Source: Faecousia sp.
GTDB taxonomy: Bacteria > Bacillota > Clostridia > Oscillospirales > Oscillospiraceae
Length of the DNA stretch: 64,000 bases
Assembly: GCA_045533015.1 (NCBI GenBank)
Contig: JAZSHB010000016.1
Coordinates: 61-64,060, forward strand
Direction: 5' to 3'
Below, piece by piece: positions 1 through 64,000 of the stretch (positions are counted from its first letter, which is position 1; every line of letters starts with the position of its first letter). The notes beneath the pieces were generated by a model that searched no databases, was not told where the DNA came from, and was given only the letters and a program-made list of their open reading frames with translations. Both the position numbers and the translations under genes were made by a program.

Positions 1-13
1 GTTAACCCATAAG

Positions 14-38
14 AAGGTGCGCATTTGCGCACCTTTTT
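14..38 (+). terminator. Intrinsic terminator of an upstream gene
   Basis: AAGGTGCGCA-tt-TGCGCACCTT hairpin followed by a T run. Confidence 0.75.
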
Positions 39-84
39 GCATATGAACACTCTGTGAAAGAATATACAAAAAATTAAATAATAC

Positions 85-113
85 TTGTATATTCAAAAAT
101 ACTGTGATAATAT
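85..113 (+). promoter_or_regulatory. SigA-type promoter for the OLE RNA operon
   Basis: TTGTAT-17 nt-TAATAT with an AT-rich upstream tract; +1 predicted near 120. Confidence 0.55.
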
Positions 114-120
114 ACATTCT

Positions 121-732
121 GTCGGTGCAGTATCCTAGTCAGAACGACCGGCTTCCAGGTAGGGCCTAAAAATCCTATGAAGGGCATATCGATGAAGTCC
201 CTGGTGCTTGCTTTTTGCGCCCAGCTTAGGGTGGGTGCTGGGGGTTAAGGATTCAGGGCGCACTCCAATGGCATGGAGTATACGACCCGGTTTCCGCGGA
301 GACCTGGTATTGTGTGACGAAGTTGAGAACTCCAGTGCTGGAAGCCTCTTCGCACACGAGCCGGGTATGAACCTGCAAGGCGGTGCGCAGAATCGCGTGC
401 TGTGTGCAGTGTAGCCTGCCTTGAGTGAGTATGTGGGGAAAGGGGAACATGCGGCAAGAGCGTTGTGGCCAGACGGCTGTCGCTATCGCCCCTGGAAACC
501 ATCCTTGCAAAAGAGGCTAAGGGCTGGCTTGTTTTGCGGTGGAAAACACCTAGGCTGTCTTTCGTGGGACAGACAGGGGATTACAGTACGGACTAAGTGG
601 CAATCGGGTATTCAAGCCGGCAACGCTTGAACGGACGGATCAAACGGGAACGGCCTGTGCGGCAACGGCAGGTTCTGTCCGGTGAAATACAACCCGACCT
701 AAGCCGTAAGATTTATCCTGTCTGTCACCGTC
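121..732 (+). ncRNA. ole: OLE (ornate, large, extremophilic) RNA
   Basis: ~610-nt structured region with no credible ORF. 5' CGGTGCAG pairs with 3' CTGtCACCG. Contains OLE-like GCAGTATCCTAGTCAG and GACCTAAGCCG motifs. Directly followed by oapA and dxs-yqxC-nadK-argR-recN, the established OLE synteny. Confidence 0.88.
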
Positions 733-761
733 ACCATCATATAAAAAAGGGGATTTGACCC

Positions 762-1355
762 GTGTCCAGATCCGACCCATCTGCTTCAAATAAAGAGCGC
801 AATAAGACGATCCGCTGGGTCGTCACGATTTTTCTAGTTACGATTTTTATTTCCGGAACGATCTCGTTTCTTTCAGATTGGATCATGGAGAGCAGCACCA
901 TTATGGTAGCGTTTCTGATTCTTCTGGCGATCGTGCTGGTGGGTATTGTTTTTGATATTATCGGCGTAGCAGTCACATCTGCTGATGAAAAGCCATTTCA
1001 TTCCATGGCTGCCCGTAAGGTCCCTGGAAGCATGGAGGCGATCCGTCTGCTTCGGAATGCAGAACGGGTCAGTTCCATCTGCAACGATGTGATCGGCGAT
1101 ATCTGCGGTGTTGTATCCGGTTCTGCGTCTGCTACCATCGCCGCGCAGGTGTTGCAGAATTTTGAATTTACATTTCCTCAGCTGATATCCCTTTTGATGT
1201 CAGCGTTGGTAGCCGGACTGACTGTAGGCGGCAAAGCGATCGGCAAGACCTTTGCTATCAACTCCTGCACGAAGATCGTTTCCGGTGTTGGCAGGATCAT
1301 ATATACGCTCCGTCACATTCCGGAGCTGTTCAAAAAAGATAAAACAAACAGTTAG
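762..1355 (+). CDS. oapA: OLE-associated protein A (membrane protein)
   Basis: 197 aa, ~4 TM segments, PFHSMAARKV and CNDVIGDICGVVSG (DxxxD) motifs; adjacent to ole. Confidence 0.88.
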   Translation: MSRSDPSASNKERNKTIRWVVTIFLVTIFISGTISFLSDWIMESSTIMVAFLILLAIVLVGIVFDIIGVAVTSADEKPFHSMAARKVPGSMEAIRLLRNAERVSSICNDVIGDICGVVSGSASATIAAQVLQNFEFTFPQLISLLMSALVAGLTVGGKAIGKTFAINSCTKIVSGVGRIIYTLRHIPELFKKDKTNS

Positions 1356-1358
1356 GTT

Positions 1359-3230
1359 GTGTTACCTGTGAATATATTAGAGAGTATCCATGGTCACAAT
1401 GATCTGATAGCCCTCAACGAGGCGCAAAGATTGGAGCTTTGTCAGCAGATTCGGGATTTTCTTGTTTCCAGAGTCAGCCGGACAGGCGGGCACCTTGCGT
1501 CAAATTTGGGCGTAGTGGAGCTTACTGTAGCAGTTGAGACTGTCTTTGATACAGCCCATGACCGTTTGGTGTTTGATGTAGGTCACCAGTCTTATGTGCA
1601 TAAGATGCTGACCGGACGCCAGGCGGATTTTGATGCGCTGCGGCAGTATGGCGGCATGGCTGGATTCCCGAAGCCTGGGGAAAGTGACTGTGATGCGTTT
1701 ACTGCCGGACATTCCTCCAGCTCTGTATCCATTGCTTTGGGCATGGCGCGGGCAAGGACTTTGACCGGCGGAAAATACAATGTTGTAGCATTGCTGGGCG
1801 ATGGCGCAGCAACCGGCGGCATGGTCTATGAGGGACTGAATGACGCGGCTGTCAGCCATGAGCCGATGGTGGTCATACTTAACGATAATGAACTGTCCAT
1901 CGATCGCAATGTGGGCGGCTTAGCTTCCCATTTGTCTGCTTTGCGCACGAAGGAAAAGTATCTGGGAATGAAACGCAGATATAGAAGCGTTCTTTCGAAA
2001 ATTCCCGGTGGTAATTTCGTATTCAATATTACCCGCAGCGTGAAAGACAGGCTGCGCCGCATGCTCATTCCCACGACCATCTTTGAAAATATGGGCTTTA
2101 CCTATCTGGGACCGGTGGATGGGCATGATGTGGAGCATCTTATTTATTTGCTGCGGATCGCCAAGAGCATGAAGCGCCCCGTGCTGCTGCATGTTATCAC
2201 CCAAAAAGGAAAGGGCTATGCCCCGGCACAGGAGCATCCGAAGCTGTTTCACGGTGTAGGAAAATTTGATCCGGTAAGCGGTGCGGTAATGCCGAAAAAG
2301 GGCGATACCTTTTCGGATGCCTTTGGACAGATCATGTGTCAGCTGGCAAGACGGAATGACCGGGTTTGCGCGATTACCGCAGCTATGCCCGGGGGAACCG
2401 GACTGCTGGATTTTAAGAAGCAGTATCCTGCCCGCCTGTTCGATGTGGGCATTGCGGAAGAGCACGCCATGTCTATGGCTGGCGGTCTAGCCAAGCAGGG
2501 GATGATTCCGGTTGTTGCGCTATATTCTACCTTTCTCCAGCGAAGCTACGATATGATTCTGCAGGATATCTGTATGCAGGGTCTGCACGCTGTTTTGGCA
2601 GTTGACCGGGCAGGTTTGGTGGGTGAGGATGGCGAGACTCATCACGGTGTATTTGATGTAGGATTTTTGCGCCAGGCACCTGGTATGCATATTTTGTGTC
2701 CTGCCAGCCTTGCAGAGCTGAAGGATATGATGACCTGGGCGGTTGAAAAGTACAACGGTCCGGTGGCAGTGCGTTATCCCCGTGGCGGAGACAGAGGCTA
2801 TACGGAATCTGCGTGGTCCGAGACCCGGCAGGTGTGCTGCCACCGGGAGGGTGAGGATGTCACCATCGTTACCTATGGTACATTGCTGCAAAATGCTATG
2901 GATGCAGCGGATATTCTTGCAGACCGGGGTATTCGGGCAAAGGTCCTGCGTTTGCTGACCGTAGCACCGCTGCCTGCACAGCAGGTACTGGAGAATCTGA
3001 GCCAGACTCCCCATGTAGTAGTGCTGGAGGAGGTTTGCACAGGCAGCGGTATACAGCAGGAACTGGCGTGGGAGCTTACCCATAGTATGCCCCAATGCCG
3101 CGTTGACGGCATTGATCTGGGAGATGGGTATGTGACCCACGGTGCAGTGGATGCGCTGTATCGACACTGCGGCTTGGATGCAGAAACTATTGCCGATCAT
3201 ATTCAGGAGGTTCTGACAGTTGAAAATTAA
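1359..3230 (+). CDS. dxs: 1-deoxy-D-xylulose-5-phosphate synthase
   Basis: GGHLASNLG, FDVGHQ, GDGA, DVGIAEEH, GEDGETH motifs. Confidence 0.97.
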   Translation: MLPVNILESIHGHNDLIALNEAQRLELCQQIRDFLVSRVSRTGGHLASNLGVVELTVAVETVFDTAHDRLVFDVGHQSYVHKMLTGRQADFDALRQYGGMAGFPKPGESDCDAFTAGHSSSSVSIALGMARARTLTGGKYNVVALLGDGAATGGMVYEGLNDAAVSHEPMVVILNDNELSIDRNVGGLASHLSALRTKEKYLGMKRRYRSVLSKIPGGNFVFNITRSVKDRLRRMLIPTTIFENMGFTYLGPVDGHDVEHLIYLLRIAKSMKRPVLLHVITQKGKGYAPAQEHPKLFHGVGKFDPVSGAVMPKKGDTFSDAFGQIMCQLARRNDRVCAITAAMPGGTGLLDFKKQYPARLFDVGIAEEHAMSMAGGLAKQGMIPVVALYSTFLQRSYDMILQDICMQGLHAVLAVDRAGLVGEDGETHHGVFDVGFLRQAPGMHILCPASLAELKDMMTWAVEKYNGPVAVRYPRGGDRGYTESAWSETRQVCCHREGEDVTIVTYGTLLQNAMDAADILADRGIRAKVLRLLTVAPLPAQQVLENLSQTPHVVVLEEVCTGSGIQQELAWELTHSMPQCRVDGIDLGDGYVTHGAVDALYRHCGLDAETIADHIQEVLTVEN

Positions 3231-4023
3231 AAAGAGACTGGATGTCCTTCTTGTAGAGCAGGGGTACGCGGATACACGCACCAAGGCGCAGGCGATCATT
3301 ATGGCAGGACAGGTGTATGTGGCGGGTCAGAAGGCAGACAAGCCTGGCACCTCCTTTGAGGAATCCGTTCAGATCGAGGTGCGTGGGGCGGCATGCCCTT
3401 ATGTCAGTCGCGGCGGTTTAAAGCTGGAGAAAGCGCTTCGTGATTTTGGCGTAGACCCCAGCGGATATGTTTGCAGCGATTCCGGTGCGTCTACCGGGGG
3501 CTTTACCGACTGCCTGTTACAACAGGGCGCGAAAAAAGTTTTTGCCATTGACGTGGGCTACGGTCAGCTGGACTGGAAGATTCGTTCTGACCCCCGTGTG
3601 GTGGTCATGGAGCGCACCAATGTCCGTTATGTGACAGCTGAGCAATTGGGAGAGCCGCTGGACCTTTCCGTGGTGGATGTGAGCTTTATATCCCTGCGGA
3701 TCGTTTTGCCGGTCATTAAGACATTTCTGAAATCTACCGGCCAGGTCCTTTGCCTGATTAAGCCCCAATTTGAGGCAGGCAGAGAAAAGGTGGGTAAAAA
3801 AGGCGTTGTGCGGGATCCCCAGACCCATATAGAGGTCCTGGATGATTTTGTTTCCCTTGTACAGCAGGTTGGCTTTACGATTCTCGGATTGACCTTTTCT
3901 CCCGTAAAAGGACCGGAGGGCAATATCGAGTTTTTGGCACACCTGACCCTGGAGGATAAGCCCGGTATCACACCGGATACCGCTGCGATCGTAGCCCAGG
4001 CACATGAAACGTTAAAGGGGTGA
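3220..4023 (+). CDS. tlyA: TlyA/YqxC family RNA methyltransferase
   Basis: S4 domain (KRLD), YVSRGGLKL, GASTGGFTD, IKPQFE. Confidence 0.93.
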   Translation: MKIKKRLDVLLVEQGYADTRTKAQAIIMAGQVYVAGQKADKPGTSFEESVQIEVRGAACPYVSRGGLKLEKALRDFGVDPSGYVCSDSGASTGGFTDCLLQQGAKKVFAIDVGYGQLDWKIRSDPRVVVMERTNVRYVTAEQLGEPLDLSVVDVSFISLRIVLPVIKTFLKSTGQVLCLIKPQFEAGREKVGKKGVVRDPQTHIEVLDDFVSLVQQVGFTILGLTFSPVKGPEGNIEFLAHLTLEDKPGITPDTAAIVAQAHETLKG

Positions 4024-4028
4024 TTTCT

Positions 4029-4892
4029 GTGAAGAAAGTGATCTTGACGCCCAATCCCTATCGGGATAAAAATTTTCAAACGGTTCGCACGGCAATGCGC
4101 ATCCTCCGCGACAGCGGAATTGAAGTGCGGCTGTGCCTGCCCTTTGAGTTGGACAGAACACATGACCTGCCGGCAGACCTGCGCTTTTTCAGACTGGATA
4201 AGGAGCTTCCCACGGCAGATGCGGTGGTATGTTTTGGCGGTGACGGTACGATCCTGCACATGGCAAAGACAGCCACACGCCACAATATCCCCATTCTTGG
4301 GGTGAATATTGGCACGATGGGTTTCATGGCAGAGCTGGAAAATACAGAGCTGCAGCAGCTCTCCCGGCTCGCGTCCGATGATTATACCCTGGATGAACGC
4401 ATGATGCTGGATGTGACAGTGCACCGGGATAGGGATATTATTTTCCATGACATTTGTCTCAATGACGCGGTGATCACTAAGGGCGCAGTGGCGCGGATCG
4501 TCCACCTGTCTGTGAAGTGTGACGGTGTCCAGGCGATGGAATGCGGTGGCGACGGGCTTGTGATCGCGACGCCAACAGGCTCTACGGCGTACAGCTTGTC
4601 TGCCGGTGGTCCGATCATCGAGCCGGATGCCCACAGTATTCTGGTCACGCCTATATGCGCCCATGATGTTGCAAGCCGTTGCATGGTGGCATCTGAGAAG
4701 CGTGAGATCAAGGTAAGCCTGACACACAACGCCAGACGCAATGCTTTTTTGTCTGTGGATGGCGGCAAAGCGCTACGGATGAATATGGGTGATGTAGCGA
4801 CGATACGCACATCAGCGCTGAAGACCAAACTAATTCGGTTGAAGGACCGCAGCTTTTTTGATGTGGTCAATATGAAATTCAGAAATAACTGA
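4029..4892 (+). CDS. nadK: NAD(+) kinase
   Basis: GGDGT, LND, TPTGSTAYSLSAGG; start at GTG 4029 or 4020. Confidence 0.95.
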   Translation: MKKVILTPNPYRDKNFQTVRTAMRILRDSGIEVRLCLPFELDRTHDLPADLRFFRLDKELPTADAVVCFGGDGTILHMAKTATRHNIPILGVNIGTMGFMAELENTELQQLSRLASDDYTLDERMMLDVTVHRDRDIIFHDICLNDAVITKGAVARIVHLSVKCDGVQAMECGGDGLVIATPTGSTAYSLSAGGPIIEPDAHSILVTPICAHDVASRCMVASEKREIKVSLTHNARRNAFLSVDGGKALRMNMGDVATIRTSALKTKLIRLKDRSFFDVVNMKFRNN

Positions 4893-4903
4893 GGTGAGCA
4901 GCA

Positions 4904-5356
4904 GTGAAAAGTCAAAGACAAGCGAAGATCATGGAGATCATATCTACCAGAAATGTTGAGACCCAGGAACAGCTTCTTGCAGCACTCCAGAAGGAGGGCT
5001 TCCGGGGCACACAGGCTACCATTTCCCGGGATATCAAGGAGCTGCGTATCGTGAAGGAGCTTACCAGCCTGGGCACCTATCGCTATACCACCTCTGCAAA
5101 CGAGATGACCGGTTCATTCTCCTCGCGGCTCAATACCATTTTCCGTGAATGTGTCATCGGCTATGACTATGCCCAGAACATTATCGTTATCCGCACTTTG
5201 CCGGGACTTGCTTCTGCGGCAGGCTCTGCTATCGATTCTATGAACTTGAGCCTGGTCGTGGGCTCTTTGGCAGGGGATGATACAGTTATGGTAGTTATGC
5301 GTGACAGCAATGCGGCTGCAGCTTTTTGCGCAGAGATCAAAAATCTTATCAATTAA
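4904..5356 (+). CDS. argR: Arginine repressor
   Basis: TQATISRDIKEL, GSLAGDDT. Confidence 0.95.
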   Translation: MKSQRQAKIMEIISTRNVETQEQLLAALQKEGFRGTQATISRDIKELRIVKELTSLGTYRYTTSANEMTGSFSSRLNTIFRECVIGYDYAQNIIVIRTLPGLASAAGSAIDSMNLSLVVGSLAGDDTVMVVMRDSNAAAAFCAEIKNLIN

Positions 5357-5372
5357 CTAAGGGGGCGATGTC

Positions 5373-7022
5373 GTGCTGAGTCATCTGCATATTGAAAATA
5401 TTGCGGTAATTGAATGCGCCGACATTTCCTTTGATAAGGGCTTTAATATCCTTACGGGCGAGACGGGCGCGGGTAAATCCATCGTGATCGATGCGATCTC
5501 TGCGATCTTAGGTGAGCGTGCGTACCGGGATATGATCCGCACCGGGGCGGACAGGGCGTCTGTCCGGGCTGTATTTACCGATGTGCCCCCGCTGGATTGG
5601 TTCAGCGAAAACGGTGTTGCGTATGATCCGGAGACCATCGTCCAGCGTGAATTGTTTCTCGACGGGAAAAACATCTGCCGGGTAAACGGTGCGTTGGTCA
5701 CGGTGACGATCCTGCGAAAGCTGGGTATCCAGCTGATCAACATTCACGGTCAGCACGACTCGGCAGCCTTATTCGACGAAAACAACCATTTGCAGTATTT
5801 GGATGCTTTTGCCGACAATGAAGCCCTGCGGGTAGATTACAGTGTAAAGTATGAAAAGGTGGCACAGCTTCACAGCCAGATCCAGCGGATGTCCATGGAC
5901 GAGGGGGAAAAGCTGCGCCGTATGGAGACCCTTCGTTACCAGATCGAGGATATTTCCAAGGCTGAGCTTGAGGAAGGGGAGGACGACGCTTTGGAGCAGC
6001 GCCGCAAGATCCTCCAGAACGCAGAGAAACTCAGTGATGGCATCAATGCCGCGGTAGAGTGCCTTTACGGAAGCGACGAAACGGATGGTGCTGCGTCCCT
6101 GCTGGCAGAGGCACAGCGGGAGTTGAGCCGGCTTTCCCGGTTTACAGATGCTTATACAGACCTTCATGAGCGTGTCAGTGACCTGATGTACCAGGTACAG
6201 GATGTTGCTGAAGAGGTGCGTGATGCCCGGGACGGTCTTTCTTATTCCGCGGATGAACTGGAGAGGATCGAGGCAAGACTGGATGTGATTCACCGCCTGC
6301 GCCGTAAATACGGCGCCAGCTGTGCAGATATCCTTGCGTATCTGGACCGGGCAAAGCAGGAGCTGGATGAGATCGAATTTGCGGATGATCATCTGGGAAG
6401 TCTAAAAAAAGATCGGGAAAAGGCTGAGAAGATCGCCTGGGAGGCAGCATATGCCCTGCGCTGGAGCCGGGAACAGGCTGCACAGCAGCTGTCCGAAAGA
6501 ATCCTTACAGAGCTTGCACAGCTGGATATGCCAAGGGTCCAGTTTTCCTGTGAATTTACGGAGCTTGACCTGGGTTCAAACGGCGCTGATGGCGTGGCGT
6601 TTTATATGTCAGCCAATGCCGGTGAGGCGCTGAAGCCGCTGAGCAAGGTCGCCTCCGGCGGTGAACTTGCCCGGATCATGCTTGCAATGAAAAATGTTCT
6701 GGCGGAGCAGGACCGGGTGGCGACGCTCATATTCGACGAGGTGGATACCGGCGTGTCCGGCAGGGCAGCCCAGAAGGTAGCGGAAAAGCTGCGCAGCGTT
6801 GCAAAAACAAAACAGGTTCTCTGTGTGACCCATCTGCCTCAGCTGGCAGCCCTTGCAAGTTCCCACCTGCTGATCGCCAAGGAGGAGCGCGGAGGAAGGA
6901 CATATACCACTGTAGCACCCCTGGATCTGGAGGGAAGAAAACGGGAGATCGCCCGAATCATCGGCGGTGCGAATATTACGGAAACGACACTTAAAAGTGC
7001 GGAAGAAATGCTTAATACTTGA
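5373..7022 (+). CDS. recN: DNA repair protein RecN
   Basis: GETGAGKS Walker A, IHGQH, SGGELAR, FDEVDTGVSG. Confidence 0.96.
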   Translation: MLSHLHIENIAVIECADISFDKGFNILTGETGAGKSIVIDAISAILGERAYRDMIRTGADRASVRAVFTDVPPLDWFSENGVAYDPETIVQRELFLDGKNICRVNGALVTVTILRKLGIQLINIHGQHDSAALFDENNHLQYLDAFADNEALRVDYSVKYEKVAQLHSQIQRMSMDEGEKLRRMETLRYQIEDISKAELEEGEDDALEQRRKILQNAEKLSDGINAAVECLYGSDETDGAASLLAEAQRELSRLSRFTDAYTDLHERVSDLMYQVQDVAEEVRDARDGLSYSADELERIEARLDVIHRLRRKYGASCADILAYLDRAKQELDEIEFADDHLGSLKKDREKAEKIAWEAAYALRWSREQAAQQLSERILTELAQLDMPRVQFSCEFTELDLGSNGADGVAFYMSANAGEALKPLSKVASGGELARIMLAMKNVLAEQDRVATLIFDEVDTGVSGRAAQKVAEKLRSVAKTKQVLCVTHLPQLAALASSHLLIAKEERGGRTYTTVAPLDLEGRKREIARIIGGANITETTLKSAEEMLNT

Positions 7023-7040
7023 CTTTGGAGGATAGCAGTT

Positions 7041-8264
7041 ATGAAATTGTATGATGAATTGGTTGCCCGGGGACTGATCGCGCAGGTCACGAACGAAGAT
7101 GAGATTCGCGAAATGATCGACAATGGAAAGGCAACCTTCTATATTGGTTTTGATCCTACAGCGGATTCGCTGCATGTAGGTCACTTTATGGCGCTGTGCC
7201 TGATGAAGCGGCTGCAAATGGCAGGAAACAAGCCTATTGCACTGATCGGCGGCGGTACCGCTATGATTGGCGACCCTTCTGGCAGGACCGATATGCGCTC
7301 CATGATGACCCGGGAGACCATCCAGCACAACTGCGACTGCTTCAAAAAACAGATGGAGCGCTTTATTGAATTCGGTGAGGGCAAAGCACAGATGGTCAAC
7401 AATGCCGACTGGCTGCTGGATCTGAACTATGTAGATGTGCTGCGGGAGGTGGGTGCCTGCTTCTCCGTGAACAATATGCTTCGGGCAGAGTGCTACAAGC
7501 AGCGCATGGAGAAGGGTCTTTCTTTCCTGGAGTTCAACTACATGATCATGCAGTCCTATGACTTCTATCACCTGTATCAGCACTATGGCTGCAATATGCA
7601 GTTTGGCGGCAACGATCAGTGGAGCAATATGTTGGGCGGTACAGAGCTGATTCGCCGCAAGCTGGGACAGGATGCCCACGCGATGACGATCACGCTGCTT
7701 CTCAATTCAGAGGGCAAGAAGATGGGCAAGACTGCTTCCGGTGCTGTCTGGCTGGATCCTAATAAGACCACTCCCTATGATTTCTATCAATACTGGCGCA
7801 ATGTTGAGGATGCGGATGTCCTCAAGTGCATCCGTATGCTGACCTTCCTGCCTCTGGAGCAGATCGACGAAATGGATAGCTGGAAGGACGCACAGCTCAA
7901 TACCGCAAAGGAGATCCTGGCATTTGAGCTGACAAAGCTTGTCCACGGCGAGGAGGAGGCAGCCAAAGCGCAGGCAGCGGCAAAGGCGCTGTTTGTTGGC
8001 GGCGGTGACGATGCCAATATGCCTACTACCGCGATCACAGCAGAGCAGCTGACCGACGGAAAGATCGGAATCCTAAACCTGATGGTTGCCTGTAAGCTTG
8101 CTGCGTCTAACGGCGAAGCCCGCAGACTGGTGCAGCAGGGTGGTGTTTTTGTTAACGATGAAAAGGTGCCGGATCATACCTTTGCTGTTACCCAACAGAT
8201 GCTGGCAGACGGAGTAAAGATCCGCAAAGGCAAAAAGGTTTTTCATAAAGCGATCTTCGGATAA
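7041..8264 (+). CDS. tyrS: Tyrosine--tRNA ligase
   Basis: GFDPTADSLHVGH, KMGKT, C-terminal S4 domain. Confidence 0.97.
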   Translation: MKLYDELVARGLIAQVTNEDEIREMIDNGKATFYIGFDPTADSLHVGHFMALCLMKRLQMAGNKPIALIGGGTAMIGDPSGRTDMRSMMTRETIQHNCDCFKKQMERFIEFGEGKAQMVNNADWLLDLNYVDVLREVGACFSVNNMLRAECYKQRMEKGLSFLEFNYMIMQSYDFYHLYQHYGCNMQFGGNDQWSNMLGGTELIRRKLGQDAHAMTITLLLNSEGKKMGKTASGAVWLDPNKTTPYDFYQYWRNVEDADVLKCIRMLTFLPLEQIDEMDSWKDAQLNTAKEILAFELTKLVHGEEEAAKAQAAAKALFVGGGDDANMPTTAITAEQLTDGKIGILNLMVACKLAASNGEARRLVQQGGVFVNDEKVPDHTFAVTQQMLADGVKIRKGKKVFHKAIFG

Positions 8265-8269
8265 TAGAA

Positions 8270-8298
8270 AAGCGGCTCACATGAGCCGCTTATTCTTT
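8270..8298 (+). terminator. Intrinsic terminator after tyrS
   Basis: AAGCGGCTCA/TGAGCCGCTT hairpin plus T-rich tail. Confidence 0.7.
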
Positions 8299-8383
8299 AG
8301 GATTTTGCTATAGACATTTCATGGAAAAACTGTATAATTTATGTTAGCAGAGATAAAAATACAAGAAGCGAGGAATTTCTGAC

Positions 8384-9931
8384 ATGAAGCTCAATTACAA
8401 ACGCACGATCCTTGTGGGCTTTGCCTTTTTTCTCATAAGCGCCTTCTGGCAAGCATACGACGCGACGATTCCTGTGATCCTGACCAATAAGTTTGGTATG
8501 TCCCAGACCTGGTCCGGTATCATCATGGCGCTGGATAATATTCTGGCGGTGTTTATGCTGCCGCTGTTTGGCGCGATCTCCGACAAATGCACATCGCCCA
8601 GCGGCAGACGCACCCCGTTTATCCGTATTGGTACGGTGATTGCCGCTGTGGCATTGATCGGCTTAGCGTTTGTAGACGATGCCCAGCTTACGAACATAGC
8701 GGCAGTCTCCCAGATCGATAATGAGAAGGCACTCTACGAGATCTACGAGACCCAGGGCGATAAGACGCTTATGACCCCTGAGGGTGAGCAGTTTGTGCTG
8801 AAAGAGACTTTCTCTAAGGAAGCGTTTGCTTCCATCCGCAGCGATTATATTGATGCGGAAACCGGAGAGTCTCCTTATACCAATTATGTAGCACCTGCCC
8901 GGCAGGCGTATGCTGCTGAAAAGACTGCGCAGGATCCCGAGCCACTGCTTCTGTTTGTTGCCTTGCTGCTGATCGTGCTGGTAGCTATGGCGACTTTCCG
9001 CAGCCCTGCGGTGGCACTGATGCCGGATGTTACGGTCAAGCCGCTACGCAGCAAGGCAAATGCCGTCATCAATCTGATGGGTACTGCCGGCGGCATACTG
9101 GTTCTGGTGCTGGGTATCGTGTTTGCTACCTCTGCGGTGAAAAACCAGCTGATGAATTATTATATTTATTACGGCGTGATCGCGGGCATTATGCTTGGTG
9201 CGCTGGCGATCTTCCTGGCTACCGTTCGGGAGCCCCAGTGGGCGCAGCAGATGCGTGCTGACAGCGTGAAATACGGTATTGAGGAGGAGCAGGAGCAGAC
9301 AGGGGAAAAGCGCAAGCTTTCTGCCGGGGAAAAGCGATCCCTTATCTTTATTCTGGCATCCATTGCTCTGTGGTATTTTGGCTACAATGCAGTCACCTCA
9401 AAGTATTCCGTGTATGCGGGCAATATTTTGAATATGGACTACAATACAACTCTCTTGCTGGCGCAGGCGGCAGCAATCGTTGCCTACCTGCCTGCGGGCA
9501 TGGTCGCCTCCAAGGTCGGTCGTAAAAAGACAATCATGGCAGGTGTCATCATGCTGTCCGCTGCTTTTGGGGCTGCTTCCTTTATGCGTGCAGGAAGCTC
9601 TGTGCTGGTGATGAACATCCTGTTTGCTTTGGCAGGCATCGGCTGGGCGACTATTAATGTCAATTCCTTCCCTATGGTCGTGGAGCTGTGCAGTGGCGGC
9701 GATATCGGCAAGTATACCGGTTTCTATTATACTGCTTCTATGTCTGCGCAGATCGTTACGCCTATGCTGTCCGGTTTATTGATGGATATGGATGGTGTTG
9801 GCATGACAGTGCTGTTTCCCTACGCAGCGGTGTTTGCAGGACTGGCGTTTGTTACAATGGCGTTGGTCAAGCACGGTGACGCGAAGCCGGAGAGTAAAAA
9901 AGGACTGGAAGCACTGGATATCGACGATTAA
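8384..9931 (+). CDS. MFS transporter (GPH/SLC45-like)
   Basis: ~12 TM segments, GAISD..GRRTPF motif, hydrophilic insert after TM3. Confidence 0.85.
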   Translation: MKLNYKRTILVGFAFFLISAFWQAYDATIPVILTNKFGMSQTWSGIIMALDNILAVFMLPLFGAISDKCTSPSGRRTPFIRIGTVIAAVALIGLAFVDDAQLTNIAAVSQIDNEKALYEIYETQGDKTLMTPEGEQFVLKETFSKEAFASIRSDYIDAETGESPYTNYVAPARQAYAAEKTAQDPEPLLLFVALLLIVLVAMATFRSPAVALMPDVTVKPLRSKANAVINLMGTAGGILVLVLGIVFATSAVKNQLMNYYIYYGVIAGIMLGALAIFLATVREPQWAQQMRADSVKYGIEEEQEQTGEKRKLSAGEKRSLIFILASIALWYFGYNAVTSKYSVYAGNILNMDYNTTLLLAQAAAIVAYLPAGMVASKVGRKKTIMAGVIMLSAAFGAASFMRAGSSVLVMNILFALAGIGWATINVNSFPMVVELCSGGDIGKYTGFYYTASMSAQIVTPMLSGLLMDMDGVGMTVLFPYAAVFAGLAFVTMALVKHGDAKPESKKGLEALDIDD

Positions 9932-9946
9932 GAAAGTGGGAGACTT

Positions 9947-10756
9947 GTGGCTGTTATCATAACTGTAATCATACTGCTTTTGACGCTGTATGTCTTGTCC
10001 GTCATGGGACGCACCGGCAACCAAAACCTTCGTAAGCTCCAGGGTTGGGCGTATGCCCACCGTGGGCTGCATGGTGATGGTGTACCGGAAAACAGCATGG
10101 AGGCGTTTCGACGGGCGAAGGCAGCAGGGTACGGTGCAGAACTGGATGTCCACCTGCTGGCAGACGGGAATTTAGCGGTGATTCATGATTCGCTTCTTTT
10201 TCGTACTACCGGTGCCCAGGGGACTGTCGAGGAACTGACTACCCAGCAGCTAAAGGACTACCGCTTGGAGAAAACGGAGCAGACGATTCCTCAGCTGCAG
10301 GAGGTCCTGGAGCTGTTCGCAGGGGAGGCACCTCTGATCATTGAGCTGAAGGCAGTCAACAACAATGTTGCCCAGCTGTGCCAGGCAGCCTGCCGGATGC
10401 TGGAGGATTACCGGGGTGCGTATTGCATGGAATCCTTTGACCCGCGATGTGTTTCCTGGCTGCGAAAAAACCGACCGGATGTTCTCCGGGGACAGCTGAC
10501 AGAAAACTATTTTGCAACACAGAACAGTAAGCTTTCCTGGGTCTTGAAATTTCTGCTAAAAAACCAGATGCTGAATTTCATCACTATGCCGGACTTTGTA
10601 GCCTATCGCTATAAGGACCGTAAAACCGTCAGCAACTGGATATGCAGAAAATTCTGGAATGTACAGGGTGTCACCTGGACGGTAAAAAACCGGGAGGAAT
10701 TTGATACGGCAGTATCCGAAGGCTGGCTGCCTATTTTTGAAGATTTTAGCCCATAA
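9947..10756 (+). CDS. Glycerophosphodiester phosphodiesterase family protein
   Basis: AHRGL, PENS, ELDVH, IHD; N-terminal TM anchor. Confidence 0.9.
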   Translation: MAVIITVIILLLTLYVLSVMGRTGNQNLRKLQGWAYAHRGLHGDGVPENSMEAFRRAKAAGYGAELDVHLLADGNLAVIHDSLLFRTTGAQGTVEELTTQQLKDYRLEKTEQTIPQLQEVLELFAGEAPLIIELKAVNNNVAQLCQAACRMLEDYRGAYCMESFDPRCVSWLRKNRPDVLRGQLTENYFATQNSKLSWVLKFLLKNQMLNFITMPDFVAYRYKDRKTVSNWICRKFWNVQGVTWTVKNREEFDTAVSEGWLPIFEDFSP

Positions 10757-10788
10757 AAAATATGCACCTTACGGTGCATATTTTTTAT
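10755..10788. terminator. Bidirectional terminator
   Basis: AAAAAATATGCACC-tta-cGGTGCATATTTTTT between convergent genes. Confidence 0.75.
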
Positions 10789-11653
10789 GAAGAAATGTGT
10801 CGATCTGCAGTTTGTGTGCTGCGCTGAGCTGCCCCAGCGGAAGTCTGCAGCTGCCGCAGTCAAAGCCTATGCTGCCCATTGCATATTTTACAGGGATCGG
10901 GTTGACCTCACAGAAAAGAAGTCCGATCAGTTCCATAAGCTGGCATTGCAGCGCACCGGCAGTTTCAAAATCACCGGCAAGAGCAGCATTGGTCATAGCG
11001 ACTGTTTCCCGGGGACAGATATTGGAAAGTACGGAGATCACGCCCTGTCCGCCCAGGGAGATGACCGGTACGATCTGGTCGTCATTGCCTGCCCACACGC
11101 AAAATTCCCTGCCACAGGCAGCAAGGGTCCGCGCGTTCTTTGTAATATCTGCACTTGCCTCTTTCACGCCGACAATATTTGGTACGTTGCTCAGCTGCTG
11201 ATATACGGAAACAGGAATATCCACGCCGGTCCTGGAGGGAACATTGTATATAATTACAGGAATGTCCACGGCATCTGCAATGGCTGTAAAGTGCGCGCAT
11301 AACCCTTCCGGATTGCCTTTGTTATAGTATGGAGCGACCACCAACAGTGCATCTGCACCCACTTCCTGGGCAGCGCGGCTGAGGGTAACAGCGTGCATGG
11401 TGGAATTAGAGCCTGTTCCTGCAATGATCTTGCAGTGATTGCCGGCAAAGGCTTTACCTCGCTTAAACAGTTCGATCTTCTCGTGGTCCGAAAGGGTGGG
11501 GGCTTCTCCTGTAGTTCCGGATAAGATCACTGCATCTACACCGGCATCGATCTGTCTGCGAAGCAGCTGCTCCATCAGTGGGTAATTGATCTTATCATCC
11601 AAAAACGGTGTAACCAGGGCAGTACCGACCCCGGAAAAGACGATGTTTTTCAT
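10769..11653 (-). CDS. dapA: 4-hydroxy-tetrahydrodipicolinate synthase
   Basis: GTTGE, YNVPSRTG, GVKEAS, NPIPVK; start after GGAGG. Confidence 0.95.
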   Translation of the reverse strand: MKNIVFSGVGTALVTPFLDDKINYPLMEQLLRRQIDAGVDAVILSGTTGEAPTLSDHEKIELFKRGKAFAGNHCKIIAGTGSNSTMHAVTLSRAAQEVGADALLVVAPYYNKGNPEGLCAHFTAIADAVDIPVIIYNVPSRTGVDIPVSVYQQLSNVPNIVGVKEASADITKNARTLAACGREFCVWAGNDDQIVPVISLGGQGVISVLSNICPRETVAMTNAALAGDFETAGALQCQLMELIGLLFCEVNPIPVKYAMGSIGFDCGSCRLPLGQLSAAHKLQIDTFLHKKYAP

Positions 11654-11768
11654 AAGCTGATACCTCCAGTCCAATCTATGCGGTCAAAGCCTTTTTTGCG
11701 TGTTGCAAAAAATAGAAAAATCGTCTATACTGTAAAAAAACCCTGTGAGCGATTGGAGGATTGCGCCC

Positions 11769-12797
11769 TTGAAGACCCACGATTTTTGGTATGATCTGCC
11801 GGAAGAGCTGATCGCCCAGACGCCCCTGCAGCAGCGGGACACTTCCCGGCTTATGGTCCTGGACAGGGAAAGCGGACAGATCGCACATCGGCATTTTTAT
11901 AATATTGTTGATTATTTACAACCGGGGGATTGCCTGGTAATGAATGATTCCCGTGTTCTGCCCGCGCGGCTTTTGGGGCACAGACCCACAGGCGGTGCGG
12001 TGGAAGTGCTGCTGCTGCGCGACCTGGGGGAGAAAAAGTGGGAGTGCCTGTGCAAGCCTGGAAGAAAAATGCAGCCGGGCAGTGAAGTGATCTTCGGAAA
12101 CGGCGAGCTGTCGGCTGTTGTGACAGATGTATGTGAAGACGGTAACCGTATCGTGGAGTTTTGCTATGAGGGAATCTTCCTTGAGGTGCTCGAGCGCTTG
12201 GGGAAAATGCCCTTGCCGCCTTATATCAAAGCAGAGCTGCAGGACCAGGAACGCTACCAGACGGTTTATTCCAGGGCTGTTGGTTCTGCGGCAGCACCAA
12301 CAGCCGGTCTGCATTTTACAAATGATCTGTTGGACCAGATTCGCGCTAAGGGTGTAAAGACAGCCTTCGTGACGCTGCATGTGGGCTTGGGTACGTTCCG
12401 TCCTGTAAAAGCAGATGAGATCACCGCACATCATATGCACGCGGAGCTGTGCATGATGACGGAGGAAACGGCATCTGTCCTCAATGAAACCAAAAAGACA
12501 GGTGGGCGTGTCGTTTGTGTTGGCACTACCTCCTGCCGTACATTAGAATCGCTGGTCAATGATGACGGCAGCTTTGCGGCAAAGAGTCGCTGGACGGATA
12601 TTTTTATTTACCCCGGTTATCGCTTCAAAGCAATGGATGCTTTGATCACGAACTTCCATCTTCCGGAGAGTACGCTGGTGATGCTGGTTTCGGCTTTTGC
12701 CGGAAGGGAAAAGGTACTGGATGCCTACCGGGAAGCAGTTGAGAAGCGCTACCGTTTTTTCTCCTTCGGTGATGCGATGTATATTGGTGAGGTATAA
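11769..12797 (+). CDS. queA: S-adenosylmethionine:tRNA ribosyltransferase-isomerase
   Basis: [31 protein letters not shown]; TTG start after GGAGGA. Confidence 0.96.
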
Positions 12798-12799
12798 CT

Positions 12800-13930
12800 A
12801 TGTTTCAGGTATTAAAAACGGAAGGAAAGGCACGCAGGGGCGAATTTACCTGCGCCCACGGAACGGTGCAGACCCCGGTGTTTATGAATGTGGGCACCCA
12901 GGGCGCGATCAAAGGCGCACTTAGCGCAAAGGATCTTAAGGATATCGGCTGCCAGGTGGAGCTTTCCAATACCTACCATCTGCATTTACGCCCCGGTGAC
13001 CAGATCGTGAAGGAATGCGGCGGACTGCATAAGTTTATGACATGGGACGGTCCAATTCTGACTGATTCCGGTGGTTTTCAGGTATTCAGCCTTGCATCCC
13101 TGCGAAAGATCAAGGAGGAGGGCGTGACCTTTGCCTCCCATATCGACGGACATAAGATATTTATGGGTCCCGAGGAGAGTATGCAGATTCAGTCCAATCT
13201 GGGCTCAGATATCTGCATGGCGTTTGACGAGTGCATTGAAAATCCTGCGCCAAAGGACTATGTCAAACAAAGCGTTGACCGCACCTATCGCTGGCTTCAG
13301 CGATGTAAGGCGGAAAATGCCCGGCTTAACGCCTTGCCGGATACGGTGAATCCCCAACAGATGCTATGGGGCATCAATCAGGGCGGCACCTATGCGGATA
13401 TCCGCGTGGACCATATGAAGCGCATCGCGGACCTGGACTTGCCCGGCTACGCCATCGGCGGTCTTGCTGTTGGTGAAACGGCCCAGCAGATGTATGATAT
13501 TATTGAGGCAGTGGAGCCGCATATGCCTGCTCATAAGACACGCTACCTTATGGGCGTGGGCACACCGACCAATATTATCGAGGCAGTCGCCAGAGGCGTG
13601 GATTTCTTTGACTGCGTCATGCCGGCAAGAAATGCCCGTCATGCAAGGCACTTTACATGGGAAGGTGCGATCAATCTGAAAAATGCGAAATATCAGAAAG
13701 ACCTGCAGCCAATTGACCCCCAATGTGACTGCCCGGTATGCCGGCGGTATTCCAGAGCTTATATACGGCATCTGTTTGCGGCAGAGGAGATGCTTGCTAT
13801 GCGCCTTTCGGTGATGCACAACCTGTATTTTTACAATAAACTCATGGAAAAGATACGGCTGGCGCTGGATAACGGGACATTCGAGGCGTTTAGATGTGAA
13901 CATTCTGAAAAGTTAAGCCGCAGGATCTAA
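12800..13930 (+). CDS. tgt: tRNA-guanine transglycosylase
   Basis: TDSGGFQVFSL, GGLAVGE, FDCV, CDCPVC zinc site. Confidence 0.97.
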   Translation: MFQVLKTEGKARRGEFTCAHGTVQTPVFMNVGTQGAIKGALSAKDLKDIGCQVELSNTYHLHLRPGDQIVKECGGLHKFMTWDGPILTDSGGFQVFSLASLRKIKEEGVTFASHIDGHKIFMGPEESMQIQSNLGSDICMAFDECIENPAPKDYVKQSVDRTYRWLQRCKAENARLNALPDTVNPQQMLWGINQGGTYADIRVDHMKRIADLDLPGYAIGGLAVGETAQQMYDIIEAVEPHMPAHKTRYLMGVGTPTNIIEAVARGVDFFDCVMPARNARHARHFTWEGAINLKNAKYQKDLQPIDPQCDCPVCRRYSRAYIRHLFAAEEMLAMRLSVMHNLYFYNKLMEKIRLALDNGTFEAFRCEHSEKLSRRI

Positions 13931-13937
13931 AATACCC

Positions 13938-13965
13938 TTGCTTTTTACCCAATGAATGGTATAAT
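13938..13965 (+). promoter_or_regulatory. SigA promoter of yajC
   Basis: TTGCTT-16 nt-TATAAT with extended TG. Confidence 0.6.
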
Positions 13966-14002
13966 AGTCAGGTAAATACAATAAAACAAAGGAGCATTAC
14001 CT

Positions 14003-14392
14003 ATGATACATTTCCTGGAATCTGCAGCGAATCCCGGCACCAGCATGACCTCTACCATTGTCATGCTGCTGGTGATGGTCGGTGTATTTTATTTCATGCT
14101 GATCCGTCCTGAGAATAAGCGTAAGAAGGAAGCGGAGCAGCTGCGTTCTGCGCTGAAGCCCGGTGACGAGATCACCACCATCGGTGGAATTACCGGTAAG
14201 GTCGTCAGCGTCAAGGAGGACAAGTTTGTCATTGAGACCGGTGCTGACCAGGTCCGTATCGAGTTCCAGAAGTGGGCACTTTCTACCAATGACACCGCTG
14301 CAGCTGCGGCTAAGGAAGAAGCCCAGAAGGCAGCAGAGGCAAAGGCGAAGGCGAAGGCTGCTAAGAAGGCAAAAAAGAACATGGATAAGTAA
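14003..14392 (+). CDS. yajC: Preprotein translocase subunit YajC
   Basis: FYFMLIRP, GDEITTIGG; follows tgt. Confidence 0.93.
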   Translation: MIHFLESAANPGTSMTSTIVMLLVMVGVFYFMLIRPENKRKKEAEQLRSALKPGDEITTIGGITGKVVSVKEDKFVIETGADQVRIEFQKWALSTNDTAAAAAKEEAQKAAEAKAKAKAAKKAKKNMDK

Positions 14393-14395
14393 TGA

Positions 14396-14427
14396 AAAAT
14401 TCCCGGGAATTTTCCCGGGAATTTTTA
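14396..14427. terminator. Bidirectional terminator
   Basis: AAAAATTCCCGGGAA-tt-TTCCCGGGAATTTTT between convergent genes. Confidence 0.75.
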
Positions 14428-15654
14428 TGCGCATTTTCTTTGCAGCCAGACGCTTTTAAGCCGGAATAATGTGGAGATTAGCAGGATGCCAACAGCCATA
14501 ACACCTGCGATACAGACCGTGTGCAAACCTTCTGAGACAAAGCTTTCCATATTGCCGTGAATGATGTGACTGGTGGTGTAATAAACACCGGCACCAGGCA
14601 GCAAGGGAAATATAGAGATAAGAAGATACGACAGGGCAGGATACTTACGAACCCGTGCCATTGTCTCAGAATACGAGGCGGCGATCATAGTGGCAAAAAA
14701 GTATGCAGTGATATCATTACCGCACAGCTGTAGAATTAACCGATATGCTACCCAGGTGAGCATTCCACCCAGAGCACAAAGAATGCTGCCTTGACCGTGG
14801 ATGTTAAAAAGAACAGTAAAGCCGGTACAGCAGACCAGACACGCAGCTGCTTCTGCCCAGAGAGAGTGAGAGATAACTGCTGCGCTGGTAGTGATGCCGA
14901 AAAGCGTTTCTGCCAAGCTCCAGGCAGCGCCGGTGCCGAGTGCTATCGCAGCAGCGGTCAAAAGCACCTGAACGATGCGGTTTATGCCGGAATTGGTATC
15001 GCCGTAGATGATATCGCGCATAGCGTTGGTGAAGACTAAGCCCGGAAGCAGGATCATCAGTGTGCCAATAACCACCGCATCTGTTCTACTGCAGAGGTTG
15101 AATGCTCCGGCAAAGTAGGCAAGCAGTGCTGTCAGGAAAGACGAAGCAATAGTGCGAAAAAAAGGATTGACCTTCATGCTGTCCATGAACCGGTTTACAG
15201 CACATGCGGCAATGCCGCAGATGCCTGCACAGAGGCTTTCATTCAATCCACCTCCAAAGAGGATGGAGAAACCGCCGGCGCCCAAAAAACCACCGAGCAG
15301 CTCTGACCATACCGGGTAATGCTTACATAGTGCGTTTGTTTCCTGCAACCACTGGGCAGCCTGCGCCGGGTGTGGTTGTTCCCGGCAGATCCTGCGGCTC
15401 AGCGCGTTGTATTTTTCTACACAGTCCAGATCATTTCCATGATGACCGATCCGCCGCATACGGGTCATAGGCTCGCCCTGCGCCGTTTGTATGCTGACGA
15501 TCAGGCAATTGGGGATGGCAAAGACCTCGGACTTGATTCCGTAGGCATCCATTATGCGGCGGATACTTTCCTCCACCCGAAAGGTCTCCGCGCCACTCAT
15601 AGCGAGACGGTACCCGATCTGTGTGGTTACATCCAGTAAAATATTGTAGTCCAT
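14425..15654 (-). CDS. ThrE-family threonine/serine exporter
   Basis: GAETFRVEESI, LLPG motifs, ~10 TM segments. Confidence 0.85.
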   Translation of the reverse strand: MDYNILLDVTTQIGYRLAMSGAETFRVEESIRRIMDAYGIKSEVFAIPNCLIVSIQTAQGEPMTRMRRIGHHGNDLDCVEKYNALSRRICREQPHPAQAAQWLQETNALCKHYPVWSELLGGFLGAGGFSILFGGGLNESLCAGICGIAACAVNRFMDSMKVNPFFRTIASSFLTALLAYFAGAFNLCSRTDAVVIGTLMILLPGLVFTNAMRDIIYGDTNSGINRIVQVLLTAAAIALGTGAAWSLAETLFGITTSAAVISHSLWAEAAACLVCCTGFTVLFNIHGQGSILCALGGMLTWVAYRLILQLCGNDITAYFFATMIAASYSETMARVRKYPALSYLLISIFPLLPGAGVYYTTSHIIHGNMESFVSEGLHTVCIAGVMAVGILLISTLFRLKSVWLQRKCA

Positions 15655-15660
15655 AGATAC

Positions 15661-16503
15661 TTACTTACGGACAAACAGGACACCCAGCGTGCCGGGACCA
15701 CAGTGGCAGGAAATGGTGCAGCCAGCCTCGGTCCAATAAATGTTTTCAAAGTTTGCGTAAGCGTCAACAGCATTTTTGACTGCTTCCAGGCAATCATCAG
15801 TTACAGGTGTACGGGTCACGAACAGAGTATCCCGTTCCAGATCCTCCCGGTCACTTATGCGGTCCTTAACATAGTTTGCAAGGCACTTTGCGTAGTTGCC
15901 TCTGTATTTCTTTACTACGGACATTTTTCCGTCTCTGACCTCGATACAGGGCTTCAAATTCAAAAGGTTTGCACCCAGCGCTGCGGCAGAGGAGCAGCGG
16001 CCGCCCTTGACCATATAAGCGAGCTGGTCAAGCAGGAAGCTGGCTTCTACCCGGGAGGTAAATGCCTGAACCTGCGCGTGCAGCGCATCCAGGCTTTCAC
16101 AGGTCTGTGCCAGTTCACATGCCTTGAGCACCACCAGTCCCTGACCGGTAGACAGGTTCATGGAATCAATAACGCGGACATTATCAAACTCTTCAGCCGC
16201 CAATCTTGCGTTCTGATAGCAGGAGGAGAAACCGGAGCCAATATTGATATGCAGCACACCGTCGTATTCTTTTGAATATTCCTCAAAATATTTTGAATAC
16301 TCGTCCATATTTAAGGCGGTGGTGGTACACAGGTCGCCACCGGCAGCAACATGGGCAAAGATATCTGCGGGGGTGATGGTCACACCGTCAGAAAATGCTT
16401 CGCCGTTCTTAATAATTGTGAGGGGAACGAGTGTAATGTTGTACTTTTCCAGAAGTTCGGCGGACAGGTCGCAGGTGCTGTCGGAAAGAATTTTGATTCT
16501 CAT
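15661..16503 (-). CDS. DegV/FakB family fatty-acid-binding protein
   Basis: DSTCDL, KGGRCS, HCGPG. Confidence 0.92.
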   Translation of the reverse strand: MRIKILSDSTCDLSAELLEKYNITLVPLTIIKNGEAFSDGVTITPADIFAHVAAGGDLCTTTALNMDEYSKYFEEYSKEYDGVLHINIGSGFSSCYQNARLAAEEFDNVRVIDSMNLSTGQGLVVLKACELAQTCESLDALHAQVQAFTSRVEASFLLDQLAYMVKGGRCSSAAALGANLLNLKPCIEVRDGKMSVVKKYRGNYAKCLANYVKDRISDREDLERDTLFVTRTPVTDDCLEAVKNAVDAYANFENIYWTEAGCTISCHCGPGTLGVLFVRK

Positions 16504-16527
16504 AATGTATTTCTCCTTATATAAAGT

Positions 16528-16896
16528 TCAGTTAGACTGGTTTGTGGCAATTTTGCTCATCATAAAACAGTTTGGTTCTATATTTTTGCTTTGCAGATAA
16601 CCCGAGCCCCAGTCACGCATTGCGATCAGGACAGGCATCAGACTTTTGCCCAGTTCAGTCAGAGAATATTCTACCCGGGGTGGGATCACCGGGAAAACCT
16701 CCCTGTGGATCAGCGATTGTGCTTCCAGCTCCCGAAGCTGTTGGGTAAGCATTTTTGGCGTTGCGCTGCTGATCGCCTTGCGCAGCTGGGAAAAACGCAG
16801 AGTGCCTTCCGACAAATGCCAGAGGATCAACGCTTTGTATTTGCCGCCAATCAAGTCCAATGTGGTCTCAACCGGACAGTGGTTGCCATTACCCAT
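16528..16896 (-). CDS. HxlR/DUF24 family transcriptional regulator
   Basis: CPVETTLDLIGGKYK, LTQQLRELE, PPRVEYSLT. Confidence 0.93.
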   Translation of the reverse strand: MGNGNHCPVETTLDLIGGKYKALILWHLSEGTLRFSQLRKAISSATPKMLTQQLRELEAQSLIHREVFPVIPPRVEYSLTELGKSLMPVLIAMRDWGSGYLQSKNIEPNCFMMSKIATNQSN

Positions 16897-16925
16897 GAAA
16901 ACACCTCCCTAGTACCCAAAAGGAT

Positions 16926-16977
16926 AGTATGGAACAAAAATGTACATACTTGTATTTTTTGCATCCTATGCTAAAAT
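16926..16977 (+). promoter_or_regulatory. Candidate operator and copA promoter
   Basis: AGTATG-13 nt-CATACT inverted repeat abutting TTGTAT-16 nt-TAAAAT (extended TG). Confidence 0.45.
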
Positions 16978-17026
16978 AGTAGCATAAAAGCCGATAAGTG
17001 TCAATAAAACGAACAGGTGATAAAAT

Positions 17027-19498
17027 ATGGTATTAAAATTTAATATTACTGGGATGACCTGTGCTGCCTGCTCTGCCCGGGTGGAGAAGGTGACAGGTCA
17101 GGTTGCCGGCGTACAGAAGGCAGATGTCAATCTGTTGGCTGGCACGATGACCGTGGAGACTGACGGTGAGGTGACTGCTGCGGCGATCATTGAAGCAGTC
17201 ACCGCTGCGGGCTACGGCGCTTCGGAGCAGGGGAAGAAAAAAACGGAAAAAAAGGTGGATAGCGGACTTCAGGAAATGAAGAAAAGAATTATTGTGTCCG
17301 CGGTTTTTCTCCTGGTCCTTATGTACTTTACTATGGGGCATATGGTAGGTTTGCCTGTACCCGGGTGGTATCACGGAATTGAAAACGCGCTGGTGGCAGC
17401 GCTGGTGCAGCTTTTTCTGACGCTGCCTGTGGTGGTCCTCAACCGCGTGTACTACACAAGGGGATTTAAGGCGCTTGTAAACCGTGCACCCAATATGGAT
17501 TCGCTGATCGCTGTGGGTTCCGGTGCAGCACTGGTCTATGGTGTTGTAGCGTTGCTGCGTATGGCGTATGGCATGGGACATAATGATTGGGAAACGGTGC
17601 GGCTGTATAGTGAAAACCTGTATTTTGAATCTGCTGCAATGATCCTTACGCTGATAACGCTGGGAAAATTCCTGGAAACAAGAGCCAAAGGAAAGACCGG
17701 GGATGCAATACGCCAGCTGATGGACCTGAGCCCAAAGACTGCGATCGTTCGGGACGACGACGGGAACCAAAGAGAGATCCCGATCGAGGAGGTCCGTGTT
17801 GGAGATGTGGTGATCGTTCGTGCCGGTTCCAGTATTCCGGTTGACGGAACGGTGCTGACCGGGCGTGCTGCTGTGGATCAAAGCGCCCTGACCGGTGAAA
17901 GTCTGCCGGTTGAAAAGGCAGTGGGGGATACAGTGGCAGCATCCACGATCAATACCGAGGGCTATCTGGAACTGCGTACAGATAAAGTAGGGGAGGATAC
18001 AACCCTCTCTCAGGTCATCCGCATGGTAGAGGAGGCAGGAGGCTCAAAGGCACCCATTGCCCGTCTGGCAGATAAGATCGCAGGGGTATTTGTACCTGTG
18101 GTCATGACGATCGCGGCGGTTGCCTTTGCGGTATGGATGCTGGCAGGGCAGACGCTGGAGTTTGCGCTTACGTCAGCCATAGCGGTACTGGTCATATCCT
18201 GTCCCTGCGCCTTGGGTCTGGCAACTCCGGTAGCGATCATGGTCGGTACCGGTACGGGTGCAAGAATGGGTGTTCTGTTCAAGAATGCGGAAGCTCTGGA
18301 AAATCTCCACAGAGTCAACACGGTTGTGGTGGATAAGACTGGCACGCTGACCACCGGAAAGCCTGCTGTCACAGATATTCTCCCCGGAGAAATGGATGAA
18401 AAACAGCTGCTGCGCATTGCGGCAGCTCTGGAGACAAAGTCGGAGCATCCCTTTGCCACAGCGATCATGGAGAAAAACGGTGCGGCAGCTTATCCGGCTG
18501 CGGAGGATTTCGAGACCTTGCCCGGACGGGGTGTTTGTGCCAAAATAGACGGTGTGCAGTATTATGGCGGCAACCGCCGCCTGATGGAGGAGCTGGGTGT
18601 TACAGTCCCGCAATACCCGGAGCTGGCACAGCAAGGAAAGACGTTGCTCTATTTTACCGACATGCAGCGTTTTTTGGGCGCCATTGCGGCAGCGGATGTA
18701 CTCAAAGCGGATTCCCGGGAAGCGGTGGATGCTATGCACAGGCTGCAGCTTGATGTGGTGATGCTTACAGGTGATAATAGGGTAACAGCCGGAGCTATCG
18801 CGGAAACCGCAGGGATACACCATGTGATTTCCGATGTTCTGCCGGGCGACAAGGCAGCGGCTATCGAAAGCCTGCGCGCCCAGGGACGAAATGTCTTGAT
18901 GGTGGGTGACGGTATTAACGATGCGCCTGCATTGGTGACAGCAGATGTTGGTATGGCGATCGGCGCAGGGACCCAGATCGCGATCGAGTCAGCAGATATC
19001 GTTCTGATGAACAGCTCGCTGACAGGTGTCTGCCGTGCCATTGAGCTGAGCAAGGCGACGATTCGGAATATCCGCCAAAATCTTTTTTGGGCATTCTTCT
19101 ATAACAGCCTGGGCATACCCATTGCTGCAGGGGTTTTATATCCTGCTTTCGGCATTCAGCTGAGCCCTATGCTGGGTGCAGCGGCAATGAGCCTTAGTTC
19201 TGTGTTTGTTGTTACGAACGCATTGCGGTTGCGGCTTTTTAAGCCTAAGACGGCAGGAGTAGTTCCCGCAGAGGAAAAAATTCGCAAGGAGGAAAATATA
19301 ATGCAAACGGTTATCAAGGTAGAAGGTATGATGTGTCCCCACTGCAAGGCACGGGTGGAGAGCGCGTGTAAGGCAGTAGCCGGCGCAGAAGATGCGGTGG
19401 TAGATCTGGAGGCGAAGCAGGTCACAGTGACCGGGAACGCACCGGTGGAGCAGCTGAAAAAGGCGATCACCGAAGCTGGCTACGAGGTTGTTGAATAA
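17027..19498 (+). CDS. copA: Cu(I)-translocating P1B-type ATPase
   Basis: N- and C-terminal CxxC HMA domains, TGES, CPC, DKTGT, YN and MSLSS motifs. Confidence 0.93.
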   Translation: MVLKFNITGMTCAACSARVEKVTGQVAGVQKADVNLLAGTMTVETDGEVTAAAIIEAVTAAGYGASEQGKKKTEKKVDSGLQEMKKRIIVSAVFLLVLMYFTMGHMVGLPVPGWYHGIENALVAALVQLFLTLPVVVLNRVYYTRGFKALVNRAPNMDSLIAVGSGAALVYGVVALLRMAYGMGHNDWETVRLYSENLYFESAAMILTLITLGKFLETRAKGKTGDAIRQLMDLSPKTAIVRDDDGNQREIPIEEVRVGDVVIVRAGSSIPVDGTVLTGRAAVDQSALTGESLPVEKAVGDTVAASTINTEGYLELRTDKVGEDTTLSQVIRMVEEAGGSKAPIARLADKIAGVFVPVVMTIAAVAFAVWMLAGQTLEFALTSAIAVLVISCPCALGLATPVAIMVGTGTGARMGVLFKNAEALENLHRVNTVVVDKTGTLTTGKPAVTDILPGEMDEKQLLRIAAALETKSEHPFATAIMEKNGAAAYPAAEDFETLPGRGVCAKIDGVQYYGGNRRLMEELGVTVPQYPELAQQGKTLLYFTDMQRFLGAIAAADVLKADSREAVDAMHRLQLDVVMLTGDNRVTAGAIAETAGIHHVISDVLPGDKAAAIESLRAQGRNVLMVGDGINDAPALVTADVGMAIGAGTQIAIESADIVLMNSSLTGVCRAIELSKATIRNIRQNLFWAFFYNSLGIPIAAGVLYPAFGIQLSPMLGAAAMSLSSVFVVTNALRLRLFKPKTAGVVPAEEKIRKEENIMQTVIKVEGMMCPHCKARVESACKAVAGAEDAVVDLEAKQVTVTGNAPVEQLKKAITEAGYEVVE

Positions 19499-19562
19499 AG
19501 TCCGTTTTATTGTACAGTAAGTGCGGTATATTGTTGCCATAAAGACTGAAAGGGTGATGGCG

Positions 19563-19691
19563 ATGTATACCATATGCAATGTACACGGACATATTCAGGT
19601 TTATGATATGGAGGGTGCCTTCCTGTTTTCTGCGGACAGCGAGAAGGAGGCAAGAGAGGAGCTTGCGGAACATGAGAAATCTGCGGCTTGA
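19563..19691 (+). CDS. Small protein, 42 aa (not in ORF track)
   Basis: MYTICNVHGHIQVYDMEGAFLFSADSEKEAREELAEHEKSAA*, preceded by GAAAGGGTG RBS; overlaps truA start. Confidence 0.6.
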   Translation: MYTICNVHGHIQVYDMEGAFLFSADSEKEAREELAEHEKSAA

Positions 19692-20406
19692 TATTTGCTA
19701 TGACGGAACAAAATACAAGGGCTGGCAGCGTCTTAAGACCGGTGACAACACCATCCAGGGAAAGCTGGAGGATACACTTTCCCGGTTGCTAGACGAGGAA
19801 ATTGAGGTCTGCGGCAGCGGTCGTACCGATGCCGGCACACACGCCTGGAGGCAGGTAGTTAATTTCCACTGTCAAAGCAGCATGTCCTGTGAGGAAATTT
19901 TGCGTGGATTGCGCAGGTATTTGCCGGAGGACATCGGTATATATGCCTGCAGGAGCGTGTCTGAACGGTTTCATGCCCGGCTCAACGCAAAAACCAAGAC
20001 CTACTGCTACCGACTGTGGAACAGCGAAACGCCATGTGTATTTGACAGAAAATATGTCTACACATATGCCGGAAAATTGGATGTTGAACGGATGCGCTAT
20101 GCAGCTGCCGGTTTTATCGGAACACATGATTTTTCTGCCTTCTGCTCAAATCCCAGAATGAAGAAATCGACTGTGCGCGTAATTACGGACTTCCGGATCG
20201 ACCAGCTGGAAAATGAGCTCCGGTTTACAGTTACCGGAAACGGCTTTTTGCAGCACATGGTGCGTATTATGGTTGGTACGCTGCTGGAGGTCGGTGCAGG
20301 GGAAAGGGATGCAGATACGATCCCGGCACTTTTCGGCGGTAAGCGGGCGGAAGCAGGTCCTGCAGTTCCGGCGTGCGGGCTTTGTCTGATGGAGGTAACC
20401 TATTGA
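19672..20406 (+). CDS. truA: tRNA pseudouridine(38-40) synthase
   Basis: YDGT, GWQ, GRTDAGTHA, GFLQHMVR; start MRNL after GAGGAG. Confidence 0.93.
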   Translation: MRNLRLDICYDGTKYKGWQRLKTGDNTIQGKLEDTLSRLLDEEIEVCGSGRTDAGTHAWRQVVNFHCQSSMSCEEILRGLRRYLPEDIGIYACRSVSERFHARLNAKTKTYCYRLWNSETPCVFDRKYVYTYAGKLDVERMRYAAAGFIGTHDFSAFCSNPRMKKSTVRVITDFRIDQLENELRFTVTGNGFLQHMVRIMVGTLLEVGAGERDADTIPALFGGKRAEAGPAVPACGLCLMEVTY

Positions 20407-20744
20407 ATATTCAGATTTTTGGGCGGAGCAAATGCTTCGATACAAAAAAGGCGGAGCGATATTTCAAGGAGCGCCGCATAAAGTATCAGTATGTGGACCT
20501 GCTTCGCTACGGTCTTTCCGGTAAGGAGTTTGACGCGGTACTCAGAGGGGTCGGTGGCATAGACCAATTGATCGACTGGGAAGGGAAGTCACAGGATATT
20601 ACCCTTATGAAGTACATGGACGATGCCCGGGCAAAGGAAGACAAGGTATTTGACGAGCCGTCCCTGATGCGCACGCCCATCGTGCGCAACGGCAAACAAG
20701 TGACGGTCGGCTACTGCCCGGAGGTCTGGGCAAAATGGGAATAG
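20403..20744 (+). CDS. ArsC/Spx family protein
   Basis: IQIFG..KCFDTKKAERYFKER, RTPIVRNG; TTG start overlapping truA stop. Confidence 0.85.
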   Translation: MNIQIFGRSKCFDTKKAERYFKERRIKYQYVDLLRYGLSGKEFDAVLRGVGGIDQLIDWEGKSQDITLMKYMDDARAKEDKVFDEPSLMRTPIVRNGKQVTVGYCPEVWAKWE

Positions 20745-20746
20745 TA

Positions 20747-20779
20747 CAAAAGCAGTTCCTCGCTGAGGAACTGCTTTTT
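20747..20779 (+). terminator. Intrinsic terminator
   Basis: AAAAGCAGTTCCTC-gct-GAGGAACTGCTTTTT. Confidence 0.8.
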
Positions 20780-20795
20780 GCGGTTTGGAGGGCGT

Positions 20796-22217
20796 ATGAT
20801 CAGATTATTGGAAACAGTCAATGACTTTATTTGGGGCGCACCGGCGCTGGTATTGATCGTAGGTGTGGGTATCTATCTGAGCATTCGAACTCGGTTTGCC
20901 CAGTTTACGCTGTTTCCAAAGGCGCTGCGATCCTTTATAAACCAGTTTCGGAAAAAGGACAAGAAAGACGGCGTCTCTGGTTACCGGGCGCTGTGCACAG
21001 CTCTTGCTGCCACAGTGGGAACAGGGAATATTGCGGGTGTTGCCGGAGCGATCGCCATTGGCGGTCCCGGTGCCATCTTCTGGATGTGGGTTTGTGGTGT
21101 GCTGGGCATGGCGACCAAGTTTGCCGAAGCAACACTGGCAGTCCGCTACCGTGTCAAAAACGCAGATGGGGAATATGTCGGCGGTCCTATGTACATGATC
21201 GGTCTGGGACTGGGAAGTAAGTGGAAATGGTTGGCATCCGTCTATTGTTTTTTTGGAGTGGTTGCATCCTTTGGGGTTGGAAATGCCACCCAGATCAATG
21301 CGCTTATCGGCGGTGTAAACAGTGCGATCACTGCCTTTGGTGGACGACAGACGGCGTTCGGTGACCTTGCAATGGGAGTTGGACTTGCGGTACTGATAAC
21401 CTTTATGCTCCTGGGTGGGGCAAGGAGAATCGGTTCTGTTGCGGAAAAGCTGGTACCTCTGGCAGCAGGTGGCTATCTTCTGTTGGGGATCGCCGTATTG
21501 CTATTGCGTGCAGAGGCAATACCGGCAGCACTTAATGCGATCCTTCAGGGAGCATTTTCGCCCAAGGCTGTGACCGGCGGTATACTGGGCTCAGCCTTCC
21601 GTGCTCTGCGGGTCGGCGCGTCAAGAGGTGTGTTCACCAACGAAGCGGGAATGGGAACAGCATCCATCGCCCACGGTGCAGCGCAGGTGAAGCATCCTGT
21701 GGACCAGGGGCTTATGGGCATTATGGAGGTATTTCTGGATACGATCGTTATCTGCACCATGACAGCCTTGGTGATCTTGTGCAGCGGCGTGGAGATTCCC
21801 TACGGAACGGACGCCGGCATGCAGTTGACAGCCCAGGCGTTTAGTGCCGTATGCGGGGATTGGGTGAATATCCCCATTGCGCTTGCTCTGTGCTGCTTTG
21901 CCATTGCAACAGTTCTGGGGTGGGGGCTGTACGGCGCCCGTTGTGCGCAGTTTTTGTTTGGTGAGAATGCATGGAGGCGTTTTGTTTATCTGCAGGCAAG
22001 TACGGTAATTTTGGGGTCTGTTCTGGGTACAGCAACAGTTTGGATGCTGTCGGAAACGGTTAATGGTTTGATGGCAATTCCTAATTTGATCGCCCTTGCG
22101 TGGCTAAGTCCGGAGCTTGCACGGCTGACAGAGCAGTACAGAAAAAAGCCTGACCCTAAGAGGTCAGGCTTTGGAAAAAGTCAGGATTCGGACAGACACC
22201 CGTCGCTGGTAATATAG
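20796..22217 (+). CDS. Alanine/glycine:cation symporter (AgcS family)
   Basis: ATVGTGNIAGVA, GGPGAIFWMW, FTNEAGMG. Confidence 0.92.
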   Translation: MIRLLETVNDFIWGAPALVLIVGVGIYLSIRTRFAQFTLFPKALRSFINQFRKKDKKDGVSGYRALCTALAATVGTGNIAGVAGAIAIGGPGAIFWMWVCGVLGMATKFAEATLAVRYRVKNADGEYVGGPMYMIGLGLGSKWKWLASVYCFFGVVASFGVGNATQINALIGGVNSAITAFGGRQTAFGDLAMGVGLAVLITFMLLGGARRIGSVAEKLVPLAAGGYLLLGIAVLLLRAEAIPAALNAILQGAFSPKAVTGGILGSAFRALRVGASRGVFTNEAGMGTASIAHGAAQVKHPVDQGLMGIMEVFLDTIVICTMTALVILCSGVEIPYGTDAGMQLTAQAFSAVCGDWVNIPIALALCCFAIATVLGWGLYGARCAQFLFGENAWRRFVYLQASTVILGSVLGTATVWMLSETVNGLMAIPNLIALAWLSPELARLTEQYRKKPDPKRSGFGKSQDSDRHPSLVI

Positions 22218-23365
22218 CGGTAAACAGTCCTGTTATCTGTGGTGTAGGATAACCGCAGCACGGGAATCGTGCCGAAGGAATCCCATTGCACCATGATGCC
22301 GTCTCCAGGCGTCAGGGCGTGTGCTGCAAGGATGGTATGCTCCGGCGTGAATACAGAACCGTCAGCAGACCAGGAGCCGATCTCCAGCCGGATATCGTAT
22401 ACGGCATTTTCCGGGTAGAGCAAAACCTTCTGTCCGTCTTCATGCAGGACGATTTCAGCAAACTGCCGGTACTTGTCCAGATCCTTTTTATCAAATGCTT
22501 CACAATTGACGCTGCCGCTGACATTTTCACGCTCAGCTGGGAAGTAGGCATCCGCTAAAATACCGGGCAGCTTTTCATAGGAAACCTCCGCCACGATATC
22601 TCCTGAGGAATAAGGACCGATCTCGTAAGGGGAAAAGAAGAAACACAGACCCGTGCCGGAGAAATACCAGTCTGTCTGCTGTAAAAACCCGTTTCCAAAA
22701 CGCTCCTTGACGGTACTTTCATAGCCCTCGTAAAGGGTTGTATTGTCGGATATTTCCTTCAATGCGTCTAAAACATACTGGCATAGGGTTTGCTTGTCTG
22801 CGTCAGCGGTGAGGATATCTTCCAGGGTGAGAGCTTCTCCGGTGACGAGATCGTAGCTGACAGACTGATAGACTGTTTCTGCATGGGAGGCACCGTTATA
22901 AGAACTGTACCCACCGTACATACTAATAACACCGCTGTCGATGCGCATAGGCTGATATAGGATCTGGACCAGATAGGGAGTCCAGTAGGCGGTGGAGGCA
23001 GTATAGGCGCTTTGCGCCTGGTCGCGAAAGGATGCGGCAGTGTCATGAATATCCGTCCGATTTAGAAAATCTACGATGATCTTGTCAGCTACCTCCGGCT
23101 CCGGAACGATCAGAGAAATATTCTGGCGGATGTAGCTGAAGAGCACAGTACCATCCTGTGCTTTTTCCGATTCTGAGATCACCGGAAGACTTACGGAAAC
23201 CATAGGCAGTGAAACAGAGACATTCTGGGTGTCCACCGTGTTCTGTGTTGTGGTGGCGGTTGTGGAGCTGGTTGAAGCGTAAGGTTCTTGCATTTCCTTT
23301 TCCGCACATCCGGTAAACGCGAAAAGAAGATATGCTGCCAAAAGGGCGATAAAAGCTTTTTTCAT
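22181..23365 (-). CDS. Lipoprotein with DUF3298/RsiV-like domain
   Basis: Lipobox FTGC, YDLVTGEALTLEDI, FSPYEIGPYSSG. Confidence 0.75.
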   Translation of the reverse strand: MKKAFIALLAAYLLFAFTGCAEKEMQEPYASTSSTTATTTQNTVDTQNVSVSLPMVSVSLPVISESEKAQDGTVLFSYIRQNISLIVPEPEVADKIIVDFLNRTDIHDTAASFRDQAQSAYTASTAYWTPYLVQILYQPMRIDSGVISMYGGYSSYNGASHAETVYQSVSYDLVTGEALTLEDILTADADKQTLCQYVLDALKEISDNTTLYEGYESTVKERFGNGFLQQTDWYFSGTGLCFFFSPYEIGPYSSGDIVAEVSYEKLPGILADAYFPAERENVSGSVNCEAFDKKDLDKYRQFAEIVLHEDGQKVLLYPENAVYDIRLEIGSWSADGSVFTPEHTILAAHALTPGDGIMVQWDSFGTIPVLRLSYTTDNRTVYRYITSDGCLSES

Positions 23366-23457
23366 GGTAAGTGCTCCTCACATCTGCGTTTTAACGATTA
23401 TACCACAAAAAGGGATTTCTGGCAACGGCGATCGGGATAATTCGACACAGGCAAAAC

Positions 23458-23486
23458 TTGACAAGGCTATAGCAAAATGTTAAAAT
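23458..23486 (+). promoter_or_regulatory. SigA promoter of the cysS leader
   Basis: TTGACA-17 nt-TAAAAT. Confidence 0.75.
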
Positions 23487-23502
23487 AACAAAAATAAAAT
23501 AT

Positions 23503-23687
23503 CGCTGTGAACGGAAATAGTAGCGGTCTTTATCCTCCAGAGAATCCGGGTCGGTGGCTGTGAGCCCGGGTGGTGTCGGAGCGTGAATGTGCGTCCGGGA
23601 GCGAATATACTTTTGAGTGAAAAATGAGAGTGGAACCGCGAGTTGTATGACCCGCCTCTTGTGTCTGGACACAGGGGGCGTTTTTTA
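23503..23687 (+). promoter_or_regulatory. T-box riboswitch (Cys)
   Basis: AGTAG and AGAGA stem I motifs, specifier TGC at 23590-23592, T-box GAGTGGAACCGCG at 23628-23640, terminator at 23653-23686. Confidence 0.92.
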
Positions 23688-23707
23688 TATCGTCAGGAGG
23701 AACGTGT

Positions 23708-25123
23708 ATGTATCTTTATAACTCTTTATCCCATAAAATGGAACTGTTTCAGCCCAATTCTCCGGAGGTCGTCAAGATGTATACCTGCGGACCTACGGTT
23801 TATCACTTTGCGCATATCGGCAATCTGCGAACCTACATCATGGAGGATGTGCTTGAGAAGGCGCTGCGCTATGCAGGGTATAATGTGAAGCGTGTCATGA
23901 ATATTACCGATGTTGGACATCTGGCATCCGATGCCGATACCGGTGAGGATAAGATGCTCAAGGGAGCCAAGCGGGAAAATAAGTCTGTCATGGAGATCGC
24001 CCAATATTATACCGATGCGTTCTTTGCAGACTGTGAGAAGCTGAATATTAAAAAGCCCGATATTATTCAGCCGGCGACGGGCTGTATCCCGGAGTTTATC
24101 CAGATCGTACAGGGTCTGCTGGATAAGGGCTTTGCCTATGTTGCCGGGGGTAATGTGTATTTTGACACCTCCAAGCTGGAAAAGTACTATGTTTTCAATG
24201 ACCACGACGAGGAGGATCTTGCCATCGGTGTCCGGGAAGGCGTGGAGGAGGATACCAACAAGCGCAACAAGAACGATTTTGTCCTGTGGTTTACTAAATC
24301 CAAATTTGAGGATCAGGCGCTCAAGTGGGATTCTCCCTGGGGAGTCGGTTATCCCGGCTGGCATATCGAATGCTCCGGTATTTCTATGAAATATCTGGGT
24401 GAAGATCTGGATATCCACTGTGGCGGTATCGATAATGCTTTCCCGCACCACACCAATGAGATCGCCCAGTCTGAAAGCTATCTCGGACACAAGTGGTGCA
24501 ATTACTGGTTCCATGTGCATCATCTGAATACTGACAGCGGAAAAATGTCCAAATCTAAAGGCGAATTTCTTACGGTAAGCCTTTTGGAGCAGAAGGGTTA
24601 CGACCCGATGGCGTATAGGTTCTTCTGTCTGCAGAGCCATTACCGCAGAAACCTTGTATTCAGCTGGGAAAATCTTGACAATGCGGCGGTTGCGTACCAA
24701 AAACTGATCGCAAAGATCGCATCTCTCAATGATGGCGGTGATGTGGATGCCCAGGCACTGACAGCGCTGAAGGAGCGCTTTGTAAATGCGCTCAATGCTG
24801 ATCTGAATACTTCTGTGGCTGTTACCGCTGTCTATGATGTACTGAAGGCGAAAACCACTGACGCAACAAAGCTTGCCGCCTTGAAGGACTTTGACAGCGT
24901 GCTAAGTCTGAACCTTATCCGTGCGGCACAGAACCTCCGGGAAAAGGAGGCAGCTCAGGCAGCAGCCTCTGCCGATCCGGAGATCGATGCCCTGGTCCAG
25001 GCGCGTACCGACGCAAAAAAGGCGAAAAATTATGCAGAGGCAGATCGCATCCGGGATGAACTGAAAGCAAGAGGCATTGAGATCATTGACACCCCCCAGG
25101 GTGCGAAGTGGAGAAAAGTATGA
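23708..25123 (+). CDS. cysS: Cysteine--tRNA ligase
   Basis: CGPTVY, HIGN, PGWHIECS, KMSKS. Confidence 0.97.
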   Translation: MYLYNSLSHKMELFQPNSPEVVKMYTCGPTVYHFAHIGNLRTYIMEDVLEKALRYAGYNVKRVMNITDVGHLASDADTGEDKMLKGAKRENKSVMEIAQYYTDAFFADCEKLNIKKPDIIQPATGCIPEFIQIVQGLLDKGFAYVAGGNVYFDTSKLEKYYVFNDHDEEDLAIGVREGVEEDTNKRNKNDFVLWFTKSKFEDQALKWDSPWGVGYPGWHIECSGISMKYLGEDLDIHCGGIDNAFPHHTNEIAQSESYLGHKWCNYWFHVHHLNTDSGKMSKSKGEFLTVSLLEQKGYDPMAYRFFCLQSHYRRNLVFSWENLDNAAVAYQKLIAKIASLNDGGDVDAQALTALKERFVNALNADLNTSVAVTAVYDVLKAKTTDATKLAALKDFDSVLSLNLIRAAQNLREKEAAQAAASADPEIDALVQARTDAKKAKNYAEADRIRDELKARGIEIIDTPQGAKWRKV

Positions 25124-27657
25124 AGCTTTTGATACTGGATGGCAACAGCGTGATCAACCGGGCTTTTTACGGTGTCCGTCCGCTGACCACCCGCGATGGC
25201 TTATATACCCATGCTATTTACGGATTTTTGAATATTCTGGAGAAGCGGGAAAGGGAAGAGCAGCCGGAGGCGGTTTGTGTTGCCTTTGATCTGCACGGAC
25301 CGACCTTCCGGCATAAACAGTATGACGGATATAAGGCGACCCGCCATGCTATGCCGGAGGAGCTTGCTCAGCAGATGCCTGTTATGAAGCAGGTACTGCA
25401 GGCGATGAATATTCCTATTTATGAATGCCAAGGCTGGGAAGCGGATGATGTGATCGGCACTGTCGGCAGGATCTGCAGCAATAACGGCTGGGAATGTGTC
25501 ATAGCCACCGGTGACCGGGACAGTCTGCAGCTGATCGATGAGAATGTCCATGTGAAGCTTGTTATCTCAAAGTCCGGGCAAACCACAGCTACGTTGTACG
25601 ATGTGGAAAAATTCCGGGAAGAATACGGCTTTTTGCCGAAAAAAATGGTCGATCTGAAGGCTTTGATGGGTGACAGCTCGGACAATATCCCCGGTGTAGC
25701 CGGTGTTGGACCGAAAACCGCAACAGAACTGCTGCTGAAATTCGGTTCTCTGGACGGTGTTTATGAGAATCTCCAGGATGAGACGATTCGTCCGAAGCTG
25801 CGTGAAAAGCTGGAAGCAGGCAGGGAAAGCGCCTATCTTTCCTATGATCTGGCGACTATTCGCACCAATGCCCCTATTGATTTTGAGCCGAGAGATGCGA
25901 TTATTCAGCCGCCGAACCGCGCAGAACTGTATCAGCAGTTTGTAAAGCTGGAGTTTGTGCGGCTGATCGACAGATACGGTCTGCATGGTGCGGAGCAGGA
26001 AAGTTCCGATCCCCGGGTCAAGCCCCAATGTGACTGCCTGCCACAGGTGTCACAGCTGCCGGGAAGGTGTGACCGGTATGCCCTTTATATTGCCCCGGAC
26101 AGCTCTGTAGCGGTTGCTTGGCAGGGAGGCGTCTGTGTGATCACACCTTTGGAAGCACAGGACCTGGTACCGCTTCTTTCCTCTGATGCAGCTGCGGTCA
26201 GTCATGACCTTAAATCCACCCTTCATAGATTGGACGAAATGGGATTGCCCCATGGCAGCTTTGTCTTTGATACAGCCCTTGCGGCTTACGATCTTAACCC
26301 ATCCCAGTCGGATTATCCGGTGTCAAAGCTGGCGACGAATTTTCTGGGATTGTGTGTTGACGACGGGGATGCTGCTGCCTGCGCCCAGGCGCTGTGGAAT
26401 CTGCATCCTGTACTGGAGGACCAGCTGGAAAAGCTGCAAATGATGCCGTTGTATTATGATATTGAGCTGCCTTTGTGCGCAGTTCTGTATCGGATGGAGT
26501 GTGAAGGTGTTGCCATCGACAGGGAACAGCTGGAGCAATTCGGCACGATGCTGTCCCGGAGAATCGATGATTGTGAGAAGACGATCTTCGCTTATTCTGA
26601 AGAACCATTTAACATCAATTCACCTAAGCAGCTGGGGGATCTTCTGTTTGAAAAGCTGGGTCTTCCGCCGGTGAAGAAAACCAAAACCGGATACTCCACC
26701 AATGCAGAGGTGCTGGAGAAGCTGAAAAACAAGCATCCGATCATACCGGCGATCATGGATTACCGGATGCTGACAAAGCTTAAATCCACATACGCCGATG
26801 GACTGATGAAAGTCATCGGTCCGGACGGGCGTATTCGCACCACCTTCCAGAATCTGGTGACTGCAACGGGACGGCTCTCCTCGACAGAACCGAATTTGCA
26901 AAATATTCCCGTCCGTACAGATCTGGGTGCTGAGATTCGGAAGATGTTTATACCCAAGCCGGGACATGTGCTTGTGGATGCGGATTATAGTCAGATCGAG
27001 CTGCGGGTGCTCGCGCACATCGCCCACGATACTGCTATGCAGCAGGCATTTGCCAGTGGTATGGATATCCATACTGTAACGGCGTCCCAGGTGTTTGGCG
27101 TAGAGCCGGATGCGGTCACGCCACTGCAGCGTCGCCATGCAAAGGCAGTTAATTTCGGTATTGTGTATGGCATATCTGAATTTTCCCTTGCAGATGACAT
27201 TGGAGTCAGCCGGTATGAGGCAAAGGCGTATATTGAAAATTATCTTAACAATTACCGGGGCGTGCAAGCATATATGCGCCAGGTTGTTGAAGATGCGAAG
27301 CAAACCGGCTACACCCAGACACTTTACGGTCGCCGGCGCCATATCCCGGAGCTGAAGAGTACTAATTTCAATATTCGTCAGGGCGCGGAGCGTGTTGCGC
27401 TTAATACGCCCATTCAGGGCACAGCTGCGGATCTTATCAAACTTGCCATGATCCGGGTGGACAAAGCACTTTCGGAGCAATACCCTGAGGCAAAACTCCT
27501 TTTGCAGGTCCATGACGAACTGATTGTGGAATGCCCGGAGCAAATTGCAGAAGGTGTTGCAGAGCTTGTCAGCCGGGAAATGCAGCAGATCGCCCAGTTG
27601 GAGGTGCCGCTGCTTGCAGAGGCGAAATACGGTAAAAGCTGGTACGAGGCAAAGTGA
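25120..27657 (+). CDS. polA: DNA polymerase I
   Basis: 5'-3' exonuclease domain (EADD, GDSSDNIPGV), ADYSQIELR, QVHDEL. Confidence 0.97.
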   Translation: MKLLILDGNSVINRAFYGVRPLTTRDGLYTHAIYGFLNILEKREREEQPEAVCVAFDLHGPTFRHKQYDGYKATRHAMPEELAQQMPVMKQVLQAMNIPIYECQGWEADDVIGTVGRICSNNGWECVIATGDRDSLQLIDENVHVKLVISKSGQTTATLYDVEKFREEYGFLPKKMVDLKALMGDSSDNIPGVAGVGPKTATELLLKFGSLDGVYENLQDETIRPKLREKLEAGRESAYLSYDLATIRTNAPIDFEPRDAIIQPPNRAELYQQFVKLEFVRLIDRYGLHGAEQESSDPRVKPQCDCLPQVSQLPGRCDRYALYIAPDSSVAVAWQGGVCVITPLEAQDLVPLLSSDAAAVSHDLKSTLHRLDEMGLPHGSFVFDTALAAYDLNPSQSDYPVSKLATNFLGLCVDDGDAAACAQALWNLHPVLEDQLEKLQMMPLYYDIELPLCAVLYRMECEGVAIDREQLEQFGTMLSRRIDDCEKTIFAYSEEPFNINSPKQLGDLLFEKLGLPPVKKTKTGYSTNAEVLEKLKNKHPIIPAIMDYRMLTKLKSTYADGLMKVIGPDGRIRTTFQNLVTATGRLSSTEPNLQNIPVRTDLGAEIRKMFIPKPGHVLVDADYSQIELRVLAHIAHDTAMQQAFASGMDIHTVTASQVFGVEPDAVTPLQRRHAKAVNFGIVYGISEFSLADDIGVSRYEAKAYIENYLNNYRGVQAYMRQVVEDAKQTGYTQTLYGRRRHIPELKSTNFNIRQGAERVALNTPIQGTAADLIKLAMIRVDKALSEQYPEAKLLLQVHDELIVECPEQIAEGVAELVSREMQQIAQLEVPLLAEAKYGKSWYEAK

Positions 27658-28097
27658 TGGAATATATACAGATGACTCAGGCGCATACAGCCCAGATCGC
27701 CAAGCTGGAGCAGCAGTGTTTCAGTGCGCCCTGGAGTGAGAATTCCATAAAGCACGAACTGACCAATCCGCTGTCTTTGTGGCTGGTTGCGCTGGACGGA
27801 CAGCAGGTTGCCGGCTATGTCGGCTCTCAGTCCGTTCTGGGAGAGGCGGATATGATGAATTTGGCAGTATTACCAGCTTACAGACGCAAAGGTGTGGCAA
27901 CACAGCTAATAAAACAGCTCGTGGATGCCCTGCGCGGTAAAGGCGTTTATTGCCTGACTCTTGAGGTACGCGAATCCAACACAGCGGCGATCGCCTTATA
28001 TGATCATCTTGGCTTTTGCCAGGTAGGGCGCAGACCCAAATACTATTCTGATCCCAGGGAGGACGCATTGATCCTCAGAAAGGAGTGGGAGGTATGA
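27654..28097 (+). CDS. rimI: Ribosomal protein S18 alanine N-acetyltransferase
   Basis: FSAPWS, LEVRESN, RPKYY..EDA; next to tsaD. Confidence 0.88.
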   Translation: MMEYIQMTQAHTAQIAKLEQQCFSAPWSENSIKHELTNPLSLWLVALDGQQVAGYVGSQSVLGEADMMNLAVLPAYRRKGVATQLIKQLVDALRGKGVYCLTLEVRESNTAAIALYDHLGFCQVGRRPKYYSDPREDALILRKEWEV

Positions 28098-29110
28098 ATA
28101 TTCTGGCAGTAGAGTCCTCCTGCGACGAAACGGCAGTAGCGATCGTAGCCGATGGCAGGCGTGTTTTGACAGATTGCATTGCCTCTCAGGTGGAGTTGCA
28201 CCGCATCTATGGCGGTGTAGTACCGGAGATCGCTTCCAGAAAGCATATCGAGGCCGTCTACGGACTGGCTGAACAGGCACTTAAAACAGCGAATTTGACC
28301 CGGGCGGACATTGATGGCATTGCTGTTACCTACGCTCCGGGGCTGATCGGTGCTGTGCTGGTAGGTGTAAATTTTGCCAAGGCAGCAGCACTGGCGCTTA
28401 ATAAACCGCTGATCCCGGTGCATCATATCCGTGGGCATATTGCCGCGAATTATCTGGCATACCCGGAGCTTGAACCGCCGTTTCTGTGTCTGGTAGTCTC
28501 CGGCGGTCATACTATGATCGTGGATGTAAAGGATTATACCCATATGCAAATTCTGGGCGGCACCCTTGACGATGCGGCAGGAGAATGCTTCGATAAGGTC
28601 GCCCGTGTGCTGGGAATGCCGTATCCGGGAGGTGCGGCGCTTGACAAGGCAGCACAGCTTGGGGAAGAAGAGAAATATACCCTTCCCCGTGCCAAGGCAG
28701 GACAGAATCCCTATGATATGAGCTTTTCCGGGCTGAAGACCGCGGCGCTGAATCTGATTCACCATGCCCAGCAGGTGGGTGAGGCGTTGGATGTTAACAG
28801 CTTTTGTGCCTCCTTTTCCGCTGCTGTTTCTGATACGCTGGTTCCCAGGACCATGCAGGCATTGGAGCAGACAGGCTATAAAAAGCTCGCGGTAGCAGGG
28901 GGCGTGGCAGCAAATTCCAGGATCCGCCGGGATATTCAGACAGCTGCGGACAGACTCGGTGCCTGTGTGTATATGCCGCCTTTGTCACTTTGTGGTGACA
29001 ATGCTGCGATGATTGGTGCCCAGGGATATTATGAGTATCTGGCGGAAAATACGGCGGATATGTCACTGAACGCATACGCGACCAAGTCGATCTTAGGCGA
29101 GGCGCTATAA
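28094..29110 (+). CDS. tsaD: t6A37 tRNA threonylcarbamoyltransferase
   Basis: ESSCDET, GGVVPEIASRKH, HHIRGH, DNAAMI. Confidence 0.96.
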   Translation: MNILAVESSCDETAVAIVADGRRVLTDCIASQVELHRIYGGVVPEIASRKHIEAVYGLAEQALKTANLTRADIDGIAVTYAPGLIGAVLVGVNFAKAAALALNKPLIPVHHIRGHIAANYLAYPELEPPFLCLVVSGGHTMIVDVKDYTHMQILGGTLDDAAGECFDKVARVLGMPYPGGAALDKAAQLGEEEKYTLPRAKAGQNPYDMSFSGLKTAALNLIHHAQQVGEALDVNSFCASFSAAVSDTLVPRTMQALEQTGYKKLAVAGGVAANSRIRRDIQTAADRLGACVYMPPLSLCGDNAAMIGAQGYYEYLAENTADMSLNAYATKSILGEAL

Positions 29111-29243
29111 GAAAATGCAGGAGATATTCGTTTCTCCTGCACTTTCCGTTTTGCTTGCGATTATTCATGCAAATATTCCCAAAATTCTTTATGTAAACTG
29201 CTTTTTTTGAGGGGATATTATTGAAAAAGTTTGAAAAACATCA

Positions 29244-29417
29244 TTATCCGCAAAGTTTTGCAAATTTCGACAAATAGAAAATTAAGCCAAGTCTGTGGAA
29301 AAACCTGTGGATTGTGTGAATAAGTTCTTGTATACTCCGATTATTTTTAGTTATGGTAACTCTGTTTTTTGCAAACCAGAGACCAATTGGGCGTAATTTG
29401 AAAAGAAAGCTGTCGAA
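29244..29417. promoter_or_regulatory. DnaA-box cluster flanked by two Spo0A boxes
   Basis: TTATCCGCA 29244, TGTGGAAAA 29294, TGTGGATTG 29306, TGTGAATAA 29315; TGTCGAA at 29266-29272 (-) and 29411-29417 (+); AT-rich. Confidence 0.6.
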
Positions 29418-29465
29418 AAATGACGCGTGCAGGAAATCCTCCTGCTTTTTGTCCGGGGTGATCAA

Positions 29466-29966
29466 ATGTTACAGATAATTCGCGAGCTTTCCCAGATCAA
29501 TATTGCACAGCTGAAGGAAGTGTATCTCCAAAGCAATACAGAAAACGGTGCGCGGGATTACCCAGAACTGGATGCCAATATTCAGCTGGTGTATGCAGAG
29601 CAAGACTTTTATGCATATCTGAAGCTGTTCCTGGAGGATAAGCGTTCGCTATGCGCTGTGTGGGCGGTGGAAGGCGTGTATAAAGCTGCATTGCGATTAG
29701 AGCCGTATCAGGATGGTCTGCTCCTTGCGGGGCTGGAGACGGCACCGGATGCCCGAAGGAAGGGCTATGCTAAGATGCTTGTGGATGCGGTGTTAGGGTA
29801 TCTTAGTGAGCAGGGAAGCGTTCGCGTATATTCCCATGTGGATAAGCGTAATACAGCATCCCTTGCAGTCCACCGGGCTTGCGGCTTTACAAGGATCCTG
29901 GAGCATGCAGTGTATGCAGACAGCTCTGTATCTCACAGCGCCTGTACACTCAACTATATCATGTAA
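29466..29966 (+). CDS. GNAT family N-acetyltransferase
   Basis: RRKGYA, N.AS..VH..CGF motifs. Confidence 0.85.
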   Translation: MLQIIRELSQINIAQLKEVYLQSNTENGARDYPELDANIQLVYAEQDFYAYLKLFLEDKRSLCAVWAVEGVYKAALRLEPYQDGLLLAGLETAPDARRKGYAKMLVDAVLGYLSEQGSVRVYSHVDKRNTASLAVHRACGFTRILEHAVYADSSVSHSACTLNYIM

Positions 29967-29980
29967 AAATCCTGTACCGA

Positions 29981-30418
29981 TTACGGTACAGGATAATTAT
30001 TTATTAGGTGCAGGACCGCCTGCCTGTAGCCGTCCAATCCTTGACCCTTGATGGTCTTCACACAGGCAAGCCCGGCGTAAGAGATCTGGCGGAAGGGTTC
30101 CCGGGAATCTACATCGGATATATGGACCTCCACAGCCGGGATGGCAACGGCTTTCAGTGCGTCAAGAATGGCTACAGAGGTATGGGTGTAAGCAGCGGGG
30201 TTAATAACGATACCGTCAACGCAGCCATAGGCGGACTGGATCTTATCCACAAGATCACCTTCGTGATTGGACTGGTACTGTTCAATTTCGATATCAAGCT
30301 CTCTTGCGGTGGTTTCCAGCAGCTGTAACAGGTCGGCAAAGGTCTGTTTGCCGTAAATACCGGGCTCCCGGATACCCAGCATATTGATATTTGGACCGTT
30401 AATTACAAGTATTTTCAT
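29981..30418 (-). CDS. aroQ: Type II 3-dehydroquinate dehydratase
   Basis: NGPNINMLGIREP, QSNHEG, EVHIS. Confidence 0.96.
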   Translation of the reverse strand: MKILVINGPNINMLGIREPGIYGKQTFADLLQLLETTARELDIEIEQYQSNHEGDLVDKIQSAYGCVDGIVINPAAYTHTSVAILDALKAVAIPAVEVHISDVDSREPFRQISYAGLACVKTIKGQGLDGYRQAVLHLINNYPVP

Positions 30419-31648
30419 CTAAACCTCCAAACTAAGCGCCTCGATGATCGCATTTACAACAGCGCCTTCCTCTGTATCGTTACGGATACACAGATCGGCG
30501 AAGGCTGAATACAGTGGTTTTCTGACTTCGTACATTTGCTGCAGCATACCTTTGCGTGAAAGCGGGCGGCCTTCGGTGGGAAGCAGCGTCAGCTCCCGTT
30601 GCAGCCAAATGATCGTGCCGTTCTGGTGTAGCGACGGATAATTTTCCGGTCTTGTAATACAGCCGCCACCGGTGGCGATCACAAGACCGGAGCGCTTTCC
30701 CAGCTGCTGCAGCACTTGCGTTTCCATTTTTCGAAATCCTTCTTCGCCGTCATGAGCGAAAATATCGGCAATAGGTTTGCCTGCAGCATGGATGATCTCA
30801 AGGTCGCTGTCAACAAATTCCTTACCCAGTCGTTGAGCAAGAAGCTTGCCGATGGTAGTCCTGCCGCAGCCGGGCATACCGATGAGAATGATGTTTTCCA
30901 TCTGACTGCGAAGCCGGTCGTGAATATAGGCGATAGCGTCGTCGCTGATCTTCTGATCCAGAAACCATTCGGCGCTTTCTTTAGCCTGGGCGACCAGCAT
31001 CCACAGACCGTTCTGGGCGAGGATCCCACGCTGTTGTGCCTGCTGCAAAAGTGCGGTACGGGCAGGGTTGTAGATCATATCCCAAACAGCTTCCAGCTTG
31101 GGAAACCTGTCCAGATCAACGGGGGAGCAGCCCACATCCGGATACATACCTACCGGCGTTGCGTTTACGATAGCAGACGCATCGGTATGGCGGTGAAGGT
31201 TTTCATAATTGTTTTCGCCCTTGCGGGAAATGACCACCACCTGCGCGCCAAGCGTCTGCATAACGGCAACAGCAGTGACAGCGGCACCACCACTGCCCAG
31301 CACGAGCACCTTTTTGTTATCCAGGGATAAGCCGCTTCTGCTGACCATGGAATGAAAACCGAAGTAGTCGGTGTTGTGACCCACAAGACTGCCGTCCGGA
31401 CGGCGGATAATGGTATTTACCGCCCCCAACTTTTGTGCCTGTTCAGACAGCTCTGCGCAGTAGGGGATGACCGCTTTTTTGTAAGGAATCGTTACATTCA
31501 GACCTGTGAAGCTGCCATTGCGGAAGAATTCGGCAAGCTGCTCGGGCTCTTTTTCAAAGAGCGTGTAGCTGTAGCTGCCCAAATAGCTGTGGATCTGCGC
31601 AGAATAGCTGTGTCCAAGCTTTCTGCCAAGCAAGCCGCACTGCATCAA
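30419..31648 (-). CDS. aroE: Fused shikimate dehydrogenase / shikimate kinase (AroE-AroK)
   Basis: NVTIPYK, NTD, GSGG; C-terminal GMPGCGRT, ATGGG, GRPL. Confidence 0.92.
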   Translation of the reverse strand: MMQCGLLGRKLGHSYSAQIHSYLGSYSYTLFEKEPEQLAEFFRNGSFTGLNVTIPYKKAVIPYCAELSEQAQKLGAVNTIIRRPDGSLVGHNTDYFGFHSMVSRSGLSLDNKKVLVLGSGGAAVTAVAVMQTLGAQVVVISRKGENNYENLHRHTDASAIVNATPVGMYPDVGCSPVDLDRFPKLEAVWDMIYNPARTALLQQAQQRGILAQNGLWMLVAQAKESAEWFLDQKISDDAIAYIHDRLRSQMENIILIGMPGCGRTTIGKLLAQRLGKEFVDSDLEIIHAAGKPIADIFAHDGEEGFRKMETQVLQQLGKRSGLVIATGGGCITRPENYPSLHQNGTIIWLQRELTLLPTEGRPLSRKGMLQQMYEVRKPLYSAFADLCIRNDTEEGAVVNAIIEALSLEV

Positions 31649-32787
31649 ACCACCTCTGTGTAGCTGCCAAGATACTTAAATTGCTCGCCCAGGTCATCCA
31701 GCTCACACATAAGCTGAACAAATTCCTCAGAATAGATGGAAGTCTCCAGGTCAAAGTAGAACATAAACTCAAAATCTCTGTCGGGAATGGGGCGAGACTC
31801 CAATTTGATCACATTGATGCCCAGCACATACATTCTGGCAAGGACCTTATACAGCGCACCGGGCTTGTGGGACAAGATCATCATAATACTGGTCTTGTCA
31901 GAGCCAGGGTAGATCTCCAAATTCTTGCTGATGCAGATAAACCGGGTACGGTTGTTCCCCTCATCCTGGACAGAGGCAGCAAGACAGGTTAGCCCGTACA
32001 GCTCCTCACAGGAACGGCTGGACAGGGCTGCAACATCTTTTCTGCCGGAGCGTGCTACCATGCTTGCGGCAACGGCGGTGTTCTCCACAGGGATGATCTT
32101 AGCATCCGGGAATTTTTTGAGAAATTCGCTGCACTGATTGATTGCTTGTTCATGGGAATAGATCTCGGTGATATTCTCCATGGCAGTACCGGGCAATGCC
32201 AGCAGATTATGGTCGATCTTCAGACGGAAGGTGCGAACGATGGAAAAGTTGTGGTGGATCATCAGATCGTAGACCTTCTTGACAGAGCCTGCGGTAGAAT
32301 TTTCAATGGGCAGGATACCGTATTGACACAGACCTTGCTCAATTGCGGTGAATATGGCGTCAAAGCTTTTGAAGTACATAATGAAAGGCGACTTAAAGAT
32401 TTTCTCACAGGCGATCTGTGCGTAAGCACCTTCCACGCCCTGACAGGCAACCATCGGAGTCTGGGGAAACAGCTTCGGTGTATTTTCGATCGATTCGGTG
32501 ATCTTATTATAAAGCTCCGTGGTTTCGGTATTTCGTTTGCTTTGATAGCTGCGGCTAAGCTCAAAGAGCATGGAGTAGAGGACACGGGTGTAGTTTGCCA
32601 TTTCCGGTCCGGCTTTTTCTGCTACATCCTGAAGCACCTCCCGTTCCCGGGAAGGTACATAAATGGGCAGATTGTTTTCCTTCTTATAGTCGGCGACCTT
32701 GGCGGCGACCTCCATGCGTGCCGTGAACAGACGCACAAGCTCTGTGTCAATGTTATCGATCTCGTTTCTGAGTTCTTTCAGATCCAT
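31645..32787 (-). CDS. pheA: Chorismate mutase / prephenate dehydratase with ACT domain
   Basis: AroQ-type CM N-terminus, PIENSTAG, TRF, LESRP. Confidence 0.94.
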   Translation of the reverse strand: MDLKELRNEIDNIDTELVRLFTARMEVAAKVADYKKENNLPIYVPSREREVLQDVAEKAGPEMANYTRVLYSMLFELSRSYQSKRNTETTELYNKITESIENTPKLFPQTPMVACQGVEGAYAQIACEKIFKSPFIMYFKSFDAIFTAIEQGLCQYGILPIENSTAGSVKKVYDLMIHHNFSIVRTFRLKIDHNLLALPGTAMENITEIYSHEQAINQCSEFLKKFPDAKIIPVENTAVAASMVARSGRKDVAALSSRSCEELYGLTCLAASVQDEGNNRTRFICISKNLEIYPGSDKTSIMMILSHKPGALYKVLARMYVLGINVIKLESRPIPDRDFEFMFYFDLETSIYSEEFVQLMCELDDLGEQFKYLGSYTEVV

Positions 32788-32802
32788 AGTTTGTCACTCC
32801 TT

Positions 32803-33882
32803 TTATCCGATCTTGCAAAGCATGGCATCATAGACGGCAATGGCGGCAGCTGCCTCGATCACGGGGACAGCTCTGGGAACGATACAAGGGTCGTGTCTGC
32901 CCTTGACCACCAGCTCCTGCTGCTCCATGCGCATTAGATCGACGGTCTTTTGCGGATGGGAAATAGAGGGGGTTGGTTTGATAGCGGTCTGGAACACAAG
33001 GGGCATACCGTTTGTGATACCCCCAAGGATACCTCCTGCGTTATTGGTCACAGTTTTTATACTGCCGTCCTTAACGGTATAGGCGTCGTTATTCTGACTT
33101 CCCCGCAGATAGCTGCCGGAAAAGCCGCTGCCAAAATCCAGACCCTTAACTGCAGGAATGCCGTAAACGATCTGGGCGATGCGGCTTTCCATACCACCAA
33201 ACATAAGCTCGCCGATTCCCACGGGAAGCCCGGTCACGATACACTCAATAATACCGCCGACGCTGTCGCCGTCGGCGCGGGCAGCTGCGATTGCCTGTTG
33301 CATCTTTGTGCCGGCATCCGGATTGAGGACCGGGAAATCGTTTGGAATCTTCTGCAGATCGGGGTTGACCCAATCCAGATATACAGGGTCATCTGCAATG
33401 CCGGCGATCACGCAAATGTGTGCGCCAATTTGGATATCCTTCGCTTCCAGCCATTGCTTACACAGCCCTCCTGCAATGCACAAAGGTGCAGTCAGACGAC
33501 CGGAAAAATGCCCACCGCCGGCAGTATCCTGATAGCCGCCGTATTTGACCTGAGCAGTATAATCGGCGTGCCCGGGACGGGGATGATCCTTTAGGGATGC
33601 GTAGTCCCCGGAACGGGTATTGTTGTTGCGGATGATAGCGGTAATAGGGGCACCGCAGGTGTAGCCGTCTACGATACCGGAGAGAAATTCCGGCTTGTCC
33701 TCCTCCCGGCGGGGCGTTGAAAAGTCATTTTGCCCCGGTGCTCTGCGATTAAGAAACTGTTGCAGCTTATCCATATCTACCGGAAGTCCGGCAGGGACTC
33801 CGTCAAGGGTCATACCGATGGCAGCGCCATGGGACTGACCAAATATGGAAAGCTTGATTCGTTCACCGTATGTACTGCTCAT
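32803..33882 (-). CDS. aroC: Chorismate synthase
   Basis: GQSHG, RPGHAD, KPTPSI, GRHDPC. Confidence 0.96.
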   Translation of the reverse strand: MSSTYGERIKLSIFGQSHGAAIGMTLDGVPAGLPVDMDKLQQFLNRRAPGQNDFSTPRREEDKPEFLSGIVDGYTCGAPITAIIRNNNTRSGDYASLKDHPRPGHADYTAQVKYGGYQDTAGGGHFSGRLTAPLCIAGGLCKQWLEAKDIQIGAHICVIAGIADDPVYLDWVNPDLQKIPNDFPVLNPDAGTKMQQAIAAARADGDSVGGIIECIVTGLPVGIGELMFGGMESRIAQIVYGIPAVKGLDFGSGFSGSYLRGSQNNDAYTVKDGSIKTVTNNAGGILGGITNGMPLVFQTAIKPTPSISHPQKTVDLMRMEQQELVVKGRHDPCIVPRAVPVIEAAAAIAVYDAMLCKIG

Positions 33883-35059
33883 AACATCCTCCTAAGCGAC
33901 TGTATTCCTCCCAGAAGGAGGGATAGGATTTAGCAACGCATTGGGCACCGAGAACGGTTATCGGACCGTCCGCGACAGTGGCGGCAATGGCAGCTGCCAT
34001 AGCGATTCTGTGGTCGCCCACAGTATCGATGGTGCAGCTGTGATATTGGGCAGGATATACCGTTAGTTTGTTCTGCTCGACGGTCACTTTTGCGCCGAGC
34101 TTCTCAAGCATCTGGGCAACGGAATCGACCCGGTCGGATTCCTTGAGCCGCAGACGCTGGATGTTTTCAAAAACAGCGCCGCATTTTGCCCCTGCCGTTA
34201 TGGCAAGGATGGGAACAAGGTCCGGAATATCCGCAGCGTCAATGGTAATAAAGCTGCTCATTTTATCAAGAATTCCGGCTGCAGCCCGGTCGCCCTGGGC
34301 AGAAGAAGGATCCAGACCCAATATATCCAGTTTGCTTCCAAGCGCATTTGCTGCCAGGAAGAATGCGCCATTGCTCCAGTCGCCCTCAACAGCCAATTCT
34401 GAAGGTGACTGGAAAGGATAGCTGCCGCAGACACGGAAATCAGAGGTATTTACACCAAAAATCTGCATTACCTTTTGTGTCAAAGCTATATAGGGCTTCG
34501 ATTCTATCTTTCCGGTGACAGTCAATTGGCTTTGTCCAGGAATCAGAGCCATTGCAAACAAAAGCCCCGTGATAAACTGACTGGAAACACTGCCGTCAAT
34601 GGTGTAATTGCCTGGATTGAGCCTTCCTGTACAGCGTATAGTGTCACAGGTGGGTCTGCTCAGCGTACAGCCTTTACGCTCCATTTCCTCCCACAAGGGA
34701 CTGAGGGGACGCTGTGGCAGCCTGCCAGCCATCAAAAAGGTAGCATCCACGCCCAGCGCACCGACAATTGGCAGCATGAACCGTAGTGTAGAGCCGCTTT
34801 CCCGGCAGTTAAGAACAGCCTCTTTGGGGATATCGGTGGCAGGATTCACGCGGTAGCCGGTCTCGGTACGAACGATATCCGTGCCCAAAGCGCGAAGACA
34901 GTCAGCTGTCGCCTCAATGTCCTGGTTGGTTTCAGAACAATGCAGCGTGATCTGTCGGTCTGAAAAAGCAGCACAGATCAGCAGACGGTGCGCCTGGGAT
35001 TTGGAGGGGATGGCAGTGAGCGTTCCCGCGAGCTTGCGGGGAAAGATGGTGATATCCAT
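33863..35059 (-). CDS. aroA: EPSP synthase
   Basis: PSKS, ESGSTLR, SSQF, RLKESDR, DHRIAM. Confidence 0.96.
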   Translation of the reverse strand: MDITIFPRKLAGTLTAIPSKSQAHRLLICAAFSDRQITLHCSETNQDIEATADCLRALGTDIVRTETGYRVNPATDIPKEAVLNCRESGSTLRFMLPIVGALGVDATFLMAGRLPQRPLSPLWEEMERKGCTLSRPTCDTIRCTGRLNPGNYTIDGSVSSQFITGLLFAMALIPGQSQLTVTGKIESKPYIALTQKVMQIFGVNTSDFRVCGSYPFQSPSELAVEGDWSNGAFFLAANALGSKLDILGLDPSSAQGDRAAAGILDKMSSFITIDAADIPDLVPILAITAGAKCGAVFENIQRLRLKESDRVDSVAQMLEKLGAKVTVEQNKLTVYPAQYHSCTIDTVGDHRIAMAAAIAATVADGPITVLGAQCVAKSYPSFWEEYSRLGGCYEQYIR

Positions 35060-35060
35060 T

Positions 35061-36113
35061 TTATAAGCCTGCCTCAATAAAGGATAGTAATTCTTCCACG
35101 GGGGTGGGACGGATCATGCACGATCCGATCTTTTCCGGAATGATAAGGTTGACGGTCTGCCCACTTCTTTTTTTGTCGGACAGAGCGCTGCTATACAGCA
35201 TCTGCGCGGTGTGTTCAGTAGTGCTGGGAAGACCGAACCTGTCGATGACAGTCAAAATTTTCTCGCAGGTGTCCTGATCGCAAATACCCAGGGCGCGACC
35301 GGCTTTACTGACGATCGCCATACCGATGGCAACAGCTTGTCCATGGGAAACGGTAAAGTTGCTGTTGGCTTCGATTCCGTGGCCGATGGTGTGTCCTAAA
35401 TTTAGACGCTGTCGCGCACCGGTGTCAAATTCGTCCTGTGCTACCACATCCCGTTTCAGCGCAACGCAGCGGCTGACGACCATCTCCCGGTCAAAGGTCA
35501 GACCTGTTTTTTGCAGGTGCTCAAAAAGCTCTGAATCAAATAGAATGCCGTACTTGATGATCTCAGCACAGCCGTCCCGGAAAATATCCGGGGGCAGCGT
35601 ATCCAGCGCGTCAATGTCACACAGGACCAAACTGGGTTGATAAAATGCACCGGCAAGATTTTTTCCGGCGGGAAGGTCGATGGCGGTCTTACCGCCCACC
35701 GATGAATCGACCATAGCCAGCAGGGTAGTAGGCAATTGGATGTAGGAAATACCCCGCAGGTATGTCGCTGCGGCAAAGCCTGTCATGTCACCAACTACGC
35801 CGCCGCCCAGAGCAATGAGCAGATCGGACCGGGTCAGACGGTTTTCTGCCAAATAATTCAGTATAGATAAGTATGTGCTGCCATTTTTACTGGCTTCCCC
35901 GGCAGGAAAGACATAGCTGCATACTGTAAAGCCTGCGTTTTTCAGAGAGGTTTCTACCGCTGCGCCGTATATGGGAAAGACATTGCTGTCGCTGATGATC
36001 GCAGCTTTTCCGGTCTTACAATGTGCTGCGGCATACCCGCCAATTTGACTGTGTAGGTCGCTACCGATCAGGACATTATAGTTTTTGGATGCTGTGACGG
36101 CAATGGTGTTCAT
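35061..36113 (-). CDS. aroB: 3-dehydroquinate synthase
   Basis: GGGVVGD, PTTLLAMVDSSVGGKT, NLGHTIGH. Confidence 0.96.
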   Translation of the reverse strand: MNTIAVTASKNYNVLIGSDLHSQIGGYAAAHCKTGKAAIISDSNVFPIYGAAVETSLKNAGFTVCSYVFPAGEASKNGSTYLSILNYLAENRLTRSDLLIALGGGVVGDMTGFAAATYLRGISYIQLPTTLLAMVDSSVGGKTAIDLPAGKNLAGAFYQPSLVLCDIDALDTLPPDIFRDGCAEIIKYGILFDSELFEHLQKTGLTFDREMVVSRCVALKRDVVAQDEFDTGARQRLNLGHTIGHGIEANSNFTVSHGQAVAIGMAIVSKAGRALGICDQDTCEKILTVIDRFGLPSTTEHTAQMLYSSALSDKKRSGQTVNLIIPEKIGSCMIRPTPVEELLSFIEAGL

Positions 36114-36940
36114 CCGTCTACCTCCTCTTTGCGTCTGCGCCCCTCGTCAAGCAGGGCGACAAGACACGCCGCATCATCGTTGGATATAGCATTACGGTAC
36201 TGCTCTAAGCTGTCGATATACAGATCAAGCTCCCGGAGGATGTTTTCCTTGTTTGAAAGAAACAGCTCAGCCCACATTTCAGGATTGAGCCAGGCAACAC
36301 GGGTCAGGTCTTTATAGCTTCCGGCAGAAAAACCTTTGTGGGACAAGGCGGTTGGGGACTTGATAAAAGCATTGCTGATGATGTGGGGCATTTGGGAAGT
36401 GAAGGCGATCATCCGGTCATGCTCCGCAGCAGTGGTAATGGAAAACTGCTTGAAGCCGCAAGGGGAGAGTGCGTCCTTAACACGCTGCAGAAGAAGCGGG
36501 TCATCGAATCTGGGAGGGACCAGCACCATGGGCGCGCCCTGAAACAGATTGGAACGGCTGTATTTGAAGCCGGAGTTGTGTGAGCCTGCCATGGGATGTC
36601 CACCTACAAAGGTAAAGCCATACGCCTCGGCGATGGGGAAACAGGCATCGCAAATGTCCTTTTTAATACCGCAGCAGTCTATGACAAGTGTCGTTTTGGA
36701 AATATGCCGTGCATTTTCTTTCAGCCATGCAACGGATGCAGCAGAATAGATACTAAGGAGAATAAGCTGGCATTGGGGGATCGTGTCCTCATCCATAGGT
36801 CCGTCAACAACACCCGCCAGCTGCGCAAAGGAAAGAATATTTTGATTCCGGTTGAAGGCGAGAACTGTATGTCCGGCTTTCTTATAGGCTCTTGCCAGTG
36901 ACCCGCCGATCAGACCAAGACCCAATATTCCTACAGTCAT
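36110..36940 (-). CDS. tyrA: Prephenate dehydrogenase
   Basis: GLGLIGGS, GGHPMAG, EHD, TRVA. Confidence 0.93.
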   Translation of the reverse strand: MTVGILGLGLIGGSLARAYKKAGHTVLAFNRNQNILSFAQLAGVVDGPMDEDTIPQCQLILLSIYSAASVAWLKENARHISKTTLVIDCCGIKKDICDACFPIAEAYGFTFVGGHPMAGSHNSGFKYSRSNLFQGAPMVLVPPRFDDPLLLQRVKDALSPCGFKQFSITTAAEHDRMIAFTSQMPHIISNAFIKSPTALSHKGFSAGSYKDLTRVAWLNPEMWAELFLSNKENILRELDLYIDSLEQYRNAISNDDAACLVALLDEGRRRKEEVDG

Positions 36941-37938
36941 TGGATCGCCTCCCGGATTTTTTCTACTGTACGGTTGAGCGCAGCAAACTGCGCAGGTGTC
37001 AGAGTCTGGGCACCGTCACAAAGGGCGCAGGCAGGGTTGTTGTGGACCTCTACCATGATGCCGTCTGCTCCACAGGCAGCAGCTGCAGCAGCCATGGAGG
37101 GAACAAGTCCTGCCCGACCGGTTGCGTGACTGGGGTCAACTACCACCGGCAGATGTGTCAGTTCGTGGAGAACCGGCACGGCGGACAGATCCAATGTGTT
37201 GCGGGTGTAGGTCTCGTAAGTGCGGATGCCCCGTTCGCACAGAATGATATTCTCATTGCCTTCGCTCATAATGTATTCGGCGCTCATCAGAAGCTCCTGG
37301 AGGGTGTTGGCAAGACCGCGCTTGAGCAGAATTGGCTTTTTTGTTTTGCCGAGCTCCTGCAGAAGGTCAAAGTTTTGCATATTCCGGGCACCTACCTGGA
37401 TGATATCCACATCCTCGAAAAGCTCCAGCGTGCGGATATTCATGATCTCTGTAATGATCGGCATACCGGTTGCTTTTTTTGCCTCCAGCAGAAGACGCAT
37501 ACCTGCTTCCTTCAGACCCTGGAAGGCGTAGGGAGAGGTGCGGGGCTTAAACGCACCGCCGCGCAGAATGTTCGCGCCGGCTGCCTTCACAGCCTCGGCA
37601 ATGCCTATGATCTGCTCGTGGGATTCAATGGAACAGGGACCTGCGATCATAGCAAAATGTCCGCCGCCGATCTTGATATCACCGATCTGAATGATACTGT
37701 CGTTGGGGTGGAATTTGCGGTTAGCCTGCTTAAAGGGCTCAGAGACCCGCTTTACGCTTTCGACGATCTCCAGGCTGCTGAGCAGCTCGATGTCAACACG
37801 GCTTGTATCACCGATCAGACCCAATACAGTGATCTCCTGACCGGAGGATACATGGACATCAAGGTTCATGTTTTTCAGCCATACCAGCAAATGGTCGATC
37901 TGCTCCGGTGTTGTGTCTCTTTTTAATACAGCGATCAT
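36937..37938 (-). CDS. aroF: DAHP synthase (type I-beta)
   Basis: AGPCS, FKPRTSPY, KRG, DPSH; true start MIAVLK after GGAGG. Confidence 0.95.
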   Translation of the reverse strand: MIAVLKRDTTPEQIDHLLVWLKNMNLDVHVSSGQEITVLGLIGDTSRVDIELLSSLEIVESVKRVSEPFKQANRKFHPNDSIIQIGDIKIGGGHFAMIAGPCSIESHEQIIGIAEAVKAAGANILRGGAFKPRTSPYAFQGLKEAGMRLLLEAKKATGMPIITEIMNIRTLELFEDVDIIQVGARNMQNFDLLQELGKTKKPILLKRGLANTLQELLMSAEYIMSEGNENIILCERGIRTYETYTRNTLDLSAVPVLHELTHLPVVVDPSHATGRAGLVPSMAAAAAACGADGIMVEVHNNPACALCDGAQTLTPAQFAALNRTVEKIREAIQ

Positions 37939-37954
37939 AAAATCAAACCTCCAC

Positions 37955-37992
37955 AAAAAAACAACGCCGCACAGAATTGCATCTGTGCGGCG
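37955..37992 (-). terminator. Attenuator terminator upstream of aroF
   Basis: Minus strand CGCCGCACAGA-tgcaat-TCTGTGCGGCG followed by ttgTTTTTTT. Confidence 0.85.
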
Positions 37993-38040
37993 GGTGAAAA
38001 TACGTTGGTCACGGGAATATCCTTGCAGCACAAAACGCTA

Positions 38041-38109
38041 TTACTTTTTATCAATAAAAAAGTAATAGTAGTTAAAGTAAAACTGTGCATTGCAGGATAC
38101 AGCGATCAT
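38041..38109 (-). CDS. Phe/Tyr-rich leader peptide (22 aa) of the aro operon
   Basis: MIAVSCNAQFYFNYYYFFIDKK*, GAGAGG RBS, 8 of 9 consecutive codons are Phe/Tyr. Confidence 0.88.
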   Translation of the reverse strand: MIAVSCNAQFYFNYYYFFIDKK

Positions 38110-38141
38110 GGTGATAGCCTCTCGATCTTTTTAATAGCGCT

Positions 38142-38170
38142 ATTATAGCACCATGTTTTTTGTTTTTCAA
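38142..38170 (-). promoter_or_regulatory. SigA promoter of the aro leader
   Basis: TTGAAA-17 nt-TATAAT with extended TG on the minus strand. Confidence 0.75.
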
Positions 38171-38240
38171 GGGGGTAATCGTATATTTTTAACTTGCTTT
38201 GTAAAAATCTGCAAAAAGCAGCCGCGGAAGCGGCTGCTTT

Positions 38241-38512
38241 CAGTCTGTCGAAAAACAAGTTTTTCGACAGACTGCCAGAGGTCAAGGAAGCTCCAAAGAC
38301 AAGCAACCCGGGCTCGTCGGCGTACATAGGTACGGTAGAGACCGGGTTGCGCAGTAAGCCAAAATGGCTTGCAAAGCAAACATAGCTTCTTTTTTGGCAG
38401 GCGGGCAATGCCCGCCTCTACAAGGCTTATTGCTTGATCTGTAGCGTGTCTAGAAAATACCCCAAATCGCCCAATATCCATTTTGACGGTTTGGGGCTTT
38501 TTTGACAATCTG
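38241..38512. mobile_element. MITE-like non-autonomous element
   Basis: Imperfect TIRs CAGTCTGTCGAAAAA / TTTTTTGACAATCTG, internal hairpins, flanked by 26-bp direct repeats (38215-38240, 38513-38538). Confidence 0.6.
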
Positions 38513-38543
38513 AAAGCAGCCGCGGAAGCGACTGCTTTCAGAT

Positions 38544-41504
38544 TTATTCGCTCACAATGCTGAAATTCTGCTGACCGGCAAACGCGCCGTTAAAGTAGAT
38601 GCTTATGGTGTAATTTCCGGATGCTTGCGGGATAGAAGGAACATTCAGCTCGCAATAATTGCGATACCACATATTCGTCCATGTGTCAGATGATGTGGAC
38701 GCGTTGACGATGTTTCCGTTCTCATCGCGTATCACGAACAATGTTACGATCGTGTCTGTGGAGGTGCTGTAGGCATGGTTCAGATGTACAAGGAAGGATG
38801 CCTTCTCATCAGCAGCAAATTCAGTTGTATAACTAGAGGATGTCAGATTGTAGCGGTTCCAGTTCTTTTGTGAGGGCGTTCTGCACATTCTGAATTCCAT
38901 GTTCTCGGCGGAGACACCGTATCCGGAGAAAGCCTGGGGTTCAGCCATGGTGCAGGATAGCTTGCCGCCTAAAACGGAGTTGCCATCTGCGGTCTGAAGC
39001 GTAAAGGCGTAGACCGCACCGGGAATCGCGGGGGACACGGTAACAGTTTTTTCGGATTGACAGGAAAGCTCCTGTGCGGCAGAGCCGTCAACTGTATATA
39101 GAAGTATCCAGCCGGCTGTCGGTTCGGCGTCGGCAGTGTTCCATGTTAGGACGATGCGGTTTGGATCAGAGGTATCGGCTGAAAAGTCTGTGACAGTAAT
39201 TGCATTTGCAGCAGCGTAGGCGCGCTCACTGACGCTCATGCCGGCAGCTGTGACCTCGACTGTGTAGCTGGCGCTGTCGTCAATGTTCTCAAAAACAGCG
39301 GCAGTTTCGGTAACCGTGACAGTCTCGTCAAAGCCGTTGTCGCTGTAGCAGCGTACGGTCCAGCTGTCAACAGATGTATCCTTCGGCGCAGACCACGTGG
39401 CGGTGAGGGTTCCGTTGGTACAGCCGGTGATCTGAAGCTCCGTCGGTGTAATGATCTTGCTGGCAGTGAAGGTGATGGTATCCGTGCCGACGATATACAG
39501 GTCATTTTCCGGCAGCAGGGTAAAGGTATACTCACTTCCAACTGTCAGACCGGTAAGGGTCAGCGTGTGACCGGAGAATGCGACTTCCTGTTCTGCTTCC
39601 CCGGAGGCGGCGTACCGGACAGTCCATTGGGTGGAATCCGGACCGTCAATTGTAAACTGAAGGACTGCGCTACCGTCCTCTGCACCGGTAACGGCACTAA
39701 ATTGGACGATATTCGTTTGTGCAGGAGTCTTGTAGGTTGCAGTTGTTGTGCCGGTCAGACGGTGGAAACCGGAGATATCGAGCTTGAAGGTGTAGGCGGT
39801 GTCTGAAGCCAGATCGGTGAAGAGGACCTTACCGTTTGATACTGGATAGGAAAGATGATTTCCGTAGGTATCATAGCGAACCACGCTGAGCATCGATTCG
39901 TCAACAGGTGTGGAGATATGCGCAACCAAATTGCCGTCAGCATTTTCCTCCAGGGTGAAGGAATCGATGGGCTGCAGATAATAGTTTTTATACAGATAGA
40001 AACCGCCAACCAAAAGAGCCAGTACAGCAAGTCCAACAAGCACGCCTGCGATCCAGCGCAGGACGACAGTTCCTTTATCAGCGGGAGACGGCTCATCTTC
40101 GTCCGGAATTTCTGAATCGACAGGGGTTTCTTCGACCTCTTCAGATGTTTCAGAATCTTCGGTGTTTTCCGCTTCCTGTTCGGTCAGTACAGCGTCTTCC
40201 GCAGGCGCTTCCTCAATGGGCAACGGTGCCGGGATTGGCACATCGATCGGTTCAGGCTGTACTACAGGCTCCGGTGCCTGATGGGCGATCAGATCATCAG
40301 CCATACTCAGCATATCAGAGACTTCCTCGGTAACTTCTTCGTAGTCAATTTCTGAAAGCTCAGATTCGGGAACAGTTTCCTCTGAGGTGTCGTCTGCCAG
40401 GAAGGTAAGATTTCCCTCGCTGTCCTCTGTGTAAATGGATTCCTCTGTAATTTCTTGAGCAGTGATCTCCAGGTCATCCTCAGAAACAGCTTCTTCCGGC
40501 TCAGCGGGCGCTTCGGTCTGTTCGCAATCACTGTCAGCATCTGCCTCGAAGACCCCAGTTTCTTCTTCCGGGGAGACTTCAGAAGGTGCTTCCGTTTCAG
40601 CAACCGGAACGATCGGGGTATCGTTTGCACCGTTGCGCTGCATATAAGCGACCAGCGCTTGTCCCATCTCAATAGGATCCTGCCAGCGTGCCTGGGGATC
40701 GGGTGCGCAGGCTTTCAGAATGATCTCTGCCATTTCATAATCTGCGTAGGCAGGTGCCGGGAACTGTTCGGCAGGTGCGGTTTCCGACCGGAAGGGGAGC
40801 ACACCGTCGTTATATGCCTGATAAAGAATAAGACCCAGCGCATAAATATCGATGGTCGTATTGAGCGCGGAAAAGGCATCGGAAATTTCCGGTGCGGTAT
40901 AAGCGCTGCGATACCTGTCAGGCAGGGATGCATATTTCAGCGAATCCAGCTTGATAAAGCCGATATCGCCGATGCGGTACGCATTGTTATCTGTGATATA
41001 GATGTTATCCGGCTTGAGGTCTGCGTACAGATAACCGGCGCGCCGACAGATCGCCAGGGCGGCGCACAGATCGATACCCAGATTCAATGCACCAAGATGG
41101 GTCATGGGATTGCGGCGCAGGTAGCGCTGCAGCGTACTTCTGTACCGGCTTAAAAGGTAAACATCAAAGCCGTTGCCGTCTTCCATAGGTTCGATCTGCC
41201 ATTGCGCGAAGGGGATGAATCCCTCGAGCTGAGACAGCTGCTGCAGAATCTCTGCCTCCTGAACAATGCCATCACAGACGCTCTTAAAATAAGACAGAGC
41301 AGATTCCGTGTTGCTGTACGCACCACTCAGAAGCAGGGCGTCCAGCTGTGTCTGGTTGGCGGGTACTGATATGATCTTTACTATGTATTTATCATCTGCG
41401 TCCTTATCCATTGCAGGACAGCAGCGAACACCGTTGTGGTCGCTGATGGGATCACCCATTCGGAAATTGTCAAGCATTGGCGAGATCAGCTTTGGTTCTG
41501 ACAC
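38544..41504 (-). CDS. Atypical Hanks-type membrane Ser/Thr kinase with extracellular Fn3-like repeats
   Basis: VKI, YADLKPDNI, DIG, APE, DIYALG; acidic linker, one TM, beta-rich ectodomain. Confidence 0.8.
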   Translation of the reverse strand: MSEPKLISPMLDNFRMGDPISDHNGVRCCPAMDKDADDKYIVKIISVPANQTQLDALLLSGAYSNTESALSYFKSVCDGIVQEAEILQQLSQLEGFIPFAQWQIEPMEDGNGFDVYLLSRYRSTLQRYLRRNPMTHLGALNLGIDLCAALAICRRAGYLYADLKPDNIYITDNNAYRIGDIGFIKLDSLKYASLPDRYRSAYTAPEISDAFSALNTTIDIYALGLILYQAYNDGVLPFRSETAPAEQFPAPAYADYEMAEIILKACAPDPQARWQDPIEMGQALVAYMQRNGANDTPIVPVAETEAPSEVSPEEETGVFEADADSDCEQTEAPAEPEEAVSEDDLEITAQEITEESIYTEDSEGNLTFLADDTSEETVPESELSEIDYEEVTEEVSDMLSMADDLIAHQAPEPVVQPEPIDVPIPAPLPIEEAPAEDAVLTEQEAENTEDSETSEEVEETPVDSEIPDEDEPSPADKGTVVLRWIAGVLVGLAVLALLVGGFYLYKNYYLQPIDSFTLEENADGNLVAHISTPVDESMLSVVRYDTYGNHLSYPVSNGKVLFTDLASDTAYTFKLDISGFHRLTGTTTATYKTPAQTNIVQFSAVTGAEDGSAVLQFTIDGPDSTQWTVRYAASGEAEQEVAFSGHTLTLTGLTVGSEYTFTLLPENDLYIVGTDTITFTASKIITPTELQITGCTNGTLTATWSAPKDTSVDSWTVRCYSDNGFDETVTVTETAAVFENIDDSASYTVEVTAAGMSVSERAYAAANAITVTDFSADTSDPNRIVLTWNTADAEPTAGWILLYTVDGSAAQELSCQSEKTVTVSPAIPGAVYAFTLQTADGNSVLGGKLSCTMAEPQAFSGYGVSAENMEFRMCRTPSQKNWNRYNLTSSSYTTEFAADEKASFLVHLNHAYSTSTDTIVTLFVIRDENGNIVNASTSSDTWTNMWYRNYCELNVPSIPQASGNYTISIYFNGAFAGQQNFSIVSE

Positions 41505-41654
41505 ATATATCGCCTCCTTTTTATATACACAGTATATGATAAAATAAATTTACAAAAAATGCAACAGGTTTATAGTTGTTTTATTCTGCAAGAAATGCTA
41601 TAATAGACGAGAAAGCGCGTGCGCATGAAATTTGCGCCGGTCAGGAGGGTTATT

Positions 41655-42872
41655 ATGAGCAAGATAATTTGCGATGTTTGCGGCACCTCGTATCCCGAAA
41701 CGGCGACACAGTGTCCCATTTGCGGCTGTGTTCGTCCTGCGGAGGCTAGGACCGTAGCGGGTGATACCAATGATGCGGGAGTGCAGTCCAGCGGCACATA
41801 TACATATGTTAAGGGCGGCAGATTTTCCAAAGCCAATGTAAAAAAGCGCAACAGAGCAGGTCAGGATTCGGCACCGGCACCGGCAGTCAAGACACCGGAG
41901 CCTGTACAGAAGGAAGGTAAAAAGGATATTGGACTGACCGTTGCGGTGCTTTTGCTGCTGCTTGCAATCGTTGCGGTGGTAGTCTATATTGCCCTGCGGT
42001 TCTTCATGCCTGGCACGGGGCTTGACGGTAATACGCCGGATACTACAACCACTGCAAGCACGACACAGCAGACAACGACACAGGACACAGCGTTGGAGAT
42101 TCCTTGTACCAGCCTTCTGATCTCCAAGACGACGGTGGAGTTTGATACTGCAGGCGCGGCGCTGTTGCTCAATGTATCCACAGATCCTGTGGATACGACA
42201 GATACGGTCATCTTTGCTTCCAGTGATGAAGCGGTAGCATCGGTCACTGCAGACGGTAAAATCGTTGCTGTCGGTGCAGGTGAGGCGGTGATCACAGTCA
42301 CCTGCGGTAGTGTATCTGAACAGTGTATGGTGGTGTGCAATATCGTTGAGGAGACTACCGAGTCAACGGAAGCGGTGATCTATCCCACCGATGACTTTAA
42401 GTTCAGAAAGGAAGACTTTACCCTTTCAACAAAGGGAGAAAGCTATAAGCTTTACTCTGGCGTGATCCCGGTAGAGGAGATCAAATGGACCTCTGAGGAT
42501 ACTTCTGTTGCAACCGTTGAAAACGGCACGGTCGTGGCTGTGGGATCCGGTACAACAACGGTCCATGCAGAATATGCAGATATTAAGCTTAGCTGTATCG
42601 TCCGCTGTGCAAAATCGGTCGGCAAGGCAGCTGCAGCCAATTCCGGAAGCTATATCATCAGCCATACGGATGCGACGATCGAAATAGATGAGACCTTTGT
42701 ACTGGCGTTAAAGGATAAATCCGGTAATGTTATCAGCGTTACCTGGACGGTTGCAGATGAGACTGTCTGCTCTGTTTCCGGGAATACAGTAAAGGGATTG
42801 GCTGCCGGTACAACGCAGATCAGTGTCACATATGAGGGCGTGACCTACACCTGTACCGTCCGCGTACAATAA
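41655..42872 (+). CDS. Zinc-ribbon + TM + Ig-like (Big_2) protein
   Basis: CDVC...CPICG, TM helix, three repeats of the W.S.D..VA.V..G type. Confidence 0.75.
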   Translation: MSKIICDVCGTSYPETATQCPICGCVRPAEARTVAGDTNDAGVQSSGTYTYVKGGRFSKANVKKRNRAGQDSAPAPAVKTPEPVQKEGKKDIGLTVAVLLLLLAIVAVVVYIALRFFMPGTGLDGNTPDTTTTASTTQQTTTQDTALEIPCTSLLISKTTVEFDTAGAALLLNVSTDPVDTTDTVIFASSDEAVASVTADGKIVAVGAGEAVITVTCGSVSEQCMVVCNIVEETTESTEAVIYPTDDFKFRKEDFTLSTKGESYKLYSGVIPVEEIKWTSEDTSVATVENGTVVAVGSGTTTVHAEYADIKLSCIVRCAKSVGKAAAANSGSYIISHTDATIEIDETFVLALKDKSGNVISVTWTVADETVCSVSGNTVKGLAAGTTQISVTYEGVTYTCTVRVQ

Positions 42873-42874
42873 TA

Positions 42875-42909
42875 AAAAGAGGGCAGATCGGAAGATCTGT
42901 CCTCTTTTT
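42875..42909. terminator. Bidirectional terminator
   Basis: AAAAAGAGGGCAGATC-ggaa-GATCTGTCCTCTTTTT. Confidence 0.75.
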
Positions 42910-42984
42910 GGAGCTACTGGCCGGACTTGAACCGGCGACCTGCTGATTACGAATCAGCTGCTCTACCGACTGAGCCACAGTAGC
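42909..42984 (-). tRNA. tRNA-Thr(CGT)
   Basis: Cloverleaf, anticodon loop TTCGTAA, GGTTCAA T-loop, encoded CCA. Confidence 0.96.
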
Positions 42985-42997
42985 ATTAAGCTTTTGT

Positions 42998-43026
42998 ATT
43001 ATATCGGTTTTTTTAGACGATGTCAA
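42998..43026 (-). promoter_or_regulatory. Consensus SigA promoter of tRNA-Thr
   Basis: TTGACA-17 nt-TATAAT on the minus strand. Confidence 0.85.
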
Positions 43027-43086
43027 CCGAAATTTTCGGTTAAGAGAATATGGTGTTTCAATCAGAATAAAATTTAAGATTTGGAC

Positions 43087-43115
43087 TTGACAAATGCGAC
43101 CAAATGCAGTAATAT
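43087..43115 (+). promoter_or_regulatory. SigA promoter of tRNA-Ser
   Basis: TTGACA-17 nt-TAATAT. Confidence 0.75.
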
Positions 43116-43147
43116 AAGCAAGCTGACCGCATAAGCGCAGTCTTTAT

Positions 43148-43239
43148 GGAGAAGTCGCGTAGCTGGCCGAGCGCGCACGATTGGAAATCGTGTATACCCC
43201 AAAAGGGTATCGAGGGTTCAAATCCCTCCTTCTCCGCCA
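43148..43239 (+). tRNA. tRNA-Ser(GGA)
   Basis: Cloverleaf with long variable arm, anticodon loop TTGGAAA, CCA end. Confidence 0.96.
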
Positions 43240-43332
43240 AAATCGACAAGGCTCAATTGAACCTTGTCGATTTTTATTTACTTAACCAACACAAAAGGAT
43301 CGCTCTAAAGCGATCCTTTTGCATTATGCGTA

Positions 43333-44838
43333 TTATTTTGCGTAATCAAGCAGGGATGCGGCATCCAGCTTGTCGTAGCCTGCCATGAAGTCGGCGAGCT
43401 CAGATGCGATTTTTTTGGCACCGCCGATGCTGTTACTTTCGATATTCAGCGGCAGCAGGGGATCGTGCAGGGAAAGACGCAGCAGGAACCAGCCGTCCCC
43501 GTGATCTGCATCCAGATTGACGCGAACACCCTCGTAGTTGTTGGCGGCAAGGGACCAGCCGGGTTGTTTGGCGGCATATGTATACAATGCATCAATAACC
43601 TGCTGTCCGTACGCCTTGAAATCCTCAACCAGGATATTCATTCGGAATTCAACACTCTCAGCCGGTTCTTCCAGAGTTTCGATCAGGGATTCCAATGTGT
43701 AGCCTTCCTTCTTGCCCCGCGCCAGCTCGATGAGCAGCTTTGTGACCAGGTATGCGCCGTCGTCAAGGAAATAGTTTTCCTTCAGCGCGCCGTGACCGGA
43801 GGTTTCAATTGCAAGCTGACTGTCCTGCCCTTGCTCGTTCAAACGGATCGATTCATTGATGACATTGCGGTAGCCACGCTTAAAACGGTGGTGGATGCCG
43901 CCTTTTTCTTCGATGAACTTGGCAAGACCGGTAGAAGTAATAGAATCGGTGACAATGGTCGTACCAGGGTGCTCACGCAACAAAATCGCGGCAAGCATTG
44001 CGATGATTCGGTTGCGGTTGAGCTCGCTACCGTCAGCCAAAACAGCGCCTGCACGGTCCACATCGGTATCAAAGATGATACCCAGATCGGCACCGGTTTC
44101 CTTCACGGCTTGGGTGATGCTTTCCATAGCTTCCTTATTTTCTGGGTTGGGGATGTGATTGGGGAAGCTGCCGTCCGGGTCAAGATAACGGCTGCCGTCG
44201 GTGTTTGCGCCCAGGGGCTTGAGGACTTTGTCGGCATAGAAGCCGCCGGCACCATTGCCGGCATCCACTACGATGCGAAAGCCCTCCAGTGGCTTGTCTT
44301 CACCGGTAGCTTGCCGGATCTTATCAGCAAGGATCGCTGCATAGGTGTCCATAAAAGAGTCCTGCTCGAGCTTGCCGGAGGGCAGACCTGTTGTTTCGCT
44401 GTTTTCTGCATACTCCAGGATCTGTTTAATGTCACTCTTTTCAAGACCGCCTTGGTTTGTAAAGAACTTAAATCCGTTCCGGTTAAAAGGCAGATGGCTG
44501 GCGGTGATCATAACAGAGCCGTCATAACAGTAGCCCTCGGTCACGGTTGACATGAACATAGCGGGGGTGCTCGCCATACCGAAGTCAGTGACCTGCAAGC
44601 CCTGCTGGACCATCGCATCGCAAATCCAGCTTGCGAGGGTCTCGCCGGACAGACGGGAGTCGCGTCCGACAGCCACACGCAGTCCTGCATTTTTTCCGGT
44701 TTTCTTGCAAAGCCAAAGGGCTAAGCCTCTGCCGATATCCCGACATACCTGCTCGGTCAGGTTGATATGCTGACCCGCAATGCCCTCCAGCGCGACGCCG
44801 CGGATATCGCTGCCGTTTTGAAGCTTTTTATAATCCAT
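43333..44838 (-). CDS. Phosphomannomutase/phosphoglucomutase
   Basis: NGSDIRG, TASH, DTDVDR, ETSGH. Confidence 0.93.
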   Translation of the reverse strand: MDYKKLQNGSDIRGVALEGIAGQHINLTEQVCRDIGRGLALWLCKKTGKNAGLRVAVGRDSRLSGETLASWICDAMVQQGLQVTDFGMASTPAMFMSTVTEGYCYDGSVMITASHLPFNRNGFKFFTNQGGLEKSDIKQILEYAENSETTGLPSGKLEQDSFMDTYAAILADKIRQATGEDKPLEGFRIVVDAGNGAGGFYADKVLKPLGANTDGSRYLDPDGSFPNHIPNPENKEAMESITQAVKETGADLGIIFDTDVDRAGAVLADGSELNRNRIIAMLAAILLREHPGTTIVTDSITSTGLAKFIEEKGGIHHRFKRGYRNVINESIRLNEQGQDSQLAIETSGHGALKENYFLDDGAYLVTKLLIELARGKKEGYTLESLIETLEEPAESVEFRMNILVEDFKAYGQQVIDALYTYAAKQPGWSLAANNYEGVRVNLDADHGDGWFLLRLSLHDPLLPLNIESNSIGGAKKIASELADFMAGYDKLDAASLLDYAK

Positions 44839-45066
44839 AACTGATTTCCTCCTGTATTTCTTTTTGTACATTGTACCATGGTTTCACCGAAGAATCAACG
44901 ACGGGATTTTTTGAAAAAATTTGCCGCTGAAAGCAAAACAGGAATATGGCAGGATTTACCGCATATACTTACTTTAGCTCAATTAGAAAAGTATACTTAA
45001 CAGATATTTCCTTTTGCGTTTATAATCTGTTCACCACAAAAAGAAAAAAAGCTGTATACTGTCTTT

Positions 45067-45201
45067 AGAGAAGCGAGCCTGGTAAGGCAGACCGATGCCG
45101 TGGAAATTTCGCGGATAAGCCGACGGTCTGTCTGTGACAGACTATGCTCGAAAGGGATGTGGAGTTGGCAGCGGTCTGATTGCTCAGATCGCTGCCGTTT
45201 T
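45067..45201 (+). ncRNA. Candidate orphan structured sRNA
   Basis: TATACT -10 at 45055-45060, nested stems, own terminator at 45167-45201, no downstream co-oriented gene. Confidence 0.5.
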
Positions 45202-45210
45202 GTAAGAAAA

Positions 45211-45238
45211 ATCCGGAACAGATCGCTCTGTTCCGGAT
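45211..45238. terminator. Terminator hairpin at the 3' end of the phosphatidyltransferase gene
   Basis: ATCCGGAACAGA-tcgc-TCTGTTCCGGAT. Confidence 0.75.
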
Positions 45239-45241
45239 ATT

Positions 45242-45835
45242 TTATTCTGCATCAGCGGACGGGTCAAGAGATTGAAACTTGTTGTCTCTGTACACATAGG
45301 TTGCCAGATACTCACAGAAGGAGATCAGCATAAAAATAATATCGACAATGGTTATGATATAGATCACGGTGTTACTTAAATTTTCGATCATGACCATAAA
45401 GATCAGACTGACAAACAGGACGGTTGTGCAGATCTTGCCGGATATCAGCGCGCCTTTGAGCATTTTACCCTTACGCAGGTTGATCCCACCAGCGATGAGC
45501 TGGAAGCTTTCCTTGACCACAAACAGCCCCACCAGATACCACAAGACCGGATAGGTCAGAGCCAGGCAGAGAATAAGGGTGAACTGTGTTGCTTTATCTG
45601 CTACAGGATCAAGGATCTTACCTACAGTGGAGATCATATTAAAATGTCTGGCGATCTTGCCATCGATCAGATCTGTCAGGCAGGAAACAGCAAGGATACC
45701 GGCAGCAACATAGTAATCAGCGGGTTCCTGTGCGTTAAGATAAATAATCACATAAACCGGAATCAACAGCAGCCGAAACAGGCTCAAAAGATTCGGTATG
45801 GTCAATATCTCCTTTTTCCAGTCTTTTATAACCAT
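45242..45835 (-). CDS. CDP-alcohol phosphatidyltransferase (PgsA-like)
   Basis: TIPNLLS, DLIDGKIAR..G..LDPVADK. Confidence 0.92.
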   Translation of the reverse strand: MVIKDWKKEILTIPNLLSLFRLLLIPVYVIIYLNAQEPADYYVAAGILAVSCLTDLIDGKIARHFNMISTVGKILDPVADKATQFTLILCLALTYPVLWYLVGLFVVKESFQLIAGGINLRKGKMLKGALISGKICTTVLFVSLIFMVMIENLSNTVIYIITIVDIIFMLISFCEYLATYVYRDNKFQSLDPSADAE

Positions 45836-45944
45836 TACAATTCCTCCAGGCAGAATACGCCTTTCCTATGTACGCTTTATTATAAAACCTTTTTGAAACT
45901 GAATCAAGCCTTAATTCCAATATACAAAAGAATTTACCAAAAGT

Positions 45945-46481
45945 TTATATTTGGGTCACAGTTTGTTTTGTTGCATCCAGAGTAAAATGCAGAACAAGGT
46001 GCTTCCATGTGATTCGGTCAAATTCACCGGTTACCGGCAGACCTGCAAGCTGTTGAAACGCCCTGAGGGAGATAACGGTGTCCGCGTCCATTATGCCGCT
46101 GTGTCCGGGAGGAGAGATCGTGGGGTTTTCCTTTGACAGCTGGGTGAGCATGCTTTGCAGCAAATAAATGTAGGGACTGCTGTCGTCACGCCTGAAAACC
46201 TGCCCCGGCTCCAGAACGATCTCGATAGGCTGTGCTTTGCCTACACGAATCAGTGCAGCTTCATACAGTGATACGATCAGCTCCCATGTTTGCTGATCGG
46301 TCACGCCGGTAACAGGCAGTCCGTTCTGACGCTGAAACGCGGTGACAGCGTGCATTGTAGTAGGACCGTAAATGCCGTCGGGTACAACAGTTGGCAGCCG
46401 GGGATCATCCTGTGCCAGGACCCGCAGCATCGTTTGCAGACTCCTTACAGGCTGTTCAATAAAGGATTCCGGGGGTCTCAT
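45945..46481 (-). CDS. Peptidoglycan-binding-domain-only protein
   Basis: Two PG_binding_1-like repeats (DGIYGPTT..AV.AFQ...GLPVTG). Confidence 0.85.
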   Translation of the reverse strand: MRPPESFIEQPVRSLQTMLRVLAQDDPRLPTVVPDGIYGPTTMHAVTAFQRQNGLPVTGVTDQQTWELIVSLYEAALIRVGKAQPIEIVLEPGQVFRRDDSSPYIYLLQSMLTQLSKENPTISPPGHSGIMDADTVISLRAFQQLAGLPVTGEFDRITWKHLVLHFTLDATKQTVTQI

Positions 46482-47722
46482 CGCACTACCTCCTGTCTGA
46501 CAACATCCTGAGAGCCGATACTCAGATCACGACCCGGGAACTGGGTTTGGGTGGTCGATCGGGCATAATTTGTACGGGAATTGCTGTTAGCTGCGTTTCT
46601 TGCGCCCGACCTGTTGGTTGCCTGATCCGGGAATGCTTCCGGATTTCTCAGGGTGATGTTCTCGATTCCGGAATATTGATTATAAATAGCATCCCAGGTT
46701 TGCGCCCCCACAGTGCCTGTTTCCGGCAAACCGAACCACCGCTGCGCTGCAAGTACAGCTGCCCGTGTTCCTTGTCCGTAGATCCCGTCAATGGTGAGAG
46801 GCGGGATGTTGGGGATGGTGGATGACAGCACGGACAGCATATACTGCAGGAGACGGACCTTTTCGCCGGTGTCACCTTGTTCAAGTCCTCCTGGAGGGGA
46901 CCAGTTGATGGCATAGAATTGCTGTCCCAGGCTGCGCAGCTCTGACAGTCTTGTGACACCTGTGTATAGTCTTACGATCTCATACCAGGTCCCCGGTCCC
47001 ACGATCCCATCCGGGGTCAGACCAAAGATCTGCTGAAAGGCGATCACAGCTGCTTCTGTTCTGCTGCCGAAAATACCGTCTGCGGCGGGTATCTTTGGAA
47101 TTGCCGGGTAGTTCTGGGAGATTCGGTTTAGCGCTACCTGTATTATGACCACATTGGGACCGGTGCTGCCGCGACGCAGGGGTGTTCCGGGATAGGAGGA
47201 AGTGATGCCCCGGATGGGGGCGTTGGTGACGGTTTCTACATTACCGTAGTAGCTTCTGAGAATCTGATCGTAAGTGTATCCCTGTTGGGCGAGATTTTGA
47301 CTGCCCCATTGGCTAAGCCCTTCGCAGGTGACAGTTGTACCGTTACAGAATTTTGCAGCCAGGGGTTCCACAAATCCTGGTCTGCGCAGGTAATCATTAA
47401 ACAGTTCGTCTACCAGACGGGAGACATTTTCAAAATAGCTCCTTCCGTTAACATATGCCTGATCAAAGGCAGTGGAGCTTGTGATCTCAAAATCGTAGCC
47501 ACGGCTGCGGTAAAATTCTGTATACACGCGGTTCAATGCAAAAGAAACGATTGCCAGAATGTTTGCGCGAAGGGCACTTTCGTCCCATGTGGGATATATC
47601 TCGCTGGATGCCACATTTTTTACATAATCGGAAAAGGGAACGGTCACATTGGCAGCGTTGGAGGAGGGAGAACCGAGATGTACCGTGATTTGCTGGGGAA
47701 CATAAGGTGTTACAGGAGGCAT
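46478..47722 (-). CDS. sleC: SleC-like spore cortex-lytic enzyme (mature-type N-terminus)
   Basis: ITVHLG, YVKNVASSEIYPTW, LNRVYTEFY, QWGS; SpoIID-like domain plus two PG-binding repeats; AGGAGG RBS. Confidence 0.88.
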   Translation of the reverse strand: MPPVTPYVPQQITVHLGSPSSNAANVTVPFSDYVKNVASSEIYPTWDESALRANILAIVSFALNRVYTEFYRSRGYDFEITSSTAFDQAYVNGRSYFENVSRLVDELFNDYLRRPGFVEPLAAKFCNGTTVTCEGLSQWGSQNLAQQGYTYDQILRSYYGNVETVTNAPIRGITSSYPGTPLRRGSTGPNVVIIQVALNRISQNYPAIPKIPAADGIFGSRTEAAVIAFQQIFGLTPDGIVGPGTWYEIVRLYTGVTRLSELRSLGQQFYAINWSPPGGLEQGDTGEKVRLLQYMLSVLSSTIPNIPPLTIDGIYGQGTRAAVLAAQRWFGLPETGTVGAQTWDAIYNQYSGIENITLRNPEAFPDQATNRSGARNAANSNSRTNYARSTTQTQFPGRDLSIGSQDVVRQEVVR

Positions 47723-47737
47723 AGCTTCATTCCTCCT

Positions 47738-48121
47738 TTATAGATTTTGGGCAGGTGTATAAAAGACTTCTGCTTTGTTCCAGGAATTGGGTAGCTCAGC
47801 CAAAGGAATCATCTCCAAATTTTGATTTGTTACGGTGTTGGCAAAAACCTGCAGCCTTTCCACATGAATCTGCTCGAAATCTTCAAGACGGGCATATAGA
47901 TCGACTACGGCAAAGGGGATAACACCGGTGTTGGGGCTTTGGCTTGCGGACATATCCGGAACGGTTATTTCAAGGGGTTCGTCCAGTGTGCCATTTCTGT
48001 TTGTCAGACGCATTGCGATCGCAGCACCGTTTGTATCGGTGACCGTGATAGCTGTGTCCTTCAGTGGGATTTGGGCGGAGCTTGTGTATGCATGTACCTG
48101 TATGTAGCCTGTTGCGCTCAG
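47738..48121 (-). CDS. Stand-alone SleC pre-domain-like protein, probable CTG start (127 aa)
   Basis: AAGGAGG-8 nt-CTG AGC GCA ACA GGC TAC..., in frame with track ORF 47738..48013; GYIQV...IPL...ITV motif like the SleC pre-sequence. Confidence 0.72.
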   Translation of the reverse strand: MSATGYIQVHAYTSSAQIPLKDTAITVTDTNGAAIAMRLTNRNGTLDEPLEITVPDMSASQSPNTGVIPFAVVDLYARLEDFEQIHVERLQVFANTVTNQNLEMIPLAELPNSWNKAEVFYTPAQNL

Positions 48122-48186
48122 ACAGATCGCCTCCTTTTATGAACTCGGATTATTATATTCTGCATTTTAATAATGGTGCAGGGATA

Positions 48187-48615
48187 TTATAAATACCCCT
48201 GCATTGATTTAATGTTTTCGTGTTCCCGGTCCAGCAATGTTTGGGAAAGCAGTGCTACCCGCCCGTCAGAGCTTAGGCTGTGATGCTGATTTTTCAGCCC
48301 CTTTATCATACCTCTCGTATTGCCTTGGATCATCATAGCTGCGATCTTGGAGTCTGCTCTGCCGAAGGTCAGGTTTGTTCGGGCGTACATCCTTGCCATC
48401 ATTTTTGCAGAAGGATCCAATTCCTTCAGTTCCCAGCCGCGGGCAGCGGCAATGGCATATGCCTCCCGTTCAATGGAATCGTATTCCCGAAGCTGCGATT
48501 GAAGTTCTTTTTTCAGATCCGTGCGGACAGCCTTCTCCATGACCGCCCGGATACCCGTTTGCCCCATTTGTGTCGTTTTCAGTATAGAGGACAGTATTTC
48601 TTTGCTGTTTTTCAT
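48187..48615 (-). CDS. Conserved helical hypothetical protein (probably sporulation related)
   Basis: GGAGGG RBS, helical DSKIAAMMIQG motif, sigG-like promoter upstream. Confidence 0.65.
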   Translation of the reverse strand: MKNSKEILSSILKTTQMGQTGIRAVMEKAVRTDLKKELQSQLREYDSIEREAYAIAAARGWELKELDPSAKMMARMYARTNLTFGRADSKIAAMMIQGNTRGMIKGLKNQHHSLSSDGRVALLSQTLLDREHENIKSMQGYL

Positions 48616-48630
48616 CAAATCACCCTCCAA

Positions 48631-48660
48631 AAGTATGGCTGATTTTTATGCTGTTCATGC
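48631..48660 (-). promoter_or_regulatory. SigG-like promoter
   Basis: GCATG-18 nt-CATACTT on the minus strand. Confidence 0.4.
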
Positions 48661-48711
48661 ACGGCATTGATATTTGTGCATAGAATATTGTGAAGGAAAG
48701 GGGATGGAGGT

Positions 48712-50535
48712 ATGTGCGCGATTGCAGGGCTGATCGGTCTGCATTTTGACGATGAGATCGGAAAGCAGATGCTCAAGACTATGCAGCACAGAGGACCGGA
48801 TGCGCAGGCAGTATACACAGGTACCTATTGCAGCCTGATGCACAGCAGATTGGCGATCATTGACCCTGAGGGCGGCAAACAGCCGATGTGTCTTTCTTGG
48901 GAGGGAGAGACCTATACGATCGTATATAACGGAGAATTGTATAATACCCAGGAGCTTCGTACACTTTTGCAAAAATCCGGGCATCGCTTCCAGGGACATT
49001 CCGATACGGAGGTGGTGCTACATGCTTATGCGCAGTGGGCAGAAGGCTGTGTTGAAAAATTTAACGGTATTTTTGCGTTTGGCATATGGGAGCACAAGCG
49101 GAAGAAGCTGTTTCTTGCAAGAGACCGCATTGGTGTCAAGCCGCTTTTTTACAAACTCCATGATGGGGGAATGCTGTTCGCGTCTGAAATGAAAACGATA
49201 CTGGCGTATCCGACTGTACAGGCACAGCTGGATGCCGAAGGGGCGGCGGAGATACTGATGCTTGGACCGGGCAGAACACCGGGCTGCGGTGTTTTCAAAG
49301 GTTTCTTTGAGTTGGAGCCCGGATGCTACGGTTACTACGCCTGCGGAAAATGGAACTGGAAGCGGTATTGGAAATTAACGGACAGGGAACATACGGACGA
49401 TTTTGCCGAGACGGCAGCGTATGTAAAATTTTTGGTAACTGACGCGATCAAGCGGCAGATGGTATCGGATATGCCCCTTGGCACATTCCTATCCGGAGGA
49501 CTTGATTCCAGTCTGATATCCGCCGTTTGCGCAAGGGAAATGGAGAAAAAGGGGCAGGTGCTGCCGACCTTTTCTATAGACTACGAAAATAATGATAAAT
49601 TTTTTGTGCCTGGAAAATTTCAGCCAAATTTGGATAACCGCTATATCCAGATCATGCAGCAGTTTCTCGGTTCGCAGCACCATTGGACCGTGCTGACACC
49701 GGAGGAATTGTTGGATGCGTTGGAGGATGCGACCTATGCGCGGGATCTGCCGGGCATGGCAGATGTGGATTTTTCCCTCCTTGTATTTTGCGGACGCATC
49801 CGGAAAAGTGTGAAAGTTGCATTGTCCGGGGAGTGCGCCGATGAGATATTCGGAGGATATCCATGGTACAGAGATCCGGAGGTTCGGGCATTGGACGGCT
49901 TTCCCTGGGCACAAAACACAAAGCAGCGGGCAGCGTTTCTTGCCCCGGCTCTGTCAGAAAAGATTGACCCAGAGGAATATGTGTACGACAAGTACAGCCA
50001 AACCATATCTCAGTGCGACATCCTACCTGGAACATCACCTCAGGAAAGGCGCATGAAGGAAATGGTAAATTTGAACCACCGGTGGTTTATGCAGACGCTA
50101 CTGGACAGGAAAGACAGAATGAGTATGCAGCATGGGCTGGAGGTTCGGGTGCCTTTTTGTGATTACCGGATCGCTGAGTACTTATACGCAGTCCCATGGG
50201 AATATAAGGACTATAACGGACAGGAAAAGGGGCTGCTTCGGTATGCAATGGGAGAATATTTGCCACAGGAAGTGCTTTATAGAAAGAAAAGTCCGTATCC
50301 CAAGACCCATGACCCCCGATATTTGCAGCTTGTCAGCAGTCGTCTGCAGCAACTGCTGGAGCAGAGGGATGCACCGATCTATCAGCTCGTTAGCCGCAAT
50401 GCGCTGAGGGAATTGCTGTCTGCGGAAACTGTCTGGCCCTGGTACGGACAACTGATGAAGGTGCCGCAAACGATTGCATATATGCTGCAGATCAACAACT
50501 GGCTGCAGCGCTACAATGTAGCTGTCAATTTCTAA
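48712..50535 (+). CDS. asnB: Asparagine synthase (glutamine-hydrolysing), AsnO-like
   Basis: Cys2, HRGPD, SGGLDSS, SGECADE. Confidence 0.94.
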   Translation: MCAIAGLIGLHFDDEIGKQMLKTMQHRGPDAQAVYTGTYCSLMHSRLAIIDPEGGKQPMCLSWEGETYTIVYNGELYNTQELRTLLQKSGHRFQGHSDTEVVLHAYAQWAEGCVEKFNGIFAFGIWEHKRKKLFLARDRIGVKPLFYKLHDGGMLFASEMKTILAYPTVQAQLDAEGAAEILMLGPGRTPGCGVFKGFFELEPGCYGYYACGKWNWKRYWKLTDREHTDDFAETAAYVKFLVTDAIKRQMVSDMPLGTFLSGGLDSSLISAVCAREMEKKGQVLPTFSIDYENNDKFFVPGKFQPNLDNRYIQIMQQFLGSQHHWTVLTPEELLDALEDATYARDLPGMADVDFSLLVFCGRIRKSVKVALSGECADEIFGGYPWYRDPEVRALDGFPWAQNTKQRAAFLAPALSEKIDPEEYVYDKYSQTISQCDILPGTSPQERRMKEMVNLNHRWFMQTLLDRKDRMSMQHGLEVRVPFCDYRIAEYLYAVPWEYKDYNGQEKGLLRYAMGEYLPQEVLYRKKSPYPKTHDPRYLQLVSSRLQQLLEQRDAPIYQLVSRNALRELLSAETVWPWYGQLMKVPQTIAYMLQINNWLQRYNVAVNF

Positions 50536-50540
50536 GGTTT

Positions 50541-50575
50541 GTACCACCTGACCGGCGTCAGGTGGTACTTTTTTC
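50541..50575 (+). terminator. Intrinsic terminator
   Basis: GTACCACCTGAC-cggc-GTCAGGTGGTAC followed by TTTTTT. Confidence 0.8.
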
Positions 50576-50687
50576 TGCGTATTTGCTGAAAATAAATCAA
50601 AAATTTATGCGATTTTCCTATATGAAAAATTTTCAGTATTATGTTATAATTATACATATGAGAAAACTTCTTTTGAGGAAGGAGTAA

Positions 50688-51203
50688 TTGTATATGTTTG
50701 TGCAGGGCGATCAGGTAATGTACGGGATCCATGGTATCTGTCGGATTCTGGAGCTGGAAACAAAAAAGGTTGACAGAAAAATGATCGAGTACTATGTGCT
50801 TGCACCTGTAGACCAGCCGGGTGCCAGGTTCTTTGTCCCGACACAAAATCAGACAGCTGTTGCGAAGCTCCGTCCTTTGATTACCCGAGAGCAGATCGAT
50901 GCGCTCCTTTGCGCAGAGGATTCACGGTCCGGTCATTGGGTCGCAGATGAAAATCAGCGCAAACAGCTTTATAGGGAACTGATCGTTTCTGGGGACCGTG
51001 CAGCACTGGTGCGTATGATCCATACGCTGCATATACACAGAAAGGAACAGCTGGAGGCAGGAAGAAAATTTCACCTGTGTGATGAAAATTTCTTGCGCGA
51101 TGCTGAGAAATTGCTGGGTGCGGAATTTTCTGCGGTCCTGGGTATACCCCAGGAAAACGTCGGAGAGTACATCAAAAACAAAATGATGGCAGATAACAAA
51201 TAG
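50688..51203 (+). CDS. CarD family transcriptional regulator
   Basis: GDQVMYGIHGICRI N-terminal RNAP-interaction domain. Confidence 0.88.
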   Translation: MYMFVQGDQVMYGIHGICRILELETKKVDRKMIEYYVLAPVDQPGARFFVPTQNQTAVAKLRPLITREQIDALLCAEDSRSGHWVADENQRKQLYRELIVSGDRAALVRMIHTLHIHRKEQLEAGRKFHLCDENFLRDAEKLLGAEFSAVLGIPQENVGEYIKNKMMADNK

Positions 51204-51236
51204 TGCTGTGGCTTACAAATGCCACAGCACTATTTT
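51198..51236. terminator. Bidirectional terminator
   Basis: AAATAGTGCTGTGGC...GCCACAGCACTATTT. Confidence 0.75.
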
Positions 51237-52206
51237 AGTTGTGCATATAGATCTGCGGTTGTTCTGCCAGAGGGAACCGATAGATCCTATCCGTTTCCAG
51301 ATCTTCGTGAAAAAGAGAAACACCGCTGATCTGACTGTTTTCGTAGGTGGTGTAGTAGTAAATTCCTTTGTCAGTATTACAGCAGCTGGTGTATACCGTC
51401 TTTTCGTAGCTGTCGCCGATCTTGACACAGCCCCTTTGCTGCGCTACAGAGCCCAGTATATGAAAGAACTGGCTGATACTTGCTTCCTCGCTGTCCGGCG
51501 CAACGCTATTGAGCTTTGTAAAGGCTGCCCGTATAAAACGCGAGGATGAGGACAGATCTCCGGGAAGTCCCACCGCCCCCATGCCGTAGCTGTAAGGAGA
51601 GAGTGTCAGCTGATCAGTAAAGCGGTTCGTTGGCTCCAGATTTGTAAGATTCAGGTAGTTGCACAAATGATTCATATGATAATCAAAGGGCGGGCTGTTG
51701 GTCAAAACACCGGCAGGATCGTCATATACCCGCAGTCCGGAGGCAGTTTGTTCCAATACCGCAGCCTCTGCTTTGTCAGCAATAAACCAGTGCAGCGGCG
51801 TTAGGGCAAAGGTATCATTAAAGGGTGTATCGATAATATTTAGTCCGGCAATGTCCTGCCGAAGCGCCTCCACAGTTTGATACTGTCCGAGAAACCACGG
51901 GATCAGCTCAAAGGGAGCGAGATTGAGCCTATTTTCTTTTTTGGTAAAATATACCGCATTTTGCGGAAAATTCAGAGCCGCAATACTCAGACCGCATTCG
52001 TTCGTAGCATCATAGAACAGGGGGTAATCATCTACGACAGTTGCCATACCGATCATTGCGTAATGATCTCTAAGCGGCTTCTGCTCACGAAAAGTAAAGG
52101 GATAATGACGGGGGGTTATGGTCACTGTCTCGTTGTAATTGTATGCAAGATCCAGATTTCTGCCAAAATAGTGATCCTTCGTTTTGTAGGTGATAGCGGT
52201 ACACAT
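51235..52206 (-). CDS. bsh: Choloylglycine hydrolase (bile salt hydrolase family)
   Basis: MCTA.. N-terminal Cys, GRNLD, NECGL, LTNSP, GLPGD.SS.SRF. Confidence 0.88.
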   Translation of the reverse strand: MCTAITYKTKDHYFGRNLDLAYNYNETVTITPRHYPFTFREQKPLRDHYAMIGMATVVDDYPLFYDATNECGLSIAALNFPQNAVYFTKKENRLNLAPFELIPWFLGQYQTVEALRQDIAGLNIIDTPFNDTFALTPLHWFIADKAEAAVLEQTASGLRVYDDPAGVLTNSPPFDYHMNHLCNYLNLTNLEPTNRFTDQLTLSPYSYGMGAVGLPGDLSSSSRFIRAAFTKLNSVAPDSEEASISQFFHILGSVAQQRGCVKIGDSYEKTVYTSCCNTDKGIYYYTTYENSQISGVSLFHEDLETDRIYRFPLAEQPQIYMHN

Positions 52207-52325
52207 TTGCCTTCTCCTTTCTGGAAGTAGTATGCCGCAAAAAAGTAAAATACTTGTAAAAAAATTGGAAAATACTTTTTCTGTGTATACAGATGTGTTA
52301 TAATCCCCATGTAGGAGGTGGCAAA

Positions 52326-52985
52326 ATGCTCACATACGAACAGGTAACAAAAAGTGAAGCGATCAAGACCTATATCACTTGTGCGGATGAATCTCTGGTG
52401 GCGCTTGGATACACGGAGCACAGCTTTGCCCATGTGGTCCATGTTGCGCAGACTGCCGGTTATATATTACAGACGCTGGGCTATGACAGCCGTACAGTGG
52501 AGCTTGCTAAAATTGCTGGATACCTGCATGATATTGGAAATCTTGTCAACCGTAAAGATCATTCCCAGTCCGGTGCGGTTATGGCGTGGAGCATTCTCAA
52601 CGATATGGGCTGTGATCCCGGTGAGATCGCGACCATCGTGACTGCCATCGGCAACCATGATGAGGGGACCGGCGTTCCGGTCAATGCGGTCGCGGCAGCA
52701 CTGATATTGGCAGACAAGGCGGATGTGCGAAGAAGCCGTGTGCGCAACAGCGATGTTTCTTCCTTTGATATGCACGACAGGGTCAATTATTCCGTCAAGC
52801 ATTCTGTGCTAAAGATCAATGAAGAAAAGACTTTGGTAAAGCTGAAGCTGACCGTCGATACGCAGTACGGTTCTGTTATGGACTATTTTGAAATTTTTAT
52901 GGGTCGTATGATCCTTTGCCGCAAAGCAGCGGAGAAGCTTGGACTGCAGTTTAAGCTGATCATCAACGAACAACAGTTGATCTAA
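52326..52985 (+). CDS. HD-domain phosphohydrolase
   Basis: EHS..H, LHDIG, NHD, ADKAD. Confidence 0.88.
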   Translation: MLTYEQVTKSEAIKTYITCADESLVALGYTEHSFAHVVHVAQTAGYILQTLGYDSRTVELAKIAGYLHDIGNLVNRKDHSQSGAVMAWSILNDMGCDPGEIATIVTAIGNHDEGTGVPVNAVAAALILADKADVRRSRVRNSDVSSFDMHDRVNYSVKHSVLKINEEKTLVKLKLTVDTQYGSVMDYFEIFMGRMILCRKAAEKLGLQFKLIINEQQLI

Positions 52986-52993
52986 GAACGCAC

Positions 52994-53025
52994 AAAGCCC
53001 TGGAACCAAACGGTTCCAGGGCTTT
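52994..53025. terminator. Bidirectional terminator
   Basis: AAAGCCCTGGAACC-aaac-GGTTCCAGGGCTTT. Confidence 0.75.
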
Positions 53026-53029
53026 ATCA

Positions 53030-54586
53030 TTAAAACGCTGCTAATAGTCCCAGAATAATCACCTGACCACGGCTGTGTGCCCTGATCACAAGCGGCAGAT
53101 CCTTCTCAAGGGGCTTTCCTGTATGTACTCTGTGCCACAAGGATTTCGGCCAGCCGAGAGGAGAGGTGTTGCAGACAGTCATTTGACCGTCTAACTCGGT
53201 TTCAAAGGAACCCTTGCTGGTGTAATATTGTATCCAGATGCGCTTTGCACCCTTTGGTGCAGTAAGTTGAATGCTGCCTTCAGCATTGTTGCAGACCAAA
53301 GTTCCAAACCACTTTTTGCAATCGGGGGTATCGGTATGGAAGGCAAAGCCGCCTTCGATATGATCCTTCAGCTTGTTGGCATATTTTACGGTGACCTTAT
53401 GGAAGGTATCACTATACACCCAATTGCTGGGGATGGGCGTATCGGCGTACGCCTTGTTTAGATCTGTTGTAGCGTAAACATGATCCAAATAATTGCAGAC
53501 ACAGGTTGCCAACAGCGCATGACCGGTATTGTTGGGATGAATCTCATCCGGTGACAGAAGCTCCCAGTCGCAGATCAGCTGACTGTCAGGAGAAATTGCG
53601 TTGTGATAGCTGATCGTGGGGACATGGTAGTGCTTTGCGATCTGGCTGTGATAGCGCTGCAGACCGTTATTGTCCTGATCGTTCAGAAATACCTGGATCA
53701 CGGCGATGCCTGCTTCCAGGCACCTACGAACGATCGATTCGTATGCGTCAAAGATCTCATCTTTCAGAAGAAAATGAAAGGTGGAAGGATCGTTCACGGA
53801 AAACTCGACGGTAACCAGGTCAGGCTTGTACTGCAGGACCATCTGCTCTAAACGGAAGGTTCCCAAAAAGGAAGGGGTTGCACCGATACCGGCGTTGACC
53901 TCGTTTACGGTCGTTTGGGGGAACCGGGAGCGAAACCACTCAACAGTACGGAAAAACCAGCATTTTTCGCCACCCAATGCTTCGTTATATGCGGTTGCAT
54001 TGTTGCCGATCTTGGCTTTGGCACCCTGGGTTATAGAACCGCCAATGCCTGCGACCGTTATCTCCTCACCTCTGGCAGCCTTACAGAACACTTTCCGTAT
54101 GCGGTCGTTATTATCCTCGGTGTTAAAGCTGTAAGCGCGCAGGACCGCATTGCGCATATCCTCTTCACTGATGCCAAACGCCTGAGAGAGTGTTTGCAGT
54201 GTTTGGGTGTGATCGTGATAGATATCCATGCTGTGTATTCTCTTCCTGTGTTGTGTGTGCGCGTGTTTTCGGGTTTTGATTTGTTGCTTTACCTTTGCGT
54301 GCAGATCCTTCAGAATTTTGAGTGTCTTCTGGTCATTTGGAAACAGCAGTCGAAGCAGGGCGATGGCAAGAGCGATGGTTATAAGCTTTTCCGGAGAGAT
54401 AGGCAGCCACAGAAAGGTCAGATAGCCACCTGCCAGCAGCTGCATCCATTCAATTCTAAGCCATGTGCCGATTGCCATTAAAACATAAGACCAGCCATTC
54501 GTAATGATCCAGGCAATACCAAGGCACAACAGCAACCGTGGATTGGCAATAAACTGAAACATCTTTTTTATCGTTTCTTTTTTCAT
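53030..54586 (-). CDS. SGNH/GDSL hydrolase with N-terminal membrane module
   Basis: GGSITQG, NAGIG, EFSVND, DEIHP; hydrophobic N-terminal ~85 aa. Confidence 0.82.
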   Translation of the reverse strand: MKKETIKKMFQFIANPRLLLCLGIAWIITNGWSYVLMAIGTWLRIEWMQLLAGGYLTFLWLPISPEKLITIALAIALLRLLFPNDQKTLKILKDLHAKVKQQIKTRKHAHTQHRKRIHSMDIYHDHTQTLQTLSQAFGISEEDMRNAVLRAYSFNTEDNNDRIRKVFCKAARGEEITVAGIGGSITQGAKAKIGNNATAYNEALGGEKCWFFRTVEWFRSRFPQTTVNEVNAGIGATPSFLGTFRLEQMVLQYKPDLVTVEFSVNDPSTFHFLLKDEIFDAYESIVRRCLEAGIAVIQVFLNDQDNNGLQRYHSQIAKHYHVPTISYHNAISPDSQLICDWELLSPDEIHPNNTGHALLATCVCNYLDHVYATTDLNKAYADTPIPSNWVYSDTFHKVTVKYANKLKDHIEGGFAFHTDTPDCKKWFGTLVCNNAEGSIQLTAPKGAKRIWIQYYTSKGSFETELDGQMTVCNTSPLGWPKSLWHRVHTGKPLEKDLPLVIRAHSRGQVIILGLLAAF

Positions 54587-54792
54587 ACGGCATCGCCCTT
54601 GTAAGGTTGTCTATGAATGATTCAATTGTAGCGTCAGAGTAAGAATTTGTCAATATACTGGCGTGCGTGACCTGTGTGCAGAAATGCGTAATTTTACTTA
54701 AATATTTACAGAAACAGGCGACGAGGATTTAGTGGAAACAGGAAAGTGAAGAAATAAAATCGGCAACCCTCCTGTCGAGGATTGCCGATTTT

Positions 54793-54869
54793 TGGTCGGA
54801 GTGTCGGGATTCGAACCCGAGGCCTCTTGGACCCGAACCAAGCGCGATACCAAACTTCGCCACACCCCG
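54793..54869 (-). tRNA. tRNA-Pro(CGG)
   Basis: Cloverleaf, anticodon loop TTCGGGT, CCA; terminator hairpin at 54757-54793. Confidence 0.96.
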
Positions 54870-54985
54870 ATAGCCCCCATATTATAAAGAAATATTATGC
54901 CGTTGTCAAGTCTTAACAGAAGTTTTCTCCACCGTGTGAATTTACCTCTTTGACGCTGCGTAAAATACTCCAGGGAGGTGGGGCG

Positions 54986-55282
54986 ATGGGATACAGAATC
55001 CAATACGGACAAACTTTACAGAAGGTCGAGATCCGAGAAACTGGTCACCGTTCCAAACGGCGGGTGTTGCCTATAGTGCTTATTCTGGGATGCCTTGCTT
55101 GTGTTGGATTGTTTATGTCTCAGCCGGATTTTTTGCGGGATATCATCTTGCCGGGTAATGCTGAGGTTACTGAGACTGCGCTGATAAATTTAGCAGAGGA
55201 TGTCCGCAGCGGTGAAACGGTTAAAGATGCGATCGCAGCCTTTTGTCGGGAGATCATTACCAATGCTAACATTGCGCAATAA
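54986..55282 (+). CDS. Small single-TM hypothetical protein upstream of spoIVFB
   Basis: GGAGG RBS, one TM segment, overlaps next gene. Confidence 0.7.
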   Translation: MGYRIQYGQTLQKVEIRETGHRSKRRVLPIVLILGCLACVGLFMSQPDFLRDIILPGNAEVTETALINLAEDVRSGETVKDAIAAFCREIITNANIAQ

Positions 55283-55844
55283 GCTGATCGATATCAAACC
55301 TGGATTTTTTGTGGTGGCAGCACTTTTCTTGTTTCTATTTCCCCTAAGATGGGTCCTTGGGTGGATGATCGCGGCGACTGTGCATGAACTGTGCCATTGT
55401 GTCGCCTTATGGCTGTGCAATGTGAAGATCTATTGTGTACATATCGATCTCAACGGTGCCGCTATTGAAACGGAGTATATGCAACGAAAGCAGGAGCTGA
55501 TAGCCGCGATTGCAGGCCCGTTGGGCGGTGTTTTACTGATTCTGTTTTCCAGGTGGCTTCCCTGTACGGCAGTGTGCGCACTGGTGCAGTCTGTGTATAA
55601 TCTGCTGCCTGTGTATCCTTTGGACGGGGGTAGGGTGCTTCGGTGTTGTATGATAGGTGTAGCAGGTGAGAAAAATGCGGCTGCGCTTTGGCGTTTGGTC
55701 GAGGATACCGTGCTTGTGCTGATATTTATCCTTGCGGTCATTGCAGGCGTTAGATGGCATATAGGATTGCTGCCTGCGGTATGCGCGGTGCTGTTGTTTG
55801 TTAAAAGTGGGCGGTTAAAAATACCTTGCAAACAAAACCGATAA
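55263..55844 (+). CDS. spoIVFB: M50 site-2 protease, SpoIVFB-like
   Basis: HELCH, AGP, NLLPVYPLDGG; synteny with the radical SAM pair; start uncertain. Confidence 0.75.
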   Translation: MLTLRNKLIDIKPGFFVVAALFLFLFPLRWVLGWMIAATVHELCHCVALWLCNVKIYCVHIDLNGAAIETEYMQRKQELIAAIAGPLGGVLLILFSRWLPCTAVCALVQSVYNLLPVYPLDGGRVLRCCMIGVAGEKNAAALWRLVEDTVLVLIFILAVIAGVRWHIGLLPAVCAVLLFVKSGRLKIPCKQNR

Positions 55845-55899
55845 ATAGTACAATAGTTCCGGTGTGTGCGTTTATGCTCCGCCGGAGAGGAAAAGACAG

Positions 55900-57735
55900 A
55901 TGACTGAATTGCTGAAACGAATCCTGCCTGCCGTGCAAAAGCCGGCACGCTATACAGGTGGAGAGTATAACGAAATTAAGAAGGATCCGTCACAGGTACG
56001 GGTCCGCGTGGCTTTTTGTTTTCCCGATACTTATGAGATCGGTATGTCCAATGTGGGAATGCGTATTCTCTACGGGGTGATGAACCAGATGGAGGGCGTC
56101 TGGTGTGAGCGCGTTTTTGCACCTTGGTCTGATATGGAAAAGGCGATGCTCGATAGTGGTTTGCCCTTATGGGCGCTGGAAAGCCAGGACCCAGTTAAGG
56201 ATTTTGATATGATCGCCTTTACCATCGGCTATGAAATGTGCTATAGCAATATCCTCAACATGCTGCAGCTGGCAGGTGTGCCGCTTCATGCAAAGGATCG
56301 AAGAGGACTGAAAAATATCGTGTTTGCCGGTGGCGTTTGTGCCTTCAATCCGGAACCGCTGGCGGAATTTATAGACTTCTTTTCTCTTGGTGAAGGGGAG
56401 GATATCACTCCGGAGATCATCTGCTTATATGACCGTGCAAAGGCGGAAGGTTGGTCTAAGGATTCTTTTCTTGAGGAGGTCTCCAAAATCCCGGGCGTTT
56501 ATGTCCCGTCTTTTTATGAGCACAGCTACCGTGCTGACGGAACACTGGAGAGTATAACGCCCCTGCATGGAGCGCCTAGGACAGTCACCAAGCGCATAGT
56601 GGAGGACCTGGACAATGCTTACTACCCCACGAAAATGATCGTCCCCTCTACGGAGATCGTTCATGACCGGGCAAACCTGGAGGTGTTTAGAGGCTGTGTC
56701 CGGGGCTGCCGTTTTTGCCAGGCAGGTTTTTCCTGCCGACCTGTACGAAGAAAAAGTGCAAAGGTTTTGTATAAGCAGGCGGTGGAAACGCTGGAGGATT
56801 CCGGGCATAATGAGATCACGCTGTCCAGTCTTTCCACCTCTGACTACCGGGAGCTGAAGGAACTGACGGATGCGATGATTCCCTATTGCGCTGATCACAG
56901 GATCAATCTTTCGGTACCCTCCCTGAGAGCAGATAATTTTTCCAGGGAACTGATGCAGAAGCTGCAGACCTTACGGAAAAGCGGTTTGACCTTTGCACCG
57001 GAGGCGGGGACCCAACGGCTGCGTGATGTGATCAATAAGAATTTGACTGAGGAGGAGATCCTGTCCACCTGTGCCAATGCATTCAGCGGCGGCTGGAGCA
57101 ATGTGAAGCTGTACTTCATGCTGGGCTTGCCTACGGAGACAGACGAGGATGTACTGGGAATCGCGGAGCTGGTATATAAGATCATCAATGTGTGGAAAGA
57201 AACAGCCTCCAACAAAAAACGAGGACTTCGTGTTCATGTGGCAACGGCGTACTTTGTTCCTAAGCCCCACACACCGTTCCAATGGGAAAAGCAGATCACG
57301 CCCCAGGAGTATTTGCGTCGCGCCAAGTTGCTCAAGAGCCATCTGTATGCAAAATCGGTCGAATATAATTATCACGAACCGGATCTGAGCCGGCTGGAAG
57401 CGGTATTTGCCCGGGGAGACCGCCGGCTGTGCGATGTAATAGAGGAAGCGGTTCGGCATGGCGCAAGGCTGGATGGCTGGGACGAGCATTTTTCCTATCA
57501 GACCTGGCTGGATGCCTTTGAAAGCTGCGGCATTGACCCGGATTTCTATACCGTAAGGGGTTATGATGAGGAGCAGATTCTACCCTGGGATACGATCGAT
57601 GTGGGTGTTACCAAGAAATTTCTGCAGTCAGAGCGCGCCCGCGCTTACGCAGGAACGGTAACGCCGGACTGCCGTCATCGCTGCAGCGGCTGCGGTGCCG
57701 ACAAGCTTTTGCAGGAGGTGCGATGCGATGCCTAG
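55900..57735 (+). CDS. TIGR03960-type B12-binding radical SAM protein
   Basis: VQKPARYTGGE, FPDTYEIGMS, CVRGCRFC, FAPEAG. Confidence 0.9.
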   Translation: MTELLKRILPAVQKPARYTGGEYNEIKKDPSQVRVRVAFCFPDTYEIGMSNVGMRILYGVMNQMEGVWCERVFAPWSDMEKAMLDSGLPLWALESQDPVKDFDMIAFTIGYEMCYSNILNMLQLAGVPLHAKDRRGLKNIVFAGGVCAFNPEPLAEFIDFFSLGEGEDITPEIICLYDRAKAEGWSKDSFLEEVSKIPGVYVPSFYEHSYRADGTLESITPLHGAPRTVTKRIVEDLDNAYYPTKMIVPSTEIVHDRANLEVFRGCVRGCRFCQAGFSCRPVRRKSAKVLYKQAVETLEDSGHNEITLSSLSTSDYRELKELTDAMIPYCADHRINLSVPSLRADNFSRELMQKLQTLRKSGLTFAPEAGTQRLRDVINKNLTEEEILSTCANAFSGGWSNVKLYFMLGLPTETDEDVLGIAELVYKIINVWKETASNKKRGLRVHVATAYFVPKPHTPFQWEKQITPQEYLRRAKLLKSHLYAKSVEYNYHEPDLSRLEAVFARGDRRLCDVIEEAVRHGARLDGWDEHFSYQTWLDAFESCGIDPDFYTVRGYDEEQILPWDTIDVGVTKKFLQSERARAYAGTVTPDCRHRCSGCGADKLLQEVRCDA

Positions 57736-58387
57736 ACTGCTTTTTGAGAAAACAGGAAATGCGGTCTGGATGTCCCATTTGGATCTGATGCGTGTGTTCC
57801 AAAGGGCGTTTAAGCGGGCAGGGCTGGCTTTGACCCATACACAGGGGTTTAACCCAAGACCCTCTGTTTCGATTGCGCTGCCACTTTCTGTGGGCGTTGA
57901 AAGTGTTTGTGAGCTTCTGGATTTTGAACTCGATACACAGCACGTATCCTCCCAGACGCTGTGTGCCCGGCTTAACGATGCCTTGGTGGATGGTGTCAAG
58001 GTTCTGGAGGTTTATGACAACGGCAGAAAGATTCGTGAACTGGCATTGCTGCGCTGCAAAATTTTTATGGAGTATGATGCTACGGTTCCGGCGAACGCAG
58101 CGGTGCAAATTGAAGAATTGTTTTCAAGCGCGACCCTGACAGTGGAGAAGAAAACCAAAAACGGTTTGCAGGAACAGGACATTATTCCGATGATACGCAA
58201 GGTGGAGGTGACCCGGGCAGGAGAAAATGAGATTCGGCTGGAGGCGCTTGTCTACTGCCAAAATCCCACGCTTAACCCGGCGCAGCTGCCATTGGCAGTA
58301 AGCAAGTACCTTCCGGAGCTGAGACCGGACTTTTTCAGATGCAGCCGGTTGGAAATTTACGATAAAGATGAAAGGATATTCAGGTAA
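57728..58387 (+). CDS. TIGR03936-type radical SAM-linked protein
   Basis: SHLDLMR.F.RA, GFNPRP, LSVG.ES. Confidence 0.88.
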   Translation: MPRLLFEKTGNAVWMSHLDLMRVFQRAFKRAGLALTHTQGFNPRPSVSIALPLSVGVESVCELLDFELDTQHVSSQTLCARLNDALVDGVKVLEVYDNGRKIRELALLRCKIFMEYDATVPANAAVQIEELFSSATLTVEKKTKNGLQEQDIIPMIRKVEVTRAGENEIRLEALVYCQNPTLNPAQLPLAVSKYLPELRPDFFRCSRLEIYDKDERIFR

Positions 58388-58392
58388 AAGCT

Positions 58393-58617
58393 ATGGAGAT
58401 CAATCCGAATTATATTTTGGAGGACTGTCCTATTTGCCGCGGCAGCGGCTTTATGGTCCACGAGGGCGGCTGGAATGTGCAGATCGAATGCAACGACTGC
58501 AGCGCCCATACTGTCTATGTGGAATACAGCACTGAGGAAGAAAAGAAGGAAGCGGAAAAGCAAGTGGCAATGCTTTGGAATATGGGAAAGGTACTGAAGC
58601 AGGATTCCAGCGGTTAA
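58393..58617 (+). CDS. Small Lar-like zinc-finger protein
   Basis: CPIC...IECNDC...A..WN pattern. Confidence 0.65.
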   Translation: MEINPNYILEDCPICRGSGFMVHEGGWNVQIECNDCSAHTVYVEYSTEEEKKEAEKQVAMLWNMGKVLKQDSSG

Positions 58618-58704
58618 AAATTTTTTAAAAAAGAAAAAATAATGCTTGCATTTTTTGACACAGTGTGCTAATATACTTTGGCAGTTGAAAAACGCAAGCA
58701 ATTT

Positions 58705-58781
58705 CCGGGTGTGGCGAAGTTTGGTATCGCGCTTGAATGGGGTTCAAGAGGCCTCGAGTTCGAATCTCGACACTCGGACCA
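58705..58781 (+). tRNA. tRNA-Pro(GGG)
   Basis: Cloverleaf, anticodon loop ATGGGGT, CCA; terminator hairpin at 58781-58815. Confidence 0.96.
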
Positions 58782-58842
58782 AAAGCCGAAAGAACAAAAT
58801 GTTCTTTCGGCTTTTATTTTTGAAAATTCTTGCAAAAAAGAC

Positions 58843-58871
58843 TTGATTTGCCAGAAATGTTGTGCTATAAT
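58843..58871 (+). promoter_or_regulatory. SigA promoter of rplS
   Basis: TTGATT-17 nt-TATAAT with extended TG. Confidence 0.7.
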
Positions 58872-58893
58872 ACCCCGGTCTGAAATCAAGGTG

Positions 58894-58947
58894 AGGCCTC
58901 TGCAGTGCCGGGAACCATATCGCCGGAGCTACGCTGTACGAACGCCT
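58894..58947 (+). promoter_or_regulatory. Probable L19 leader RNA
   Basis: AGGC...CTGC...TACGAAC-GCCT stem with internal loop in the rplS 5' UTR. Confidence 0.5.
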
Positions 58948-58968
58948 AATATTAAGGAGGACAAAGAT

Positions 58969-59310
58969 ATGGATCTGGTTAAGGCACTGTCCAGCCAGTA
59001 CATGAAGGAAGAGCTGCCTGAAATGCGGGTTGGCGATACTGTTCGTGTGCATGTGCGGATCAAGGAAGGCTCCCGTGAGCGTATTCAGGTGTTTGAAGGC
59101 ACCATCATCGCCCGTAAGCATGGCGGTATTGGTGAGACCATCACCGTTCGCCGTGTGAGCTATGGCGTTGGCTGTGAGAAGGTTTTCCCTGTTCACTCTC
59201 CCAACGTTGCTATGGTTGAGACCGTCCGCAAGGGTAAGGTACGCCGTGCAAAGCTGTACTACCTGCGCAACCGTTTTGGCAAGGCTGCCAAGGTCAAGGA
59301 AAGAGTCTAA
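58969..59310 (+). CDS. rplS: 50S ribosomal protein L19
   Basis: [24 protein letters not shown]; ATG after AAGGAGG. Confidence 0.97.
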
Positions 59311-59323
59311 CGCAAAAAAGAAT

Positions 59324-59351
59324 AAAAAAAGAGGGGAAACCCTCTTTTTTT
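59324..59351 (+). terminator. Intrinsic terminator after rplS
   Basis: AAAAAAAGAGGG-gaaa-CCCTCTTTTTTT. Confidence 0.8.
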
Positions 59352-59405
59352 ATTTCCCAAAATCGTTTATAATAGATGAAATTGTTCTACCCGGGGTGAA
59401 GGTAA

Positions 59406-60032
59406 GTGGAAAACGATAAACGCAGGACGGGAAAGCCCGGCAAATATTATTCAGAAGCCGCAGCACCGAAAAAAGACGGAAATGTGTTGCTGTCATATCT
59501 GCACGATCTGGCTTATCTGATCGCAGGTGTGTTGCTGGTTTTTTCACTGCTGTTTCGGGTGGTGGTTGTTTCCGGTCCGTCCATGAACGATACCCTGGTT
59601 GACGGTGACTGGCTGCTGCTACTGGGCAACGTGATGTATTCCCAGCCGGAGCAGGGGGATATCATTGTTGCCAGCAAGGATTCTTTTGATAATGGCGCAC
59701 CGATCATTAAAAGAGTGATCGCTACTGAGGGTCAAAGTGTTGATATTGATTTTAAGACAGGTGTTGTCTATGTGGATGGCGTTGAGCTGGAGGAGCTTTA
59801 TACGCTGACGCCGACCAATTTGAACGAAGGTGTCGAATTTCCTTTAACGGTGAAAGATGGCTGCGTTTTTGTAATGGGCGATAATCGCAATGTTTCAAAA
59901 GACAGCAGAAGCGTAGAGATCGGTCAGATCGATCAACGGGAAATTTTAGGCAAAGCAGTATTCCTGTTTATGCCGGGCAATAACAGAGGAAAGACTGTGC
60001 GTGACTTTAACAGGATCGGAGTGGTGTCATGA
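59406..60032 (+). CDS. lepB: Signal peptidase I
   Basis: SGPSM, IKRVIA, GDNR..S.DSR. Confidence 0.93.
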   Translation: MENDKRRTGKPGKYYSEAAAPKKDGNVLLSYLHDLAYLIAGVLLVFSLLFRVVVVSGPSMNDTLVDGDWLLLLGNVMYSQPEQGDIIVASKDSFDNGAPIIKRVIATEGQSVDIDFKTGVVYVDGVELEELYTLTPTNLNEGVEFPLTVKDGCVFVMGDNRNVSKDSRSVEIGQIDQREILGKAVFLFMPGNNRGKTVRDFNRIGVVS

Positions 60033-60901
60033 TGGACACACAGCATATGAATATTCAGTGGTATCCCGGTCATATGACGAAGACCCGACGGCAGATCGAG
60101 GCAGATCTGAAGCAGGTGGATGCGGTTTGTGAGATCGTGGATGCCAGAATTCCTATATCCAGCCGCAATCCGGATATCGACCAGATCTGCGGAGCAAAGC
60201 CACGGATCGTTGTATTGAACCGGATGGATCTTGCGGACCAGACTGCAACCAAGGCGTGGATGGCTTACTTCCGGGAAAGAGGAATGGCTCCGGTAGCCAC
60301 AGACTGCAAAAGCAGAAGGGGAATCGGAGATTTTCAGCCGGCTGTGCGTTCGGTACTGAAAGAGAAGATCGCGCGTAATGCGGCAAAGGGCATGAATCGT
60401 CCGGTCCGGGTCATGGTCGTTGGAATACCCAATGTTGGCAAATCAACGCTTATCAATCAGATATCCGGACGCAAGGGCGCAAAGGCGGAAAACCGTCCGG
60501 GCGTTACAAGAGGCAAGCAATGGGTGACTGTTGACCCCAGCTTGCTGCTTTTGGATACGCCCGGTATTCTGTGGCCGAAGTTTGAAGATCCCAATGTAGG
60601 CATGATGCTGGCGTTTACCGGTGCGGTTAAGGAAAATGTGATCGATACCGAGGAGCTTGCCTGCCGTCTTGCGGAGCTTTTGCAGCGCTACTACCCTCAG
60701 ACATTGCGTGAGCGCTATGGTATAGATGTACAAGAAGAAATGCCGGGGTATATGCTTATTGAGGAAATGGGGCGCAAGCGGGGGTATCTGCTTGCAAGAG
60801 GTGAGATCAACACCGAGCGTATGTCCAAAGTCCTGCTCGATGAATACCGAGGCGGTAAGCTGGGACGCTTTACCCTGGAAATGCCGGAGGATCTGAAATG
60901 A
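60029..60901 (+). CDS. rbgA: Ribosome biogenesis GTPase RbgA/YlqF
   Basis: IQWYPGHM, GIPNVGKS, DTPG. Confidence 0.95.
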   Translation: MMDTQHMNIQWYPGHMTKTRRQIEADLKQVDAVCEIVDARIPISSRNPDIDQICGAKPRIVVLNRMDLADQTATKAWMAYFRERGMAPVATDCKSRRGIGDFQPAVRSVLKEKIARNAAKGMNRPVRVMVVGIPNVGKSTLINQISGRKGAKAENRPGVTRGKQWVTVDPSLLLLDTPGILWPKFEDPNVGMMLAFTGAVKENVIDTEELACRLAELLQRYYPQTLRERYGIDVQEEMPGYMLIEEMGRKRGYLLARGEINTERMSKVLLDEYRGGKLGRFTLEMPEDLK

Positions 60902-61512
60902 GCCAGCAAAATATGTGGGAAATTGAAGATAATTATTACAGCCGGGGTATTCGCCTCATATGCGGCGTAGATGAGGCAGGAAGGGGTCCACTGGCAGGTC
61001 CTGTTTGCGCGGCTGCTGTCATTCTGCCGGCAAATTTGGAGATACCCGGACTTAACGACAGTAAAAAACTGTCAGACAAAAAACGCAGAGAATTGTTTCC
61101 GATCATTAAAGAAAAAGCACTTGCATATGGAATTGCCTTTGCGGATGAAAAGGAGATCGACGGGATCAATATACTCCAGGCGACTTTCCTGGCGATGGAA
61201 CGCGCTGTTGCGCAGCTGCAGTGCAAGCCGGAGCTCTTGCTGATTGATGGCAATAGGCAGAAAGATTTTGGGTTTCCAGCAGAAACGGTCATCCATGGTG
61301 ACAGTCTGAGTGCCAGTATTGCAGCTGCTTCTGTATTGGCTAAGGTGACCCGTGACGATCATATGCTGGAAATGGCGCAGCGTTTTCCCGGTTACGGCTT
61401 TGAAGTACATAAAGGATACGGCACAAAGGCACATTATGCCGCGTTGGAGAAATTGGGTCCATGCCCGATCCATAGAATGACATTTCTAAAGAAGCTTTAT
61501 GGGGAGAAATAA
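60898..61512 (+). CDS. rnhB: Ribonuclease HII
   Basis: GVDEAGRGPLAGPV, DSKKL, AAASVLAKV. Confidence 0.96.
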   Translation: MSQQNMWEIEDNYYSRGIRLICGVDEAGRGPLAGPVCAAAVILPANLEIPGLNDSKKLSDKKRRELFPIIKEKALAYGIAFADEKEIDGINILQATFLAMERAVAQLQCKPELLLIDGNRQKDFGFPAETVIHGDSLSASIAAASVLAKVTRDDHMLEMAQRFPGYGFEVHKGYGTKAHYAALEKLGPCPIHRMTFLKKLYGEK

Positions 61513-61864
61513 TATTGTTGGCTCCTGGGGGGAGGCTCTGGCTGCGGAGTATTTGCGAAAAAAGCGCTATAAACTGCTTGATGCGAATTATCGCTGCAAA
61601 TACGGAGAGATTGATCTGATTGTTTGCGATCGAAAATATCTTGTTTTTGTGGAAGTTAAGCTACGAAAATCAGCGAAATTTGCAAGGGCGGCAGAGTTTG
61701 TGGACGTCTATAAGCAGAACAGACTTCGCACGACTGCACAAATGTATCTGTCATGTAACCCAACGCATTTGCAACCACGGTTTGATGTAGTTGAAATTTA
61801 TGCCCCGGAGGGGATCAGGACAACTTGTCCTGAAATATATCATTTGGAGGATGCCTTTCAATGA
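61499..61864 (+). CDS. yraN: YraN family protein
   Basis: GE..A..YL, GEIDLI, FVEVK, RFDV. Confidence 0.9.
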   Translation: MGRNNIVGSWGEALAAEYLRKKRYKLLDANYRCKYGEIDLIVCDRKYLVFVEVKLRKSAKFARAAEFVDVYKQNRLRTTAQMYLSCNPTHLQPRFDVVEIYAPEGIRTTCPEIYHLEDAFQ

Positions 61865-62802
61865 ATTTTCCGGTGTTCGATCTGCATTGCGATACAGCGA
61901 ACGAATTGGTGGGCGACGGTATATGCCAATTTGGGAATCTGAAAAGAAACGGTACGCACATCGATCTTGAGCGTGCAAGTACATTGCCTGGCTATGCGCA
62001 GTGCTTTGCCTGCTTTACCACAACGGACATGAAGCCGAGCCCGGTGGACCATTTTGAACGGAAGCTGACAGCGGTTCTGCGTGAATTGGATAAAAACCGG
62101 GATAGGATACGCCAGGTCTATTCAGCTGCGCAGATCGAGGATAATAGAAAAAACGGTATTATGTCTGCAATTCTTACGATCGAAGGACCGGCTGGCTTTG
62201 GATTTGATCCGGCACTGCTGGAGGATCTGTATAAGGTGGGCTTTCGTATGACTACCCTGGGCTGGAACGAAAACAACCCCCTTACCGGCTCCCATATAAC
62301 CGGCGGAGGACTGACAGACCTGGGGCGTACATATGTTAAAGAGGCGCAAAAACTGGGAATGATTGTTGATGTCAGTCATATCAGTGATGAGGGCTTTTGG
62401 GATATTCTGGATATTACCGAAGCACCTGTCATTGCGTCCCATTCCAATAGCCGCAGTCAATGGGCGGTAAGCCGGAATTTGACGGATGATATGTTCCGGC
62501 AGATCTGCAGGACAGGCGGTGTGGCGGGCATCAATCTCTATAGTAAATTCCTGGGAGAGCAGCCGGATCTGGATACGGTGTGCGATCATATTTTCCACTT
62601 TATGGAACTGGACCCGGAGGGGAAGCATATTTCTCTCGGCGGCGATTTGGACGGTTGTGAAATGCTTCCAGCAGGCGTCAATGGCATACAGGATTATCCT
62701 GTGTTAGCTCAGCGTTTGCTGGAACGGGGCTTGGATGAAAAAACGGTATACAATATTTTTTGGAATAATGCAATAGGAGTGATTGAGCGTTGCTGTATAT
62801 AA
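61861..62802 (+). CDS. Membrane dipeptidase (M19) family
   Basis: DLHCD, DVSH, SHSN, RNLTD, GGDLDG. Confidence 0.9.
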   Translation: MNFPVFDLHCDTANELVGDGICQFGNLKRNGTHIDLERASTLPGYAQCFACFTTTDMKPSPVDHFERKLTAVLRELDKNRDRIRQVYSAAQIEDNRKNGIMSAILTIEGPAGFGFDPALLEDLYKVGFRMTTLGWNENNPLTGSHITGGGLTDLGRTYVKEAQKLGMIVDVSHISDEGFWDILDITEAPVIASHSNSRSQWAVSRNLTDDMFRQICRTGGVAGINLYSKFLGEQPDLDTVCDHIFHFMELDPEGKHISLGGDLDGCEMLPAGVNGIQDYPVLAQRLLERGLDEKTVYNIFWNNAIGVIERCCI

Positions 62803-63797
62803 CGACTAGAGGCGATAAAGACGCATTTACCTCCCACAGGGCACTGATCGGCGATATTGCCCCGGATGGCGGCAGATATGTACCTTTTCAGCTGCCGTGT
62901 TATGATAAAACAGAAATTGCTGCATTGCAGGAAAAGCCCTTTGGACAGACGGTTGCAGAAATATTGAATATGTTCTTTTCCTGCCGGCTCACCGGATGGG
63001 ATGTGGATTTTTGTATTGGAAGAAATACCACGCGGCTCACCCCTATGAGCCATAGAATCCTTGTGGCTGAGCTTTGGCACTGCCCGGAGGCAAATTACTC
63101 TGCCATGGTTAAAAATCTTTCCAATAAGATTACAGACGGACAGGGCAAGGTCTCCGATTGGATGACCATTGCGGTGCAGATCGCAATGCTGTTTGGTATT
63201 TATGGACAGATGCTGCGCACAGAGACAGTCTCCCGGGATCAAAAATTTGATGTTTCTGTTACTGCTGGTGACTTCTCAGAGCCGATGGTTGCATGGTATG
63301 CCAGGAAAATGGGCTTGCCCATCGGTATGATCGTCTGTACCTGTGATGAAGACGGCTCTGTGTGGGATCTTATTCACAAGGGAGTATTCAATACAGCAGC
63401 TGCAGATACCAAGCTGCAGTTGGGCGTTGAACGGCTTATTCAAGGCACACTGGGTTTTGCTGAGGTCCATCGGTATCGGGAAAAATGTGAGAATAAGAAT
63501 ATGTATTCCCTTGACGAAGAACAACTGCCGGTTTTGAATACCGGGATGTTCTGCGCTGTTGCGGGAAAAAACCGGGCTGAGACGATCATTAACAGCGTAT
63601 TCAGAAGCAATGCTTATATCCTAGATCCCGTTACTGCCCTTTGCTGCGGCGGATTGCAGGATTACCGGGCAAAAACCGGAAACAGCGGTCTGACCTTGCT
63701 GCTGGCGGGTCAAACGCCTATGGATTTTACACAGGAGATCACAAAAGCAACCGGAATATCTGCGGATGCGCTGAAGGACCATATAAACATGACCTAA
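62790..63797 (+). CDS. Threonine synthase-like protein, shortened and lacking the PLP-lysine motif
   Basis: Y.TTRG, APDGG.YVP, YARKMGLPI, YILDP.TA present; HGPT.AFKD replaced by HCPEANYSA. Confidence 0.75.
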   Translation: MLYITTRGDKDAFTSHRALIGDIAPDGGRYVPFQLPCYDKTEIAALQEKPFGQTVAEILNMFFSCRLTGWDVDFCIGRNTTRLTPMSHRILVAELWHCPEANYSAMVKNLSNKITDGQGKVSDWMTIAVQIAMLFGIYGQMLRTETVSRDQKFDVSVTAGDFSEPMVAWYARKMGLPIGMIVCTCDEDGSVWDLIHKGVFNTAAADTKLQLGVERLIQGTLGFAEVHRYREKCENKNMYSLDEEQLPVLNTGMFCAVAGKNRAETIINSVFRSNAYILDPVTALCCGGLQDYRAKTGNSGLTLLLAGQTPMDFTQEITKATGISADALKDHINMT

Positions 63798-63807
63798 GGA
63801 GAACACA

Positions 63808-64000
63808 ATGGCATTATATGCAATCGGCGATCTTCACCTGAGCCTAAGCGCCCAGAAGCCAATGGATGTGTTTGGCGGTGCGTGGGTCGGTTATATAGAA
63901 AAACTACAGAAGGGGCTGTCCATAATTCAGCCAGAGGATACGACTGTTCTGCTTGGAGATCTGTCCTGGGCGTTGGGGCTGTCGGAGGCGAAGGATGACT
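63808..64000 (+). CDS. Metallophosphoesterase (partial; runs off the window)
   Basis: MALYAIGDLHLS...KPMDVFG...GDLSWA, AAGGAG RBS. Confidence 0.85.
   Translation, partial: MALYAIGDLHLSLSAQKPMDVFGGAWVGYIEKLQKGLSIIQPEDTTVLLGDLSWALGLSEAKDD

Follow-up and report, generated by a model that had tools for sequence, protein, structure and literature searches.

A predicted leader-peptide attenuator upstream of the aromatic operon of Faecousia sp. and the breadth of such leaders in Clostridia

According to the usual split, T-boxes belong to Bacillota and leader peptides to Proteobacteria. An eight-gene shikimate operon in the window analysed here (the whole stretch of 64,000 nucleotides from a Faecousia sp. 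contig) raises the question of what kind of control acts on the aromatic pathway in Clostridia. On the minus strand, aroF (DAHP synthase, 36937..37938), the first regulated gene, is followed by tyrA, aroB, aroA, aroC, pheA (chorismate mutase-prephenate dehydratase), an aroE-aroK fusion and aroQ (29981..36940), with intergenic gaps of -20 to +15 nt and a terminator closing the operon after aroQ (29969..29994). Several of these gene assignments come from matches below curated cut-offs, but the family agrees, and the eight genes are those named in an earlier note on this DNA, PheA and TyrA included. The same note had suggested that an attenuator precedes them. The four-segment model of leader attenuation (pheL, trpL and hisL) is established knowledge, and the elements described below, a leader ORF, three overlapping helices and a terminator, very probably constitute a ribosome-mediated transcription attenuator of this kind for the whole operon.

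Each part that had been claimed to lie before aroF on the minus strand (promoter, ribosome-binding site, F/Y-rich leader ORF and terminator) could be located. The promoter (38142..38170) is of sigma-A type with an extended -10 (TTGAAA-17-TGn-TATAAT, 11/12 consensus matches), its -35 and -10 columns are close to invariant in 31 aligned loci, and transcription presumably starts near 38135. A Shine-Dalgarno (SD) site, GAGAGG (38118..38123), precedes the leader ORF (38038..38109), which comprises 22 codons and a tandem TAA TAG and is translated (38109..38041) as MIAVSCNAQFYFNYYYFFIDKK, then two stops. Its codons 10-18 (38056..38082) read FYFNYYYFF, the 4 Phe and 4 Tyr in 9 codons reported previously. 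The intrinsic terminator (37955..37992) is formed by an 11-bp stem (37992..37965), in which segment 3 (37992-37982) pairs with segment 4 (37975-37965), and by a U tract (37964-37955) that ends 17 nt upstream of the aroF start at 37938. As in known attenuators, a short RBS-led ORF is placed between the promoter and the first gene, with a terminator inside the leader.

This arrangement appears to be singular in the genome. Among the 541 genes preceded by 100 nt or more of intergenic DNA, aroF alone has an SD-led uORF with at least six Phe/Tyr per 10 codons; an RNA model built from the genus alignment matches solely this locus, and a crude scan of the genome gave no convincing case of a second leader-peptide attenuator. 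Databases hold little on it. No Rfam family, Phe_leader and Trp_leader included, matches the leader at the gathering score or at E <= 5, nor does it match the covariance models of the Phe_leader, Trp_leader and His_leader families. For three leader peptides NCBIfam returned 0 families, and an exact look-up found two of six leader peptides on record under the names hypothetical or uncharacterized. The leader ORF (38109-38097) and aroF (37938-37926) open with an identical 13 nt (MIAV); as a functional feature this was rejected, being private to this genome (the next best shared start among 162 leaders is 7 nt).

The RNA can form all three of the alternative pairings described earlier, with pairing energies in this genome of -26.5 (1:2), -14.9 (2:3) and -21.6 kcal/mol (3:4), and the whole leader folds with z = -5.08, a level that 0/200 shuffles reach. 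The outer extension of 1:2 in that description (GTATCCT with AGGATAT) had to be rejected as non-conserved, since only the row of this genome has it in the alignments, and the earlier helix map was incomplete in that it missed the helix that is kept best. The protector in fact consists of two stacked helices. In the inner one, of 12 bp (38038..38068), the YYYFF codons (38068-38057) pair with the Lys-Lys-stop-stop codons (38049-38038), and the protector overlaps the control codons. In the outer one, the Ala-Gln codons, within segment 1a (38083..38100), pair with segment 2 (38025..38034), which may instead pair with segment 3. Segment 2 starts 21 nt past the last control codon and 9 nt past the first stop base.

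Conservation of the helices was measured on 37 aligned leaders. The inner helix is the best conserved (97.7% of cells paired, two pairs with two-sided change), followed by the terminator helix (92.4%, four pairs with two-sided change), and segment 1a, of which only a 9-nt core is common to relatives, has 77% of cells paired. For protector and terminator together, 90.1% of cells are paired and two-sided changes number 35 vs 12.9 in shuffled alignments. The 2:3 helix has 88% of cells paired vs 12-70% in slid controls, and its shortfall is one fixed mismatch in 36/37 sequences; a single pair shows two-sided change, which 95/500 shuffles reach as well, and, locus by locus, the best 2:3 duplex is better than shuffles at p <= 0.05 in 17/85 leaders. 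Thus, of the covarying stems that the earlier note had proposed to look for, protector and terminator do covary but the antiterminator 2:3 does so little: 1:2 and 3:4 are backed by covariation, and 2:3 rests on conservation and position. Because of the built-in mismatch, and because 2:3 is weaker than both of its rivals, OFF is likely to be the default state.

Within the genus, a F/Y-rich uORF at the same place is kept in 29/31 aroF loci (own locus included), as well as in 9/9 further loci that had been selected for resembling a leader in its 3' half; here, as in every count of conservation or breadth below, kin are not independent. SD sites of the GGAG/GAGG type stand upstream of the uORF in same-genus loci, and Lys-Lys after the aromatic run and Ala-Ala or Ala-Gln before it recur. 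One of the two exceptions, L031, has its promoter directly before aroF and no leader. The other, L028, has lost the aromatic codons: at L028:1300-1503 (+), promoter, segment 2 and a mismatched terminator are kept around a short ORF without Phe or Tyr. A full-length match to this leader was found in none of 200 other same-genus genomes, and it is read as a one-off decay, a natural loss-of-sensor variant.

Is the conserved element the peptide or its codons? In a start-blind test, an SD-led ATG was found in frame for 42/49 aromatic windows and in the other two frames for 1 and 0, and the mean aromatic content per 10 codons was 7.5 in frame vs 2.0 and 2.0 in the others. Leader peptides are 16-66 residues long, and Phe, Tyr and Trp interchange freely; such variable length and free exchange imply that codons are conserved here, not a peptide, so the cluster of end-product codons is maintained as codons. 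Their kind also follows the pathway. A Trp codon is present in the aromatic run in 24/44 trpA-positive vs 12/85 trpA-negative genomes, and, within an even draw of Clostridia, in 9/21 vs 4/34 (Fisher p 0.02, kin not independent); the twelve trpA-negative genomes that retain it include C. difficile. The absence of a Trp branch and of leader Trp codons, which had been noted for this locus, agrees with this: trpA was found in 0/15 same-genus genomes, neither trpA nor trpC was found in this genome (85.5% complete), and no same-genus leader has a Trp codon. Conservation, reading frame, helix geometry and the correlation with Trp synthesis all fit, and support, an attenuator of the trpL/pheL type, which was the logic originally claimed.

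How such a leader might switch was followed in a folding model, in which the transcript was folded up to the terminator loop with the ribosome footprint removed and the probability that segment 3 is captured served as the readout. With a 12-nt downstream footprint, capture in this leader is ~0.82 for A-site positions at codons 4-19, falls to 0.12 at the stop and is 0.19 without a ribosome. A 9-nt footprint raises the stop value to 0.55, and allowing the RNA behind the ribosome to refold places the drop at codons 18-21, with 0.23-0.59 at the stop. In the model, segment 2 would be free when the ribosome stalls on the control codons and covered when it reaches the stop, a geometry that is sensitive to the footprint; antitermination is predicted during the control-codon stall and termination at the stop. 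Across relatives the ribosome-free state is ambiguous (median capture 0.51 in 34 genus-like leaders). In a wider set, in which 161 of 162 leaders were scored after three duplicates had been dropped, capture is above that of the leader's own shuffled spacer in 139/161, and the switch falls 21-36 nt past the last aromatic codon in 61% of leaders vs 13% of shuffles (mode 27 nt), this 21-36 nt window having been set after the single-locus duplex test had been seen.

The operon is predicted to switch on when charged tRNA-Phe or tRNA-Tyr is short. On a leader free of ribosomes, the long 1:2 protector would form and the terminator would follow (OFF). With plentiful Phe and Tyr, the ribosome would reach the stop and cover segment 2, or leave and let 1:2 refold, and in both cases the terminator would form (OFF). 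With Phe or Tyr in short supply, a stall on codons 10-18 would melt the protector, the free segment 2 could capture segment 3, and RNA polymerase would read through into aroF (ON). The timing probably requires that the polymerase pause ahead of segment 3 or 4, which is the least supported step of this scheme.

With regard to what is sensed, we infer that the leader responds to both Phe and Tyr. The same attenuator could instead sense one amino acid, most likely Phe, or mainly translation speed, with the Tyr codons kept for the sake of the inner helix, in which the YYYFF codons are paired and nucleotide-fixed. There is a precedent: the aroR leader of C. glutamicum (Neshat et al., 2014, as summarised in PMC11802643), like the present one a Phe/Tyr leader peptide before a DAHP synthase operon in which ribosome stalling raises transcription, responds to Phe and not to Tyr; compared by its description, this actinobacterial leader has three control codons (Phe-Tyr-Phe) vs eight here. 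The folding model, too, would antiterminate at a stall on any codon from 4 to 19. However, over 162 leaders Tyr codons come close to Phe codons in number (674 vs 790), leaders of other families included, and the operon encodes TyrA as well as PheA. A single-amino-acid or speed sensor is therefore rather unlikely, though it is the strongest of the alternatives to be weighed here.

Is a control of this kind peculiar to the genus? In an even draw of 131 Clostridia genomes, 97 had an AroF match (own genome included, one genome unscored). From these, 110 loci were taken, not including every second copy or partial match, and after the own locus and two unrelocated loci had been dropped, the classed set consisted of 107 loci from 92 genomes and 41 families. 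An aromatic uORF with a terminator precedes aroF at 57 loci, in 55/92 genomes and 26/41 families, a T-box at 12 loci, in 12/92 genomes and 7 families, these figures resting on an AroF query biased to the type with an N-terminal regulatory domain. The T-boxes come from an Rfam run on 37 non-leader loci (nine above the gathering score, three below), and no genome of the 92 had T-box and aromatic leader together, the leader loci being screened for T-boxes by a regular expression only. Aromatic uORFs alone were present at 59/107 loci, against an expectation of 3.7 from dinucleotide shuffles; the opposite strand had 5. Among the named carriers are Lachnospiraceae, Ruminococcus, Oscillibacter, Anaerotruncus, Veillonella and C. 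difficile; outside Clostridia, four leaders were found among the 28 best-scoring loci of a 71-genome draw of the phylum. The view in the earlier note that such an attenuator is unusual for Bacillota is thus wrong for aroF in Clostridia, given the 55 genomes with leaders vs 12 with T-boxes and the published precedents in Bacillota, and the usual split changes for aromatic synthesis in the class that dominates the gut.

T-boxes have not disappeared from this genome. None is present at its aroF, nine T-box matches lie elsewhere, and T-boxes are kept for other genes, pheS among them. In the window, a T-box match below the gathering score lies ahead of cysS (23498-23662, plus strand). In some genomes aroF is present twice, either with a different leader before each copy or with one copy under a leader and the other inside an operon (L040, L041, L046-type; L266, L269), and some copies adjoin trp genes (G046, G143, G146, G207).

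The covariance model built from the genus alignment recovered 9/9 held-out genus leaders, 23/75 leaders of other families and 0/5 loci of the C. difficile type, which it misses; the leaders therefore fall into at least two sequence types. The second type can be linked to published transcripts. For C. difficile 630 aroF2, Fuchs et al. (2021; PMC8237595) report a mapped start site, an aromatic-rich sORF of 51 aa and a premature 3' end 38 nt upstream, and list aroF among premature termination events without known riboregulators. The sORF, CD630_18311, is entered there as a hypothetical protein for which a transmembrane helix is predicted, and the main text of the article holds 0 occurrences of the term leader peptide. 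In our set, locus L143 encodes a peptide identical to this sORF, and the same leader type is found in 8/8 loci at or above 94% AroF identity and in many more distant ones, with a Gly-Tyr-Phe/Tyr-Ser-Ala-Gly-like block around the run. The aroF2 leader differs from that of Faecousia in having 51 codons with Trp and an ORF that runs through segment 2, vs 22 codons without Trp, and, since the genus covariance model does not match it, is an equivalent by organisation. When modelled, it is predicted to capture segment 3 at 0.76 through the aromatic run and at 0.02-0.03 at codons 41-43, switching four to five codons past the last aromatic codon. The mapped 3' end shows that the terminator in an equivalent aroF leader is used in vivo in C. 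difficile; regulation is a separate matter. The leader reading therefore offers a testable explanation of an unexplained premature termination and of a 'hypothetical' small protein in C. difficile.

These data bear on the other alternatives as well. Residues that recur around the run (Ala-Ala or Ala-Gln, Lys-Lys and the block of the C. difficile type) would be expected if the ribosome were arrested on its nascent peptide, as in TnaC, by some ligand in the exit tunnel such as a free aromatic amino acid. Yet the codons of these residues coincide with helix arms, and a stall induced by the product would, by the geometry of the model, turn a biosynthetic operon on when the product is plentiful, which makes arrest of this kind very improbable. 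Control of the terminator by a trans factor (a TRAP-like protein, Hfq or a small RNA), with the uORF incidental to a U-rich binding site, is just as improbable. The aroF2 5' UTR of C. difficile is indeed enriched with Hfq (log2 fold change 2.2-4.4; PMC8237595), but according to Fuchs et al. the same is common to many terminator-bearing 5' UTRs (PMC8237595), and a plain U-rich site has no need of an aromatic enrichment that is restricted to the SD-led ATG frame. Least credible of all is that the ORF makes a small membrane or otherwise functional peptide, with a terminator that just ends its transcript or dampens the operon: the listing of the C. difficile sORF as hypothetical with a transmembrane helix, and the like names of such peptides in databases, would suit it, but lengths of 16-66 residues, variable ends, free exchange of Phe, Tyr and Trp, the restriction to sites before aroF, a constant spacing between the last aromatic codon and the switch and a Trp content that follows trpA all speak against it.

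The preferred reading, ribosome-mediated attenuation, has close relatives among known systems. The leader resembles E. coli pheL, trpL and hisL in its tandem control codons, in having a protector, a putative antiterminator and a terminator, and in a stop just before segment 2. It differs from the E. coli attenuators in its predicted control of the whole common pathway and both branches, in that its control codons lie inside a 12-bp helix and its segments 2 and 3 are ~30-45 nt apart, and in that no rho was found in the host. Besides aroR, Brewer et al. (2021; PMC8632094) describe uORFC-13-1, an Acholeplasma aroF uORF and predicted attenuator, which likewise has a uORF with Phe codons, a promoter, an RBS and a terminator directly upstream of aroF; compared by description, it is a prediction with 24 representatives from Acholeplasma and environmental DNA and at least one Phe codon. 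For His leaders in Firmicutes, classical attenuators have also been predicted in place of T-boxes (Ashniev et al., 2022, PMC9413887; Naville and Gautheret, 2010, PMC2965389); these predictions cover 17 genomes from three small lineages, vs 26/41 Clostridia families for the aromatic leaders. The mechanism is thus classical with precedents at aroF; its interest lies in the breadth in Clostridia, the link to C. difficile and the question of coupling. A literature search, which reached few subscription papers, found no published account of an aromatic leader family in Clostridia. PMC4833913 cites Lopatovskaya et al. (2010), which may contain an earlier prediction.

Whether transcription and translation run in step in this organism matters for the timing of the switch. 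In this genome, 127/200 predicted terminators (64%) begin no more than 12 nt from a stop codon; for genes of at least 200 codons the fraction is 33/66 before co-directional and 60/76 before convergent genes. The 12-nt cut-off reportedly goes back to Johnson et al. 2020. A short distance from stop to terminator is a published proxy for runaway transcription (PMC7858274). The rho gene was not found in this genome, nor in 20/20 Oscillospirales genomes at least 90% complete, whereas it is present in 2/4 other genomes, among them G115, of the C. difficile type; Fuchs et al. argue that C. difficile is without runaway transcription (PMC8237595). The genome thus bears a B. subtilis-like signature of runaway transcription in an Oscillospirales lineage, which makes the timing needed for the switch uncertain: with no rho found and with terminators that lie close to the stop codon, the switch may depend on a pause and not on tight coupling.

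A candidate, weak pause signal for RNA polymerase may be seen in a U-rich tract (37997..38003, minus strand) ~8 nt before segment 3. A relaxed motif occurs there in 18 of 33 genus-like leaders vs 7.6 expected. The strict TTNTTT motif is absent from this leader and hardly more frequent in the genus than expected (4 vs 2.1), and occurs in 19 of 116 other leaders vs 8.1. In B. subtilis, vmlR offers an example of uORF-dependent attenuation timed by a NusG-dependent pause in a host with runaway transcription (PMC9226507), although vmlR senses antibiotics through a three-codon uORF and not the supply of aminoacyl-tRNA. This precedent and the U-rich tract make a pause checkpoint plausible for the present leader. 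A wider proposal can be offered tentatively, as one that we consider possible but would not bet on: leader attenuation, not the T-box, would be the main control of aromatic synthesis in Clostridia, with codons tuned to Trp synthesis, and in the rho-less, runaway Oscillospirales it would operate uncoupled, with the polymerase paused ahead of segment 3 during the time in which the ribosome clears the leader or remains stalled. This would be a timed occupancy checkpoint and not the E. coli relay in which the ribosome releases the pause. Because polymerase appears to outrun ribosomes in this genome, the leader lends itself as a reporter of the extent to which transcription and translation are coupled in Bacillota.

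The surroundings of the leader hold some further features. Directly upstream of the promoter (38200-38545) lies a dispersed repeat of ~300 nt that contains a perfect palindrome and carries nearly identical hairpins at its two ends; it looks like a MITE- or REP-like element and has about ten further long copies (75-93% identity) on other contigs. Beyond it, 38544-41504 (minus strand) encodes a protein of 986 aa whose N-terminal region resembles Ser/Thr kinases and which also has an acidic linker, a membrane span and a long C-terminal part; it has weak family matches only and is found upstream of aroF in several same-genus loci. At the other end of the window, a full-length OLE RNA (430.9 bits) is present at 106-747 on the plus strand.
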